From Candidatus Thorarchaeota archaeon (GTDB lineage Archaea; Asgardarchaeota; Thorarchaeia; Thorarchaeales; Thorarchaeaceae): 55,820 bases of DNA. Made by a program: the position numbers and the translations under genes. Below the pieces are notes generated by a model. It did no database searches and was not told the origin of the DNA. It saw only the letters and a program-made list of their open reading frames with translations. Location of the stretch: NCBI GenBank assembly GCA_038893995.1, contig JAWAQK010000010.1:1-55820 (forward strand), in the 5' to 3' direction. Position 1 is the stretch's first letter. Each line of letters starts with the position of its first letter. Positions 1 through 55,820 of the stretch are shown in pieces.

Positions 1-672
1 TGTGGCGGTCAGATGCGTGACAGGCTGCGAGAGCCCTGTCGAGAGCCTCAGTGCCAGTGACCAGTCTGAACGGTCCCAGAACTCGATGTCTCCGAGACTC
101 GTGCCTATGAAGACGAATCGGTCATTGCCGGAGATGACGGTGGCCTGTTTCGTTTCCAGTTTCTGGATCTCGGTGGGTGGCTGATTGGGTAGATGTCTCC
201 AGGCGCAGGGCTGTTCCTTCTTTGGCAGTGTCACGATTGTCTCACCGTCAGTCCACATCGAGGTGATCTCGGCCCTGTGAAGCTGCCAGCTGGAGGCATC
301 GTGGTCTGCACGGCCAATGGCCAACATGCGTCCGTCGTCCGAACCTATGTACAGATGCTGCGGCGTCATGACTGACGAACAGGCGTTACAAGACAGCTCG
401 AACCATCCCACCATTCCCCATGTGGACTTTCGCCAGAGGTGGATACGCTTCTGGGTCGTCACGAATATGTCCTGACCGTCAACGTGGATGGAAACCAACG
501 GACTGGAGAATCCCTCGAGTCGCATCACTCTTGCGAATTCGTCCTTCGGCCAGACCCTCACCCTCATGTCACGACAAGCCGCGTAGACCATATCGGAGTC
601 ATGCGTGACATACAAGGCCTCCACATTGACCTTTCCCCCGACCAGACTCGTGACATCGGCCACGTCTGACAT
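1..672 (-). CDS. WD40-repeat beta-propeller protein (3' end beyond left edge)
   Basis: Not in the ORF track. My translation of the minus strand from ATG at 672 (AAGGGGT just upstream) is open to position 1: MSDVADVTSLVGGKVNVEALYVTHDSDMVYAACRDMRVRVWPK...IFVTTQKRIHLWRK...LYIGSDDGRMLAI...FVFIGTSLGDIEFWDRSDW. It shows ~40-aa repeats of the hhhGxxDGxhxhW(D/K) type. Confidence 0.8.
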   Translation of the reverse strand, partial: MSDVADVTSLVGGKVNVEALYVTHDSDMVYAACRDMRVRVWPKDEFARVMRLEGFSSPLVSIHVDGQDIFVTTQKRIHLWRKSTWGMVGWFELSCNACSSVMTPQHLYIGSDDGRMLAIGRADHDASSWQLHRAEITSMWTDGETIVTLPKKEQPCAWRHLPNQPPTEIQKLETKQATVISGNDRFVFIGTSLGDIEFWDRSDWSLALRLSTGLSQPVTHLTAT

Positions 673-983
673 ACCCCTTGAAACGCAAGCAACCACGGTT
701 CGACTCTGTCCAAATTAAAGATATTTGGGGGTGTCACTCATGGTTCGTCAAGTGTGGAACGACAGTCGGAAGGCACTCCTGGCTAGGCATTGTCATCGGG
801 CCTCCGATACCATCATCACGTCGTGGGGACAAGGATGCTTGTCTGATGGAGGTCTGGGACGGAGGTCCCAGGAGGGCTGGTAATGACAGGCGGAACAGAC
901 TTAAAGAGGGAAGGACCCACGTTCCCACATCAAGCGGAGGTAGGCTCTTGGATTCCCGTGCATGGAGACTGGAACTCGATAAC

Positions 984-3635
984 GTGGCCGAGATAAAGAC
1001 ACTGCTACTGTCCGTCGACAAATCGGCGGAGGAGCAGCTCGAGCGTCAGGTCCGACACCTATATGACACATTCGCCAACCTGAGCAGGACGGAGAATGAT
1101 CTTGCCCTCGCAGGAGTACTCAAGAAGCGCAAGATCCAGGCCCAGTATGAGAAGATCCAGAGTCAGCTTCAAGACGACTTTGAACGCTTTGTGAGGGACC
1201 TCGGTGAGAGATTCAGACGACTCCACCGCGACGCAGTGACATTACTACCCCGGATCCGGCAGCTGCGGCCCAGCGACCCAACAGAGTTCGCGACCATGAC
1301 TCCTCCTGCAGTGAATGTCGGAGACTCGAACGACGCAAAGGCGCTGCGGGAATTTGCAGAAGCGTTTGCAAAGAGGTATGGCACAGTCTATCAGGCCATT
1401 GCTCGAGACACCAAGACGCTCCTAGAGGAGAACAAACGCATCGTCGAAACCTACGAACGTCACGTGACTATCGACAGAAAGGAGGTCTCAACGACAATAT
1501 CACTGCAGGACATTGGTCCCCTCGCTCTCTCGGAGATGATCACTATCAACGACAAGCTGAGAGCGGAACGTTCCTACCTCGACAGCCGAAAGGGCGAGGT
1601 CGGGCACATGCTTGGTGCCTCACTGATGTCTGACATTGAGAGTCTTCAGGCATTTGTCGAGACAGCGTCAAGGTTTGGACTCGACCTTCCGATTGACTTC
1701 TCTCAGAAGTTGCACTCGTTGGCAAGACAGGCATCGACCGCCACCGACCTGACCACTCAGCTGAGTCTTGAGGGCCAATTGAGCAGTGCCCGTGACCAGA
1801 TGGCAAGTCTGCTCAGAGACCGGATCATCAATATGAAGCACGAGGTCACTCAGAAGATTGTAGCAGGTGGAATTCCCACCACATCGGACATTCTTCCCAC
1901 ACCGCCACAGCTCTCGGTCGAAACCAAGGATGTTCCCAACCTACTCTCAGCATATCAGAAGATGCTCGAATGGGAGGGCCAGGTGAGGCTCGCGCTGAAG
2001 GAGAAGGTCGAGGACCTCATCGACGAGATCGCCGTGGCGCTCGATTTCCCTGCTGACGCAGGCATCGTGGACCTTCCCGGAACGGCACAGTTCGTGATGG
2101 ACAGCAGGAACTCGCTCGGAACTGCGGACATCGACACGCTCGTCAAGACCTACCTCAAGGCCAGGTCCATCCGAGATGAACTGAGGAAGAACATAACTGA
2201 GAGGATAAGAGAGTACATCCAAAAATTCCAGGAGCTTGCAAGCTCGGCCGATAGAGTACTGGATTACGCGCAGCTGAGCAAGAAGGTCCCCAAGATCGAG
2301 GAAACTGAGGGTACCATCGCCTATCTGCTCCAGTCTCTGACAAGTCTGAAGTCTGCAGTGGACAGCGGCGTTGCCACCTTCCGCAACGCATGCCTGCAGG
2401 AATTGGATGCAATAGTAGAGGACCTACAGACCATCAAGCCGGCCTACGCCGAGATCTTTGTCCCCATAATCACAGACCTTGAGGACAGCGAGTCGCGTAT
2501 CAAGCAGATGGATGACTTCAGCAAGATCCGCCTCGAGATGAGGACGATAAAGGACACCATACTTGTCAAGGCAAAGGAGGCTATTGAGAACCTCAGGTAC
2601 CGATTGGGTGTCAAGATCAGACTCGCGGCAGCCAAGCTGATGGGCGCGGGTGTAGAGATACCCCCAGAGGTACAGGAAGGTATCACTGAGCTGAACAGCG
2701 TGGGCCTCGGCTCCGAGAACGTATTCAGCCTTCCGTCGGTCGCACGCAAGATGATAGAGGTCTACGAGAAGAAGATCAGCTCGAAAGTCATTGCTCAACT
2801 GAACGCGAGTGTCACAGGCCTGATGGAGTCACTGAAGCGGGCACAGTCCATAGGCGTGGACGTGGACAAGGAACTGGAGCTCCTTGAGAGCATCAAGAAC
2901 TCGCCCTCCGACGAGTTGGAGAGGGCTGCAGAAGACTTCGACAAGCTCATGAACCTGACCACGTCGCAGATGCTCCACAGAAAGATCAGGATACGGGCAG
3001 ACCAGGCCTATGTCCAGCTCAAGGGTGCACTCTCTGTCTTTGAGCAGCTCGGAATGTCGGACCTGGTGGAGCGGCTCAATGTGCTGATAGAGAAGGTCCC
3101 AGAGCAGCTCGAGAAGGAGTCCAAGCACGTCAACGAGGCACTAGAAGTATGTCTTACACTTGCAAACATCCAGGACGAGATGCTGAAGGTCATCAAGACC
3201 ATGTCGGTCAAGGATGGCGAGCGCCATGACAAGGAGATCCGACAGCGAAGCAAGTACTATCCCACCATAGAGCGGGTATACCTGAAGCATCCCAAGGAAT
3301 TCTCACGACTAGTATTCGACCTTGACCGGATGAAGGAGCTTGAGAAGTCCTTGCAGGAGTCCACCACTTTGGACCAGGCACTGGGTCGGTTCACGGAGTT
3401 GAAGGCCCTGAGGAGCAGCTGGCTTGAGAAGGCAGAGAAGATGGACGACTGGCATAAGTCCCTGAAGATGTTTCTGACAGGATACAGCCCTACTGCGCCC
3501 CCGGACCAGCGCGAGAAGTTCCTTGACGAGACGTCCAAGAAGATCCGTGACACATACGGTAGAGAAGACATCAGTACATATCTCATATGGGCACTCAGGG
3601 AGCTCACCCTCTCAATGAGCGGAGCCAAGCAGTGA
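984..3635 (+). CDS. large all-alpha coiled-coil/helical-rod protein (~880 aa), unknown function
   Basis: ORF 678..3635, but the first ~100 codons look non-coding. In-frame GTG at 984 (VAEIKTLLLSVDK) lies downstream of a TATA-like CTTAAA at ~900. E/K/L/Q/R-rich heptad-like sequence throughout, with no P-loop or TM segment. Start is uncertain. Confidence 0.75.
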   Translation: MAEIKTLLLSVDKSAEEQLERQVRHLYDTFANLSRTENDLALAGVLKKRKIQAQYEKIQSQLQDDFERFVRDLGERFRRLHRDAVTLLPRIRQLRPSDPTEFATMTPPAVNVGDSNDAKALREFAEAFAKRYGTVYQAIARDTKTLLEENKRIVETYERHVTIDRKEVSTTISLQDIGPLALSEMITINDKLRAERSYLDSRKGEVGHMLGASLMSDIESLQAFVETASRFGLDLPIDFSQKLHSLARQASTATDLTTQLSLEGQLSSARDQMASLLRDRIINMKHEVTQKIVAGGIPTTSDILPTPPQLSVETKDVPNLLSAYQKMLEWEGQVRLALKEKVEDLIDEIAVALDFPADAGIVDLPGTAQFVMDSRNSLGTADIDTLVKTYLKARSIRDELRKNITERIREYIQKFQELASSADRVLDYAQLSKKVPKIEETEGTIAYLLQSLTSLKSAVDSGVATFRNACLQELDAIVEDLQTIKPAYAEIFVPIITDLEDSESRIKQMDDFSKIRLEMRTIKDTILVKAKEAIENLRYRLGVKIRLAAAKLMGAGVEIPPEVQEGITELNSVGLGSENVFSLPSVARKMIEVYEKKISSKVIAQLNASVTGLMESLKRAQSIGVDVDKELELLESIKNSPSDELERAAEDFDKLMNLTTSQMLHRKIRIRADQAYVQLKGALSVFEQLGMSDLVERLNVLIEKVPEQLEKESKHVNEALEVCLTLANIQDEMLKVIKTMSVKDGERHDKEIRQRSKYYPTIERVYLKHPKEFSRLVFDLDRMKELEKSLQESTTLDQALGRFTELKALRSSWLEKAEKMDDWHKSLKMFLTGYSPTAPPDQREKFLDETSKKIRDTYGREDISTYLIWALRELTLSMSGAKQ

Positions 3636-3651
3636 GACAGGAGAGATTGAC

Positions 3652-5031
3652 ATGCAGAAGTCAAGAGTCAGAGAGGATGACACTGGAAAGGCAGCCGAGA
3701 TGTTTGCCATCGGCATAGGTGAGTGTGGCTCGAACATAGTTGGTAGCTACCTACTGAGAAGTCAGGAATACAAACTCCCGCCGAGAGTCAGGGGATACCT
3801 CCTGATGAATACAGACCGTACTGACCTGACGAAGGTACGTCAGAAATACAACATCCCGCGAGAGAACACGATGCTCTATGGAACGAGCGAGATAGGCGTC
3901 GGTGGTAGGTTCATGGACGGTTACAATGCAGTAGTCGAGAACAAGGACATAATCTTCGACCAGCTGAGTAACCTGGGATTTGAGGGGGTGTCCGGCTTCT
4001 GTATCTTCACCAGCCTCGGCGGAGGTACTGGATGTGGTGGTACACCAGCCCTGATTGAGCTTTTGAAACAGCGATTCCAGGAGGAAGAGGGCCGTAGGAT
4101 ATTCGTCTACGTGGTTGGTATTCTCCCATTCGAGGGCCAGAGCAGCGAGGCACTGAACTCCATATGGGCAGTATCAAAGCTACTCAGGGCTCAGCTCCAG
4201 GAGAGAGGAGCGGACCTGACGATCCTGCTCAGCAACAGGACCATGCTCAAGCGAATCTTGCAGTCGAGGACTGCCGACAGTGTAGACTACCTGCAGAGAG
4301 AGCTCAATGTGGACATTGCTGACATAGCGTCAATCGAGAAGATGGTCCCCTCGACGCTTGACGAGGCGGGAGAGCTCGAGCTTCGTACCGAGCAGGCATT
4401 TGTCGAGCTCGTCAACCCGCTGGCCCTTGATGTCATTGAGGCCATGTTGTCTCCAGGTGTCTACGAGCCCAACAAGGATGTGTTCCCAACCACCGACCTG
4501 GCCGACTATGCTCGCAAGCTCGACCCTGTCGTTGTACCCGCGCTCTACACCGACGTGGGTATAATACCAGATGCAGGGAGCATGCCACGTCAGCTCAGGA
4601 CAATGATCGACTACGCGATCAACCAGTGCTCGTACGCCGACGTAGGGACTGAACCGAATGCCGAGAGTGTGTACTACGTCTTCAGTGGTCCAAGGCACGT
4701 GTCAAAGGCAGAGTATGGAATGCATCTCAAGCAGGCACTCGAGAAGTACATTGCTCCTGGAGCTGCGATCACGCCCTGCTATGTTCAGTACAAGGATCCA
4801 AACGCCAAGACGAACCTCCTGGTGCTCCTCGGACTACCCAAGATACCCGAGCTGATACAGCTGATCAACGAGGCGACACAGCTGGTCAATCTCCACAGCG
4901 GGCCGTCTGCGCTCAAGCAGTCATGGTTCATGCGGTCGAAGGGCACGACGAGGAAGGAGCTCGTGGATGCGATAAACGACTTTCGCGAGCTGTTCAGCTA
5001 CTATATGGAACCAGGTCAGGCACTTCAGTAG
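3652..5031 (+). CDS. divergent tubulin/FtsZ/CetZ-superfamily GTPase
   Basis: T1 GIGECGSNI, T2 MNTD, T3 GVGGRFMDG, signature SLGGGTGCG, T5 LPFEG, T6 LSN, T7-like TTDLADY. Confidence 0.92.
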   Translation: MQKSRVREDDTGKAAEMFAIGIGECGSNIVGSYLLRSQEYKLPPRVRGYLLMNTDRTDLTKVRQKYNIPRENTMLYGTSEIGVGGRFMDGYNAVVENKDIIFDQLSNLGFEGVSGFCIFTSLGGGTGCGGTPALIELLKQRFQEEEGRRIFVYVVGILPFEGQSSEALNSIWAVSKLLRAQLQERGADLTILLSNRTMLKRILQSRTADSVDYLQRELNVDIADIASIEKMVPSTLDEAGELELRTEQAFVELVNPLALDVIEAMLSPGVYEPNKDVFPTTDLADYARKLDPVVVPALYTDVGIIPDAGSMPRQLRTMIDYAINQCSYADVGTEPNAESVYYVFSGPRHVSKAEYGMHLKQALEKYIAPGAAITPCYVQYKDPNAKTNLLVLLGLPKIPELIQLINEATQLVNLHSGPSALKQSWFMRSKGTTRKELVDAINDFRELFSYYMEPGQALQ

Positions 5032-5053
5032 TATATGTTGTGGAGGTCTCGAG

Positions 5054-6136
5054 TTGACAGAGAAATTCCGGCCCGAAGACATGATTGACAAGATCCTGCT
5101 GATAGAGACTCTGAACTCGACGCTGATCCATTTCATCCTGAGCTCGGAAGTCGAGGGCTCAGTGGATCCAGACCGGGTCGATTCGCTGGCGCAGGGACTG
5201 CAGCGTACGCGGAAGTGGATCGACGAGACCATCACACAAGAGGGCATTCCGCCGTCCACGTGCAACATCCTCAGTCTGATGGTCAAGCGTCTCTCTCAGT
5301 TGGAGAGTCTCCTGCCGAAGCTGTCGCAGAAGGCGAGACAGATCGAGATGAGCGGCGCTGCACAGGAGATACTCTCATTGCTAGACGGGACAGGTCCATC
5401 AACAATAGGGTCAGAGCAGGGAGCTCAGAGCGTGCCGACCGCGTCTGCAGAGACTGCTGCACCGCAACTAGTGCCCACACCACAGATCCCGACAGTCGCC
5501 ATGCCCAAGCCTGAACCGTACAGGAGGTCGGAGATCGAGGACGATATGTTCGGTCTCGTCGGACAGACCAACAACTTGATCCAGCAGTACAGCAAGAGAT
5601 GTCATGTCTTGCTCCCCGTCTTCTGGTCTGAGGTACTGAGAGAACTCCACAGGTACCGGTCTGACTCACAGTACATGTCCGACGCCATTCAGATTCCTGC
5701 AGAGATAATTGCCAAGATCGTCAGGACTCTCCTGACGGAGGCACCAGGTGCACGGCTCCTACAGGACCTCCTGAATGTCAGGGCCCAGGAGATGGCCCTC
5801 CAGCCATCCGAGAAGGAGAGGATAGAGAGGTCAGTCAGCAAGTACTTCTCAGGCCTAGAGGGCCTTCTTCGCGGCGAGCCCATTGATGTCGCCAGCAAGT
5901 TAGACGAGGCTCAGAATGCACTTGATGGCTTTGGGTGGGGAGGGCCTGAACTTGAGAAACGGCTCATCAAGAGGATCAACCAGCAGTGCCAAGAGACCTT
6001 CCAGAGTGCTGAGAGTGTCACCGACGACTATCGGAAGGTGATATACGCAGAGACCACCAAGCTTCTGTGCAAGCTTCAGCATGCAATACTTGCCGAGTCT
6101 CGTCTGACCAGCCTGATGGCAGAGATGAAGCCGTGA
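5054..6136 (+). CDS. hypothetical helical protein with Pro/Ala/Thr-rich linker
   Basis: 360-aa ORF 22 bp after the GTPase gene, GGAGGT RBS before the TTG start. Two helical regions are joined by the linker SVPTASAETAAPQLVPTPQIPTVAMPKPEP. Confidence 0.8.
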   Translation: MTEKFRPEDMIDKILLIETLNSTLIHFILSSEVEGSVDPDRVDSLAQGLQRTRKWIDETITQEGIPPSTCNILSLMVKRLSQLESLLPKLSQKARQIEMSGAAQEILSLLDGTGPSTIGSEQGAQSVPTASAETAAPQLVPTPQIPTVAMPKPEPYRRSEIEDDMFGLVGQTNNLIQQYSKRCHVLLPVFWSEVLRELHRYRSDSQYMSDAIQIPAEIIAKIVRTLLTEAPGARLLQDLLNVRAQEMALQPSEKERIERSVSKYFSGLEGLLRGEPIDVASKLDEAQNALDGFGWGGPELEKRLIKRINQQCQETFQSAESVTDDYRKVIYAETTKLLCKLQHAILAESRLTSLMAEMKP

Positions 6137-6306
6137 CTTAGGCCTCGACGAGGGGTCAGGACTGTGCCAGCCGTAGCACGAACCTCGCCACGCCGGTAGG
6201 GAGCCCTCGTACGGCCGCGTGGTCTGCAGACTGTCCTCGTCTGAGTAGGGGCCAGACATAGGTTTGTTTAAGTGCTGCAAGTCGTTTCTGTGGAACAGGA
6301 GGCCAC

Positions 6307-7716
6307 ATGATGGACCCACTTGACAGGATGTTCAACCCTAGATCGGCCGCGGTCGTGGGCGTATCGACATCGAACCCGTTCAATCCCGGGAATGTGATAT
6401 TTCGAAAGCTTGCCTTCGAGAATGGTCTAGAGACGATTCCGGTCAATCCCAAAGGGGGATTGATCGAGGGAATCCCTGCTGCAAAGTCCATCTCAGATCT
6501 CCCAGAGGGCACTGACCTGTGTGTGATATCCATCCCTGCTAGGGCGGTCCCTGATGCACTGAGAGATTGCGGTGAGAAGAAGATAAGATCCGTCATCGTC
6601 GTGTCAGGCGGATTCAGTGAGACTGGCGCTGAGGGTCAGGAACTTCAGCATCAGATAGTCGAGATTGCGAACAAGTATGGTATACGCATGATCGGTCCCA
6701 ACTGCATTGGCGTCTTTGTCCCAGAGAAGCTGGACACATTCTTTCTGCCGTCTGAACGTGTCGCAAGGACGCGCAGGGGCAATGTTGCACTCATCTCCCA
6801 GAGCGGAGGCTGGCTCGTAGAGCGCCTCGAGGAGTTTGCCGCCAGAGACGTCGGAGTCGCTGCTGCAGTGTCAATAGGGAACGCAGCACAGACCGGTGTA
6901 GCTGAACTCGTCACGTACTTTGGTTCGCAGAACTATGTGAACGCGATAGTCGCCTATGTCGAGGGCTTCGGAAAGAATGGGGGTAGGAAGTTTGTTGAGG
7001 CGTGCCGGAAGGTGACCCCTAAGAAGCCCGTGATAGTGCTCAAGGGAGGTACTACGGAGGCAGGCAACAGAGCCACTCGTAGTCACACATCATCTCTGGC
7101 TGGAGACTCGGTCGTCGCAACGGCCGCATTCAGACAGTGTGGAGTGGTACAGGCCAACGACCAGGATGAACTCATGGCCTACGCCAAGGTCTTCTCCTTC
7201 TCACAACCACCCATGAGGTCCTCACGTGTCGGAGTGATAACTGTCAGTGGTGGGCACGGTGTACTTGCCACTGATGAGGCAGCCATGTACGGTCTCGAGT
7301 TCCCACCCTTCACCGAGGAGGAGCAGGCATCGATGAGAGAGGTGATGACCCCCGAGTACCAACGGATTGCCAGCTTCGGGAACCCGGTTGACCTGACAGG
7401 TAGTGGCGCCGACATCGACTATGAGCGTGTACTCGACAGGATGCTGAAGATCGACCGCATAGATGCAGCCCTTCTACTCCTCTTGCCCTATGCCCCCGGA
7501 ATCTCTCTCCAGATTGGCGCTAGAGTCGCCAGTGTCGCCAAGCGACACAAGAAGACTGTGGTGGCCTACGTCCCGGAGCTAGACAAGTACGAGATAATAA
7601 TCCGCGGCTTTGAGATAAATGGCATACCGGTGGGCGACAGCATCGAAGAGGCAGTACAGATGCTACATGGCCTGAGAGTACGCACTCAGTTCCTTGAGAG
7701 GATTGGTGCTATCTGA
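6307..7716 (+). CDS. acdA: acyl/acetate-CoA ligase (ADP-forming) alpha subunit
   Basis: FNPRSAAVVG CoA-binding domain, PVNPK, IGPNCIG, ISQSGG, SIGN, phospho-His motif SHTSSLAG, NPVDLTG. Confidence 0.88.
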   Translation: MMDPLDRMFNPRSAAVVGVSTSNPFNPGNVIFRKLAFENGLETIPVNPKGGLIEGIPAAKSISDLPEGTDLCVISIPARAVPDALRDCGEKKIRSVIVVSGGFSETGAEGQELQHQIVEIANKYGIRMIGPNCIGVFVPEKLDTFFLPSERVARTRRGNVALISQSGGWLVERLEEFAARDVGVAAAVSIGNAAQTGVAELVTYFGSQNYVNAIVAYVEGFGKNGGRKFVEACRKVTPKKPVIVLKGGTTEAGNRATRSHTSSLAGDSVVATAAFRQCGVVQANDQDELMAYAKVFSFSQPPMRSSRVGVITVSGGHGVLATDEAAMYGLEFPPFTEEEQASMREVMTPEYQRIASFGNPVDLTGSGADIDYERVLDRMLKIDRIDAALLLLLPYAPGISLQIGARVASVAKRHKKTVVAYVPELDKYEIIIRGFEINGIPVGDSIEEAVQMLHGLRVRTQFLERIGAI

Positions 7717-8854
7717 GTCTGTGCAACCTACGACCGCGTGTGAACTTCCGGAAGTCAATGTCCAGAGCCTGAAGTGTGGTCACCAGGGTCGGACTCAGCA
7801 AGAGAGGCTGCATCTGAAGGTCGTCGACCCTCTCGCATCCGGTCAGGTACATCGCAGTCTTCAGACCCTCGATCATGCCATTGAGGACGTCGATGACATC
7901 CTCTGTCTCCCCAGTCACAGCAGGTTTCAGTAGGGGTAGTGCTATTCCAGCGACCATCGCTCCGAGGCTCAACGCCTTGGCAACGTCCAGGCCCGACCTT
8001 ATCCCACCCGTAGCAATCACTGGCAGATCGGTGGCCTCCCTGACCGTGATCACACTGAGGGCTGTCGGAATTCCCCAGTCCCAGTACTGTTCTCCAAGCA
8101 TTGCCCGGACCTGGTCACCCTCCCTCAGTGCCCTGTAGTACTCGACTGCAGCCCAGCTGGTCCCGCCGACACCTCCCACATCAACGGCATCTATGTCAAT
8201 CTCCTCAAGCTGTCTGGCGACACTCGCCGACATTCCAGCCCCGGTCTCCTTGACGATTATCGGGATCTCTACGTTCTCGCGCAGTTCTCGTATCGAGTCC
8301 AGGACACCGACTGAGTTGCAGTCTCCCTCGGGCTGAATGGCCTCTTGAAGGGGATTGAGATGCACTGCAAGGACATCAGCATCGATCATGTCAATGGCTG
8401 CCTGGGCAAACTCGATGTGCGTCGCGCCTATGTTTGCCACCACAGGCACTGAGGGTGCTGAGTCTCTCACTACTCGGAACGTGTAGGCGAGTGACTTGTC
8501 CTCCACGGCGGCCCTCTGACTGCCAACACCAATGGGGATCCTCAGCTCCTCAGCAGCCTCGGCGAGCCTGCGGTTCACATCGTAGGTCTGGGGATGTCCA
8601 CCTGTCATCGCTGCTATCATGATCGGGGCATTGGCTCGAAGGCCCAGGAAGTTTGTTGTGAGGTCAATACTGCTCCTATCGACCTCTGGGAGGGACCTGT
8701 GGATGAACTGGATGTGCTCAAACATGGTCCCGCATCTGCTCTGGACATTCTCCTGCATGCAGATCTCGATATGTTCAATCTTCCTTCTCTGAGTGAGTGC
8801 ACCGTCACCAGTATTCCTTGCAGGGCTATCAATACGAGCGTCTTCCCGTCCCAT
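7709..8854 (-). CDS. fni: type 2 isopentenyl-diphosphate delta-isomerase (FMN-dependent)
   Basis: RKIEHI, AMTGG, GVGSQR, HLNPLQEAIQPEGD, VKETGAG, GGTSWAAVE, WDWGIPT. Confidence 0.95.
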   Translation of the reverse strand: MGREDARIDSPARNTGDGALTQRRKIEHIEICMQENVQSRCGTMFEHIQFIHRSLPEVDRSSIDLTTNFLGLRANAPIMIAAMTGGHPQTYDVNRRLAEAAEELRIPIGVGSQRAAVEDKSLAYTFRVVRDSAPSVPVVANIGATHIEFAQAAIDMIDADVLAVHLNPLQEAIQPEGDCNSVGVLDSIRELRENVEIPIIVKETGAGMSASVARQLEEIDIDAVDVGGVGGTSWAAVEYYRALREGDQVRAMLGEQYWDWGIPTALSVITVREATDLPVIATGGIRSGLDVAKALSLGAMVAGIALPLLKPAVTGETEDVIDVLNGMIEGLKTAMYLTGCERVDDLQMQPLLLSPTLVTTLQALDIDFRKFTRGRRLHRLR

Positions 8855-9002
8855 GTTCCAATGCCACCTCGGTGTGGTTCATATTCGTGACACATAGTGC
8901 AAATAGGAGTTTTGGTGCGTCGAGTACCTAGATCCTGCAGGAATTGCTCAATACGATTAGTTTATCGACACCTTTCAGAGACCCAGTCGTCAGTGAGCGA
9001 TA

Positions 9003-9536
9003 ATGAGTGATGAAGACCGCAGGGTGAGGACAGAGCCTCCCACAGAGGAGCACGAGAAGACGGGATTCTTCCGACCACTTCCAGATTCTCGGCCCAGTGG
9101 GAAGGTCGAGAGGGGCGTACCCATGGTGAAGTTCCTTGGCATGACCATGGCGGAGCAGACAAGAGACAGGGTGATCCTACTGATGATCCCGCTGCTCGTT
9201 GCGCTGATTGACGCGTCCATCTACGTGTCAATAACCGTCCAGACACTGGAGGAGGGGCTCCTCTATACGTTTGCCATACCGGCTCTCGCCGCCATAACCA
9301 TCGGTCTACTCAGTAGGGACTCGGGATATGCTCTCGTTGGCGCGTTTCTATGTGCCGTATTCTTCTTCATCATCATGGTCATCTCGATGACTTGGCCCGG
9401 ACTCGTTATCCCGGGCGAAACTCCCCTCGGATACATGCTGACTAGCGTCGCAGTGTCTGGGGCGTACCTCATACTTGTCATATTCGCCTCAGTGGTGGGC
9501 ACCTCCCTGGGACTGATCCTGAGAGAGTTCCTATGA
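9003..9536 (+). CDS. hypothetical membrane protein (~4 TM)
   Basis: Charged N-terminus followed by four hydrophobic segments. Confidence 0.7.
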   Translation: MSDEDRRVRTEPPTEEHEKTGFFRPLPDSRPSGKVERGVPMVKFLGMTMAEQTRDRVILLMIPLLVALIDASIYVSITVQTLEEGLLYTFAIPALAAITIGLLSRDSGYALVGAFLCAVFFFIIMVISMTWPGLVIPGETPLGYMLTSVAVSGAYLILVIFASVVGTSLGLILREFL

Positions 9537-9849
9537 GGAACGTAGCACATCGAATGAAGTATGCTGATCCGAGAGGTGCTTGCAGAGGGGAACGGGTTAG
9601 GCTCACGGCCTCATGGGACTGACAGACGACACCCAGATCTGGACTGTCGGAGAGCCACTGAAACGCAGCAGGACGACCCCGTACCTGAGATCTCCTGACA
9701 ACTAGCAGGACAATGACATATAGCAAGAGCAAGTAAATATCAGGCCCACCTGGTACTCTGAAGTGCACGGGCCAGACAGTCCCGCACACCACAAGATATT
9801 GCTGTCATAGTAGATACGCATATATCGGGATGACGGGGCAGCTCATCCC

Positions 9850-10458
9850 GTGAAGCGCATTGGGGTCCTGATAAGCGGCCGTGGTACCAATCTTCAGGCA
9901 CTCATCGACGCCGAGCGTAGAGGGGACCTCCCAGGCAAGATCGTGGTGGTGATCAGCAACAAGTCCAAGGCTCTCGGACTGGAGAGAGCAGAAAGAGCAG
10001 GAATCAAGACCGAGGTGGTCACCAAGATCGACTATCCAGAGAGAGTGGACCACGATAGGCGTGTTGCTGAGATTCTAGAGGAGAACGGCGTGGACCTGGT
10101 TGTGCTGGCTGGCTACATGAGGATCATCACAAATGAACTGATCGACCGTTTTCCCAACCGGATCATAAACATACATCCATCGTTGTTACCAGCATTCAAG
10201 GGTGTTGATGCACAGGCACAGGCACTTGAGTATGGGGTCCGAATCTCAGGTTGTACCACTCACTTCGTGACAGAGGATCCGGACGGAGGGCCGATAATCC
10301 TTCAGGCAGCGGTTGAGGTACTCCAGGACGACACCGTAGAGACGCTCTCAGACCGGATTCTGAAGGAGGAACACAGGATTCTGGTCGAGTCTGTGAGGCT
10401 CTTCTGTGAGGACCGTCTCACTGTCGAGGGACGAAGAGTACGAATAAGGAGCGATTGA
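9850..10458 (+). CDS. purN: phosphoribosylglycinamide formyltransferase (folate-dependent)
   Basis: ISGRGTNLQAL, LAGYMRI, NIHPSLLP, GCTTHFV, DGGPIILQ. Confidence 0.96.
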   Translation: MKRIGVLISGRGTNLQALIDAERRGDLPGKIVVVISNKSKALGLERAERAGIKTEVVTKIDYPERVDHDRRVAEILEENGVDLVVLAGYMRIITNELIDRFPNRIINIHPSLLPAFKGVDAQAQALEYGVRISGCTTHFVTEDPDGGPIILQAAVEVLQDDTVETLSDRILKEEHRILVESVRLFCEDRLTVEGRRVRIRSD

Positions 10459-10461
10459 CAA

Positions 10462-11868
10462 ATGTGCGGAGTCTTGGGCATCATTGGTGAGCATGGTCTG
10501 GAGGAGGCGAGGTCTCTGCTGCTCCTCCTGCATCATCGCGGCCAGGATGGGTGCGGGATGGTGTGGTTCCATGGAGACCATGTCTACAGTTCCAAGGCGC
10601 TGGGGAGTCCTGAGCGGCTCTCCATCCCCAAGAACACCGCGGGCATGATCCTTGGCAGTACGAGATATCCGACATCGGGACGCAGACTCTCATCAGAGTC
10701 AGAGCTGGACCTCATGGTGGGTCCGTTCGTCGCTGACTCTCTTGCACTGACTCACAATGGAAACATCACCAACATACGTGCCCTCACAAAGACACAGTAC
10801 GACTGCGATAGCAAGTTCATCCTCGATAGACTCCACGCCAATCTGCAGAAGGCCGAGGGCGATCTGGTGAGGGCGTTCAGGCTGCTCGAAAACGAGGTCG
10901 ATGGAGCCTTCAGTCTCGTTGGAGTGTACCGCGACCAACTGTTTGCATATAGGGACTCACGGGGCTTCAAGCCACTAGTGTTTGGCCATTCAGACAACAA
11001 GGGCGTGGTCGCATCGGAGAGCACAGTACTCGATATGGCTGGGATCGAGCTCGAACGAGATGTCTACCCGGGCGAACTCCTGATCTTCAACAGAGACGGA
11101 CACACTGAGTCGTACTCAATCATGCAGGGCCGGCATCACTCGCATTGCTTCTTCGAGTACGTGTACTTCGCCCATCCTGCCGCCAGGATTGAGAATCAGC
11201 TCGTCTACGACGTACGCTTCAGACTGGGCAGGGCACTGGCTCAGCTCTTCAGGAAGAGAGGACTTGAACCGCCAGACTACGTCGTGCCAGTACCTGATAC
11301 TAGTCGTCCTGCGGCTCAGGCGCTTGCTGAGGAGCTTCAGGTGCCCATGAGAGAGGTCATCCTCAAGAATCGATACCTTGGGAGGACCTTCATTGCACAG
11401 ACTCAGGAGGAGCGAGACCGGATGGCCCGGAACAAGTATCTCTACCTCGAAGACAAGGTGCGCGGCCGGAACCTACTGATTGTCGATGACAGCATTGTCC
11501 GTGGTACCACTGCAAAGATGATGGTCGCTGACCTTCGAAGACTCGGAGCGCGAAGGGTCTATTTCGCAGTGACGAGCCCCCCACAGATCCATCCGTGCTA
11601 CTATGGGATTGACATCTCAACATCGAGAGAGCTGATCGCCTCACACATGAACGAGGATGAGATATGCCGGTTCATCGGTGCGGATGCGCTGATCTACCAG
11701 GACCTGAACAGCCTGGTGAATGCAATAGGCATGAAGGACAACTGTCTGGCGTGCCTGAATGGGCAGTACCCTACAGAGTACGCGAGGGCAATCTGGAACG
11801 CAGTGACAAGATGCGACCAACTGAACTCTGCTCAGGCAGGCAGAGACTACGAGAGGGTCATCGGATGA
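10462..11868 (+). CDS. purF: amidophosphoribosyltransferase
   Basis: N-terminal MCG nucleophile, HRGQD, HNGN, CFFEYVYF, PRPP motif IVDDSIVRGTT, PCYYGID, CLAC. Confidence 0.95.
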   Translation: MCGVLGIIGEHGLEEARSLLLLLHHRGQDGCGMVWFHGDHVYSSKALGSPERLSIPKNTAGMILGSTRYPTSGRRLSSESELDLMVGPFVADSLALTHNGNITNIRALTKTQYDCDSKFILDRLHANLQKAEGDLVRAFRLLENEVDGAFSLVGVYRDQLFAYRDSRGFKPLVFGHSDNKGVVASESTVLDMAGIELERDVYPGELLIFNRDGHTESYSIMQGRHHSHCFFEYVYFAHPAARIENQLVYDVRFRLGRALAQLFRKRGLEPPDYVVPVPDTSRPAAQALAEELQVPMREVILKNRYLGRTFIAQTQEERDRMARNKYLYLEDKVRGRNLLIVDDSIVRGTTAKMMVADLRRLGARRVYFAVTSPPQIHPCYYGIDISTSRELIASHMNEDEICRFIGADALIYQDLNSLVNAIGMKDNCLACLNGQYPTEYARAIWNAVTRCDQLNSAQAGRDYERVIG

Positions 11869-12818
11869 GAGTCGCAACGATAGCGAGTCACAGTGCTCTG
11901 AACATAGTATCCGGTGCGAGAGCAGAGGGCCTGCAGACAGTACTGTTCTGTACCCCCGACCGTGTGGCGTTCTACAGGTCATTTGGGCTTGGGGACTCAA
12001 TCGTAGAGGTCAATGCGTTCGCGGACATTCTACGCATGGACTTGCCTGACACAGTAGTCGTCCCGCATGGATCTTTCGTAGCCTACATCGGTGCGAAGGA
12101 GATGATAGAGTCTGGGCTCAGGGTGTTCGGGAGCAGAGAGCTGATGAGATGGGAGGAGGACCGGCAGCTGAAAGACAGACTCCTGAGAGAGTCGTCGCTC
12201 CGGGTCCCCCGTGAGTTCAAGACCATCGATGAGGCCGATCGTCCGGTGATAGTGAAGAAATACGGTGCTGCAGGCGGTGCTGGATACTTTATCGCTCGAA
12301 ACCCGGATGAGTTCCATAGGAGGCTGGATCCTAGGACGAAGTACTCCATCCAGGAGTACATCGTTGGGACAAAGGTGTTTGTGACCTACTTCAACTCACT
12401 GTCCCGGGACCGCCTAGAGGTGTTTGGTGCGGACATCAGGTACGAGACTGACGCGGACGCCAACCTGAGATTCGATGACGAACCAACTTTTGTGGTCATC
12501 GGGAACCTACCAGTAGTCCTGAGGGAATCGACACTCGCCGAGTACTACGATATGGGTGTCAAGTTCGTCAGGGCGTTCGAAAGAATGACAGGCGAGAGGA
12601 TCGTTGGTCCATTCTGCCTGGAGACCATCATTGACCGAGACCAGAAGATCTACACGTTCGAGTTCAGCGGCAGGATCGTCGCCGGTACGAATGTCTGGAT
12701 ACCGTCGTCACCATACTCCTACGTGATGTTCAACGAACCAATGTGGATGGGACGACGAATTGCCCGCGAGATAAGGGAGCTCCACGAGGCGGGCCGACTG
12801 GACGATGCGCTCGCATAG
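11865..12818 (+). CDS. purP: FAICAR synthetase (PurP family, ATP-grasp), paralog 1
   Basis: True start is ATG 11865, overlapping the purF stop (ATGA). Motifs ATIASHSAL, VPHGSF, GNLPVVLRES, GPFCLE, FEFSGRIVAGTN, MGRRIAREI. Confidence 0.88.
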   Translation: MRVATIASHSALNIVSGARAEGLQTVLFCTPDRVAFYRSFGLGDSIVEVNAFADILRMDLPDTVVVPHGSFVAYIGAKEMIESGLRVFGSRELMRWEEDRQLKDRLLRESSLRVPREFKTIDEADRPVIVKKYGAAGGAGYFIARNPDEFHRRLDPRTKYSIQEYIVGTKVFVTYFNSLSRDRLEVFGADIRYETDADANLRFDDEPTFVVIGNLPVVLRESTLAEYYDMGVKFVRAFERMTGERIVGPFCLETIIDRDQKIYTFEFSGRIVAGTNVWIPSSPYSYVMFNEPMWMGRRIAREIRELHEAGRLDDALA

Positions 12819-12893
12819 GAATGTAGCAAGACTTAAGGAGTACAGTCCAGTGAAGTCCAGTCGCGGGGCCCCCACAGGCCCGGAGGCCATGAT

Positions 12894-13967
12894 GTGAAGC
12901 TGCCGTTCATAGGAATGATAGGGTCACACAGCGCGGAGGAGATTGGTGTAGCTGCCAAGTCAAACGGCCTGAAGACAGTCATAGTATGCGAACGTGGAAG
13001 GGACCGGCTGTACACCCACTACAATCGATTCCTGTACGACGAGGTCATTCTCGTTGACAAGTTTCGAGACATACTGGATGACAACGTGCAGAGTCGACTT
13101 GAGGACCTCAGGACCATATGGATCCCGAACCGTTCGTTCTCCGTGTATGTTGGTTACGACCAGATAGAGAGGGAGTTCCGAGTCCCCATCTATGGCAATA
13201 GACGAATCCTCCGGGTCGAGGAACGCGGCGGGCAGCACGACCAGTATTGGTTGCTGAGACAGTGCGGAATACGGATACCCCGGTCCTACAGACCCGATGA
13301 GATAGACCGACTCGTGATCGTAAAGGTCCAGCAGAAACGTCGTCCGCTGGAGAGGGCATTCTTCTATGCCACAAGCCCAGACGACTATGAGACTCAGTCA
13401 CGTAAGCTGATAGCAGATGGTGTCATAGATGAGGCGGACCTCGAGCGGGCCACCATTGAGGAGTTCGTGGTAGCGCCGCGTTTCAATGCAAACTTCCAAT
13501 CATACGCAATGAGTGATATCTACGGCGAACTAGACCTGGTTGGCTTTGACGACCGCATACAGACGAATCTCAGCGGCCTGCTCAATCTTCCTGCTGCTGA
13601 ACAGGCCCGACTGCGCATAACCATCCTGAACGAGGAGGTCGGCCACAGAGGTGTGACCATGAGGGAGAGCAAGAAGCCGCTAGTCTACGAGGCAGCTGAA
13701 CGATTTCTCGCAGGCGTCAGGGAACATTTTCCTCCGAGGATGATTGGCCTGTTCTCGCTTCAGGGTGCAATCACTGAAGAGTCCGAGTTCGTGGTCTTCG
13801 ACCTCAGCCCGAGAGTCCCAGGGGCGCCGTGTGTTGGACCCACGTCACCAGAGATGCACAGACTGTCACTGAAGTTCCGCCGCGAGATACGGACCCCGCT
13901 CGATCTCTGCATGATCGACATTATCACTGCAGCGAGACAACGGATGCTTGATACGGCCACCACATGA
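12894..13967 (+). CDS. purP: PurP-family ATP-grasp protein, paralog 2
   Basis: GSHSA, IPNRSFSVYVGYD, LERAFF, RIQTNL, EVGH, TMRES, FDLSPRVPG. Confidence 0.8.
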   Translation: MKLPFIGMIGSHSAEEIGVAAKSNGLKTVIVCERGRDRLYTHYNRFLYDEVILVDKFRDILDDNVQSRLEDLRTIWIPNRSFSVYVGYDQIEREFRVPIYGNRRILRVEERGGQHDQYWLLRQCGIRIPRSYRPDEIDRLVIVKVQQKRRPLERAFFYATSPDDYETQSRKLIADGVIDEADLERATIEEFVVAPRFNANFQSYAMSDIYGELDLVGFDDRIQTNLSGLLNLPAAEQARLRITILNEEVGHRGVTMRESKKPLVYEAAERFLAGVREHFPPRMIGLFSLQGAITEESEFVVFDLSPRVPGAPCVGPTSPEMHRLSLKFRREIRTPLDLCMIDIITAARQRMLDTATT

Positions 13968-14023
13968 TTCATTAGACTGTTCCAAGTGACCACCCCTGAG
14001 TCAGGCGACTTGGAGTAGGCCGG

Positions 14024-14998
14024 ATGAGTGTCATTCATCAGGGAAAGGTGAAAGTGGTCCTCTCAGACCCAGGATCGCAGGACCGGGTCATAATCAGATT
14101 CACTGATACGGTCACGGCAGGAGACGGAGCCAAGAGAGAGGTCATGCCCGGGAAAGGGGCGTTGGCATGCGACACGACTGTGTTCATCTTCCAGTATCTG
14201 GCGGCGAAGGGCATCGACACCCACCTGATCTCGAGATATGACGAGGTCAGCATGCTATGCCACAGGGTCACAATATACCCGGTCGAGGTGGTCTGTAGGA
14301 ATATCGCAGCGGGTTCGTTCTGCAGGAGGTACGGTATTGAGCGCGGAAGACGCCTCAGCGAGCCTCTTGTCGAGTTCTTCCTGAAACGCGATGATCTTCA
14401 CGACCCGTTGATAGCTCCCGATGCAATTGTCAGCCTCGGGCTCGCAACAGAAGAAGAACTGGGTTTCATGAGGAGTGTGACGCTGAGCGTCAACCACTAT
14501 CTCTCAGAGCTGTTCAGCCTTGCCGGACTGGTGCTCGTGGACTTCAAGCTTGAGTTTGGTAAGTCCTCTGATGGACGCATACTCCTCGCCGACGAGATAA
14601 CAGGAGACAGCATCAGGGTCTGGGACGAGTCATCATCTTCACTGGACAAGGATCTATTCAGGGAGGACAAGGGAGACCTGATGAGTGCGTACCGACAGCT
14701 CTTCGAGAGGATCAGACGCGTTGACTCATCACGTATAGAGCTCAGGAAGGAGAAGGTCTGTGTGCTGGTGATGTCTCATCCGGGAATAAAGAATCCTCCG
14801 GGCGAAGTGGCCATGCGTGCTCTCAAGAGACTGGGACTGTCTGAGATACGCGAGGTCAGGGCAGGGAAGATCTATGAACTATCCCTTGAAAGGCCAATCA
14901 ATAGTGAGATGCTCAACAGGATAAGGCAGCTGAATCTCAAGCTCCTGTCCAACCCGATCGTGGAGAGAACTCGTCTGAGGGTCGGTCAATGTCTATAG
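14024..14998 (+). CDS. purC: SAICAR synthetase fused to C-terminal PurS domain
   Basis: PurC motifs GKVK, PVEVVCRNIAAGS, LVDFKLEFG, LADEI, LDKDLFR. The last ~80 aa match PurS (PGIKNPPGE...LKRLG...VRAGKIYEL...KLLSNPIVE). Confidence 0.9.
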   Translation: MSVIHQGKVKVVLSDPGSQDRVIIRFTDTVTAGDGAKREVMPGKGALACDTTVFIFQYLAAKGIDTHLISRYDEVSMLCHRVTIYPVEVVCRNIAAGSFCRRYGIERGRRLSEPLVEFFLKRDDLHDPLIAPDAIVSLGLATEEELGFMRSVTLSVNHYLSELFSLAGLVLVDFKLEFGKSSDGRILLADEITGDSIRVWDESSSSLDKDLFREDKGDLMSAYRQLFERIRRVDSSRIELRKEKVCVLVMSHPGIKNPPGEVAMRALKRLGLSEIREVRAGKIYELSLERPINSEMLNRIRQLNLKLLSNPIVERTRLRVGQCL

Positions 14999-15681
14999 CG
15001 GTCTTGAGGTTTCCGGGCACCAACAATGAGAAGGACATGATGCGTGCACTGGCGTCTATCGATGGCGCTAGACCTTATCTCGTGCCCAGCTGGAAAGGGG
15101 GCGATGCACTGAGAGATGCCAGTGGTGTGGCCATCCCGGGAGGCTTCTCGTACGGCGACTACATCCGTGCCGGTGCCGTTGCTGCAGTCAGCGACATCAT
15201 GGAAACGATACGCGAGATGGCCAGAGAGGGCAGACCCGTCCTGGGCGTGTGCAATGGATTCCAGATTCTTGTCGAGTCTGGGATCCTGCCCGGCGCGTTG
15301 TGCCCGAACAGGTCTGCAAGGTTCGTCTGCAAGTGGGTGTATCTCCGGGTTTCAGAACGATCATCTCCGTTCACCGAGGGCCTCGAGGGCTCTGTCATAC
15401 ACCTGCCGATAGCGCACGCAGAAGGCAACTATTACTGTTCTCCGGAAGACCTCCAGACACTGCGCAGGAATAGTCTGATTGCATTCCGTTACTGTGACGA
15501 GAGGGGGAACGTGACCGAGGCGTCAAACCCAAACGGTTCGCTGGACAACATCGCGGGTATCATCAACGATAGGGGCAATGTGATGGGTCTCATGCCGCAT
15601 CCCGAACGAGCGAGCCGACCTGTGCTGGGCTCGACAGACGGACGAAAGATACTGGAGAACTTTGTGAGGCTTGCAAGATGA
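14989..15681 (+). CDS. purQ: FGAM synthase glutaminase subunit
   Basis: FPGTN, PGGFSYGDY, GVCNGFQIL, PIAHAEG, NPNGS, GLMPHPER. Confidence 0.96.
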   Translation: MSIAVLRFPGTNNEKDMMRALASIDGARPYLVPSWKGGDALRDASGVAIPGGFSYGDYIRAGAVAAVSDIMETIREMAREGRPVLGVCNGFQILVESGILPGALCPNRSARFVCKWVYLRVSERSSPFTEGLEGSVIHLPIAHAEGNYYCSPEDLQTLRRNSLIAFRYCDERGNVTEASNPNGSLDNIAGIINDRGNVMGLMPHPERASRPVLGSTDGRKILENFVRLAR

Positions 15682-17843
15682 TCACGCCAGAAGAGCTTGC
15701 CCATGTCAGAGAAGTCCTGAGGAGAGAACCAAATGAAACGGAGCTTGCCATGCTCGATGTGTTGTGGTCCGAGCACTGCAGCTACAAGAGCAGCAAACGG
15801 TGGTTTCACCTGCTGAATACCAGAGGCGAGCGAGTGTTTCTGGGTCCCGGGGAGGGTGCCGGCCTCGTGGACATCGGTGACGGGCTCCTGGTCGGAGTGC
15901 ACATGGAGAGCCACAACCATCCCAGTCAGGTCGACCCCTACAATGGTGCAGCAACGGGTGTCGGCGGCATAATCCGTGACGTCATATCGCAGGGATGTGA
16001 GGCAGTCGGATTGATGAACTGCCTGAGGTTCGGAATGCCCGACAGACCCAGGAACGCATACATACTCGAACACGTTGTCAAAGGGATATCAGACTATGGC
16101 AACTCGGTGGGTATCCCTGTCGTGGGCGGAGAGGTCGAGTTCGACAGCTCCTACGACGAGAACTGTCTCGTCAATGTCGTCTGCATAGGGAGGATCAGAC
16201 CCGAGTTCGTGGTCCGTAGCAGCGCCAGGACGAAGGGACACCAGATTGTGCTCTTTGGGTCAACCACCGGACGGGACGGGATGGCAGGGGCCAGCTTCGC
16301 ATCAGGTACGTTCTCCGATGAAGAGGAGGAGAACAGGGGAGCAGTACAGATCGGGGACCCGCTCAGTAAGAAGGTCGTCATAGATGTGCTGGAACAGATG
16401 ATCGAGGAACGCCTCCTCGACGGACTACAGGACTTCGGTGCAGGGGGTCTGACGGCCTGTGCTGCGGAGATGGCGTTCAGGGGTGGGACTGGAGTACGCG
16501 TCGATGTTGACAAGGTGCCTCTGCGAGAACAGGGAATGACTGCCACCGAGATCATGGTGTCTGAGAGTCAGGAGAGAATGCTTGCCGCTGTGGCTCCGGA
16601 GAAGCTCTCGCGTGTGGTCAAGATACTGGAAGAGAATGATACTCCCTACGGTGTCGTGGGAGAGGTGACGGATGATGGTCACTACACGGTCGTCCAGGGT
16701 GGAGTCGTCAAGGCCAGACTCCCGATAGACCTGCTGGTGAACGGATTTCCAATTCCGGAGAGACGGGTGGGAACAATTGAACGTCAACCCGACACTCTGG
16801 ACTGGTATCGGGAGCCATCTGACTACGCCGAGAGCATCCTGAGGATGCTGAGGTCAATCAACATCTGTGATAGGTCATGGATCTACAGCCAGTACGACCA
16901 GCATGTCCAGTCAAACACTGTGATGGACCTGGGGGAGAACGCCGGAGTGCTGGAGTTCGCGCCTGGAAAGATGCTCGCCTTCACGAGTGACTGCAACTCG
17001 TTCTGGTGTCTCCTCGATCCTCAGACTGGCACGGCCAACTCTGCTGCAGAGTCTCTCCGAAACCTGGTCGCTGTTGGTGCAGAGCCGCTGTTCATAGCCA
17101 ACTGCCTGAACTTTGGCAATCCCGAGCGACCCGACTCTTATGCCCAGTTTGTAGAGGCCGTAAAGGGACTTGGCCGATTCTCGCACGACTTTCAGATACC
17201 GGTCATAGGAGGAAACGTATCGTTCTACAACGAGTCAACAGTGAAGGGAGAGATACATCGGATCAACCCCACGCCTCAGATAATGATGGCAGGTCTACTC
17301 GGTGATAGGATGCCTGTCCGCAGGAGCCTCTGCGACGCCTCTGGGGAGATCGTGTTGGTCGGAGAGACCCGGCCAGAGCTGAATGGGTCTGAATACCAAC
17401 GACTCACGCTGGGCATGGTGAGGGGTCTACCGCCGGCATACATCCCGGAACAGGAACGCGCCGCAATGAACGGTATGCTCGAGGCGCACCGGAGAGGACT
17501 GGTGAGTTCCTGTAATGATGTCGGAAGAGGCGGACTAGGAGTTGCGTTGATGAAGATGGTACTGAAGAGTCGTCGAGGATTCAAGGTCGACCTCGAGTCG
17601 ATTGGAGCAGGGTCCATGTCCACCGGACAGGTCCTGTTCTCAGAGTCTGCGGGGAGGTATCTAGTCGAGGTGGCTTCGGAGCACCTGGACCAGTTCCGGG
17701 AGGTCATGGCGCGTGCCGGTGCGGTCTGTCACCGGATTGGCGAGTCCTGCGACGAGGAGACCGCCGACTTTACGGACTTTGTTGTCCCCCTGTCTGAAGC
17801 ACGATATGGATTCTTCAACGCCCTGAGGGAGTATCTGGAGTGA
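15678..17843 (+). CDS. purL: FGAM synthase synthetase subunit (small PurL)
   Basis: [59 protein letters not shown]. Confidence 0.96.
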
Positions 17844-17850
17844 GAGCGAG

Positions 17851-19287
17851 ATGGTAGACGTACTCATAATAGCGGGTAGCAAGAGTGACGAGGCTGTTGT
17901 AGAGAAGGCCGCTCAGGTCCTGAAAGAGCTCAAGATAGAGTACACGGTCGAATACGCATCTGCCCATCGCGAGCCCGACCGTGTCAGAAGCATTGTTGAG
18001 TCCTCTGATGCGAGGGTCATCATTGCCATAGCGGGGCTCTCTGCAGCTCTTCCAGGCTTCATTTCGTCGCTGACAACAAGGCCAGTCATAGGTGTACCAG
18101 TGTCTGCGGCGCTCGGTGGTCTGGATGCGCTCTTATCGATCGTCCAGATGCCAAAGGGAGTACCAGTAGCAACAGTCGGAATCGACAATGGGGCAAATGC
18201 CGCTCATCTTGCAGCCAGGATCCTGAATGTCACTCAGGCTGATCGGACAGTACCAAGGACCTATGCGGAAGCAGGCGTGGACACAGCCCGTGTGGCCCAG
18301 ACCCATCGACTGCTGGGCGAATACGTGAGACGCTCCTTCGAAGGCCATGGTGTGGTAGAAGACTTTGGCCACTATGCCAATGTCGTGAGAGTCTCCCCGG
18401 ACCTATCCGTGGCTCTCACAACTGACGGCGTGGGGTCCAAGGTGCTGCTGGCTCAGGACATGAATAGGTACGACACGATCGGTCAGGACTGTGTCGCGAT
18501 GAACGTCAACGACCTGATATGTGTTGGTGCAGACCCAATCGGTTTCGTCGACTACCTTGCCTGTGATCGTCCGTTGCCAGAGGCGGTGATACGACAGATT
18601 GCCGAGGGACTCCTGGAGGGCTGCAAGGCTGCAGACATACCCATCCTGGGTGGTGAGACGGCAATCCTGCCAGAGCTGATACACAGCAGGGGGTCGGGCA
18701 ACTTTGACCTCGCGGGTGCTGCGATGGGGATCGTTCATCCGGACAGAATCATTGATGGTTCCAGGATTGAGGATGGCGACGTGATACTGGGCGTGGCCTC
18801 TACGGGGCTCCACTCCAATGGCTATACACTGGCGCGTAAGGTCCTCGGAAGGCGGCACTCGTGGAGAGAACAGACGGACTGGGGTACCGTACTTGGGGAA
18901 GAACTCCTGATGCCGACACGTATCTACGTACCGCACTTCAGGGCGCTGAAGAGGGCCTCGGAGGTCGATGTGAGAGGAATCGCCCACATCACGGGCACCG
19001 CCTTCAAGAAACTGTTCAGGCTCAAGAAGACCTGTTTCAGGTTCAGCTCATTCCCCGACATAGCTCCCATCTTCAGGCTGATCCAGGAAGAGGGATGCAT
19101 CGAGGACAGGGAGATGTTTACCACGTTCAATATGGGCATAGGACTAGTCGTGGTAGTGTCTGAGAACAGCAAGAGAGACGCGATCAGGGTCCTCGGGGAG
19201 CTGGACAGGGTCTACGAACTCGGTCACATCCAGAAGTCTGATACCGCTTCCGTAGTGATAGAACCCTATGGGGTGACAATCACTTGA
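17851..19287 (+). CDS. purM: PurE-PurM fusion (AIR carboxylase/mutase plus AIR synthetase)
   Basis: N-terminal ~125 aa are PurE ([33 protein letters not shown]). PurM follows ([45 protein letters not shown]). Confidence 0.92.
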
Positions 19288-20537
19288 CACGAGTCTTGCT
19301 GGTAGGTAATGGGGCAAGAGAACATGCGATTGCTGCTGCCCTGAGAAGGAGTGGAGTATTGGTCACATCCCATATGGACAGGTTGAACCCTGGCATAGCG
19401 AATCTGTCCGAGAAAGTCCTGCTGGGCCCAACTACAGCAGTCCATCCAGACCTAGATACCTCCACTGTCGACTATGCAGTGATAGGTCCCGAGGCCCCAC
19501 TCGCTGCTGGGCTTGTTGACGAACTCGAGAGCAGACATGTTCCCTGCGTGGGCCCGCGCAAGTCGGTTGCCCGCATCGAGTCCAGTAAGAGCTTTGCAAG
19601 GACACTGCTCACGAGGGTCGCACCAGACGCAAATCCGGTCTTCCATATAGCACACGACGAGTCAGAGATACGTCGAGCACTGAGAGATATTGGTGAGGAC
19701 CGCGTAGTCGTGAAACCTGACGGTCTGACGGGGGGAAAGGGAGTCAGGATTGCCGGAGAGCATCTTGCAGGCCTGGACGACGAGCTGAATTACGCGAGCG
19801 GTCTCGTCAAGAGAGATGGCCTGGTCGTCATCGAGGAGCGCGTGCACGGTACGGAGTTCACGGTGCAGGCCTTTGTTGACGGAGACAGACTCTGCACTAT
19901 GCCTCTCGTACGGGACTTCAAGAGAGCATACGACGGGGACCGAGGACCAAACACCGGCTCCATGGGTTCATACTCGATGGAGGATCATGTACTACCAGAC
20001 GTGAACCACAGTGATATTGCCGCAGCCACTGGGATCATGGAGAGAGCGATATCAGGAATACGGAACCAGACAGGCGAGAAGTACCGCGGGATCCTCTATG
20101 GCCAATTCATGAAGACGCGGTCTGGGGTACGACTGATCGAGTTCAACGCCCGGTTTGGAGACCCTGAGGCAATCAACGTACTATCCATAATGAGGAGTAG
20201 CATGGACGAGTTGTGTCGCAGTATCCTGGACGGTGACCTGAAGAAGGCAGAGTTCGAGAGGCTAGCGACCGTCTGTGTATACCTGGTGCCAGAGGGATAT
20301 CCGGAGGGCCCCATCGCATCTGACACCCCTGTGACGATCGAGACAAGTATCTCATCGGAGGTGTATTACGCCTCTGTCTACAGCCGAGACGGAGTGACTT
20401 TCACCACCTCCAGCAGGGCAATTGCACTACTTGGGAGGGGCAAAACAGTCAGGGACGCCAGAGAGATTGTATACCGAGACATCAACAGGGTGCAAGGGCG
20501 ACTCCGATATAGGACTGATATTGCGGCCGGTCTCTGA
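19284..20537 (+). CDS. purD: phosphoribosylamine-glycine ligase
   Basis: [49 protein letters not shown]. Confidence 0.95.
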
Positions 20538-20547
20538 CATGGGCGAG

Positions 20548-20556
20548 ATATTTAAG
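20548..20556 (+). promoter_or_regulatory. putative TATA box for guaA
   Basis: ATATTTAAG about 30 bp before ATG 20587 suggests a separate, near-leaderless guaA transcript. Confidence 0.45.
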
Positions 20557-20586
20557 CTGGGCCCAGAGAAGTGGTCCCGTGCAAGC

Positions 20587-22149
20587 ATGACTCCCATGGA
20601 AAAGACATTCGTCATCGACTACGGGGGACAGTACACTCATCTGATTGCCAGACGCTGCCGAGAGGTCGGAGTCTATGCAGAGATAGTTCCTCAGGACACT
20701 GTGTTCTCAGAGGAGATGCTCACTGGCGTCAGAGGACTGATACTATCTGGTGGACCAAGGACCGTGTCAGCCGCGGACATGGGAGAGGTCTTTCGTGGCA
20801 ACATGGCCAGATTCGAGAAACTCGGAATCTGCCTGCTCGGCATATGCTTCGGTCATCAGCTGCTGGCAGTACACCTGGGAGCCACTCTGGAGTCAGGCCA
20901 GAAGCGAGAGTATGGTCGGACCACGATCAATGTTATTGACAGGTCATCAATCCTGAGCGACTTCAACGAACGTCAGAACGTGTGGATGAGCCATGGTGAC
21001 GACGTCAGACATCTGCCCGACTCCGTGACAGTGATGGCCACCAGTGATGCCGGTACGGTGTCGGCCTTCCGCGACAGTAGTGGCAGGATCTTTGGAGTCC
21101 AGTTTCATCCCGAGGTCACCCACACGGAGAACGGTATCAGTGTCATCCGTAGTTTTCTCCGCAGTGTCTGTGGATACCGCGACATGTGGCAACCAGAGGA
21201 CGAGGTCGACCGCATTGTTGAGCGTGTGAGGACTCAGGTCGGTGACGGAAGGGTGCTCATGGCCACCAGCGGGGGCGTAGACTCCACAGTCGCGGCTGTA
21301 CTCATCCAGAGGGCAATTGGCGACCGTCTGTTCTGCGTCTTTGTCGACAACGGTCTGCTCAGAGAGGGGGAGAGAGAGCAGGTCCAGAGGGCCTATGCAC
21401 AGATGGGCTTTCGGAACTTCTTCACCGTCGATGCGTCGGAGGAGTTCCTGGAGGGTCTCAGAGGCGTCGAGGACCCTGAACAGAAGCGCAAGATAATCGC
21501 GGACACCTACATAAGAGTCTTCGAGAGGAAGACCAGAGAACTGGAGGAGGAACACGGACCCTTCGATTTCCTCGGACAGGGCACGATATACCCGGATCGG
21601 GTAGAGAGCGCGGCGACTGGAAAGTCAACCTCTGTGATAAAGAGCCACCACAACGTCAGGCTTCCCGACTGGATGCGACTCAAGCTGGTCGAACCTCTCA
21701 GGGACCTCTACAAGGACGAGGTCCGACGTGTCGGGATGAAGATCGGCATCCCAGAGGGTATCATCAGGAGACAGCCATTCCCTGGTCCCTCGCTCGCAAT
21801 TCGGATCGGTGGACCTGTCGACAGTGAACAACTCGCCATAGTCAGAAAGGCGGACCGTATCCTGCAGGAGGAACTTGCACGGGACCCTGTCTATCCCAGA
21901 GTCTGGCAGTCCTTCTGTGTCCTCCTCCCCGTCCGGTCTGTGGGCGTCATGGGAGACGAGAGGACGTACGATCAGGTCGTCGTCGTTCGCATCGTGGAGA
22001 GTATCGACGCAATGACAGCCTCAGTCAGTAGACCACAGTGGGAGACCCTCGAGAGGGTGTCGTCGCGGATCGTAAACGAGGTCAAGGGAGTCAACAGGGT
22101 CGTCTACGACCTCACTACAAAACCACCGGGCACGATAGAGTGGTACTAG
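20587..22149 (+). CDS. guaA: GMP synthase (fused glutaminase and ATP-pyrophosphatase)
   Basis: IDYGGQY, ILSGGP, GICFGHQ, WMSHGD, QFHPEV, SGGVDS, IKSHHNV, FPGP, KPPGTIEW. Start moved from 20422 to ATG 20587 (or 20596). Confidence 0.95.
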   Translation: MTPMEKTFVIDYGGQYTHLIARRCREVGVYAEIVPQDTVFSEEMLTGVRGLILSGGPRTVSAADMGEVFRGNMARFEKLGICLLGICFGHQLLAVHLGATLESGQKREYGRTTINVIDRSSILSDFNERQNVWMSHGDDVRHLPDSVTVMATSDAGTVSAFRDSSGRIFGVQFHPEVTHTENGISVIRSFLRSVCGYRDMWQPEDEVDRIVERVRTQVGDGRVLMATSGGVDSTVAAVLIQRAIGDRLFCVFVDNGLLREGEREQVQRAYAQMGFRNFFTVDASEEFLEGLRGVEDPEQKRKIIADTYIRVFERKTRELEEEHGPFDFLGQGTIYPDRVESAATGKSTSVIKSHHNVRLPDWMRLKLVEPLRDLYKDEVRRVGMKIGIPEGIIRRQPFPGPSLAIRIGGPVDSEQLAIVRKADRILQEELARDPVYPRVWQSFCVLLPVRSVGVMGDERTYDQVVVVRIVESIDAMTASVSRPQWETLERVSSRIVNEVKGVNRVVYDLTTKPPGTIEWY

Positions 22150-22478
22150 CGGAGATTGCAGCCCTGCTGATGAGAGTCTTACGACTCACGCCCGTCGGCA
22201 TCAATCTGACCTAGATGACACTGCTCAGGCAACATACGAGACCGTCGGCGACTCAGCGGGGTTCATAGACCTGTGCCTATCGATGGGTATCGTCATGGTT
22301 ACAAAGGTTAATATCCCGGTGTCCCAACATCGACCTGCACAGCTATTCATATCAGCGGACGACGCGGACATCTACTGAGAGCGGATGCGATGACGAGTCC
22401 GTGAGGATCGGGCAGAGATCCGACGTATCAACAACGTCAGTCGGTTCCTGCATGGCTCCCAAGGGGTGAGAGTCAACA

Positions 22479-23555
22479 TTGCCGACGGAGAATCAGAGCT
22501 CACATAGGATGACCACGAGGGAACTTGTCACAATCGCAGTCCTCTCCTCGCTCGGCGGTGTACTAAGCACATTCATCGGATACTTGGGCAATCTTGTCAA
22601 CGTAGCCCTTGGGGTCCCATTTGGAGCGGGACAGTTCATGGCGGGCCTGCACGTGTTCTGGATCGTGATCATCCGGGCCCTGGTCCATCGGCACGGCGCT
22701 GGCACCGCAGGAGGCCTCCTGAAGGGGACCGTGGAGATGCTGACGGGCAGTACCCATGGGGTGGTCGTCGTCGTGGCGTCTGTGGTCCAGGGACTCGTCA
22801 TTGACGCTGTGGCGTCCGTGGCAGAGCGACCAGGTGTCGACGGGATCAGTTCGCGTATCACCTGGTGGCTTGGCGCAGGGGTGGCGACAGCATCAAATGT
22901 CGGAGTCTTCCAGGTCTTCTACTACTCCGGTGCGCCTGTCATCTACCTGTCAATCATCTCAGGACTGGCCTTCTGTTCTGGCGTGATCTTCGCAGGGTAT
23001 TTTGCATGGGAAACCATCGAGTTCCTGCGTGACCTTGGCTATCTGGGTCCAGGAGTGCAATCAATCCGCCGGCCCATCTCCGTCACTGGGAAGGCCACGA
23101 TAGCAAGGAGAAATCTGCCCGCTGTAGTCCTCATCTCATTCCTGCTATTCGGGTCTGTCTACTATGTGGCTGGTGTAGCACGACTATTCAACGACCCACT
23201 CTCATGCGAGGTCGTGGGCCTGGTAGAACACCCCTACGTGTTCAGACTCTCGGATTTTGGTTCTCAGATGGTGACGATCGAGGCTCAGCTTGTGGGACAG
23301 TACGTCACCCTACCACCAGCAAATTACACAGGCGTGCTGCTCAGTGTCGTATTAGGTGCCGCATCGCCCACTCCTGACGCAAAGCACCTCAGAGTCATAG
23401 CAAGGGATGGCTACGTAGTGTCGTTTGTGCTGGGGACTGTCCTCACTGACGACAGGATGCTGCTGACTGAGGCCCCCGAGGGACTATGGCTTATCGCAGC
23501 CCGTTATGATGGTTCAATGTGGGTCAGGATGGTGACCCAACTCGAGGTCTACTAG
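22479..23555 (+). CDS. ECF transporter S component fused to C-terminal molybdopterin-oxidoreductase-like domain
   Basis: N-terminal multi-TM S-component pattern (TTRELVTIAVLSSLGG, HGAGTAGGLLKGTVEML). C-terminal VVGLVEHP...YTGVLL...ARDGY...WVRMV pattern. Adjacent to ECF A and T genes. Confidence 0.75.
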   Translation: MPTENQSSHRMTTRELVTIAVLSSLGGVLSTFIGYLGNLVNVALGVPFGAGQFMAGLHVFWIVIIRALVHRHGAGTAGGLLKGTVEMLTGSTHGVVVVVASVVQGLVIDAVASVAERPGVDGISSRITWWLGAGVATASNVGVFQVFYYSGAPVIYLSIISGLAFCSGVIFAGYFAWETIEFLRDLGYLGPGVQSIRRPISVTGKATIARRNLPAVVLISFLLFGSVYYVAGVARLFNDPLSCEVVGLVEHPYVFRLSDFGSQMVTIEAQLVGQYVTLPPANYTGVLLSVVLGAASPTPDAKHLRVIARDGYVVSFVLGTVLTDDRMLLTEAPEGLWLIAARYDGSMWVRMVTQLEVY

Positions 23556-23564
23556 GCGAGTGAG

Positions 23565-25013
23565 ATGCTATCGGCGTGTGATCTGAGTTTCTCATATGAC
23601 GGTGTGACACCTGTGCTCAGTTCAGCGAGCATCACTCTGTCCCCCGGGGAGGTAGTCCTCCTGACAGGTGACACGGGCAGTGGCAAGTCCACGCTCGCCA
23701 GGGTCCTCGCGGGAGCCATCCCGGAACATCTGCGCGGGAACCTCCGCGGAACTGTCTCGGTCGACGGAAATGACCTGCTGGGGTTGAGTCACAGCGATGT
23801 ATCACGTGTAGTGGGCATGGTCCAGCAGGACGTAGAGAGTCAGATATGTACGCTCAGAGTCGAAGACGAGGTCGCATTTGGTCCCGAGAATCTGGGCATG
23901 TCGCGCGACGAGATTGAGGCCATTGTCAGGTCGTCTCTCTCAGCGGTCGGGGCCATCGGTCTGATTCAGAGACCTACTCATAGCCTCTCAGCGGGAGAGA
24001 GGCAGAGAGTCGTGTTGGCATCTGCACTCGCATGCAGGCCCAAGTACCTCATCCTAGACGAACCGACATCCTGCCTCGACCCTGACGGGATAGTGCAGCT
24101 GCGACGTCTCCTACTTGATCTCAAGATGTCCGGGATAGGAGTGCTATGTATCGAGCACAACACCAGAGGGCTACTGCCCGCCTCCGACAGGACATTGAGG
24201 TTGGAGGGGGGTAGAGTCACGCAGATGGGCGAGGCTGCCCGACAGGACGATAGACATCCCACTCCACCCCGCCCCCAGGACGGACCACCAGTACTGACGT
24301 GCCGTGGCGTTTCCTATTCGTACGACGGAGAGCTGGCGGTAGACAACGTCTCATTGAGCCTCCACAGGGGAGAAAATGTGGCCCTCATGGGTCCAAACGG
24401 ATCTGGCAAGACCACGCTGCTGCTACTGTTGGCTGGTCTGATATCGCCTCAGACAGGAGAGGTGATTCTAGATGGCAAGAGGGTCAGCAATACAGACGCC
24501 AGGACGGTCGCGCGGCGCGTTGCGGTCGTGTTCCAGAATCCAAACCATCAGCTCTTTGAGCGTACTGTGTGGAGAGACCAGAACCTCGCCACTGAGACAC
24601 TGGGTCTTGATGGCCGAGTCCTGGCCGAAGAGAGCGAGCGACTTCTGGGACGCTCGGGACTGCTGCCACTCAGAGACAGGAGCCCCTTCTCACTGAGTCA
24701 TGGCCAGAAGAGGCGACTCAACCTAACATCGACCATATACTACGGACCATCGGTATACCTCTTGGACGAGCCCACAGTGGGACAGGATCGGACGGGACGA
24801 GAGTTTCTTGACGAACTGCTGACCGCACACACCCTGAGGGGCGGTGTCAGCATCGTTGTGACGCATGACCCGCTGTTTGTGCGACGGACATGCAGCAGGC
24901 TCGTGTTCATGGACAGGGGGAGGATTCTGATGGATGGTCCCACTGGACTGGTGATGGAGCGCCTCAGGATGACTGGCAGGACGGAGTACACGGATGCAGG
25001 GGTGACAACATAG
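23565..25013 (+). CDS. ECF transporter ATPase with duplicated ABC domains
   Basis: Two Walker A motifs (GDTGSGKST, GPNGSGKTT), two signatures (LSAGERQR, LSHGQKRR), two LDEPT; VEDEVAFGPENLG and VFQNP. Confidence 0.92.
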   Translation: MLSACDLSFSYDGVTPVLSSASITLSPGEVVLLTGDTGSGKSTLARVLAGAIPEHLRGNLRGTVSVDGNDLLGLSHSDVSRVVGMVQQDVESQICTLRVEDEVAFGPENLGMSRDEIEAIVRSSLSAVGAIGLIQRPTHSLSAGERQRVVLASALACRPKYLILDEPTSCLDPDGIVQLRRLLLDLKMSGIGVLCIEHNTRGLLPASDRTLRLEGGRVTQMGEAARQDDRHPTPPRPQDGPPVLTCRGVSYSYDGELAVDNVSLSLHRGENVALMGPNGSGKTTLLLLLAGLISPQTGEVILDGKRVSNTDARTVARRVAVVFQNPNHQLFERTVWRDQNLATETLGLDGRVLAEESERLLGRSGLLPLRDRSPFSLSHGQKRRLNLTSTIYYGPSVYLLDEPTVGQDRTGREFLDELLTAHTLRGGVSIVVTHDPLFVRRTCSRLVFMDRGRILMDGPTGLVMERLRMTGRTEYTDAGVTT

Positions 25014-25826
25014 GTGCGAACGTCGATGGGATATGTCGAGGGGAAGTCGCTCCTTCACACACTGAACCCGCTACTGAAGCTATGGGGGCTAGTCGTCGTG
25101 ACCGTTTCGGTACTCATCTCTCCGGACTGGGCACTCAATCTGCTGGTCCTCGTATGTGTGGTGGCAGGATTCCTGTTGTCAGGAACTCGACCATTGCTCT
25201 CCCGTCGAAGGGTCCTATCGGTCCTCACGTTCTCACTATTCCTGATCCTGCTTCAGGTCGTGATCACCCCGAACGGGCCAGTGCTGTTTTACGTCCTGCC
25301 CGGACCAAGTCTGCCCGTCACAGTACCGGGGATCGAGAGGGGTGTCATCGTGACGACCAGATTCCTCGTGGTCATCCTCTCGAGCATGCTGTTCACGGCC
25401 GTGACCGACCCGTCGTTGCTGGCACACTCACTCACGCGGGTCGGAGTCAGCTACAGGCACGCCTTCATGCTCGTCATCGCACTCAGGTTCCTGCCCCTAT
25501 TCGGCTCAGAGAACGAGATCGTCCGACTGGCACAGAGATCGCGTGGAATCACCATCCAGGTCGGAAGCGTGTCCAAGATACTGAGGACCGTGCGGTACAC
25601 TTTCTTTCCGCTGCTGGTCTCTGCCCTCAACCGGGTCGAGGCCCTCTCAATATCGATGGACGGACGAGGTTTCGGTCGTGCTCCCACAAGGACTTACCTT
25701 CGTCAGGCCCAATGGCGACTGAGGGACACTCTCACGGGAGTCGTCATGACGGCGCACCTTCTGATCGTGACATTGGTTGCATTGGGTGCAGTACCGCCGT
25801 TGTCGCATGTGATATGGGGGGACTGA
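25014..25826 (+). CDS. ecfT: ECF transporter transmembrane T component
   Basis: SLLHTLNPLLK, ALRFLP, and the two conserved xRG motifs AQRSRG and MDGRGF. Confidence 0.9.
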   Translation: MRTSMGYVEGKSLLHTLNPLLKLWGLVVVTVSVLISPDWALNLLVLVCVVAGFLLSGTRPLLSRRRVLSVLTFSLFLILLQVVITPNGPVLFYVLPGPSLPVTVPGIERGVIVTTRFLVVILSSMLFTAVTDPSLLAHSLTRVGVSYRHAFMLVIALRFLPLFGSENEIVRLAQRSRGITIQVGSVSKILRTVRYTFFPLLVSALNRVEALSISMDGRGFGRAPTRTYLRQAQWRLRDTLTGVVMTAHLLIVTLVALGAVPPLSHVIWGD

Positions 25827-25895
25827 CCACTAATCTTTTATCGAGGGTCTTTACCGAGATGTTTGGCTGAGCATATCGTCTTTCTCAATGGAGGA

Positions 25896-27089
25896 ATGAA
25901 ACGACTCATGTCAGTGTCTACCAGCGGCGGTTCAAGACTCTATGCGCTCCTACTCGCGGTAGTGGTTGTTGCGGGGGCCCTTATGGCCAGCACGATTCTA
26001 CTATTGCCACCGCATCCTGAGCCAACGATCAGACTGATCCCTCTTCAGGGAGAAGAGAGGGTAGTTACTCTCACTGAGATGCGTAACATGGAGTACGTGG
26101 AGAGAAACGGTTCGTACCAGAACTCATACGGTAACATCCGCGGGCAAGGTCTGTACAGGGGAGTGAGACTTGCAGACCTGATCCTACTGATAGGCGGAAT
26201 GAACGAACAGCAGATCCTCGTCGTGAACGCCTCTGACGGCTATTCACAGGTATTCACGTACAGAAACGTATACCCTAACGCGACCCAGTATGCAATTCAG
26301 GGAGACATGGTCCTGGCGTACCAGCTCAACGGTACTATGATACCAGAATACGAGGAGGGGCCGAAGATAATGTTCCTGCCCGAGGATGGTTGCTACTCCA
26401 ATGCCGACGCCGCGGCGACCATAGACCCACAGTTCTTCACAGGAGCCGCTGGGCCAAAGCTAGTCTCACGCGTCGCAAGCATCTCAATAAGGACCGGACC
26501 TCCGGCTCCCGAACCCGTCGTCCTGCATGTCACTGTCGGGACCGTGACTAAGGGATATACCTATTCTCAGGTCACCTCGTTGGCGAGCGTTAGAGGAGAG
26601 GGCGGCACGAGAAACAAGTTCGGGACACTCAGGGGGCCGTACAATGTCACAGGAGTCCCGGTCCTCGACATCTTGAGAGATGTTGCAGACCTCCCAGACG
26701 ACTATAACCTGACTGTCGTATCAAGCGACTCCTACGTGGTCACGCACAACAGGAGCGTCTGTGAGGGAAATGTCAAGGGCTATGACCCTGTCACGGGTAC
26801 ATCGGTCGGGCCCATCCATGCCCTGATGGTATTGGCCTACCTTGTGGACGACCAGCCAGTTCAAGATGGACCATTCATGATCGCCATGCTCAACGACACA
26901 TACTTTACCGACTCATACATATGGTCGAGGTTTGTCGTGAATCTGACTGTCACCTCCATGTCAGCAGGTGCCATGTCAGCCCATGGTGCCGGCATGAACG
27001 AGGCAGCAGTGCCAGCGAAGCCGCAGGTAGCGACCACCATCATGACCGACTACATGGTCGAGACGAATAGTCCGACTCGAAGAGACTGA
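25896..27089 (+). CDS. membrane-anchored surface glycoprotein with two molybdopterin-oxidoreductase-like domains
   Basis: N-terminal TM anchor, then two repeats (YRGVRLADL...ASDGY...MVLAYQLNG and VTGVPVLDIL...SSDSY...MVLAYLVDD). Nine N-x-S/T sequons. Start could be 25863, 25896 or 25908. Confidence 0.72.
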   Translation: MKRLMSVSTSGGSRLYALLLAVVVVAGALMASTILLLPPHPEPTIRLIPLQGEERVVTLTEMRNMEYVERNGSYQNSYGNIRGQGLYRGVRLADLILLIGGMNEQQILVVNASDGYSQVFTYRNVYPNATQYAIQGDMVLAYQLNGTMIPEYEEGPKIMFLPEDGCYSNADAAATIDPQFFTGAAGPKLVSRVASISIRTGPPAPEPVVLHVTVGTVTKGYTYSQVTSLASVRGEGGTRNKFGTLRGPYNVTGVPVLDILRDVADLPDDYNLTVVSSDSYVVTHNRSVCEGNVKGYDPVTGTSVGPIHALMVLAYLVDDQPVQDGPFMIAMLNDTYFTDSYIWSRFVVNLTVTSMSAGAMSAHGAGMNEAAVPAKPQVATTIMTDYMVETNSPTRRD

Positions 27090-27293
27090 TAGCGTGACTC
27101 CTCCTTGCACCAGCCCAAACAGGAGCGCCACCCGGGATATCGCTCACCAGCATCTCGGGTGGTGCCAAACGACAATGCGGGCAATACCGCTGGTCTGCCG
27201 CAAGATCGCAATCGAAGTGGCCACTCAATGTCCATTGAGCAAAGTATTTTCGGTCAGCAGATAGTCTTGCAACTCTCTGGGTCGTGAAGCGAA

Positions 27294-29069
27294 GTGTCAC
27301 CATCGGGAGCAGCATATCCTCTCGACCACATGATAGATGTGGCCTCAGGTAGGTCGAGAGCAGACATTGTACTGAGGAACGCAAGTGTCGTCAATCTCTT
27401 CACAGGTGAGATAGTACAGGGTGATGTCGCACTCTGTGGGAGTTTCATTGCAGGTGTTGGATCCTACTCTGGGAACACTGAGACTGAGCTCGATGGCGCA
27501 TATGTGGTACCGTCCTTCATAGACGGACATGTGCACGTAGAGTCCTCAATGGTCATGCCGATCCAGTACGCGAGGGCGGTCGTACCTCACGGTACAGGGG
27601 CTGTGATTGCAGACCCACACGAGATAGCCAATGTCCTGGGCATGGAGGGCATAGTGTACATGTCAAAGAGTATGAGGGGCGGCCCATTGGACTTCTACGT
27701 GATGATCCCGTCATGTGTGCCATCCACCGACCTCGAGACCAACGGGGTTGCACTAGACCATCTGGATGTGAGACCATTGATGACTGAGCACTATGTGCTA
27801 GGTCTCGCAGAAGCGATGAACTATCCTGGAGTCGTATACCGAGATCCGACCATACTGGAGAAGATCCGGGTCTCCCTCGATCTGGGAAAGAGAATAGATG
27901 GTCACGCACCCACCCTGAGGGGTCTTGACCTGAACGCCTATGCTGCTGCCAGGATCACGTCTGACCATGAGTGCACCACGTATGAGGAGGCCATGGACAG
28001 ACTCGCTGTGGGAATGCATGTGCACATCCGCGAGGGTTCGACTGCCCGGAATCTCAAGAGCCTGGCGAGGATAATCAGACCTGAGACCTCGATGTTCTGC
28101 AGCTTTGTCACTGATGACAGGAACACACTAGACCTGCTCAAGAAGGGGCATATCGACAGCATGATCAGAGAGGCTGTCGAGTTCGGAGTGGACCCTGTCC
28201 TTGCGATAAGGGTCGCGACTCTGTCGACGGCCGTTCATTATGGGCTGTCCCACAGGGGGGCTGTCGCGCCAGGTTATGTTGCAGACCTGTGTGTCATAGA
28301 CTCACTCGAGAGAGTCGGAGTCAAGATGGTCTTCAAGAGGGGACATCTCGTTGCCAGAGAGGGCAAGATGATCGCAGACGTCGTCGAACAGCAGCAACCT
28401 CGGCTCAGGAGGTCAGTGAACATTCACTGGCTTGAGCCAGAGGACTTTGAGGTCAGGGCAAATGGCAAGTTGATGAATGTCATCGGCGTGATTCCTCATC
28501 AGATTGTCACGAAGCACCTTGTGGAGGAACCAAGAGTCAAGGGAGAGATGGTCGTTCCAGATGTCGACCGCGACCTAGTGAAGGTGGCCGTCATAGAGCG
28601 CCACAATGCATCTCCCGTGAGAGCCGTCGGCTTCGTGAGAGGTCTGGGCATAAAGGAGGGAGCAATGGTGTCATCAGTGGCGCACGACAGCCACAACATC
28701 GTCACCGTCGCAACCAACGACAGGGACCTCGTGGAGGCGGCAGTTCAGGTGGCAAGGATGCAGGGAGGACTTGCCGTTGTCCGAGACGGCGAGGTGCTCG
28801 CCTCGCTGGCACTGCCTATCGCAGGACTGATGTCAGATAGGCCGATCGAGGAGGTCAGTGAACGACTTGAGAGGCTGAGGACCGCAGCCGAGCGGATAGG
28901 TTGTGACATCGATGAACCATTCATGGCCATGGCATTTCTCACGCTCCCTGTCATTCCGGAGCTGAAGATCACTGACATCGGACTCGTCGATGTCGTGCGA
29001 TTCAGGACAATTGGTCTGTTTGAGGTCCCACAGAACGACTCTGACTCAGCTGCCCATCGTGAGGCCTAG
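27294..29069 (+). CDS. ade: adenine deaminase (AdeC type)
   Basis: FIDGHVHVESS, DPHEIANV, DGHAP, DHEC, IREGS, SSVAHDSHN, LPIAGLMS, LPVIPELKITD. Confidence 0.95.
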   Translation: MSPSGAAYPLDHMIDVASGRSRADIVLRNASVVNLFTGEIVQGDVALCGSFIAGVGSYSGNTETELDGAYVVPSFIDGHVHVESSMVMPIQYARAVVPHGTGAVIADPHEIANVLGMEGIVYMSKSMRGGPLDFYVMIPSCVPSTDLETNGVALDHLDVRPLMTEHYVLGLAEAMNYPGVVYRDPTILEKIRVSLDLGKRIDGHAPTLRGLDLNAYAAARITSDHECTTYEEAMDRLAVGMHVHIREGSTARNLKSLARIIRPETSMFCSFVTDDRNTLDLLKKGHIDSMIREAVEFGVDPVLAIRVATLSTAVHYGLSHRGAVAPGYVADLCVIDSLERVGVKMVFKRGHLVAREGKMIADVVEQQQPRLRRSVNIHWLEPEDFEVRANGKLMNVIGVIPHQIVTKHLVEEPRVKGEMVVPDVDRDLVKVAVIERHNASPVRAVGFVRGLGIKEGAMVSSVAHDSHNIVTVATNDRDLVEAAVQVARMQGGLAVVRDGEVLASLALPIAGLMSDRPIEEVSERLERLRTAAERIGCDIDEPFMAMAFLTLPVIPELKITDIGLVDVVRFRTIGLFEVPQNDSDSAAHREA

Positions 29070-29879
29070 GGTCAACATTGCTCTCTTGATCTGTCTGCGC
29101 TTCTTGTACCCGACCACGATAGCTGCTACTGCGCTGAACAGCACTAGAAGCACAGCGACCCCGAAGGCAGCTATCAACGTCGGAAGCAGATAGACACTGG
29201 GGAAGTTCCTCAGGTTAAAGACCAATCCTCTCACCAGTAGATAGACGATCTCCATCATGATCAGGAACAGCAGCATGACACCAGACTTGAGCTGACGTTC
29301 GTGAATGTATGTCTGCAACGATGTCTGCATCACTATGGCTGACAACAGGTTTCCAAGGATGCCCATCACTATCATGATGTCGCCCCTGATGAAGTAGAAT
29401 GGTATGTTGGTGCCGGCCAGCCCCCACTGCGTGAAGTACTGTACGTAGACCATCAGCAGGATCAGTCCAAGCTCGAAGATCATCAGGAGAAGTCCGCCAA
29501 GTCCAGAGACCCTCAGTATCGCATTGTCTATCTTGTCTGCCCATTCCATGTTCGTGAGTTTCATGTACTCCACGTTGAGAGGCTTCGCCCAGCTACTGCT
29601 TGACACACAGGCAGGGTCATTGCAGTTGACAATTGTGAGCAGCTTGCCACCGTAATCCCCGACTCTCTTCTCCATGCATTCCTCGCAGACAAGGCTTCCA
29701 CACACATGACAGACTCCCTTCGCAAGGGTCTTGGGATGATTCTTGCAGTTTCTTCCCTGCTCGGACCCAAGGACAGGACTACCACAGTACTCGCATCTAT
29801 TGACCTTGTCCCGATGTGTGACCTGCACGCGCCCGCCGCACACAGGACACAGTATCACTTGACTCGTGACTCGTGACAC
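29046..29879 (-). CDS. membrane protein with N-terminal Zn ribbon and B-box-like Zn finger
   Basis: CPVC...CEYC, then CKNHP-x6-CHVC-x4-CEEC, followed by four TM segments. Confidence 0.78.
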   Translation of the reverse strand: MSRVTSQVILCPVCGGRVQVTHRDKVNRCEYCGSPVLGSEQGRNCKNHPKTLAKGVCHVCGSLVCEECMEKRVGDYGGKLLTIVNCNDPACVSSSSWAKPLNVEYMKLTNMEWADKIDNAILRVSGLGGLLLMIFELGLILLMVYVQYFTQWGLAGTNIPFYFIRGDIMIVMGILGNLLSAIVMQTSLQTYIHERQLKSGVMLLFLIMMEIVYLLVRGLVFNLRNFPSVYLLPTLIAAFGVAVLLVLFSAVAAIVVGYKKRRQIKRAMLTLGLTMGS

Positions 29880-29885
29880 GTCATC

Positions 29886-31361
29886 CTACCTCCTCTTCGA
29901 GGCTCGGCTCACCCCTTGAACTGTACCTGCAAGATTGACTGGACTCTCCCAGGGTCGCATCCCGTCTCTGATAGCTGTGTCCGGCGCCTCGGGGAGCCGC
30001 CCCGTCTTCAGGCCTCTGTCACGTGCCTCCTCGAGACTGATGAAGTCGGTCTTTCGGATTATCCGCACTGCCTGTATCATGACCGCCACTAGCCCGGCAT
30101 AGAACAGGGCCGGCACAATGACAATTGCCGCCGCCAGCATCAGGGCGAACACGATGACAGGGATCGCTATTATCGCAAGTATGACAATCAGCAGGAAGGC
30201 GCCCGCATTGTTGTTCCTCCCGCCCGCCCTCGCCATCTCACCGGCCACACGAATTGCGAACTGGAGGACGTACTTCATGGCGTGAGAGTACATGCCAAGG
30301 AACTTCTTGTACATGGCACCGAATCTTGAGAATCGACTCCCCGCCTTGCTGAACAACGAGTCAATCGGGATGACGAGAGAAGTCGTTGTAACGGCTGGTC
30401 TGTATCTACCCTCGAAGCAGCGTTCACATAGGAAGATGGTCGAGCCGCGCCAACGGCTATCTATGGGAGGCGCCTGTGCAGTGAGACATCTCCTACAGAA
30501 GGGTTCTCCACATACGGCACACGTGGTAGCCGCGAGATACTCCGGATGATTCTTGCAGGGTACGAATACTCCACCGAGCCCCAGAGTGACACCGCAGTAG
30601 TTGCACTTGACAGTGTTGTCCCTGCTCGCTTCTGTGACAGGAGTTGCACCTCCACAGTTTGAGCACAGGATCGCCATTCCCTCTCTGGTCTCTAGCCTGC
30701 GGACGTCCAGGATTCTCTCCTGCTGCTCCGGAGTGAGTGGAGTGACACCATCCGGGGCCAGAAGTCTTGGATCCAGTGGAGATGGAAGAAGGCCCCTCTC
30801 GATCAGTCGGGCCCTTCTGCGGTCGCGCTCAATCTTGACTCCTGGCGGCGGAACGATGCTCTTCCACCTTGCCAGGATGTACAAGACAGTGCACAACTCT
30901 ATGATGGTGATGAATGTAGCAAGGTACCCTATGTTCACATTTGCGGTCGTATCGAAGAACGGGACCGTCCAGGAGTACCCGATCCCATTCTGCTCGACGA
31001 ACAGCGTACACAGAATGGTAGCAGCAATGCTGTATATCAGCTGCGCGACTACGGCCGACTTCCGGAGGTCGTCGACATAATTGCCGATTACAAGACAGGG
31101 GACAGTGACGCCTAAGATGATAGCAAGGACATAGAGAAGACCGTTCTCTGCCAACTGGGGCACCCCGACGCGCCATGCGTAGGCAATCCCTGCAGCAGCA
31201 AGAATACTGACCGCCCCAAACATCATGTGAAGAACGCCGATGAACCGGATCCCTGCCGGCCGGTCAAAGATCGTATCCATTTGTCTTGTACCCAAGACTC
31301 TCAGCTCCCGACGATGAATGAGCATCTGCCCATCAGGTTGGCTAGTCAGCCCACCTGGCAA
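29886..31361 (-). CDS. membrane protein with central Zn ribbon and B-box-like Zn finger
   Basis: Four N-terminal TM segments (RPAGIRFIGVL...), CSNC...CNYC, CKNHP-x6-CAVC-x4-CRRC...CERC, then a long C-terminal hydrophobic hairpin. Start may be ATG 31280. Confidence 0.78.
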   Translation of the reverse strand: MPGGLTSQPDGQMLIHRRELRVLGTRQMDTIFDRPAGIRFIGVLHMMFGAVSILAAAGIAYAWRVGVPQLAENGLLYVLAIILGVTVPCLVIGNYVDDLRKSAVVAQLIYSIAATILCTLFVEQNGIGYSWTVPFFDTTANVNIGYLATFITIIELCTVLYILARWKSIVPPPGVKIERDRRRARLIERGLLPSPLDPRLLAPDGVTPLTPEQQERILDVRRLETREGMAILCSNCGGATPVTEASRDNTVKCNYCGVTLGLGGVFVPCKNHPEYLAATTCAVCGEPFCRRCLTAQAPPIDSRWRGSTIFLCERCFEGRYRPAVTTTSLVIPIDSLFSKAGSRFSRFGAMYKKFLGMYSHAMKYVLQFAIRVAGEMARAGGRNNNAGAFLLIVILAIIAIPVIVFALMLAAAIVIVPALFYAGLVAVMIQAVRIIRKTDFISLEEARDRGLKTGRLPEAPDTAIRDGMRPWESPVNLAGTVQGVSRASKRR

Positions 31362-31447
31362 CCCTTGCTGGACGGTTCTCGATTCAGACCAATCCCTTTA
31401 AAACATATGTACGGTCATTCCACTGCTGTATTGGAGAATGGTGCAGG

Positions 31448-32095
31448 ATGTCCCGGGGCTCGAACAGACGGGGCATAAAGGACTCTGTCAACAGACTGAA
31501 AGAGGAAATCGAACTGTCGGGCAGTGCCGAGATAGCGCGTCGCTACTTTGCCATGAACTCGTTCGATGGTGCAATGACCATGCTCGGGCTGCTCCTTGGA
31601 GGTCTTCTCAGCATCGGATCGACCGAACCAGAAATGACCTATCAGGCCATACTCTTCGCAGCTCTTGGTACTATCGTGGCCATGGCAATGTCAGGGTTCT
31701 CGGGGTCGTACTTGACCGAGGTTGCTGAGAGGAAGAAAGACCTGAACGAGATCGAGCACTCGATGCTCGCAGACCTTTCGGAGTCAATGCATGCGAGGGC
31801 ACACAGGTCTGCCTCGCTATTCGTTGCAACAGTTGACGGGATCTCTCCAGCAATCACAGCCACGTTCATACTCATACCCATGGCTTTAGTCCCGCTCCAA
31901 TTGGTGGATATCTGGGAAGCGTTCACGATGTCTATCCTCTTCTCCATGTTGGCACTCTTCGCCCTCGGTCTGTTTCTGGGCAAGGTGTCAGGCACCAGCG
32001 TCGTCCGGTCCGGCCTGAAGACATTCGGAGCAGGACTCGCCACTGCTGTTGTGATTGTGGCCATCCACCTCGTGACAGGAGCCATGCCGGGCTGA
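31448..32095 (+). CDS. VIT1/CCC1 family metal transporter
   Basis: RRYFAMNSFDGAMTMLG, AMAMSGFSGSYLTE, LFALGLFLGKVS. Confidence 0.85.
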   Translation: MSRGSNRRGIKDSVNRLKEEIELSGSAEIARRYFAMNSFDGAMTMLGLLLGGLLSIGSTEPEMTYQAILFAALGTIVAMAMSGFSGSYLTEVAERKKDLNEIEHSMLADLSESMHARAHRSASLFVATVDGISPAITATFILIPMALVPLQLVDIWEAFTMSILFSMLALFALGLFLGKVSGTSVVRSGLKTFGAGLATAVVIVAIHLVTGAMPG

Positions 32096-32142
32096 CAAGA
32101 CGTTTATGTGTCCCTTTCAGTAATCTTCGCACGGGACACAAG

Positions 32143-33129
32143 ATGTTCGACGTCCTACCGCGGGAGAGGTTCACTCATCTTCCAACGCCCCTTCATCGAA
32201 TGGACAACCTGGCACGCTCATTGGGCCTGAGAGAGCTCTGGGTCAAACGCGATGACATGACTGGCATGGGCTGTGGTGGCAACAAGAGCAGGAAGCTCGA
32301 GTACATTGTGGGTGATGCCAGAGAGAGAGGCGCAGATACCCTTGTGACTGTTGGCACTGTTCAGAGCAACCATTGCAGACAGACCGCAGCTGCCGCGGCT
32401 CTTGCAGGCATGAGGTGTGTCCTGTTGTTGTCTGGTGAGGCGCCCGAGAACCCGACCGGAAACATACTTCTCGACCGTCTCTACGGAGCAGAGATCGTGT
32501 ATTGCCCCCGTTCAGACATGGGCGAACTGCAGGAGAGGATGAACAATGCGTGCACGACCCTGGGGGAACTTGGCCTCAGGCCATATGCCATCCCGGCAGG
32601 GGCATCGGTACCACTCGGGGTACTCGCCTACGTGGAGGCGGCGGCCGAGTTGAAGGAACAGTCAGATAACAGGGGCTTCACGCCAGACGTGATCGTTGTG
32701 GCAGCAGGAACAGGAGGGACTCTTGCAGGCATCGCACTGGGAGCAGAACTGGTCGGACTCGAGACGCAGGTAGTCGGCATATCGGTGCAGGACGAGCGGA
32801 GCGTACTCGAGAATCGAGTCAGAGAACTCATCCACAGGACCCAGAGGGAGTATCCCGACCTTGTTGGGGCAGTCGAGCCCTCGTTTGCAGTTGATGACCA
32901 GTTTCTAGAGGAGGGCTATGGCGTGGTCACTGAGAGTGTAAAGAGCATGATACACATGTTCGCCAGGACGGAGGGACTTCTGATAGACCCTGTATACACC
33001 GGTAAGGCGGCACTGGGCCTCAGCAGAATGGCTCTCTCTGGGGAGACGCCTACAGACGCCCATGTCGTGTTCTGGCACACCGGTGGGGAGCCTGCACTCC
33101 ATGCCTACGCAGGGGAGCTACTGGGTTGA
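32143..33129 (+). CDS. D-cysteine desulfhydrase / ACC deaminase family PLP enzyme
   Basis: LPTPL, WVKRDD, GGNKSRKLEY, QSNHCR, GTGGT, DPVYTGKA, FWHTGG. Confidence 0.92.
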   Translation: MFDVLPRERFTHLPTPLHRMDNLARSLGLRELWVKRDDMTGMGCGGNKSRKLEYIVGDARERGADTLVTVGTVQSNHCRQTAAAAALAGMRCVLLLSGEAPENPTGNILLDRLYGAEIVYCPRSDMGELQERMNNACTTLGELGLRPYAIPAGASVPLGVLAYVEAAAELKEQSDNRGFTPDVIVVAAGTGGTLAGIALGAELVGLETQVVGISVQDERSVLENRVRELIHRTQREYPDLVGAVEPSFAVDDQFLEEGYGVVTESVKSMIHMFARTEGLLIDPVYTGKAALGLSRMALSGETPTDAHVVFWHTGGEPALHAYAGELLG

Positions 33130-33233
33130 TAAGGCCAGTTGGTACCTCGCTATCACTGGGCACCATGTGAGACCAGTGCCGCGAAGAAGCAAACGTATTT
33201 TATCCAGACTACATAGAATCCAGACGGCGAGGG

Positions 33234-33797
33234 ATGAGCTGGGTGAGCTCTGAGTATCAGACGTTTCGATTCGTAGTCGCCGGAGACTTGGAGGCTGGAT
33301 TTGTTCTTTGCACCAGGTTTGTTGGAGCTGAGCTAGCAGGCCCTGAGGCCGTGAGAGAACTACTCTCCAGAAGATGGCCGATGGATGAGTGGAGCCGACT
33401 GGTCACAGTGATGGAGGGAGGGAGAGTCACCACTGTGAAGGCTGATGTTGAGCTGCATGGTCCATGGGTATGGGACCTCTATAGCGTAATGGATCCTCAT
33501 GACTACTTCAGACGCTTCGACGGAGCGGCACTCTGTGTCAGCACAGACAGGCCCGAGTCATTCTCTGAGGCGGTAGTATTCTTCGAGGCCTTCGAACAGC
33601 ACACTGAGCAGGGCACCCCGTCGGTGCTCGCCGTGGCTAGTCAACAGGCATTGACGGGGAGCGTGATGGCCGAGATAGAGAAGTTGAGCAAGCAGTATGG
33701 TCTGCAGATGATACAGGTAGACCTGAACTCCGGTAAGAATGTGCAGTCGGTGTTCAGAACACTGGCTGAAGGCGCGATCCGACGGAGCACGTCCTAG
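33234..33797 (+). CDS. Rab/Ras-like small GTPase-fold protein with degenerate G-boxes
   Basis: FRFVVAGD..., WVWD, YFRRFDGAALCV, ESFSE, PSVLAV and SGKNVQSVFRTLA mirror the Rab layout. GKS/T, DxxG, NKxD and SAK are absent. Confidence 0.65.
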   Translation: MSWVSSEYQTFRFVVAGDLEAGFVLCTRFVGAELAGPEAVRELLSRRWPMDEWSRLVTVMEGGRVTTVKADVELHGPWVWDLYSVMDPHDYFRRFDGAALCVSTDRPESFSEAVVFFEAFEQHTEQGTPSVLAVASQQALTGSVMAEIEKLSKQYGLQMIQVDLNSGKNVQSVFRTLAEGAIRRSTS

Positions 33798-34093
33798 GCC
33801 ATGTTCTGCTGACAATGAGAGAGACCTTATTGCGCCAAGGCATGTTCAGGTGCTCCTGTGCTATACGGACGCCAGTTTGGGATCACAAGTACTACGACCT
33901 GTGAGACACGGCATCGGACCAAGAGGTCCCATCAGCCAGGCGGTGTGATGATCCAGAGGAACCGAACATGGCTGAAGACATATAGTCATACCTCCTGACT
34001 GAGAGATTCATTCACAGTTCAGGGGGAGAGAAGACTCATCCCGAGCTTAATAAGATGTCACACCGTCGAGTGGCACTTGAGGACTGACCAAGA

Positions 34094-35017
34094 TTGAATG
34101 ACCTGGATGACGAGCGGGCAGAGTTCGAGCGCTGCTTTAGAGAACGTCAGCAGGTGGCCATGGCAGAGCGGGTTGAGATGGTACTGAAGGACCAATATCG
34201 AGAGGCCTTTGAGATTCTCACAGACGCCGAGAATGCCCGTCTCATACCAGCCATTGTGGGCCCACCCGGGATCGGAAAGACGTTATTGCTCAGGGCATAT
34301 GCCCAGAGGAGCGGGAGACCGTTCTGGTGGATGACCGGCGATGAGGGAGTACGCCCTTCCCATCTGGTGGGCTCGTTCAATCCTGCGGTCGTACTTAGCA
34401 AGGGTTTCACACTCGAATCATTCGAGCCAGGTCCACTCTTGAAAGCCATGATACTCGGCGGTGTCTTCGGCCTGAACGAGGCCAATCGTCTGTCCGAGTA
34501 CGTCCAGAATACACTCCTCGAGCCCCTTGAGGAATGGAGCCTTCTCATCCCCAGGTTGGGAAGAATCGTTGCGAAGGAGACCTTCTTCCCAGTCCTCACA
34601 ATGAACCCCGAGGAGATGAGCGGAACACATAGACTCAGTGAGGCGCTTCGGGACCGCATCAGGGTCTGGATCAGACTGAACTACCCGAGAAAGGAGACCG
34701 AGATTGAGATCATACGCGCGAACTGCTCGGAGTACCAGCTATCAGACGAGGCCCTCAACGAGATCTACGCACTGGTCTCCGCTACGAGAAGCAACAATGA
34801 CATCGAAACACCTGCATCCATTCGAGCTGGAGTATCTATAGCCAGACTGTCGGCCCAGATGGCAAGGAGGAGGGGTGATAACTATGTGGATCGAGAGATC
34901 ATCGCAGAGGCCGCTAGTCGGGTCCTGAGCGGTGCACTCAGATTCAGGCCTGGGATCGATCCCTCAAGGGGGGTCGAGAACATAATACGACAGGTGTTGA
35001 CACTTGGAAGAAAGTAG
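34094..35017 (+). CDS. MoxR-family AAA+ ATPase
   Basis: Walker A GPPGIGKT, Walker B variant GLNEANR, QNTLL, TMNP, LSEALRDR. Confidence 0.9.
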   Translation: MNDLDDERAEFERCFRERQQVAMAERVEMVLKDQYREAFEILTDAENARLIPAIVGPPGIGKTLLLRAYAQRSGRPFWWMTGDEGVRPSHLVGSFNPAVVLSKGFTLESFEPGPLLKAMILGGVFGLNEANRLSEYVQNTLLEPLEEWSLLIPRLGRIVAKETFFPVLTMNPEEMSGTHRLSEALRDRIRVWIRLNYPRKETEIEIIRANCSEYQLSDEALNEIYALVSATRSNNDIETPASIRAGVSIARLSAQMARRRGDNYVDREIIAEAASRVLSGALRFRPGIDPSRGVENIIRQVLTLGRK

Positions 35018-37580
35018 GGATCCTCAGGGCCCCATCGGTGGGACTACAGCCATCTCACCCCTGCCGGGGAGAGTACCTGAGTTTGCAGCAGAGTTCGTAT
35101 ATCGAATGAGACTGAGGGAGGTCACTACCCCTACTGGGACTCGGCAAGCAATGGCAATCGCCGGACTGCTCACTGGTCGATTCTTTAGAAGAGGGAGTCT
35201 TACCCTCCAGGACTTTGTGGACGTGGCTGTGATGACGACCAGGCCTGAGGACCAGCAGCTCGCCAGGGAGACCGCGGAAGAGATTGTTTTCGGACACCCA
35301 CCGCTCCGCGGGGCGCAGGAACACATAGATGACACCAAACACGATGTGTTCAGCGAGACTGACGACCACCTGGTTCAGCTGATTGAGCAGATAAGACGAG
35401 AGATAGAACTCTCCCGTCGTATCCACCGCGACAGAGTCGAGACGGGCTATCACTATCTGAATGAACTGGAATCTCGGGTCGATGCAACAGAGCTGCGGAG
35501 AGCAGTCTTCGAATCAAGGAATGGAACCCCGTATCTGACGCCTGGAGAGGTGATTCTGAGAGGGATATCCACTGACGACGAACTCAGAGAGGCAGCGGGA
35601 GAAGAGCTGATGAGCAGGATCGGGAGTCTCACATCGCAGGACATAGCCAACAGTCGGATACTGCATATGCTGGATCGATTGTGTGAGTCGGCCGATGCTG
35701 CTGAGAGGTTGGCCGCGAAAGCATACCGGGGTGACGCAGACATCTACGAGGAGTTTGAGTTGCTGGCCAGGTCCCAATTTGCCACTGCCCTCAGGGCGCT
35801 GTCGCTGATGACTGAGCTGGGACGCCCGGACGCGGAAGTGCTCGAGAGAATGGATGCCACGCTTCAGGACTCCATCCAACGTCTAGACGATGCCGTGCGC
35901 TATGCTGAGACCCGTGGGAGAGCGCCGAGGAATATTCGGGAACTGCTCAGGACTGTACCTCAGCAGTACCGTCTCACAGATGCCATGGAGCTTGCGCGGT
36001 CGTTGACTCGTAGAGGAGCGGAGGATCTTGAGGAGTCCGTCCTGGCGGAGTATGACAGCCAGTTCGATGAGAGAACATCGTCGAGAGTCGATCTTGAACA
36101 GCTGGCTGAGACTACCGGTGACTCGGCCAGTTGGAAGAGAATCCTCGAGAAGAAGGTCAGCAGTCTCATCAGCGAGGCCACGGCAAGGTCCGACCCCGTG
36201 GAGTTCTTGCTCAACCAGATGCGTCAGATCCTTGGTGCTGACCCGAAATTCCAGGAGGTGTCAGCTCATCCTGCGTGGCAAGAGGCCATCAGACAATTCT
36301 CCGAGGCTGCTGTGAGTCGGACATTGTCAGCAGAACAGCTCCGGCGTGTCGCGAACGATATGATCAGCATGGGAGTTACTCCTCCGGCCGGCATCATCCA
36401 GGAGGCAGGCAGAAGGCTTGGGCTGTCAACTGAGGAGATAGAGGAGATACTCCAGCCCGACCTAGAGATTGTGAGAGCACTCATAGAGAAGGGAGTGCAC
36501 GACATCGAGCGTCTGTATTCAGTGATGGTGTCCGCAAGAGTGGACCATGGTCAGCTTCGAGGACTTGCGGACCTTGCAGTCGCCCACGCTAACCGAGAGG
36601 CGCTGGGTGCGATAGCTCGGATTGACCTTCATGCTGCACTTGGCACTCCATCATTGAGGGACTACGGGCCCATCGGCCGTTGGATGTCTGCCAGGGATGC
36701 CCAGACAGACCCGGACAGGATTGAGATGGTAGTAGGCGGGCTGCTTGCAGGTCCAGCCAGCGACGTCGTGACTATGTGGTACAGATACCGCGATGAGATC
36801 CCATCTGAAGTCAGGAGGATGTTAAAGGATGTGTCACAGAGGATCCTGGTTGAACTTGGGAGCAGACTCGCTCGTGCAACCATGGGATCTTCGATGCTTG
36901 GTGGGCTACTGGAGAGCCCCACAGTCAGACCGTACAGGCTGGGTGACGAAGAGGAACTCATCAGCATTGAGGACACACTTGAGAACATCCTGTCTCAAGG
37001 ACGTACGTCAATCGAATACCTGGACCTCGATGACATTCTGGTGATAGAGGACTACCGTGGCCAGCGCGCATTCTACTGGGCACTTGACAAGTCGCGCTCA
37101 ATGGACTCTGCAGAGAAGCTCGGGATGCTATCGATCGCTGTGATGGCCGGGATATCCGCAGTCCAGAAGGATGACTTTGGTGTGCTCCTGTTCGACAGCG
37201 AGACTAGGGTCATGAAGCGCATCACCGACCATCTTGTGCCTGCAGACAAGATCGCCCTCGGACTTCTTGAGGTCAGAGCGGGAGGAGGCACCGGAGGTCG
37301 GGAGGCCATGAGACTGGCCCTGCATGACCTGAGGTTGAGCGGAGCCAGGGACAAGTTCTTCATATTCAGCAGTGACATGTACCTGAGCGACCTCCCCCAG
37401 TGCATTGAGTTGGCAAGACAGATGGCGGAGATGAACATCCGGGTGAGACTCGTCGTGCCATCAGGCTCCTACGACCGCCAAGCCGCTGAACAACTCGCAA
37501 GGGCCTCACGGGGAGTCATTGTGGACATAGGCTCGTTAGAGGAGCTGCCAGTCAGGCTTCTCAGACTCACAGACTACTGA
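35004..37580 (+). CDS. large VWA-domain protein (MoxR partner)
   Basis: C-terminal MIDAS LDKSRSM, GGGTG, FIFSSD, and a CoxE-like VRPYRLGD...TLEN segment. Overlaps the MoxR stop. Confidence 0.85.
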   Translation: MEESRDPQGPIGGTTAISPLPGRVPEFAAEFVYRMRLREVTTPTGTRQAMAIAGLLTGRFFRRGSLTLQDFVDVAVMTTRPEDQQLARETAEEIVFGHPPLRGAQEHIDDTKHDVFSETDDHLVQLIEQIRREIELSRRIHRDRVETGYHYLNELESRVDATELRRAVFESRNGTPYLTPGEVILRGISTDDELREAAGEELMSRIGSLTSQDIANSRILHMLDRLCESADAAERLAAKAYRGDADIYEEFELLARSQFATALRALSLMTELGRPDAEVLERMDATLQDSIQRLDDAVRYAETRGRAPRNIRELLRTVPQQYRLTDAMELARSLTRRGAEDLEESVLAEYDSQFDERTSSRVDLEQLAETTGDSASWKRILEKKVSSLISEATARSDPVEFLLNQMRQILGADPKFQEVSAHPAWQEAIRQFSEAAVSRTLSAEQLRRVANDMISMGVTPPAGIIQEAGRRLGLSTEEIEEILQPDLEIVRALIEKGVHDIERLYSVMVSARVDHGQLRGLADLAVAHANREALGAIARIDLHAALGTPSLRDYGPIGRWMSARDAQTDPDRIEMVVGGLLAGPASDVVTMWYRYRDEIPSEVRRMLKDVSQRILVELGSRLARATMGSSMLGGLLESPTVRPYRLGDEEELISIEDTLENILSQGRTSIEYLDLDDILVIEDYRGQRAFYWALDKSRSMDSAEKLGMLSIAVMAGISAVQKDDFGVLLFDSETRVMKRITDHLVPADKIALGLLEVRAGGGTGGREAMRLALHDLRLSGARDKFFIFSSDMYLSDLPQCIELARQMAEMNIRVRLVVPSGSYDRQAAEQLARASRGVIVDIGSLEELPVRLLRLTDY

Positions 37581-38329
37581 TCCTCCACTCTACGAATCAG
37601 GAACCCGGGGATGAAACCTCTGTCTGCTCGACTGAGCGACTTCTCGATTACCTCGCACACCCAGAATCTGTACGCACACTTGTAGTCTTCATTGCCTGAT
37701 GCAAAACGAGCTGAGAAGAGGAGCCTCAGTGCCCTCATGAATCGGTAGTAGGGGGCACCGGGCTCGACGACCTCAGCAACACAGTTCAGCTGGTAGCTCA
37801 TGAGTCCGCCCTCGCCTCTTGGTCGCCAGAGTACTGACAGCACGACCCGCGGTTCTGAAAGGATGTTGTTGTAGGTCATGTCTCCGAAGAGCTCTATCGC
37901 ACCCAGCGCTGTCAGGTCAAGTCTGGAGTTGTCCAGGTAGATGCGGCGATACAAATCTATCCTCTCATCGATGGTGCTCTCGAAGGGTCGTCCCTGTAGG
38001 GACAATAGCTCACCCTCAAGCTCATCTACTACTTCGTCGATAGCCTCATCCACGAGCGTCAGTCGTACGACCTTCTGTGCCACGTTTATCGGAAAGACAT
38101 TGTACGGATTCCAGGTGCAGACGGCCGCTTTGGTCAGCGTGGTCTGATAGATCGTTCTGATCTTGTCCTCTGGACTCTCAGGCCCGTCGAGCATGGTCAA
38201 CATGGAGTCGACATAATTGGTCGGAAGAGTCTGTATCGGGAAGCTCGTTCTGAATCCGGCGCTTTTCAGCTCAATTGTTCTGCGTTCTCTGTCCACGAAC
38301 AAGCTTATCCCTGAGGTCTTCTGCGTCAC
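37574..38329 (-). CDS. probable FMN-binding split-barrel (PNPOx-like) protein
   Basis: AAVCTW...PINVA, TYNNILSEPRVVL and SYQLNC resemble the PNPOx-like pattern. Confidence 0.5.
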   Translation of the reverse strand: MTQKTSGISLFVDRERRTIELKSAGFRTSFPIQTLPTNYVDSMLTMLDGPESPEDKIRTIYQTTLTKAAVCTWNPYNVFPINVAQKVVRLTLVDEAIDEVVDELEGELLSLQGRPFESTIDERIDLYRRIYLDNSRLDLTALGAIELFGDMTYNNILSEPRVVLSVLWRPRGEGGLMSYQLNCVAEVVEPGAPYYRFMRALRLLFSARFASGNEDYKCAYRFWVCEVIEKSLSRADRGFIPGFLIRRVEDQ

Positions 38330-38441
38330 AGGACCACCAGCATACGGGATACGCTGACCCCTTATATGAGTCTGGTGTCGTCGATTCTACCCGGAAAACG
38401 GATAAAAGCCACAGTCCGGTGAGGAGCGCTGAGCTGATCCG

Positions 38442-38720
38442 ATGTATGAAGTATTCGAGGTGGACGAGGCCGCCCGACTCTCTCCTGCCGAAGCCTGTCG
38501 TACCTCAACCGATTCGACCAAGGTCTTGATATACGTGGACCACGACAGCAAGACAATCTTCCTGTGGCGCGGAGAGAGGGCACCTCTCGCAACGAAGCTC
38601 ATGGGGACTAGAGTTGCGTCAACACTCAGCCACAAGTACCCCTCATACAGAATACGACCTATCTCCGAGGGCAAGGAGCCGGCGGCGTTCAAAGACCTGC
38701 TCGGAATCAAGCGTATATGA
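38442..38720 (+). CDS. single-domain gelsolin-like protein
   Basis: VLIYVD...IFLWRGERA...A..L...ISEGKEPAAFKDLLG matches the gelsolin repeat (hhhWxG and EGxEPxxF). Confidence 0.85.
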   Translation: MYEVFEVDEAARLSPAEACRTSTDSTKVLIYVDHDSKTIFLWRGERAPLATKLMGTRVASTLSHKYPSYRIRPISEGKEPAAFKDLLGIKRI

Positions 38721-38797
38721 TGCTAATCGTATGACTATGTCGGTATTGAGGGACCTGCAGTCTCGTTTTACAGTGCAGCAGTCTGATGCACGGTTTA

Positions 38798-39358
38798 TCA
38801 CATGAACGGAGTCCCGAGCCAACGGCGAACGAGGCTTCCTATAGTCATACTGACCAGCACATACCACGAGAAGTAGTACAGCCCGAAACCTCCTCTGACT
38901 CCGACCGTGGTTCCCAGCCATCCCTCTGCGAAAGGCAGTAGCTTCGACACGTTGAATGGCAATACGATCACTGGCGTACTGCCGTATAGTGCTCCGAACA
39001 GTGTGAACAGAGCGATAAGGGGAACGAGTAACAGGCACGTGGGCTTCATCCTGGCTGATGTCATCCTACTCTGAATCAACAAGATCCGCTGCTGATTGTC
39101 AATGATCTCTTGAAGTAAGACAGGGTCTGCCGTGCGCCGGGCCTGTTTCAGCTTCTCCCTCCAGACCTTGGTCTCGTCCATGTCCATCTTCATCTGATCA
39201 AGATCGACCATCTTGCTCGTGACATAGGTCGAGATTAGAACCACTAGTATGCTGACCAAGGCTATGAAGAGACCTGAAAATGGTGCTACTGTGATGAGTC
39301 CTATCAATTCATTCAGAGGGTCGGTCAACGAGGATTGCTCACCTGCAATGGTCTGCAC
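38798..39358 (-). CDS. DUF106 / EMC3-TMCO1-Get1 (Oxa1 superfamily) membrane protein
   Basis: TM1, then a cytoplasmic coiled coil (VDLDQMKMDM...KLKQARR), MKP-TM2, LPF, and WYVLVS in TM3. Confidence 0.85.
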   Translation of the reverse strand: MQTIAGEQSSLTDPLNELIGLITVAPFSGLFIALVSILVVLISTYVTSKMVDLDQMKMDMDETKVWREKLKQARRTADPVLLQEIIDNQQRILLIQSRMTSARMKPTCLLLVPLIALFTLFGALYGSTPVIVLPFNVSKLLPFAEGWLGTTVGVRGGFGLYYFSWYVLVSMTIGSLVRRWLGTPFM

Positions 39359-39719
39359 GTGAAACTGGCTTTAAGCCTATTCGGCAATGCGAGGTCATCG
39401 GATGGGCTAGTGCGCACCAGTCTGTCTGAGCACAGAGCCTCAGGATACACGGCCATGATCAAGTTGCGTTCGACACGAGCAGAGCTCGTCTGTACGTGTC
39501 ACGCGTATTATGGGTAGACTTGAACGGGCCGCCTCCAACGCATAGAGTAAACATTCAGGTCCGCCGCGGAAACTCATGCTCAAAAGAGTAAACGTCCACA
39601 TTTCGCGCCAATCACAGATTGTCCCCAGGACTTCTAGACCGGCAGAGAAGGCTCCGTTAGGGCAATTCTGCGTTTACCCTCGCTGATGCACTGGTTTTAT
39701 ATCCAGGAGATAGTGTACC

Positions 39720-40025
39720 GTGTCCGTCGAGTCGCCGGGAGGACAAGACAACAAGATGCAGATGTTCACCAGAATGCTACGTAGGCAGGGCTTCTATCGA
39801 GTCAAGGGAGCCTCAGAGCCTGTGTTTATGAAACACAATGTGGGGATCGGCGGAGTCTACGTCCGTCTTGATGACAAGAGCGCCTTCGTGACTGTCAGAG
39901 ACCTCGGAATAGAGGAGGAGTTCACGAGGGTCAAACAGCTCGAGGAGTTCATCTCCAGTCTCGACGAGGAAGCGTATCGTAAACGATGCGTGATAGTAAA
40001 CAAGATGCGCGGCGTAGGGTCCTGA
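39720..40025 (+). CDS. small hypothetical protein
   Basis: 101-aa ORF with GGAG RBS and upstream TTTTATA. Composition is protein-like. Confidence 0.65.
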   Translation: MSVESPGGQDNKMQMFTRMLRRQGFYRVKGASEPVFMKHNVGIGGVYVRLDDKSAFVTVRDLGIEEEFTRVKQLEEFISSLDEEAYRKRCVIVNKMRGVGS

Positions 40026-40250
40026 GTGCGCATCCAGATCCTTCTCGTCGTGCCCGCCGTGTCGCTGACTGTTCAGAGTAGCCGTTCACTGGAACTGGAT
40101 TCCTGCAGTTTCCTAGACACGGCGGGCCCATGTTCGCCGAGGATGCACCGTCTATGTATCCCATGAGCCTAACTGTATCGGCAGGTGTTGCATGGACATG
40201 AGACATGCCATGCGAAAATATTGAAGAGCGTGGAAGGACTGGGCTGTCCC

Positions 40251-41468
40251 ATGCAATCTTCAGGTCAGACACGAAGACTGGCCTACAGGGGTATCATCCT
40301 TCTGGGCGCTGTCAGTCTGTTCGGAGACATAGTCTACGAGGGTGGCAGAGGCCTCATTCCTGACTACCTATACGCACTAGGTGCGACAGCTCTTGTCATG
40401 GGACTAGTGAGCGGGACAGGTGAGTTCATGGGATATGCTGTCAGACTGGTCAGCGGTGAGTTGGCTGACCGGACCCGAAGATACTGGGGCCTTATGGTCC
40501 TGGGATACAGTCTCATCGTCTGCATCCCACTTCTGGCCATCTCGTACTCGTGGGCCAGTGCAGCAGCCCTGGTGGTGCTCGAGCGGATCGGGAAGGGTCT
40601 GAGAACTCCATCCAGAGACTCAGTCCTATCAATGGTCAGCAGCGGGGTGGGTCCCGGTAAGGCGTTCGGTATTCACGAGTTTCTCGACCAGATAGGGGCG
40701 ATCGCGGGACCTGCAATGGTCGCATTGCTCATGCTCTATTCGTCGAACAACTACCAATTGACCTTCGCTGTCCTCTTCATTCCATTCCTGGCGCTAGTGG
40801 CTGTGCTGTGGTACACCCGTAGGAGCCTATCACCCGGGAGTCTCTTCCAGCCCACTAGAGGTATCCGTGACGAAACGACCGATGCTACGGCCCGTCTGAA
40901 GGGTCCTTTCTATGTGTACACTCTTGCAGTCGCGCTCAATACAGTTGGTCTCATACCAGCAGCACTGATTCTGTACAGGGCCTCTGTCCTGTTTCAGACA
41001 GCGGGACAGATGTGGATGGTCCCGGTGATCTATGTGATGATCCAGGGGATTGACGCTGTGATTGCACCATTCGCAGGGTCTGCCTTTGATAGGCTAGGCG
41101 TACGGACCCTGTTTGTTCCATTTGCGATCTCTGTCCTTCCGCCACTCATCATGTGGATCGAACCCGATGTCACCGGTGTTGTCCTGGCGGCTATCACATT
41201 TGGGATCGTGCTGGGAATGCAAGAGTCAACCTATCGTGCTGCCATAGCCCTGTACGCACCACTGGAACAGAGGGGAAGGGCCTACGGCATGTTCAATACC
41301 TCATACGGTATAGCGGCCCTCGGAGCAGGCGCAATCTTTGGGATGTTCATCGATACTGCAGTAAGCATCGGGACTGTGCTCATATTTGTCCTATCTCTGC
41401 AGCTCTTGGCCGTGTTGCTGCTGAGGAAGACTGCTGGTCAGTCACGGAGCGCGCAGGTCTCCGAATAG
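40251..41468 (+). CDS. MFS transporter
   Basis: About 12 TM segments, SLFGDIVYEG, SGELADRT, ERIGKGLRTP, RGRAYGMFN. Start at ATG 40251 is likelier than 40185. Confidence 0.9.
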   Translation: MQSSGQTRRLAYRGIILLGAVSLFGDIVYEGGRGLIPDYLYALGATALVMGLVSGTGEFMGYAVRLVSGELADRTRRYWGLMVLGYSLIVCIPLLAISYSWASAAALVVLERIGKGLRTPSRDSVLSMVSSGVGPGKAFGIHEFLDQIGAIAGPAMVALLMLYSSNNYQLTFAVLFIPFLALVAVLWYTRRSLSPGSLFQPTRGIRDETTDATARLKGPFYVYTLAVALNTVGLIPAALILYRASVLFQTAGQMWMVPVIYVMIQGIDAVIAPFAGSAFDRLGVRTLFVPFAISVLPPLIMWIEPDVTGVVLAAITFGIVLGMQESTYRAAIALYAPLEQRGRAYGMFNTSYGIAALGAGAIFGMFIDTAVSIGTVLIFVLSLQLLAVLLLRKTAGQSRSAQVSE

Positions 41469-41684
41469 TAGGTTGGCAGTGGGCTTCATTCAATCTGCGC
41501 ACTCGTCAACATGATAGTCATCTACCTTCGGTATGGGACCTGGGCGCGAGCACCAGCATGACATGATTGACCCTCTTGGTACAGGCTCCATGTGACTCCG
41601 AGAGAACACAACGGAAAATAAGCACCGACAGGACAGTCGCATGGGCACATCCTAGTACATCCAAAGAAAAGGAATATACACTGA

Positions 41685-42638
41685 GTGAAGACCTGTTCAC
41701 CTGACCTTGACAGGAGGTTCGAAACTCTGTCAACCGTGTCCCCGAAGAAGGCAGACGTCACTGCATTCATAGACGATCTCGTAGGCAAGAGCGTACGTGG
41801 GGAGTTCTCCGCGATAGTCGATTCGCTGAGGGGATACTGGGACGACAAGAATGCGCATCCTTGGCACCTGATCTACAGGACCCTGAAGCGAGACAAGGCC
41901 CTTCTCAACGATCGAAAGAGGACCACGGAAATACTCGTGAGACTCCGAGATGCCATATTCTGTGCACTAGATGTGATCTCTCTGAGCCTTTCGCTCGACG
42001 TGTCGGCCTCTGAGATTCTCAGCATTGTATTGTCTGGGGAGAGCTGGACCGACGGTAGAAGACGGGCCCGAGCGCACTGCGCTGAGCTTCTCCGACAGAA
42101 GATCGAGAAGGGGGACACACAACATATTGTACCAGCGGGGCTCATCATAGACGGTCTTGGGTTCCTCGTACTACACCTGAAGAAGGCCGAGCTCAAGGCC
42201 TTTAGAGAGGCGATCCCAAAAGAGAAGGATGGCAAGTACGACTTCAGGGCACTCACAAAGACTCGACACGGACAGGAGGCGATGAGGACGGCAGAAGTCA
42301 CCGAGCTGGTCCTCGAGTCAACTGATCCTCGGGCAGCGGCTCTCATCGATATATGTGAGAAGATGCTGCTGGACCTAGAGCTAGACGCTGATTCACTTCA
42401 CGGACTTCCAGTCGAGACTCTTCAACTTACACTTGACGGCGACGTGATCAACGATTCAGAGAGAGACTTGAAAGTGGGTCCAGCGAGCAGTGCCGGAGAC
42501 TATGAGACAGTGAGATCGCCAGATGTCACGGGAGACAACGACCGGCAGCAGACGCGGCGCAGAAGGAGAAACAGGTCGGCAGAGCCTTCGGAGAAGAGCC
42601 ACACTCAAGGAACCAGCAGCACAGGGGAGGGAGCGTGA
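41685..42638 (+). CDS. hypothetical protein with disordered C-terminal tail
   Basis: 317-aa ORF ending 3 bp before the HEAT gene. Helical core, then a low-complexity tail containing RRRRR. Confidence 0.7.
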   Translation: MKTCSPDLDRRFETLSTVSPKKADVTAFIDDLVGKSVRGEFSAIVDSLRGYWDDKNAHPWHLIYRTLKRDKALLNDRKRTTEILVRLRDAIFCALDVISLSLSLDVSASEILSIVLSGESWTDGRRRARAHCAELLRQKIEKGDTQHIVPAGLIIDGLGFLVLHLKKAELKAFREAIPKEKDGKYDFRALTKTRHGQEAMRTAEVTELVLESTDPRAAALIDICEKMLLDLELDADSLHGLPVETLQLTLDGDVINDSERDLKVGPASSAGDYETVRSPDVTGDNDRQQTRRRRRNRSAEPSEKSHTQGTSSTGEGA

Positions 42639-42641
42639 GAA

Positions 42642-44096
42642 ATGTCCGACACCGATGAACTGGAATCGATCGAGAAGAAATCGCTCGGGGAGATGCGGAT
42701 GATCTCCTCCATGCTCGACTCGTACAGGATGGAGCTCATGTACGCGGCTGCTGGCAAGATGATGTCTCACCCTCAGGGAAGGGCGTTCGTCGCGCGGGCC
42801 CTAGGACTATCGGCATCTCAGGATGCAACGATTCGAAGGGTCGCTCTCAGGACGCTCGCCAGGCAGGCCTTTGGACCATACATAGTTCCCTTCTTCTCCG
42901 CCCTCCAGACAGTCAACCCAGCTGAGAGAGAACAGGTTCTGCAGGTGATAGAGGAAACCATGAGGACAGTGGGGGCACCTACGACCACTGCCGAGCGAGA
43001 CAAGTGGACACGTGCCCTGTTGAAGTTCGTCAGGGAGCATCAGGCAACAGTGATAGGCATACTTGCATGTCTCGGCTCCCAGGCCATGAGGTCAATCGAG
43101 CGCCTGTTCACGGAGCAACCTGATGTCATTGACAAGAGATCGGTCCACAAGGTCATGGAACTGCCTCCCGAGCCCGGGGAGAGGTTGTCCCGGGTTCTTG
43201 CACGTGCTGCCGTGACAAAGAGGAGGGACATCCTGGAGCCCGTCTGTGAGATACTCAACGCAAAGACGGTTCAACTTGTTGCACCCGCACTGAAGAGCGA
43301 CAGATGGGAGGTCCGCGCCCTCGTTGCAAGAGCGGTGGGGCGCGCAGGGATAGTCACTCAGTCAGGGGTGGTCAGTGACATCCTCAGCGACTCTGACTGG
43401 AGAGTGAAACAGACTCTGCTCGAGAACATTGATGTCGAGAAGTCCAAGTTCAGCGCATTGACGAGAGTGTTAGAGATACTCGTCAGTGATTCACACATTC
43501 GGGTACGCAGCTGTGCGGACAGAGTTCTCCTCATCTTGGGTACGAAGCCCTGCATGGGATCGGATGTCGAGACACAACGGGCCCGGCTCATGAAGCGATT
43601 CAGAAAACAGCTACTGAGATCCGCACCCCACAACAAGGACTTGGACACAGATTGGCTAGGCACCGATACAAGTACAGTGAGTCACATACCCTTCATTCCG
43701 GAGGAAGCAGAGGGACCTACCGAAGAGGCCCCTCAGGGAATCAGCCTCGGAGACCTGCTGACCTCAAGAAGACAGGAAGAGGATGACACATCCGAGCGAA
43801 AGAGGCTACTGGCTGCTCTTCTCAGCGAGCGAAGCAAGCTCTTGGCTGCCGAAGCACAGAAGAAAACAGTTGAAACGGTGCAGACTCAAGAGGCAACGCC
43901 CGCGTCGAGAGTCCTTGCGGTCCTCAAGGAGGTCTCCGAGAGCGGCGAGGTCGAGTTGGCATACCTCAAGCAGAGGGCCATGGAGCGCGGCATGACCGCA
44001 GAGGATTTTGATGCCGCAGTAGAGCAACTGGAGAGAGAGGGGATCGTATACCGCTCTGGGAAAGGAGCAGTACGGTATGTCGACCTCCAACTGTGA
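42642..44096 (+). CDS. HEAT-repeat protein with C-terminal winged-helix domain
   Basis: HEAT motifs DATIRRVALRTL, DRWEVRALVARAVG, DSDWRVKQTL, DSHIRVRSCA. C-terminal AMERGMTAEDFDAAVEQLEREGIVYRSGKG. Confidence 0.78.
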   Translation: MSDTDELESIEKKSLGEMRMISSMLDSYRMELMYAAAGKMMSHPQGRAFVARALGLSASQDATIRRVALRTLARQAFGPYIVPFFSALQTVNPAEREQVLQVIEETMRTVGAPTTTAERDKWTRALLKFVREHQATVIGILACLGSQAMRSIERLFTEQPDVIDKRSVHKVMELPPEPGERLSRVLARAAVTKRRDILEPVCEILNAKTVQLVAPALKSDRWEVRALVARAVGRAGIVTQSGVVSDILSDSDWRVKQTLLENIDVEKSKFSALTRVLEILVSDSHIRVRSCADRVLLILGTKPCMGSDVETQRARLMKRFRKQLLRSAPHNKDLDTDWLGTDTSTVSHIPFIPEEAEGPTEEAPQGISLGDLLTSRRQEEDDTSERKRLLAALLSERSKLLAAEAQKKTVETVQTQEATPASRVLAVLKEVSESGEVELAYLKQRAMERGMTAEDFDAAVEQLEREGIVYRSGKGAVRYVDLQL

Positions 44097-44267
44097 CCAG
44101 GGGATTGCCGGAATGAGTCAGGTTGCTGACGACGTAGGGATGAGTGGCTAGGTGTCTGGCTGACACTAGGAAACCCCTGTGATGTGAGGCTGCTATGGCC
44201 AGGACTCGTGACAGCCCAGAACACGGGAGTCATCGCCAGATTCGACCGTTACCTGGACCATATCGAG

Positions 44268-44300
44268 AAAAAGAGGGGGTCAGGGAGATGATCTCCCCGA
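44268..44300 (-). terminator. probable terminator of the 44308..44988 gene
   Basis: On the minus strand a short GGGAGATCATCTCCC hairpin is followed by CCCCCTCTTTTT, just after the stop. Confidence 0.4.
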
Positions 44301-44307
44301 CGTCAGA

Positions 44308-44988
44308 CTATCGCTTCTTACAGACAACAGCCCCAATGATGATGAGAACGACAAATCCCACGGCTATGTACAGGAGATTGCTCATGATCAGGTCCTGTAC
44401 GTCAGACGGGAGGTTCAGGCGTACTGCACTCACGTCGATCAACGTGTGGGTCTCGTTAGTGACGATCATGCGGTACTTCGCGATGAAGCCATCACTCTTC
44501 AGGTATGACGTCTCGACCTGTACGGCGTTATAGAACAGCAGCCCATGAGAGCTGGCGGTCCAGAAGTAGTAGGTCTCTTTCACTGTCAAGTTCTCGGTGA
44601 TGAGGTTGGTCAGCAACTTGGTCAATAGCGTGAAATTGCCCACCGGAACGGCCAGTTTCCCGCCGACCAGGCCAATTCCGATGAACAGGAATGCCAAGAA
44701 GCCGATGCTCGTACCATTGTCGAAGTACGCCCCAAGACTCACTGAGGGGATGTCATTGTAGCTGGTCATGACGTTTGGCAATGCAGGAGGTGCTGCCTCG
44801 ACGTCGAAGTACATTCCCTCATCAATAGGTTCATCGGACTCTGTTCCTGTAGCAGTCAGCCGGAAGCTGAATCTATCGCCACTCTTGATGCCCCATGAGA
44901 GCCCCTGAGATGTGGCCGCCATGACGGGTGTCATCAAGAACATTGCAACCACGAAGGCTGCAGCTAGAAACACGAGCGTGCGTCTCAT
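44308..44988 (-). CDS. secreted, C-terminally membrane-anchored surface protein
   Basis: Signal peptide MRRTLVFLAAAFVVAMFLMTPVMA (ATG 44988), WGIKSGDRFSF start of the mature domain, N-glycosylation sequons, C-terminal TM followed by KKR. Confidence 0.78.
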   Translation of the reverse strand: MRRTLVFLAAAFVVAMFLMTPVMAATSQGLSWGIKSGDRFSFRLTATGTESDEPIDEGMYFDVEAAPPALPNVMTSYNDIPSVSLGAYFDNGTSIGFLAFLFIGIGLVGGKLAVPVGNFTLLTKLLTNLITENLTVKETYYFWTASSHGLLFYNAVQVETSYLKSDGFIAKYRMIVTNETHTLIDVSAVRLNLPSDVQDLIMSNLLYIAVGFVVLIIIGAVVCKKR

Positions 44989-45290
44989 TTCTACACCCTC
45001 TAAGGTGCTTGAGATGGTAGTACCGTGGCCTCTAAAAAGGATTTGCCCGCAGGACCGACAGATTCGTGGCCGCTGACGCATGGGACTCGCCCTGTGCCAA
45101 TCATAGTAGTCCACTCGCAGCGAACATGTGTTGAAACAGGCCGAGCATCAGACTGATCGGCTGAGTATCTCAGAATCGGAGGGAACACGCGAAAGCCTTT
45201 CGTGAGAATGTTCTCGAACACAAGAAGTTCCATACCGAAAAGAATGAGAACGGACTCTGGCTCCAGGAGGTCCAGGAGGCGCATAGGCGA

Positions 45291-46229
45291 ATGTCGCAGG
45301 AGTGGCGTTACTCGGAAGACATCTTCGATGCCCACACTCATGCTGTAGACCTCGATGCACTGGGACTCATGGTCAGAGTCGGCAGTGCGCTGGGAATACG
45401 CCATTCATTGCTCGTGCTGCATGAGGGCTCGGTCAGAGCGGTCAGAGACAGGTATCCTGCGATGTTCGTCTTTGCCCGGCCACTGTATCCGGGCGAGTTG
45501 CTCGATATCTGCAACAGTCCCACGCGGGTCGATGACGTGACTCGTGATGGGTACTCCGTCCTCAAGGTGCACTTTGCTCCATTCTGGATTGACCGCCTCG
45601 AAGACACCGGCGCTGTCCGACCTGTAGATGACCCATCTCTGGACTGCTTCTTCGAGGCAGCGGAATCCGCCAACATCCCTGTCCTGATACATGTGAGTGA
45701 TCCTGACACATACTACAGGTCCCGCTATGCCAACGCTGCTCGGTACGGGACGAAGGACAAGCACATCTCTCAGTTCGAGAGTCGACTCAGCCGCCATCCA
45801 GGACTCACATTCCAGGTCGCTCACTTCTGCGCACAACCTGAGATCGAGAGACTTGACAACCTGGATCGATTAATGCGTAGTTACAACAACCTGTATGTCG
45901 ACACTGGTTCGGCACGCTGGATGGCACGAGAACTGGGCGTGGACCCAGCCCGGGCCCACAACTTCTTTGTGCGACACTCCAGAAGGATACTATTTGGCTC
46001 TGACTGTGTTGCACGTTCAGACGATCCAGAGTACTACAGAGCGCGATACTACAGTGAAAGAATGCTTCTGGAGTCTGACGTAAGGGGCCTTCCGCTCCCG
46101 TTTGTCGATAACGACACTGTCAACGCCGGCGGTACTGTGATCAACGGCCTCGCTCTACCTGACCATGTATTGCGTCAGGTATACTGGGAAAACGCACAGA
46201 GGCTCTATGGTGATGCGCTCGGGACCTGA
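45291..46229 (+). CDS. amidohydrolase-family metal-dependent hydrolase
   Basis: DAHTH, PVLIHVSDP, VAHF, NLYVDT, RILFGSD, WENAQRL. Confidence 0.88.
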   Translation: MSQEWRYSEDIFDAHTHAVDLDALGLMVRVGSALGIRHSLLVLHEGSVRAVRDRYPAMFVFARPLYPGELLDICNSPTRVDDVTRDGYSVLKVHFAPFWIDRLEDTGAVRPVDDPSLDCFFEAAESANIPVLIHVSDPDTYYRSRYANAARYGTKDKHISQFESRLSRHPGLTFQVAHFCAQPEIERLDNLDRLMRSYNNLYVDTGSARWMARELGVDPARAHNFFVRHSRRILFGSDCVARSDDPEYYRARYYSERMLLESDVRGLPLPFVDNDTVNAGGTVINGLALPDHVLRQVYWENAQRLYGDALGT

Positions 46230-46337
46230 TGAGCCTTCTTCAGACATGATTCAGCGAGAGAATCAGGTGTCGCGGTCTTGCGTCACAATCCCGTCCATCG
46301 AAATACACAATAGAGTTTGGACTCATCTTCAATCGAG

Positions 46338-46853
46338 ATGCCACTCACGCCGCTTCATCTTGGTCCTGCTCTGTTACTTGCCGTGATCGTGCGTCGTCGA
46401 TATGAGGGATTCGCTCTCTTGGCTGGCAGTGTGGTCCTTGACATAGAGCCTATTCTTGTCTTCCTCACGAATACCCCAGCGCCGCTGCACGGCATCGCTC
46501 ACACCTATGTCGCAGCTGTAACCATGGGGACCGTGACGGGCATCGTCATCTGGATCCTGAGACCCCTGCTTGACCTGATTCCACTGCCCCGGTCGTTTGC
46601 GTCGGGATCGTCCGTGTGGACCGATTGTGCCGCCGCCATCGTAGGCACATGTTCCCACGTGCTTCTTGATTCCTTCCTCTATCCAGAGATGAATCCGCTC
46701 TTTCCGATCCTGGGAAACCCGTTCCTCGGAATGGTGAGTCACTACAGTCTGTATGTTTACTGTACGTATCTGGGCCTGGCGGGTCTCACACCACTCGTCG
46801 CACTCGCACTAATGGACTCGAGGTCACACAGGGAGAATGACCAACCAGAGTAG
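46338..46853 (+). CDS. membrane-bound metal-dependent hydrolase (YdjM/DUF4184-like)
   Basis: MPLTPLHLGP, DIEP, LHGIAHT, SHVLLDSF, MNPLFP. Confidence 0.8.
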   Translation: MPLTPLHLGPALLLAVIVRRRYEGFALLAGSVVLDIEPILVFLTNTPAPLHGIAHTYVAAVTMGTVTGIVIWILRPLLDLIPLPRSFASGSSVWTDCAAAIVGTCSHVLLDSFLYPEMNPLFPILGNPFLGMVSHYSLYVYCTYLGLAGLTPLVALALMDSRSHRENDQPE

Positions 46854-47275
46854 TCGCCCGTGCTCCAGGCCGAATTAGGTCCCATCCGATGAGTCCTGCA
46901 GCACGGGCAGCAGGTCCAGGAGAGTCTGCTTCTACCAGAAGGACTGAGAGGCCAGCTTCTCCAGTTGTGAATAATATAAGCTATTGAGTATACTATTGCG
47001 ATTACTATAATAAAAGCATTGTCATTCAACACCAGATGGTCCATTGGTTGCAATTTTCACAAAGAGGGGCCGGTCATCGGCCCACCATCAGCACAGACGA
47101 GGAGCAGCTGGTAGAACAGATGACCTGAGATGGGCAGCCAGAGACCTCGAGGACGAACTCTCACATATCTACTAGACATATTGCCGTAGAACATCCAACA
47201 GCAACGCAGAGAAGAAAGAAAGAGAAACAGGAGGGAAGACCTCTTGAAGGAGGCCATCCCTCTGGTTGAGTTGAC

Positions 47276-47632
47276 CTACTTCCCAAAGGCTGCGCGCACA
47301 CCTGGTGTCAGCAGGTAGACGACAATTATCAGGTTGATGATGAGGGATATCGGCTGGATCGGGAAGATGGCCAAGATGATGCCTATGATACCGAATATGA
47401 TACCCAGGATCCAAGCCCAGCCCTTCAGTGTCCAGAAACCGTAGAACAGGATCAGGTTGACTATTCCAACGATCAGAGGAAGGATTGCGAGTACCAAGAG
47501 TACTGGGTCAACCATCAACGCTACCATGAGCACACCAGCGGTGGTAAGAATAGCAAAAAGTCCGCCAAGCAGCTCCAAGATCGCCAGTATTGTCACACCT
47601 AGTGGTCTGTCTGCCAATTGTCTTTCCTCCAT
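47276..47632 (-). CDS. small 4-TM membrane protein (RPxGVTILAIL type)
   Basis: ATG 47632: MEERQLADRPLGVTILAIL...GFWTLKGWAW...YLLTPGVRAAF. Confidence 0.75.
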   Translation of the reverse strand: MEERQLADRPLGVTILAILELLGGLFAILTTAGVLMVALMVDPVLLVLAILPLIVGIVNLILFYGFWTLKGWAWILGIIFGIIGIILAIFPIQPISLIINLIIVVYLLTPGVRAAFGK

Positions 47633-47735
47633 CACACAACCATAGTTGTGTTGAGCTAGACACATCAATAGGTCGATATAAGCTATTCGAATCTCAGGAG
47701 CCTCTGTATTTCGACCTGACCGGCACTGACAAGGA

Positions 47736-48125
47736 CTAGCCATCGGATGCTCTGACGACAGTCGCCTGTGATCTTGACCCCTGGGCCAGCTGGGCCACCG
47801 GAACAAAGCAGCTCTCTCGCCCCAAGTGACATGCCGGTCCTATCTTCCTGACCCGGAAGACAAGCGAATCGTTGTCACAGTCTATGAGGATGTCCACGAC
47901 CTTCTGGATGTGACCCGAAGTCTCGCCCTTCATCATCACTCTGCCAAGAGACCGTCTGTAGAAGTGAGCAAGACCCGTTTCCAATGTCCTCTGCAACGCC
48001 TCCCGATTCACGTAGGCGAGGGTGAGGACGGCCATCGTGGAATCGTCCTGCACCACCACGGGCACCAAGCCACCGCCCTTGTCAAAGTCCACGAGATCGA
48101 GAACACGACTCACGTTCAATGACAA
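47736..48125 (-). CDS. hisI: phosphoribosyl-AMP cyclohydrolase
   Basis: GLVPVVVQD, KGETSGH, DCDNDSL, GPACHLG, SCF. Confidence 0.93.
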   Translation of the reverse strand: MSLNVSRVLDLVDFDKGGGLVPVVVQDDSTMAVLTLAYVNREALQRTLETGLAHFYRRSLGRVMMKGETSGHIQKVVDILIDCDNDSLVFRVRKIGPACHLGRESCFVPVAQLAQGSRSQATVVRASDG

Positions 48126-48895
48126 GGCCTCACTGGCACCCCCATGGAGAGTAAGTATGACTTTACCTCACAGATATCATACTCGCGTAGGTGGAAGATC
48201 GAGGCCGCCAGAGCTGCATCAGCACCTCCAATCGTCAACACATCGAATATGTCTCTCGGGCTACCCGCGCCCCCACTCGCTATTACTGGTACGCCCACAT
48301 TCCTGGTGACCTCCCGAGTCAATGTCAGATCGTATCCGGAACGACTGCCGTCAGAGCCAATAGATGTCAACAGTATCTCACCAGCCCCAAGTCCTGCTGC
48401 CTGGATGCACCAGTCGATCGCATCGAGACCTGTGGGTTCATGTCCTCCAAGAACAAATACTTCCCACCATGGGGCATGGCCCAAGGACGTAGGATGTCTC
48501 AGTGCATCGACCGCGACCACTACGGACTGGCTACCAAACACATCCGCTATTCTGCGAATCAGGCTCGGATCTCTCACGGCAGCGGTATTGATCGCGACCT
48601 TATCAGCGCCATTGGAGAGGACTGACAGGGCGGTCTCGAGAGAGGAAACACCTCCGCCGACGGTGAAGGGGATGTCCAATTCGACCGCGACTCTTCGCAC
48701 AAGGTCAGTCATTGTGGCCCTGGACTCCCTCGATGCAGAGATGTCAAGGAACGCCAGCTCGTCGGCACCCTGTTGAGCGTAAGACCGTGCTAGCTCGACT
48801 GGGTCACCAATAGTCCTTAGATGCCTGAACTCAACGCCCTTCACTACGGCACCGTCCTTAATGTCAAGGCATGGAATGATCCTCTTGCAGAGCAA
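48116..48895 (-). CDS. hisF: imidazole glycerol phosphate synthase cyclase subunit
   Basis: KRIIPCLD, VVKG, GADELAFLDI, PFTVGGG, GAGEILLTS, PVIASGGAG, LAASIFH. Confidence 0.96.
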   Translation of the reverse strand: MLCKRIIPCLDIKDGAVVKGVEFRHLRTIGDPVELARSYAQQGADELAFLDISASRESRATMTDLVRRVAVELDIPFTVGGGVSSLETALSVLSNGADKVAINTAAVRDPSLIRRIADVFGSQSVVVAVDALRHPTSLGHAPWWEVFVLGGHEPTGLDAIDWCIQAAGLGAGEILLTSIGSDGSRSGYDLTLTREVTRNVGVPVIASGGAGSPRDIFDVLTIGGADAALAASIFHLREYDICEVKSYLLSMGVPVRPCH

Positions 48896-48896
48896 C

Positions 48897-49619
48897 TCAA
48901 CATCCCTCCCTCAGGGCACGAGCTGCGTCCTGGAGACAGACTCTGCCCTCGTAGAGTGAACGACCGAGAATCGCTCCGTCAACACCGCATCGATTCAGCA
49001 GTAGAATGTCGTCGATGCTCGAGATGCCGCCTGCTGCATAGAGGGTCCCCCGAGCGATACCACGGATCTCCCTCAGTCCATATAGGTCAGGACCCTTGAG
49101 CATTCCATCCCTCGAGATAGCAGTGGCGACTACTGTCCTGATGCCGAGTTCTGCCATCCGGTCGATGTACCCTGCTAGAGTCGTCATCACTGTGCCGGTC
49201 CAGCCACGGATGTGCAATGTTCCACCGAGATAGTCAACTGCTATGGCGAGGCGATCGGGACCATACTCGCGGACCAATGTGCGCACCGCACACGGATCAG
49301 TCGCGGCAAGAGTCCCCAGGACTACACGTGACACACCTGCTTCCAGGAGAAGGCATGCCTTCTCGCGATCTCGGATACCTCCCGCTGCCTGAATGGGAAT
49401 GTCAAGATCCTGGGCGATCTGAACTACCGATTCGACTGATGGCCTACCACACATCGCAGCACCAAGATCTACTACATGAATGGTGTCAGCGCCCTCCTCA
49501 GCCCACTTTCTAGCCCAGTCCAGTGGGGTACGTCCGTATCTTATGACTGTGTCCAAACGTCCCTGCACCAGACGTACGACGTGCCCATCTAGAATGTCAA
49601 CGGCCGGTACTAGAAGCAT
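48897..49619 (-). CDS. hisA: ProFAR isomerase
   Basis: PAVDILDGHVVRLVQG, HVVDL, GGIR, TAISRDGML, AAGGI, GRSLYEG. Confidence 0.94.
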   Translation of the reverse strand: MLLVPAVDILDGHVVRLVQGRLDTVIRYGRTPLDWARKWAEEGADTIHVVDLGAAMCGRPSVESVVQIAQDLDIPIQAAGGIRDREKACLLLEAGVSRVVLGTLAATDPCAVRTLVREYGPDRLAIAVDYLGGTLHIRGWTGTVMTTLAGYIDRMAELGIRTVVATAISRDGMLKGPDLYGLREIRGIARGTLYAAGGISSIDDILLLNRCGVDGAILGRSLYEGRVCLQDAARALREGC

Positions 49620-49623
49620 CTGG

Positions 49624-50232
49624 TCATCCCCTCACAATTCTGTAGAAGTTCCGGAGAATAGTCTTACCGACCGGACCTGACTTCTCCGGATGAAACTGCG
49701 TGCCATGAATATCACCGCTCCGGATCACCGATACTATGTCGCTCCCGTAATGAGTCACTGCCGATATGACATCCATGTCAAGAGGAGAGACATGATAGGA
49801 GTGGACGAAGTACACGAAAGCGCCATCCTCGACACCCTCGAGCAGAGGTGTGTCGCCGACTATCGATATGCTGTTCCAACCCATGTGAGGTGTCTTCGGC
49901 ACACCACGTATCTTGATGCAGTGCCCTCGGAGCACACCAAGGCCGGGCTCTGTTGACTCCTCGCTGCTCTCAAAGAGAATCTGCATGCCCAGACACACTC
50001 CCAGCACGGGCCGTCCGGACTGAATGATAGACTTGAGGACCCCCTGCAGGGATCGGAGTCGCTGCGAGGCCTGAGTGAAATGCCCGACGCCCGGGATCAC
50101 GACCGCGTCCACATCCTCTATTGGACCTGGGTCCGAAGTTGTCAGGACATCCAGCCCAGCCTTTCGCAGCGCAGACGTCATGCTCATGTTGTTGCTTGCA
50201 CCATAATCCAACACCGCAACCACTGGCATCAC
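49624..50232 (-). CDS. hisH: imidazole glycerol phosphate synthase glutaminase subunit
   Basis: PGVG, GVCLGMQ, PHMGWN, YFVHSY, QFHPEKSG. Confidence 0.95.
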   Translation of the reverse strand: MMPVVAVLDYGASNNMSMTSALRKAGLDVLTTSDPGPIEDVDAVVIPGVGHFTQASQRLRSLQGVLKSIIQSGRPVLGVCLGMQILFESSEESTEPGLGVLRGHCIKIRGVPKTPHMGWNSISIVGDTPLLEGVEDGAFVYFVHSYHVSPLDMDVISAVTHYGSDIVSVIRSGDIHGTQFHPEKSGPVGKTILRNFYRIVRG

Positions 50233-50810
50233 AACACCCCCTTCGAGCTGGCGACTGTCTCTCGTCTCATGTCTGGACTGATGGCCTGCCGCAGGCTGAG
50301 CCCGAGGGCCTTGAATATGGCCTCCACCGCGTGGTGGTCATTCTGAGAGTAGTGTACCGCGACATGTAGGTTGCATCTCAGCGCTGTGGCAAGGCTCCTC
50401 AGGAAGTGAGAGATGTCATCTGTTCTCCATCCCTCGACCTCCGTCGACTGTGGGACGAAGTTGATCACCCAGTACGGACGACCACCCAGGTCAAGTGCAA
50501 CAGTGACGAGAGAACAGTCCATGGGAACAGTGGCAGTCCCATAGCGGTAGATGGGGGGTCCCTGGCTCAGAGCCTCATTGAGAGCATGCCCCATACAGAG
50601 GGCCACATCCTCAGAGATGTGATGAGACAGGTCACCGGTGGCATCCACCTTGATGTCAATCAGACTGGTTGTCGCAAGCGCCTGCAACATGTGTCTGAGC
50701 ATCCCGTTGTCTAGGGAGACCTGGGCCTGGCCACTACCGTCGAGATAGACCTCCACCGTCACCCGTGTCTCAGTAGTCTCTCGGAATGCCCTGCCCGTCC
50801 TCAGCATCAT
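50229..50810 (-). CDS. hisB: imidazoleglycerol-phosphate dehydratase
   Basis: RETTET, HHISED, PMD, NDHHAVEAIFKA, SSKGVL. Start is ATG 50810, overlapping the hisC stop. Confidence 0.94.
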   Translation of the reverse strand: MMLRTGRAFRETTETRVTVEVYLDGSGQAQVSLDNGMLRHMLQALATTSLIDIKVDATGDLSHHISEDVALCMGHALNEALSQGPPIYRYGTATVPMDCSLVTVALDLGGRPYWVINFVPQSTEVEGWRTDDISHFLRSLATALRCNLHVAVHYSQNDHHAVEAIFKALGLSLRQAISPDMRRETVASSKGVL

Positions 50811-51898
50811 CTGCTCATCACCTCCTCCAGGGCCGCCACGAACGGGTCCAGCACCTCCTCGGGCGGGACCGTGACCCTCAACAGGTTGGACCACCGCCCC
50901 TCCTGGCCTATGTCACGGATCACGAAGCCTCGCTGCCTCATCTCCGCGGCCACCTCTGCCGACGGTCGGTCGCAACTCAAGAGAATGAAGTTTGCATCAG
51001 ACCTGTACGGGATCACGCCCGGAATCCTGTGAAGCCTCGCGAAGAGTCGGTCCCTCACAGATCTCAGTATGTCACAGCTACGAAGCACCACATCCCTTCT
51101 TCTCAGCATCTGCCGTCCGATGAGGAGGGCAGCGGAGGACACTGGATACGGAGGCTGAAGATGCTTGCGGAGTCGCGTGACCAGCAGATTGTTGGCCACG
51201 CAGTACCCGAGCCTGAGTGAGGCAAGGCCGAAGGCCTTGGACATGGTCCTCAACACGATGACATTGTCCAGATTCATAGGTATGCGGACGAATGATGTCC
51301 TCCCAAATTCCGCGTAGGCCTCATCCAGCACGAGAACACCCTCGAACTCATTCATCAGACGTAGTATGTCCTCGTCTCGGTATTGATTGCCGGTCGGATT
51401 GTTTGGAGAACACAGAAACAGCATGTCGTCAGGGCGACTGTCAGCCAGCAGCGTATCTACGTCAAGCTCAAAGTCCCCCTGCAGGCTGATCGACACCACT
51501 CCTGCACCTAACCTGGCCGCACAGACTCGATACATTGAGAACGTGGGGACGACCGTCACGGCCCTGCCTCCCCCACCTCTGAGGAATGCTGTGGTCAACA
51601 GGCCGATGAGATCGTCGCTGCCAGCACCGACCAGTACGCATGAGGGTTCAACACCCACGTACTCGGCAAGGTCATGGATCAGTGACTCCTGGTCTGCCTG
51701 GCTGTAGGTCCGAGGGTCCAGGTCCCTCACGGCCTCAGCTACAACAGAACGCATGAAGTCCTCCGGCAGGAACAGATTCTCGTTGCGATCCAATCTGACC
51801 ACCGGCCGCCCACCGATAGATGAGACATCGTCACGGGGTACCTCGTAGACTGGAAGCACTGCTAGTCTCTCAATCAACCTAGAGACAGACGTCCTCAA
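50807..51898 (-). CDS. hisC: histidinol-phosphate aminotransferase
   Basis: LDRNEN, GSDD, PTFSMY, CSPNNPTG, LDEAY, LRTMSKAFGLASLRLGY. Confidence 0.94.
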   Translation of the reverse strand: MRTSVSRLIERLAVLPVYEVPRDDVSSIGGRPVVRLDRNENLFLPEDFMRSVVAEAVRDLDPRTYSQADQESLIHDLAEYVGVEPSCVLVGAGSDDLIGLLTTAFLRGGGGRAVTVVPTFSMYRVCAARLGAGVVSISLQGDFELDVDTLLADSRPDDMLFLCSPNNPTGNQYRDEDILRLMNEFEGVLVLDEAYAEFGRTSFVRIPMNLDNVIVLRTMSKAFGLASLRLGYCVANNLLVTRLRKHLQPPYPVSSAALLIGRQMLRRRDVVLRSCDILRSVRDRLFARLHRIPGVIPYRSDANFILLSCDRPSAEVAAEMRQRGFVIRDIGQEGRWSNLLRVTVPPEEVLDPFVAALEEVMSR

Positions 51899-53190
51899 TT
51901 CCGAAACCTCCCTTGAACTGCTACAGCATGGTTGTCGAGACGCTCAGCCCTTGCGAGTTCAATCACTGACTGTTCCAGTTGTCTGAGCCCATCCTCCGAG
52001 CATTCGACCGAGTACACTGACCTGATGAAGTCGAGGACAGACAGACCAGAGAAGACCGCCGCATGACCTGACGTCGGCAGCACGTGATTCACACCGATAG
52101 CGTAGTCGCTTGCAGCCACAGGTGTAAACGCACCAAGCAGTATCAGGCCTGCGTTCTTGACCATATCTCTCACCCGGTGCGGACTCCTAGTAATTATCTC
52201 GAGATGCTCGGGCGCAATGAGATCGGATAGTCTGACACAGTCCTCGATGTTGTCGCAGACATAGATCGCCCCATTGCGCCTGAGAGACTCACGCACTGTG
52301 TTCTCCCTAGAGACCGTGCCCAACCGCATCTCAAGCTCATCAAGTGTCCTTCGAGCAAGTATCGGCGAGTCAGTGATGAGTACAGACATAGCATCTGCGC
52401 TGTGTTCAGCCTGGGATATCATGTCCAGAGCGATGAGCCTGGGGTCAGCACTATCGTCAGCGATCACGATGAGCTCGCTTGGACCCGCAGGCATGTCTAT
52501 TGCCACATCTCCAGATACGAGTTTCTTGGCCAGAGTCACGTAGGCATTTCCGGGTCCAACGATCTTGTCAACTGGACGAATACTCTCAGTCCCGTAGGCG
52601 AGCGCCGCGATGGCCTGAGCTCCGCCCACCATGAAGACCTCGTCAACCCCGGAGATGTCACAGGCCACCAGAGTAAGTGCAGCGCTCTTGAGCTCACGCG
52701 GCGGAGTGCACACGACCAGCCTCGACACGCCTGCGACTCGTGCTGGTACGGCGCACATCATGACCGTGCTCGGATAGTCTGCCTCTCCTCCAGGAACGTA
52801 GCAACCTATCTCCGAGATGGGTCTTGTGTGCATCTGAATGTGGGTCCCGTCAATGTCAAGTGATAGTCTGAGTGTTTCCAGCGTGGCATTTGCGACTCTC
52901 TCTAGACGCCTCCTTGCCGTCTTCAGGGCCTCAACCTGCTCGGGCGACACATGTTCGTAGGCTGCCTCGATCTGAGAACGGGTCACTCGAAGGTCACTTC
53001 GACTCACATCTCTGTGATCCAGCTCACGGGTGAGTCGGACCAACGCAGCATCGCCCTCTCGACGCACAGAGCTGATGATGGCTCTCACTCTCTGCGTCAG
53101 GACATCAGACTTGTCTCGACCACGACGCCATGTCCGTGCGTCCTCGTTGAATTGACGCGGGTCGATCCTCGCGTACTTGATCTCAATCAA
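51895..53190 (-). CDS. hisD: histidinol dehydrogenase
   Basis: YVPGG, GGAQAIAALAYGT, GPGNAYV, DMPAGPSE, SQAEH, APEHL, NHVLPT. Start is likely TTG 53190, overlapping the hisG stop. Confidence 0.95.
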   Translation of the reverse strand: MIEIKYARIDPRQFNEDARTWRRGRDKSDVLTQRVRAIISSVRREGDAALVRLTRELDHRDVSRSDLRVTRSQIEAAYEHVSPEQVEALKTARRRLERVANATLETLRLSLDIDGTHIQMHTRPISEIGCYVPGGEADYPSTVMMCAVPARVAGVSRLVVCTPPRELKSAALTLVACDISGVDEVFMVGGAQAIAALAYGTESIRPVDKIVGPGNAYVTLAKKLVSGDVAIDMPAGPSELIVIADDSADPRLIALDMISQAEHSADAMSVLITDSPILARRTLDELEMRLGTVSRENTVRESLRRNGAIYVCDNIEDCVRLSDLIAPEHLEIITRSPHRVRDMVKNAGLILLGAFTPVAASDYAIGVNHVLPTSGHAAVFSGLSVLDFIRSVYSVECSEDGLRQLEQSVIELARAERLDNHAVAVQGRFRN

Positions 53191-54163
53191 TGTCCACACA
53201 CTCCGTCCTCTCGAGTGGCAAGACCTGCCTGGGTTCGAAGACGACCAGTCCTTGTGCAAGTCTTCTGAGCTCTGGCAGGAGCGACAGAAACTCATCTCTG
53301 TCCACCACAGTATTCACGGCAACCCAGTCTGGATCAGACAGGGGAGAGACCGTTGGACTCCGGAGCGCAGGCAACCTGCCGAGCAACTCACTCAGCTTTT
53401 CGTGCCTCACATTGATGAATATGTGGAGCTTCTTTCTGCCCTCGACGACACCCCTGAGCAATATGGCCACGTCGAGTATCTTCTCACGCCTCAGCTCGTC
53501 ATTGAGCGCCTCTCTGTTGGCTATCAGTACCGCCGTTGAGGTGAGCAGTCTCTGGATCGACTTCAGCCCATTCTGTTCGAGGGATGTGCCTGTGTCGGTG
53601 ACCTCGACTATCGCATCGGCTGCGGTGGGAGGCTTGGCCTCTGTCGCACCGAATGAGAGGTACACGACCACCCGGTTGTTCTGACCTGTGCGCCACCAGG
53701 GAGTGACCACCATGGGCTCCAAGTCCCCGTAGAGGTCCCTGTAGGTGCTATCGCCCATCAGACATCTCTTCGTCAACGTGAGGTATTCGGTGAATATTCG
53801 CAGGGGTCTGCTCTCAGAATGAAAGAGGCGTAGCAGGTCTCCTAGCGAGCCAACATTCATCATGTCTTTCGGAACAGCAACCACGATCGACACCGGTGCA
53901 TACTCGAGGTCGAGCAGTATCTCCACGTCGGCCTCCGTCTCTCTCACCCAGTCGTGGCCCGTGATACCGATGTCCTGAATGCCCTCGTTGACGAATATGG
54001 GAATCTCCTGAGGACGCAGAATGCGGAGATGTATGCCAGGGTCATTGATCGAGGGCTGATAGGTCCGCTTCTCACCTGAGATGCGGTAGCCCGCTGCACG
54101 GAGAATCTCTAGTGTTGGATCGCCCAAGTGTCCATTAGGTATAGCCATTCTTACTTTCTGCAT
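53183..54163 (-). CDS. hisG: ATP phosphoribosyltransferase (long form)
   Basis: MAIPNGHL, RPQEIP, DIGITGHDW, GATE, TGTSLEQNGL, C-terminal regulatory domain (LPALRSPTVSPL). Start at ATG 54163. Confidence 0.93.
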   Translation of the reverse strand: MQKVRMAIPNGHLGDPTLEILRAAGYRISGEKRTYQPSINDPGIHLRILRPQEIPIFVNEGIQDIGITGHDWVRETEADVEILLDLEYAPVSIVVAVPKDMMNVGSLGDLLRLFHSESRPLRIFTEYLTLTKRCLMGDSTYRDLYGDLEPMVVTPWWRTGQNNRVVVYLSFGATEAKPPTAADAIVEVTDTGTSLEQNGLKSIQRLLTSTAVLIANREALNDELRREKILDVAILLRGVVEGRKKLHIFINVRHEKLSELLGRLPALRSPTVSPLSDPDWVAVNTVVDRDEFLSLLPELRRLAQGLVVFEPRQVLPLERTECVDID

Positions 54164-54785
54164 CGATAGATCACCCTTCCAAGCACTGACGTACCAGAAA
54201 GACATCCCTCACTCATCGTACCGCATTGGATGAGCTGAGCGAGGGGGCATACAGAACGAGTCGGAGTACTGAGTGAGAGAAGTTCAAGCCGAACTAGCAC
54301 TGCAGGCTCTTCGTCATAGATGAACGCGACCGCCTCTTGTGAACGCAGTCCCTCACTTCATTCATCTCCAATACCAGCTGCGGGGACCCTCGCTTAAAGA
54401 GCTTTTCTCTTCGTAGACACCACGTATGGCGCACCCAGAGTCTTCCGAGAATTCGGCCAGCAGCCGAGTGACGAGCCCCATGAGCGACGTGGCGGGTACG
54501 GACCTCTCCGGAGGACATCTCGTGTCGTGGGCAGACGACCCAGTCCAGTGATCAGGAACTAGAGTACCGACACGACCAGTCCGAGTGCCAGCAGCATCTG
54601 CCTGATTCCTCACGACACGGCAGATCTGAGCCCTCTATCAGCCGCTTCCGCATCAATAAGGGCAGGACAATGCTCAGACGGCCGGATCGACGCCCGGGGG
54701 CACACACAACTGTGGGGGAGGAGATGACTATGCGACGCAGGGAAACGTGTGTCTGCCTGGGCGGGTAACGATCCGTCTGCAAGCC

Positions 54786-55820
54786 TCAGAAGAATGTGGG
54801 GCCCCGCTCTGGAGCCCAACCACCAGGGTCCATCTTCTGGACCTCGCTGAGAGGGAGCAACTCGACCAGTTCGTACTCCCTGTTGCCCAGGCCGTGTTTC
54901 ACAGCGAAGTCGATCACCCGGTAAGGGTTCTTCATCGGCCCATGGAGCACCTGGAAGGGGTGCAGTCCCGGTGAGGGGTGCCTGTTGATCCTCATGTACG
55001 AATCAGGGATCATCCCGACAGTCTTCTCCTCGAGACCTGTCTTTGCAATCATGTCCAGGCTGGCCGTGTCCACCGCCACGATGTCCCTGCTGGCCAGCAA
55101 CCCGATGTCAGGTACAACGTTCGGCATGCCCATGCCCATGCAGTCGCAGAACGGCGTGATATCGAAGAGGAAATTGAAGAAGAACCGCTTGTCACTGTCG
55201 AAGTTGTCAAGCACAGCCTTCGCCGAGAGGGCCATCATCTCCTGGAACGAGTCAAATACATCAGGGATGACACGCCACCCAGTCTTGCCGCCATCGGCCC
55301 TCACACACGACTTCTCGTCCTCGTGACATTGGTCGCAGGTATAGGGTTCTAGCAATAGCCGTCCCTTCTTCTCATCCCAGCGCAGCGCCTTCACGGGGCA
55401 CGATGCGATCAGGCTCTCTGCATGTTCTCGAGTCATCTTGGACCTGTCGTAGAGCTCATGTTCAAAGACCACACCATGGATCTTGTTCCATCTCGACGGA
55501 CCACTATATCCGCCGAGTGCGATGTTCTTGATTGAGCCCCCGAAACCACAGTTTCCGTGGCCCTTGCCGTGGGTGATCACTACCAATGCGTCTGAGTCAT
55601 GAAGCACGCCTGCAAGCTCCAGCTCGTCTACATTCATGAAGCCTATTCTCTCGCGGACCGTGTATCTGTCCTTCACCCCTGCAATGGGGATTATGGGGCA
55701 ACCGACTGTCTCTGCAGTGTACCCCCGCACAGCAGCCTGATACACAGCGGTCGGATTGTCGGTGACAAAGGGGTAGGCACCTGTCTTCTTGATGGCATCA
55801 ACTACACGCCTGACAAAGTA
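54786..55820 (-). CDS. DUF362-domain Fe-S protein (5' end beyond right edge)
   Basis: Frame is open to the window edge (YFVRRVVDAIKKTGAYPFVTD...). Motifs THGKGH, GFGGSIKNIALG, CPVKAL...CDQC, ITPFCDC, PDIGLLASRDIVAVD. Confidence 0.85.
   Translation of the reverse strand, partial: YFVRRVVDAIKKTGAYPFVTDNPTAVYQAAVRGYTAETVGCPIIPIAGVKDRYTVRERIGFMNVDELELAGVLHDSDALVVITHGKGHGNCGFGGSIKNIALGGYSGPSRWNKIHGVVFEHELYDRSKMTREHAESLIASCPVKALRWDEKKGRLLLEPYTCDQCHEDEKSCVRADGGKTGWRVIPDVFDSFQEMMALSAKAVLDNFDSDKRFFFNFLFDITPFCDCMGMGMPNVVPDIGLLASRDIVAVDTASLDMIAKTGLEEKTVGMIPDSYMRINRHPSPGLHPFQVLHGPMKNPYRVIDFAVKHGLGNREYELVELLPLSEVQKMDPGGWAPERGPTFF

Follow-up and report, generated by a model that had tools for sequence, protein, structure and literature searches.

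The locus and its start sites

Three open reading frames lie close together on the + strand near the start of the window, the whole 55,820-nucleotide stretch of Candidatus Thorarchaeota DNA that was analysed. They are co-oriented and separated by gaps of 16 bp (gene 1 to gene 2) and 22 bp (gene 2 to gene 3), an arrangement that a first-pass annotation had described and that is borne out; Shine-Dalgarno-like sites are present as well. The features are as follows.

697..947, no strand: divergent intergenic region separating a WD40 gene from gene 1; AT-rich, TATA-like boxes lie near 711-727 and near 900-908, as read from the sequence
948..3635, + strand: gene 1 (family c0), an all-helical protein of ~895 aa with repeated three-helix bundles, from the reading frame and an AF2 model
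3652..5031, + strand: gene 2 (family c1), a tubulin/FtsZ-superfamily GTPase assigned to the Asg.Tub group, 459 aa, ATG start
5054..6136, + strand: gene 3 (family c2), an N-terminal three-helix bundle joined by a disordered, Pro-containing linker to a C-terminal helical domain, 360 aa, TTG start

The intergenic region at 697..947 is a putative promoter region. Gene 1 had first been drawn from the GTG at 984 (984-3635, 883 aa), but the TTG at 948, which gives 895 aa, is the likelier start, since a GGAGGT lies at 937-942, a TATA-like CTTAAAGA lies near 900 and the homologues measure 896-898 aa. The TTG of gene 3 at 5054 likewise follows a Shine-Dalgarno site, GGAGGT at 5042-5047. Around the operon lie the WD40 gene, an ADP-forming acyl-CoA synthetase-like gene, an FMN dehydrogenase and PurN, and a Pfam search of these neighbours found no adjoining sepF, ftsZ or tubR-like gene, in agreement with the earlier reading; FtsZ1, FtsZ2 and SepF are encoded in the same genome on other contigs. 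In the C-terminal half of the Thor homologue of the WD40 neighbour, Pfam detects no MIT domain. No tandem repeats occur within positions 1-7000. The source Thorarchaeote is from a hot spring, and the four sequencing runs carrying this DNA are all of hot-spring metagenome DNA, with no RNA run listed.

Gene 2 and the Asg.Tub group

The first-pass call of a tubulin/FtsZ-fold GTPase holds for gene 2, residues 17-200 of which match Pfam Tubulin (PF00091) at 67.5 bits against a cut-off of 33. In 22 family sequences spanning the phylum, its G-box GGGTGCG, with Cys at the S/T position, its T1 loop GxGECGxN, its T4 and T6 residues and both acidic residues of the T7 loop, D282 and D285, are all invariant. 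This loop reads TTDLAD, Thr replacing the usual Asn of NxDxx(D/E); the T7 acidic residues are of importance only when hydrolysis takes place across a polymer contact. Searched against the PDB, the family profile ranks CetZ at the top (4b46, 3zid and 4b45, E 5e-13 to 1.5e-7, CetZ1 being the 5e-13 match), followed by tubulins (beta-tubulin 8e-7, OdinTubulin 2.5e-6, gamma-tubulin 5e-6), with no FtsZ chain among the top 60 matches; the CetZ match covers the N-terminal ~160-180 residues only. Against NCBIfam TIGR00065 (ftsZ) gene 2 scores 30 bits, below the cut-off of 295; Pfam finds no FtsZ_C domain in it, and Tubulin_C (PF03953) has no match either in gene 2 or elsewhere in its own genome.

By sequence, gene 2 falls within the Asg.Tub ('CetZ-like') group already published for the tubulin/FtsZ superfamily. 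Its C-terminal half aligns near residue for residue with KXH77455.1 and OLS30664.1 of the Thorarchaeales (supplementary alignment of PMC9871819), and family member P0119 is OLS26264.1 of the same study. Asg.Tub was named in 2023, from four sequences, as a 'CetZ-like group in Asgardarchaeota' whose neighbours are unknown genes, mostly coiled-coil (Santana-Molina, del Saz-Navarro and Devos; PMC9871819), and is listed among the 'non-canonical tubulin superfamily proteins' (Brown and Duggin 2023, PMC9856176). In the published tree it forms a monophyletic Asgard clade with 100% support and a long stem, outside the CetZ clade. The first-pass annotation had not recognised the arrangement as described; for the GTPase this was mistaken, but it stands for the fixed trio, which is absent from PMC9871819 together with the spread over nine families, the co-duplication and the repeat build of gene 1 set out below.

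The GTPase shares 43-63% identity over its full length with its counterparts in five other Asgard families, compared with 60-64% for FtsZ1 and 43-59% for FtsZ2 in the same genomes, so that, measured by sequence identity, it is conserved as highly as FtsZ1 and FtsZ2. For the partner proteins encoded by genes 1 and 3, identity is just 15-30%.

The helical partner proteins

The AF2 model of gene 1 is all helix (pLDDT 85.6), with internal repeats at 176-284, 311-415, 441-545 and 590-688 (hhalign; up to 94% probability, E 8.6e-8). Repeat number varies across lineages and with it the length of the protein, from 873 to 1405 aa; the family has ~45 relatives in a set of 1.84 billion representative proteins. 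The maximum KD19 of 1.10 reveals no hydrophobic segment and hence no membrane anchor, and no Pfam or ATPase family matches. The earlier description of a soluble helical protein of ~880 aa with neither ATPase nor transmembrane motif is thus upheld by AF2, KD19 and Pfam, apart from its start site and length. Fold searches gave little more: the best hit of the whole gene 1 model in Foldseek against the PDB was a dynein tail at E 0.02, with PRC1 at E 0.47, a wide VIA search returned generic three-helix bundles only (Z up to 9.4), and the ESM Atlas returned only its own Thorarchaeota cluster. A GCP-like or cofactor-D-like identity was considered for gene 1, but no match in these searches backed either idea.

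Gene 3 shows the two domains and flexible Pro-rich linker ascribed to its 360 aa beforehand: in the AF2 model, helices at 7-110 are joined by a disordered segment (113-147) to a compact helical domain that spans 150-360 (pLDDT ~97), six Pro falling within residues 111-150. The alignment holds D164, P188, P231, L235, G296, E301, R303 and K359 invariant, and the conserved C-terminal domain terminates in MKP. No Pfam family, PDB sequence or solved fold matched gene 3. The best Foldseek hit of the whole model in the PDB had E 0.27, the wide VIA search gave generic three-helix-bundle matches to residues 1-110 only (Z ~10), and the ESM Atlas returned nothing above TM 0.30 by shape and no usable match in a look-alike search. 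Gene 3 domains and gene 1 repeats are unrelated, and a cofactor-C-like identity of gene 3 was set aside, with no match behind it.

When every member of the two partner families was run against Pfam, no family was common to more than four members, all matches being weak, and PDB profile searches with both families returned only designed bundles and apolipoprotein-type noise. The claim that the flanking proteins fall outside known families therefore survives the Pfam, PDB and fold searches. No membrane-binding segment was seen in any of the three proteins. A complex prediction for the GTPase with gene 3 residues 150-360 gave ipSAE 0.00 in two runs, a value that counts neither for nor against binding.

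Conservation of the trio across Asgard archaea

Synteny across Asgard genomes had been named as the main check on the proposal of a self-contained module in these archaea, and the proposal passes it strongly. Of 25 loci drawn from nine Asgard families, 20 have the order c0, c1, c2 on one strand, with c0 upstream of the GTPase at all 25 and c2 downstream at 20; among 80 further loci with enough flank, the order is kept in each, c0 lying upstream at 67/67 and c2 downstream at 77/77. At other loci the module genes overlap by 4-8 nt. The GTPase occurs in 115 and gene 3 in 114 of 301 Asgard genomes, in the same families, and the module thus spans about a third of the Asgard archaea sampled. It was not found in most of the families sampled (e.g. 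f9, 0/68; f5, 0/28) and must therefore be dispensable.

The trees of c0 and c1 contain the same major lineage groups, so inheritance of the module looks vertical. In family f22 the second GTPase copy brings its own c0, and Hodarchaeales-type genomes show a joint duplication of gene 1 and the GTPase. Gene 3 is missing from the second Heimdall-group copy, which means that the trio is not obligatory; a 311-aa gene upstream of that copy was considered as a gene 3 relative and rejected (hhalign probability 0.06%). No fused forms of the trio proteins appeared in a weak search among longer proteins. Tubulin_C-positive genes are found in 7 of the 301 genomes (families f3, f14 and f21); no genome of these families showed Asg.Tub, and no bona fide tubulin was seen in genomes of the Asg.Tub-bearing families. 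Some lineages have genes for small GTPases of the Arf/Ras/Rag type in the vicinity of the module.

Comparison with known systems

Several known systems resemble the trio in part. The CetZ proteins, archaeal cell-shape proteins, are likewise non-division members of the tubulin superfamily that occur beside FtsZ1 and FtsZ2, but their gene context is said to be unrelated to that of Asg.Tub. FtsZ with the spectrin-like EzrA is alike on paper, pairing a tubulin-superfamily polymer with a long protein in which three-helix bundles are repeated; gene 1, however, has neither a membrane anchor nor an EzrA Pfam match and was rejected as a member of the EzrA/spectrin-repeat regulators. The BtubA/BtubB/BtubC and TubZ/TubR/TubY systems are also small operons combining a tubulin-like GTPase with dedicated helical partners, of which BtubC is a TPR protein and TubR binds DNA, so that the partner families differ from genes 1 and 3; moreover, the trio has one GTPase instead of the BtubA/BtubB heterodimer and, compared with TubZ systems, no DNA-binding gene and no centromere repeats. 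The bona fide tubulins of Asgard archaea (OdinTubulin, AtubA/B; PMC8956254, PMC13394414) share superfamily and phylum with gene 2, which differs from them in having no Tubulin_C match.

A candidate cytoskeletal module and its alternatives

The sequence comparisons establish the family to which the GTPase belongs, its conserved motifs, the operon structure of the locus, and the co-inheritance and co-duplication of its genes. We think it likely, with some reserve, that the three genes form one operon encoding an Asgard-specific cytoskeletal module. For such a module we infer polymerisation of Asg.Tub, physical binding among the proteins and a role for each partner. Asg.Tub would bind GTP and most likely form protofilaments by head-to-tail assembly, in which each subunit's T7 loop would complete the GTPase site of its neighbour, as it does in FtsZ, CetZ and tubulin. 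Gene 1 would be an obligate partner of the GTPase, probably lying along or between filaments as scaffold, spacer or cross-linker and contacting them at its C-terminal end, which is highly conserved. Gene 3 probably docks on the complex via its conserved C-terminal domain, and its variable bundle and flexible linker may reach another component.

An alternative without filaments, unlikely in our estimation, is that the GTPase is a GTP-regulated subunit of a stable hetero-complex with both helical proteins, acting as a nucleator, cap or switch, for which gamma-tubulin with its GCP partners, or Misato, would be the models. The constant pairing of the GTPase with the large helical protein, the co-duplication of that pair and the T7 loop lacking the canonical Asn would all suit such a complex, and the GTPase is very strongly conserved over its whole surface, which is consistent with many fixed contacts. 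The two T7 acidic residues are nevertheless invariant, no GCP Pfam family is found in 22 gene 1 members and no GCP chain scored in Foldseek (searched with the whole model), and no bona fide tubulin that could be nucleated was seen in the Asg.Tub-bearing families.

More doubtful still is a role in division or constriction as a third FtsZ-like system, in which genes 1 and 3 would take the place of SepF-type anchors. Membership of the tubulin superfamily and FtsZ-level conservation speak for it, but the genome already holds FtsZ1, FtsZ2 and SepF, most sampled Asgard families are without the module, the three proteins offer no membrane-binding segment and the ftsZ model scores far below its cut-off. 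It is very unlikely that genes 1 and 3 serve the GTPase as folding or assembly cofactors, like tubulin cofactors, and not as structural partners: the tight operon coupling would fit, and the small GTPase genes nearby in some lineages recall Arl2 with cofactor D, but this adjacency may be chance, since such genes are abundant in Asgard genomes; neither sequence nor fold matches any tubulin cofactor, and a variable repeat number in gene 1 is easier to reconcile with a spacer or rod than with a chaperone. TubZ-type DNA segregation, for a chromosome region or an integrated element, is the most improbable of the four, for although TubZ systems too are small operons around a divergent tubulin-like GTPase, the locus shows no DNA-binding TubR-like gene and no tandem repeats within positions 1-7000, sits in a chromosomal housekeeping context (purine and CoA genes) and appears vertically inherited.

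For the cytoskeletal module, our guess, prompted by the separate FtsZ1, FtsZ2 and SepF set and by the patchy distribution, is that its cellular job is shape, membrane remodelling or transport and not division. A bolder proposal, which we offer tentatively and as possible at most, is that Asg.Tub and its repeat-rod partner make up a third, Asgard-born tubulin-type cytoskeleton, in which a dedicated MAP-like protein with variable bundle repeats along the filament would set spacing or length. Such a system would be ancient, already in place in the Asgard ancestor, would be independent of true microtubules and might act in membrane shaping or transport under small-GTPase control.

Significance

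To our knowledge, work on the Asgard cytoskeleton to date has centred on actin, on FtsZ1 and FtsZ2 and on the bona fide tubulins, which are rare, and we know of no bench study of Asg.Tub. The module is far commoner than true tubulins (115 against 7 of the 301 genomes sampled), is conserved like FtsZ and is accompanied by two dedicated partners that matched no solved fold. Since the three are soluble proteins of ordinary size, the hypothesis is directly testable by biochemistry and cryo-EM, and the lineages with the module include the Hodarchaeales, for which strains in culture have been reported (bioRxiv 10.1101/2025.02.26.640444). Kept together across about a third of Asgard archaea, the prokaryotes most closely related to eukaryotes, the trio probably makes up a cytoskeletal system that is as yet unexplored.

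Layout of the locus

The window is one contig of a Thorarchaeota-type Asgard genome (2.33 Mb, 91% complete), and its nearest DNA sources are hot-spring metagenomes. The three-gene, co-oriented operon described in the first-pass annotation was confirmed, with gaps of 16 bp between genes 1 and 2 and 22 bp between genes 2 and 3. The operon and its neighbours are arranged as follows:

1-696, minus strand: WD40 beta-propeller gene, upstream of and divergent from the operon, truncated by the contig start
984-3635, plus strand: gene 1 (helical protein), ORF as originally drawn
3652-5031, plus strand: gene 2 (GTPase), start ATG 3652 preceded by the Shine-Dalgarno-like GGAGAG
5054-6136, plus strand: gene 3 (360-aa helical protein), start TTG 5054 preceded by the Shine-Dalgarno-like GGAGGT
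6307-7716, plus strand: ADP-forming acyl-CoA synthetase-like gene (CoA_binding_2 and Succ_CoA_lig domains), 170 bp after gene 3

For gene 1, TTG 948 is a likelier start than 984, since it is preceded by GGAGGT at 937-942 and a TATA-like CTTAAAGA near 900, and gives a protein of 895 aa, close to the 896-898 aa of homologues. The acyl-CoA synthetase-like gene, preceded by an AT-rich box of its own, probably forms a unit apart from the operon; related genes also lie 3' of the operon in six further loci, five from Thorarchaeota and one from Borrarchaeota. At L022, L023 and L024, likewise from Thorarchaeota, a WD40 homologue of 644-656 aa stands head-to-head with the module; none of the compared loci outside that family has it there, and its C-terminal half gave no match to the MIT domain. 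Five Thorarchaeota loci (L021 to L025) carry a gene for a TPR protein of ~210 aa on the same strand just 5' of the gene 1 homologue, a position that lies beyond the contig end in the window; the protein is reminiscent of BtubC, the TPR partner of bacterial tubulins.

A divergent tubulin-superfamily GTPase

The gene 2 protein scores 67.5 bits against Pfam Tubulin (cut-off 33) and 30 bits against the FtsZ equivalog (cut-off 295), with no Pfam match to FtsZ_C or Tubulin_C. Across an alignment of 22 sequences from the whole Asgard phylum (mean column identity 59%), the T1 motif GxGECGxN, the G-box GGGTGCG, N195 and, in the T7 loop TTDLAD, the acidic pair D282 and D285 are invariant. When the family profile was searched against PDB sequences, CetZ1 came first (E 5e-13), followed by two other CetZ proteins (2e-8 and 1.5e-7), beta-tubulin (8e-7), OdinTubulin (2.5e-6), gamma-tubulin (5e-6) and AtubA (5e-5), with no FtsZ chain among the top 60 matches.

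By sequence, the family is Asg.Tub, the CetZ-like Asgard group of Santana-Molina et al. 2023 (PMC9871819): the supplementary C-terminal alignment of that paper (four sequences, two from Thorarchaeales) agrees with it, and another family member (P0119, OLS26264.1) is its LC-3 sequence. The published tree places Asg.Tub on a long, fully supported stem outside CetZ and tubulins, with the haloarchaeal "Halo.Tub" as a weakly supported (62%) neighbour, and Brown and Duggin 2023 (PMC9856176) classed such Asgard proteins as non-canonical. Halo.Tub takes in a Haloquadratum walsbyi CetZ-like protein to which Makarova et al. 2024 (PMC10936438) linked an adaptin-like ESCRT system, a thin lead hinting at a membrane or sorting role.

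Conservation and distribution of the module

Synteny of the trio across Asgard genomes is upheld. In families carrying the GTPase, gene 1 lies directly 5' of it in 25/25 loci and gene 3 directly 3' in 20/25; among 80 further loci labelled Thor-, Hermod-, Borr-, Sif- or Heimdallarchaeota, gene 1 is present in all 67 with enough upstream DNA and gene 3 in all 77 with enough downstream DNA. The sole exception is a second copy in the Hodarchaeales-type family f22 (e.g. CP070695), which has its own gene 1 homologue without gene 3, an unrelated 311-aa gene upstream and an adjoining gene for a 740-aa Rag/Arf-like GTPase. The gene 1 and GTPase trees recover the same major groups, and the second f22 pair falls within the Heimdall-group clade in both, indicating that gene 1 and the GTPase were duplicated as a unit.

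The remaining neighbours vary by lineage. Three lineages have Ras/Arf/Rag-type small GTPase genes next to the module or close by (f6 or 'Asgardarchaeia', and the two f22 copies; L007 4523-5113, L017 4183-4770, L013 933-1883, L004 9377-11590); this may be chance adjacency, given how many such genes Asgard genomes contain.

Of the 301 Asgard genomes sampled, 115 gave a GTPase match: 66/76 in family f1, 15/19 in f12, 19/21 in f22, 5/5 in f16, 4/4 in f15, 2/2 in f29 and the single genome of each of f2, f6 and f8, with none in f9 (0/68), f5 (0/28), f14 (0/11) or f27 (0/11). The gene 3 profile matched 114 genomes of the same families, nearly always adjoining the GTPase match. Bona fide tubulin genes, positive for Tubulin_C, were found in seven of the 301 genomes (f3, f14, f21); no genome of these families showed Asg.Tub and none of the 115 carriers gave a Tubulin_C match, the tubulin genomes being too few and too related to test exclusion.

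The arrangement, first taken as undescribed, is so in part. The GTPase family was named in 2023 and its neighbours were then noted as unknown coiled-coil genes (PMC9871819); the papers that could be searched do not describe the fixed trio, its spread, the co-duplication or how the partners are built, and no study of an Asg.Tub protein or its operon was found among them.

Partner proteins and proposed function

The gene 1 model (38-sequence alignment; pLDDT 85.6, pTM 0.38) is all helix, with ~40-residue helices forming successive bundles. Profile self-comparison aligned residues 176-284 with 311-415 (94% probability, E 8.6e-8), with weaker matches tying in 441-545 and 590-688, and the family's length range of 873 to 1405 aa fits a varying repeat number. 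Conservation peaks at the C-terminal end, where W823, H824, Y866 and L867 are invariant. The gene 3 model (pLDDT 84.4) comprises a three-helix bundle (residues 7-110), a disordered stretch (113-147) and a compact helical domain (150-360, pLDDT ~97) holding the family's invariant residues and the C-terminal end MKP. All three proteins lack a hydrophobic segment. The gene 1 and gene 3 proteins gave no Pfam, NCBIfam or PDB sequence match, and their models no convincing match to solved or predicted folds; among 1.84 billion representatives, the gene 1 profile found only 55 proteins at E <=0.001, ~45 of them family members or fragments.

Invariance of the nucleotide-binding loops and of the T7 acidic residues would suit a polymerising GTPase, a non-polymerising hetero-complex having less support, and identity between distant Asgard families as high as that of FtsZ1 and FtsZ2 would also be in keeping with numerous constrained contacts in the protein. 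The case for the gene 1 protein as a putative obligate partner of the GTPase rests on fixed adjacency, translational coupling and co-duplication, and its repeated bundles point to a rod, a spacer or a lateral binder; the gene 3 protein, whose conserved domain is flexibly tethered in the model, looks like a putative adaptor. That genes 1 and 3 encode assembly cofactors is less well supported, as are a TubZ-like segregation system and a third division system. Since FtsZ1, FtsZ2 and SepF are encoded elsewhere in the window's genome and the module is missing from many Asgard families, the preferred reading of the module is an accessory cytoskeletal system, not the divisome.
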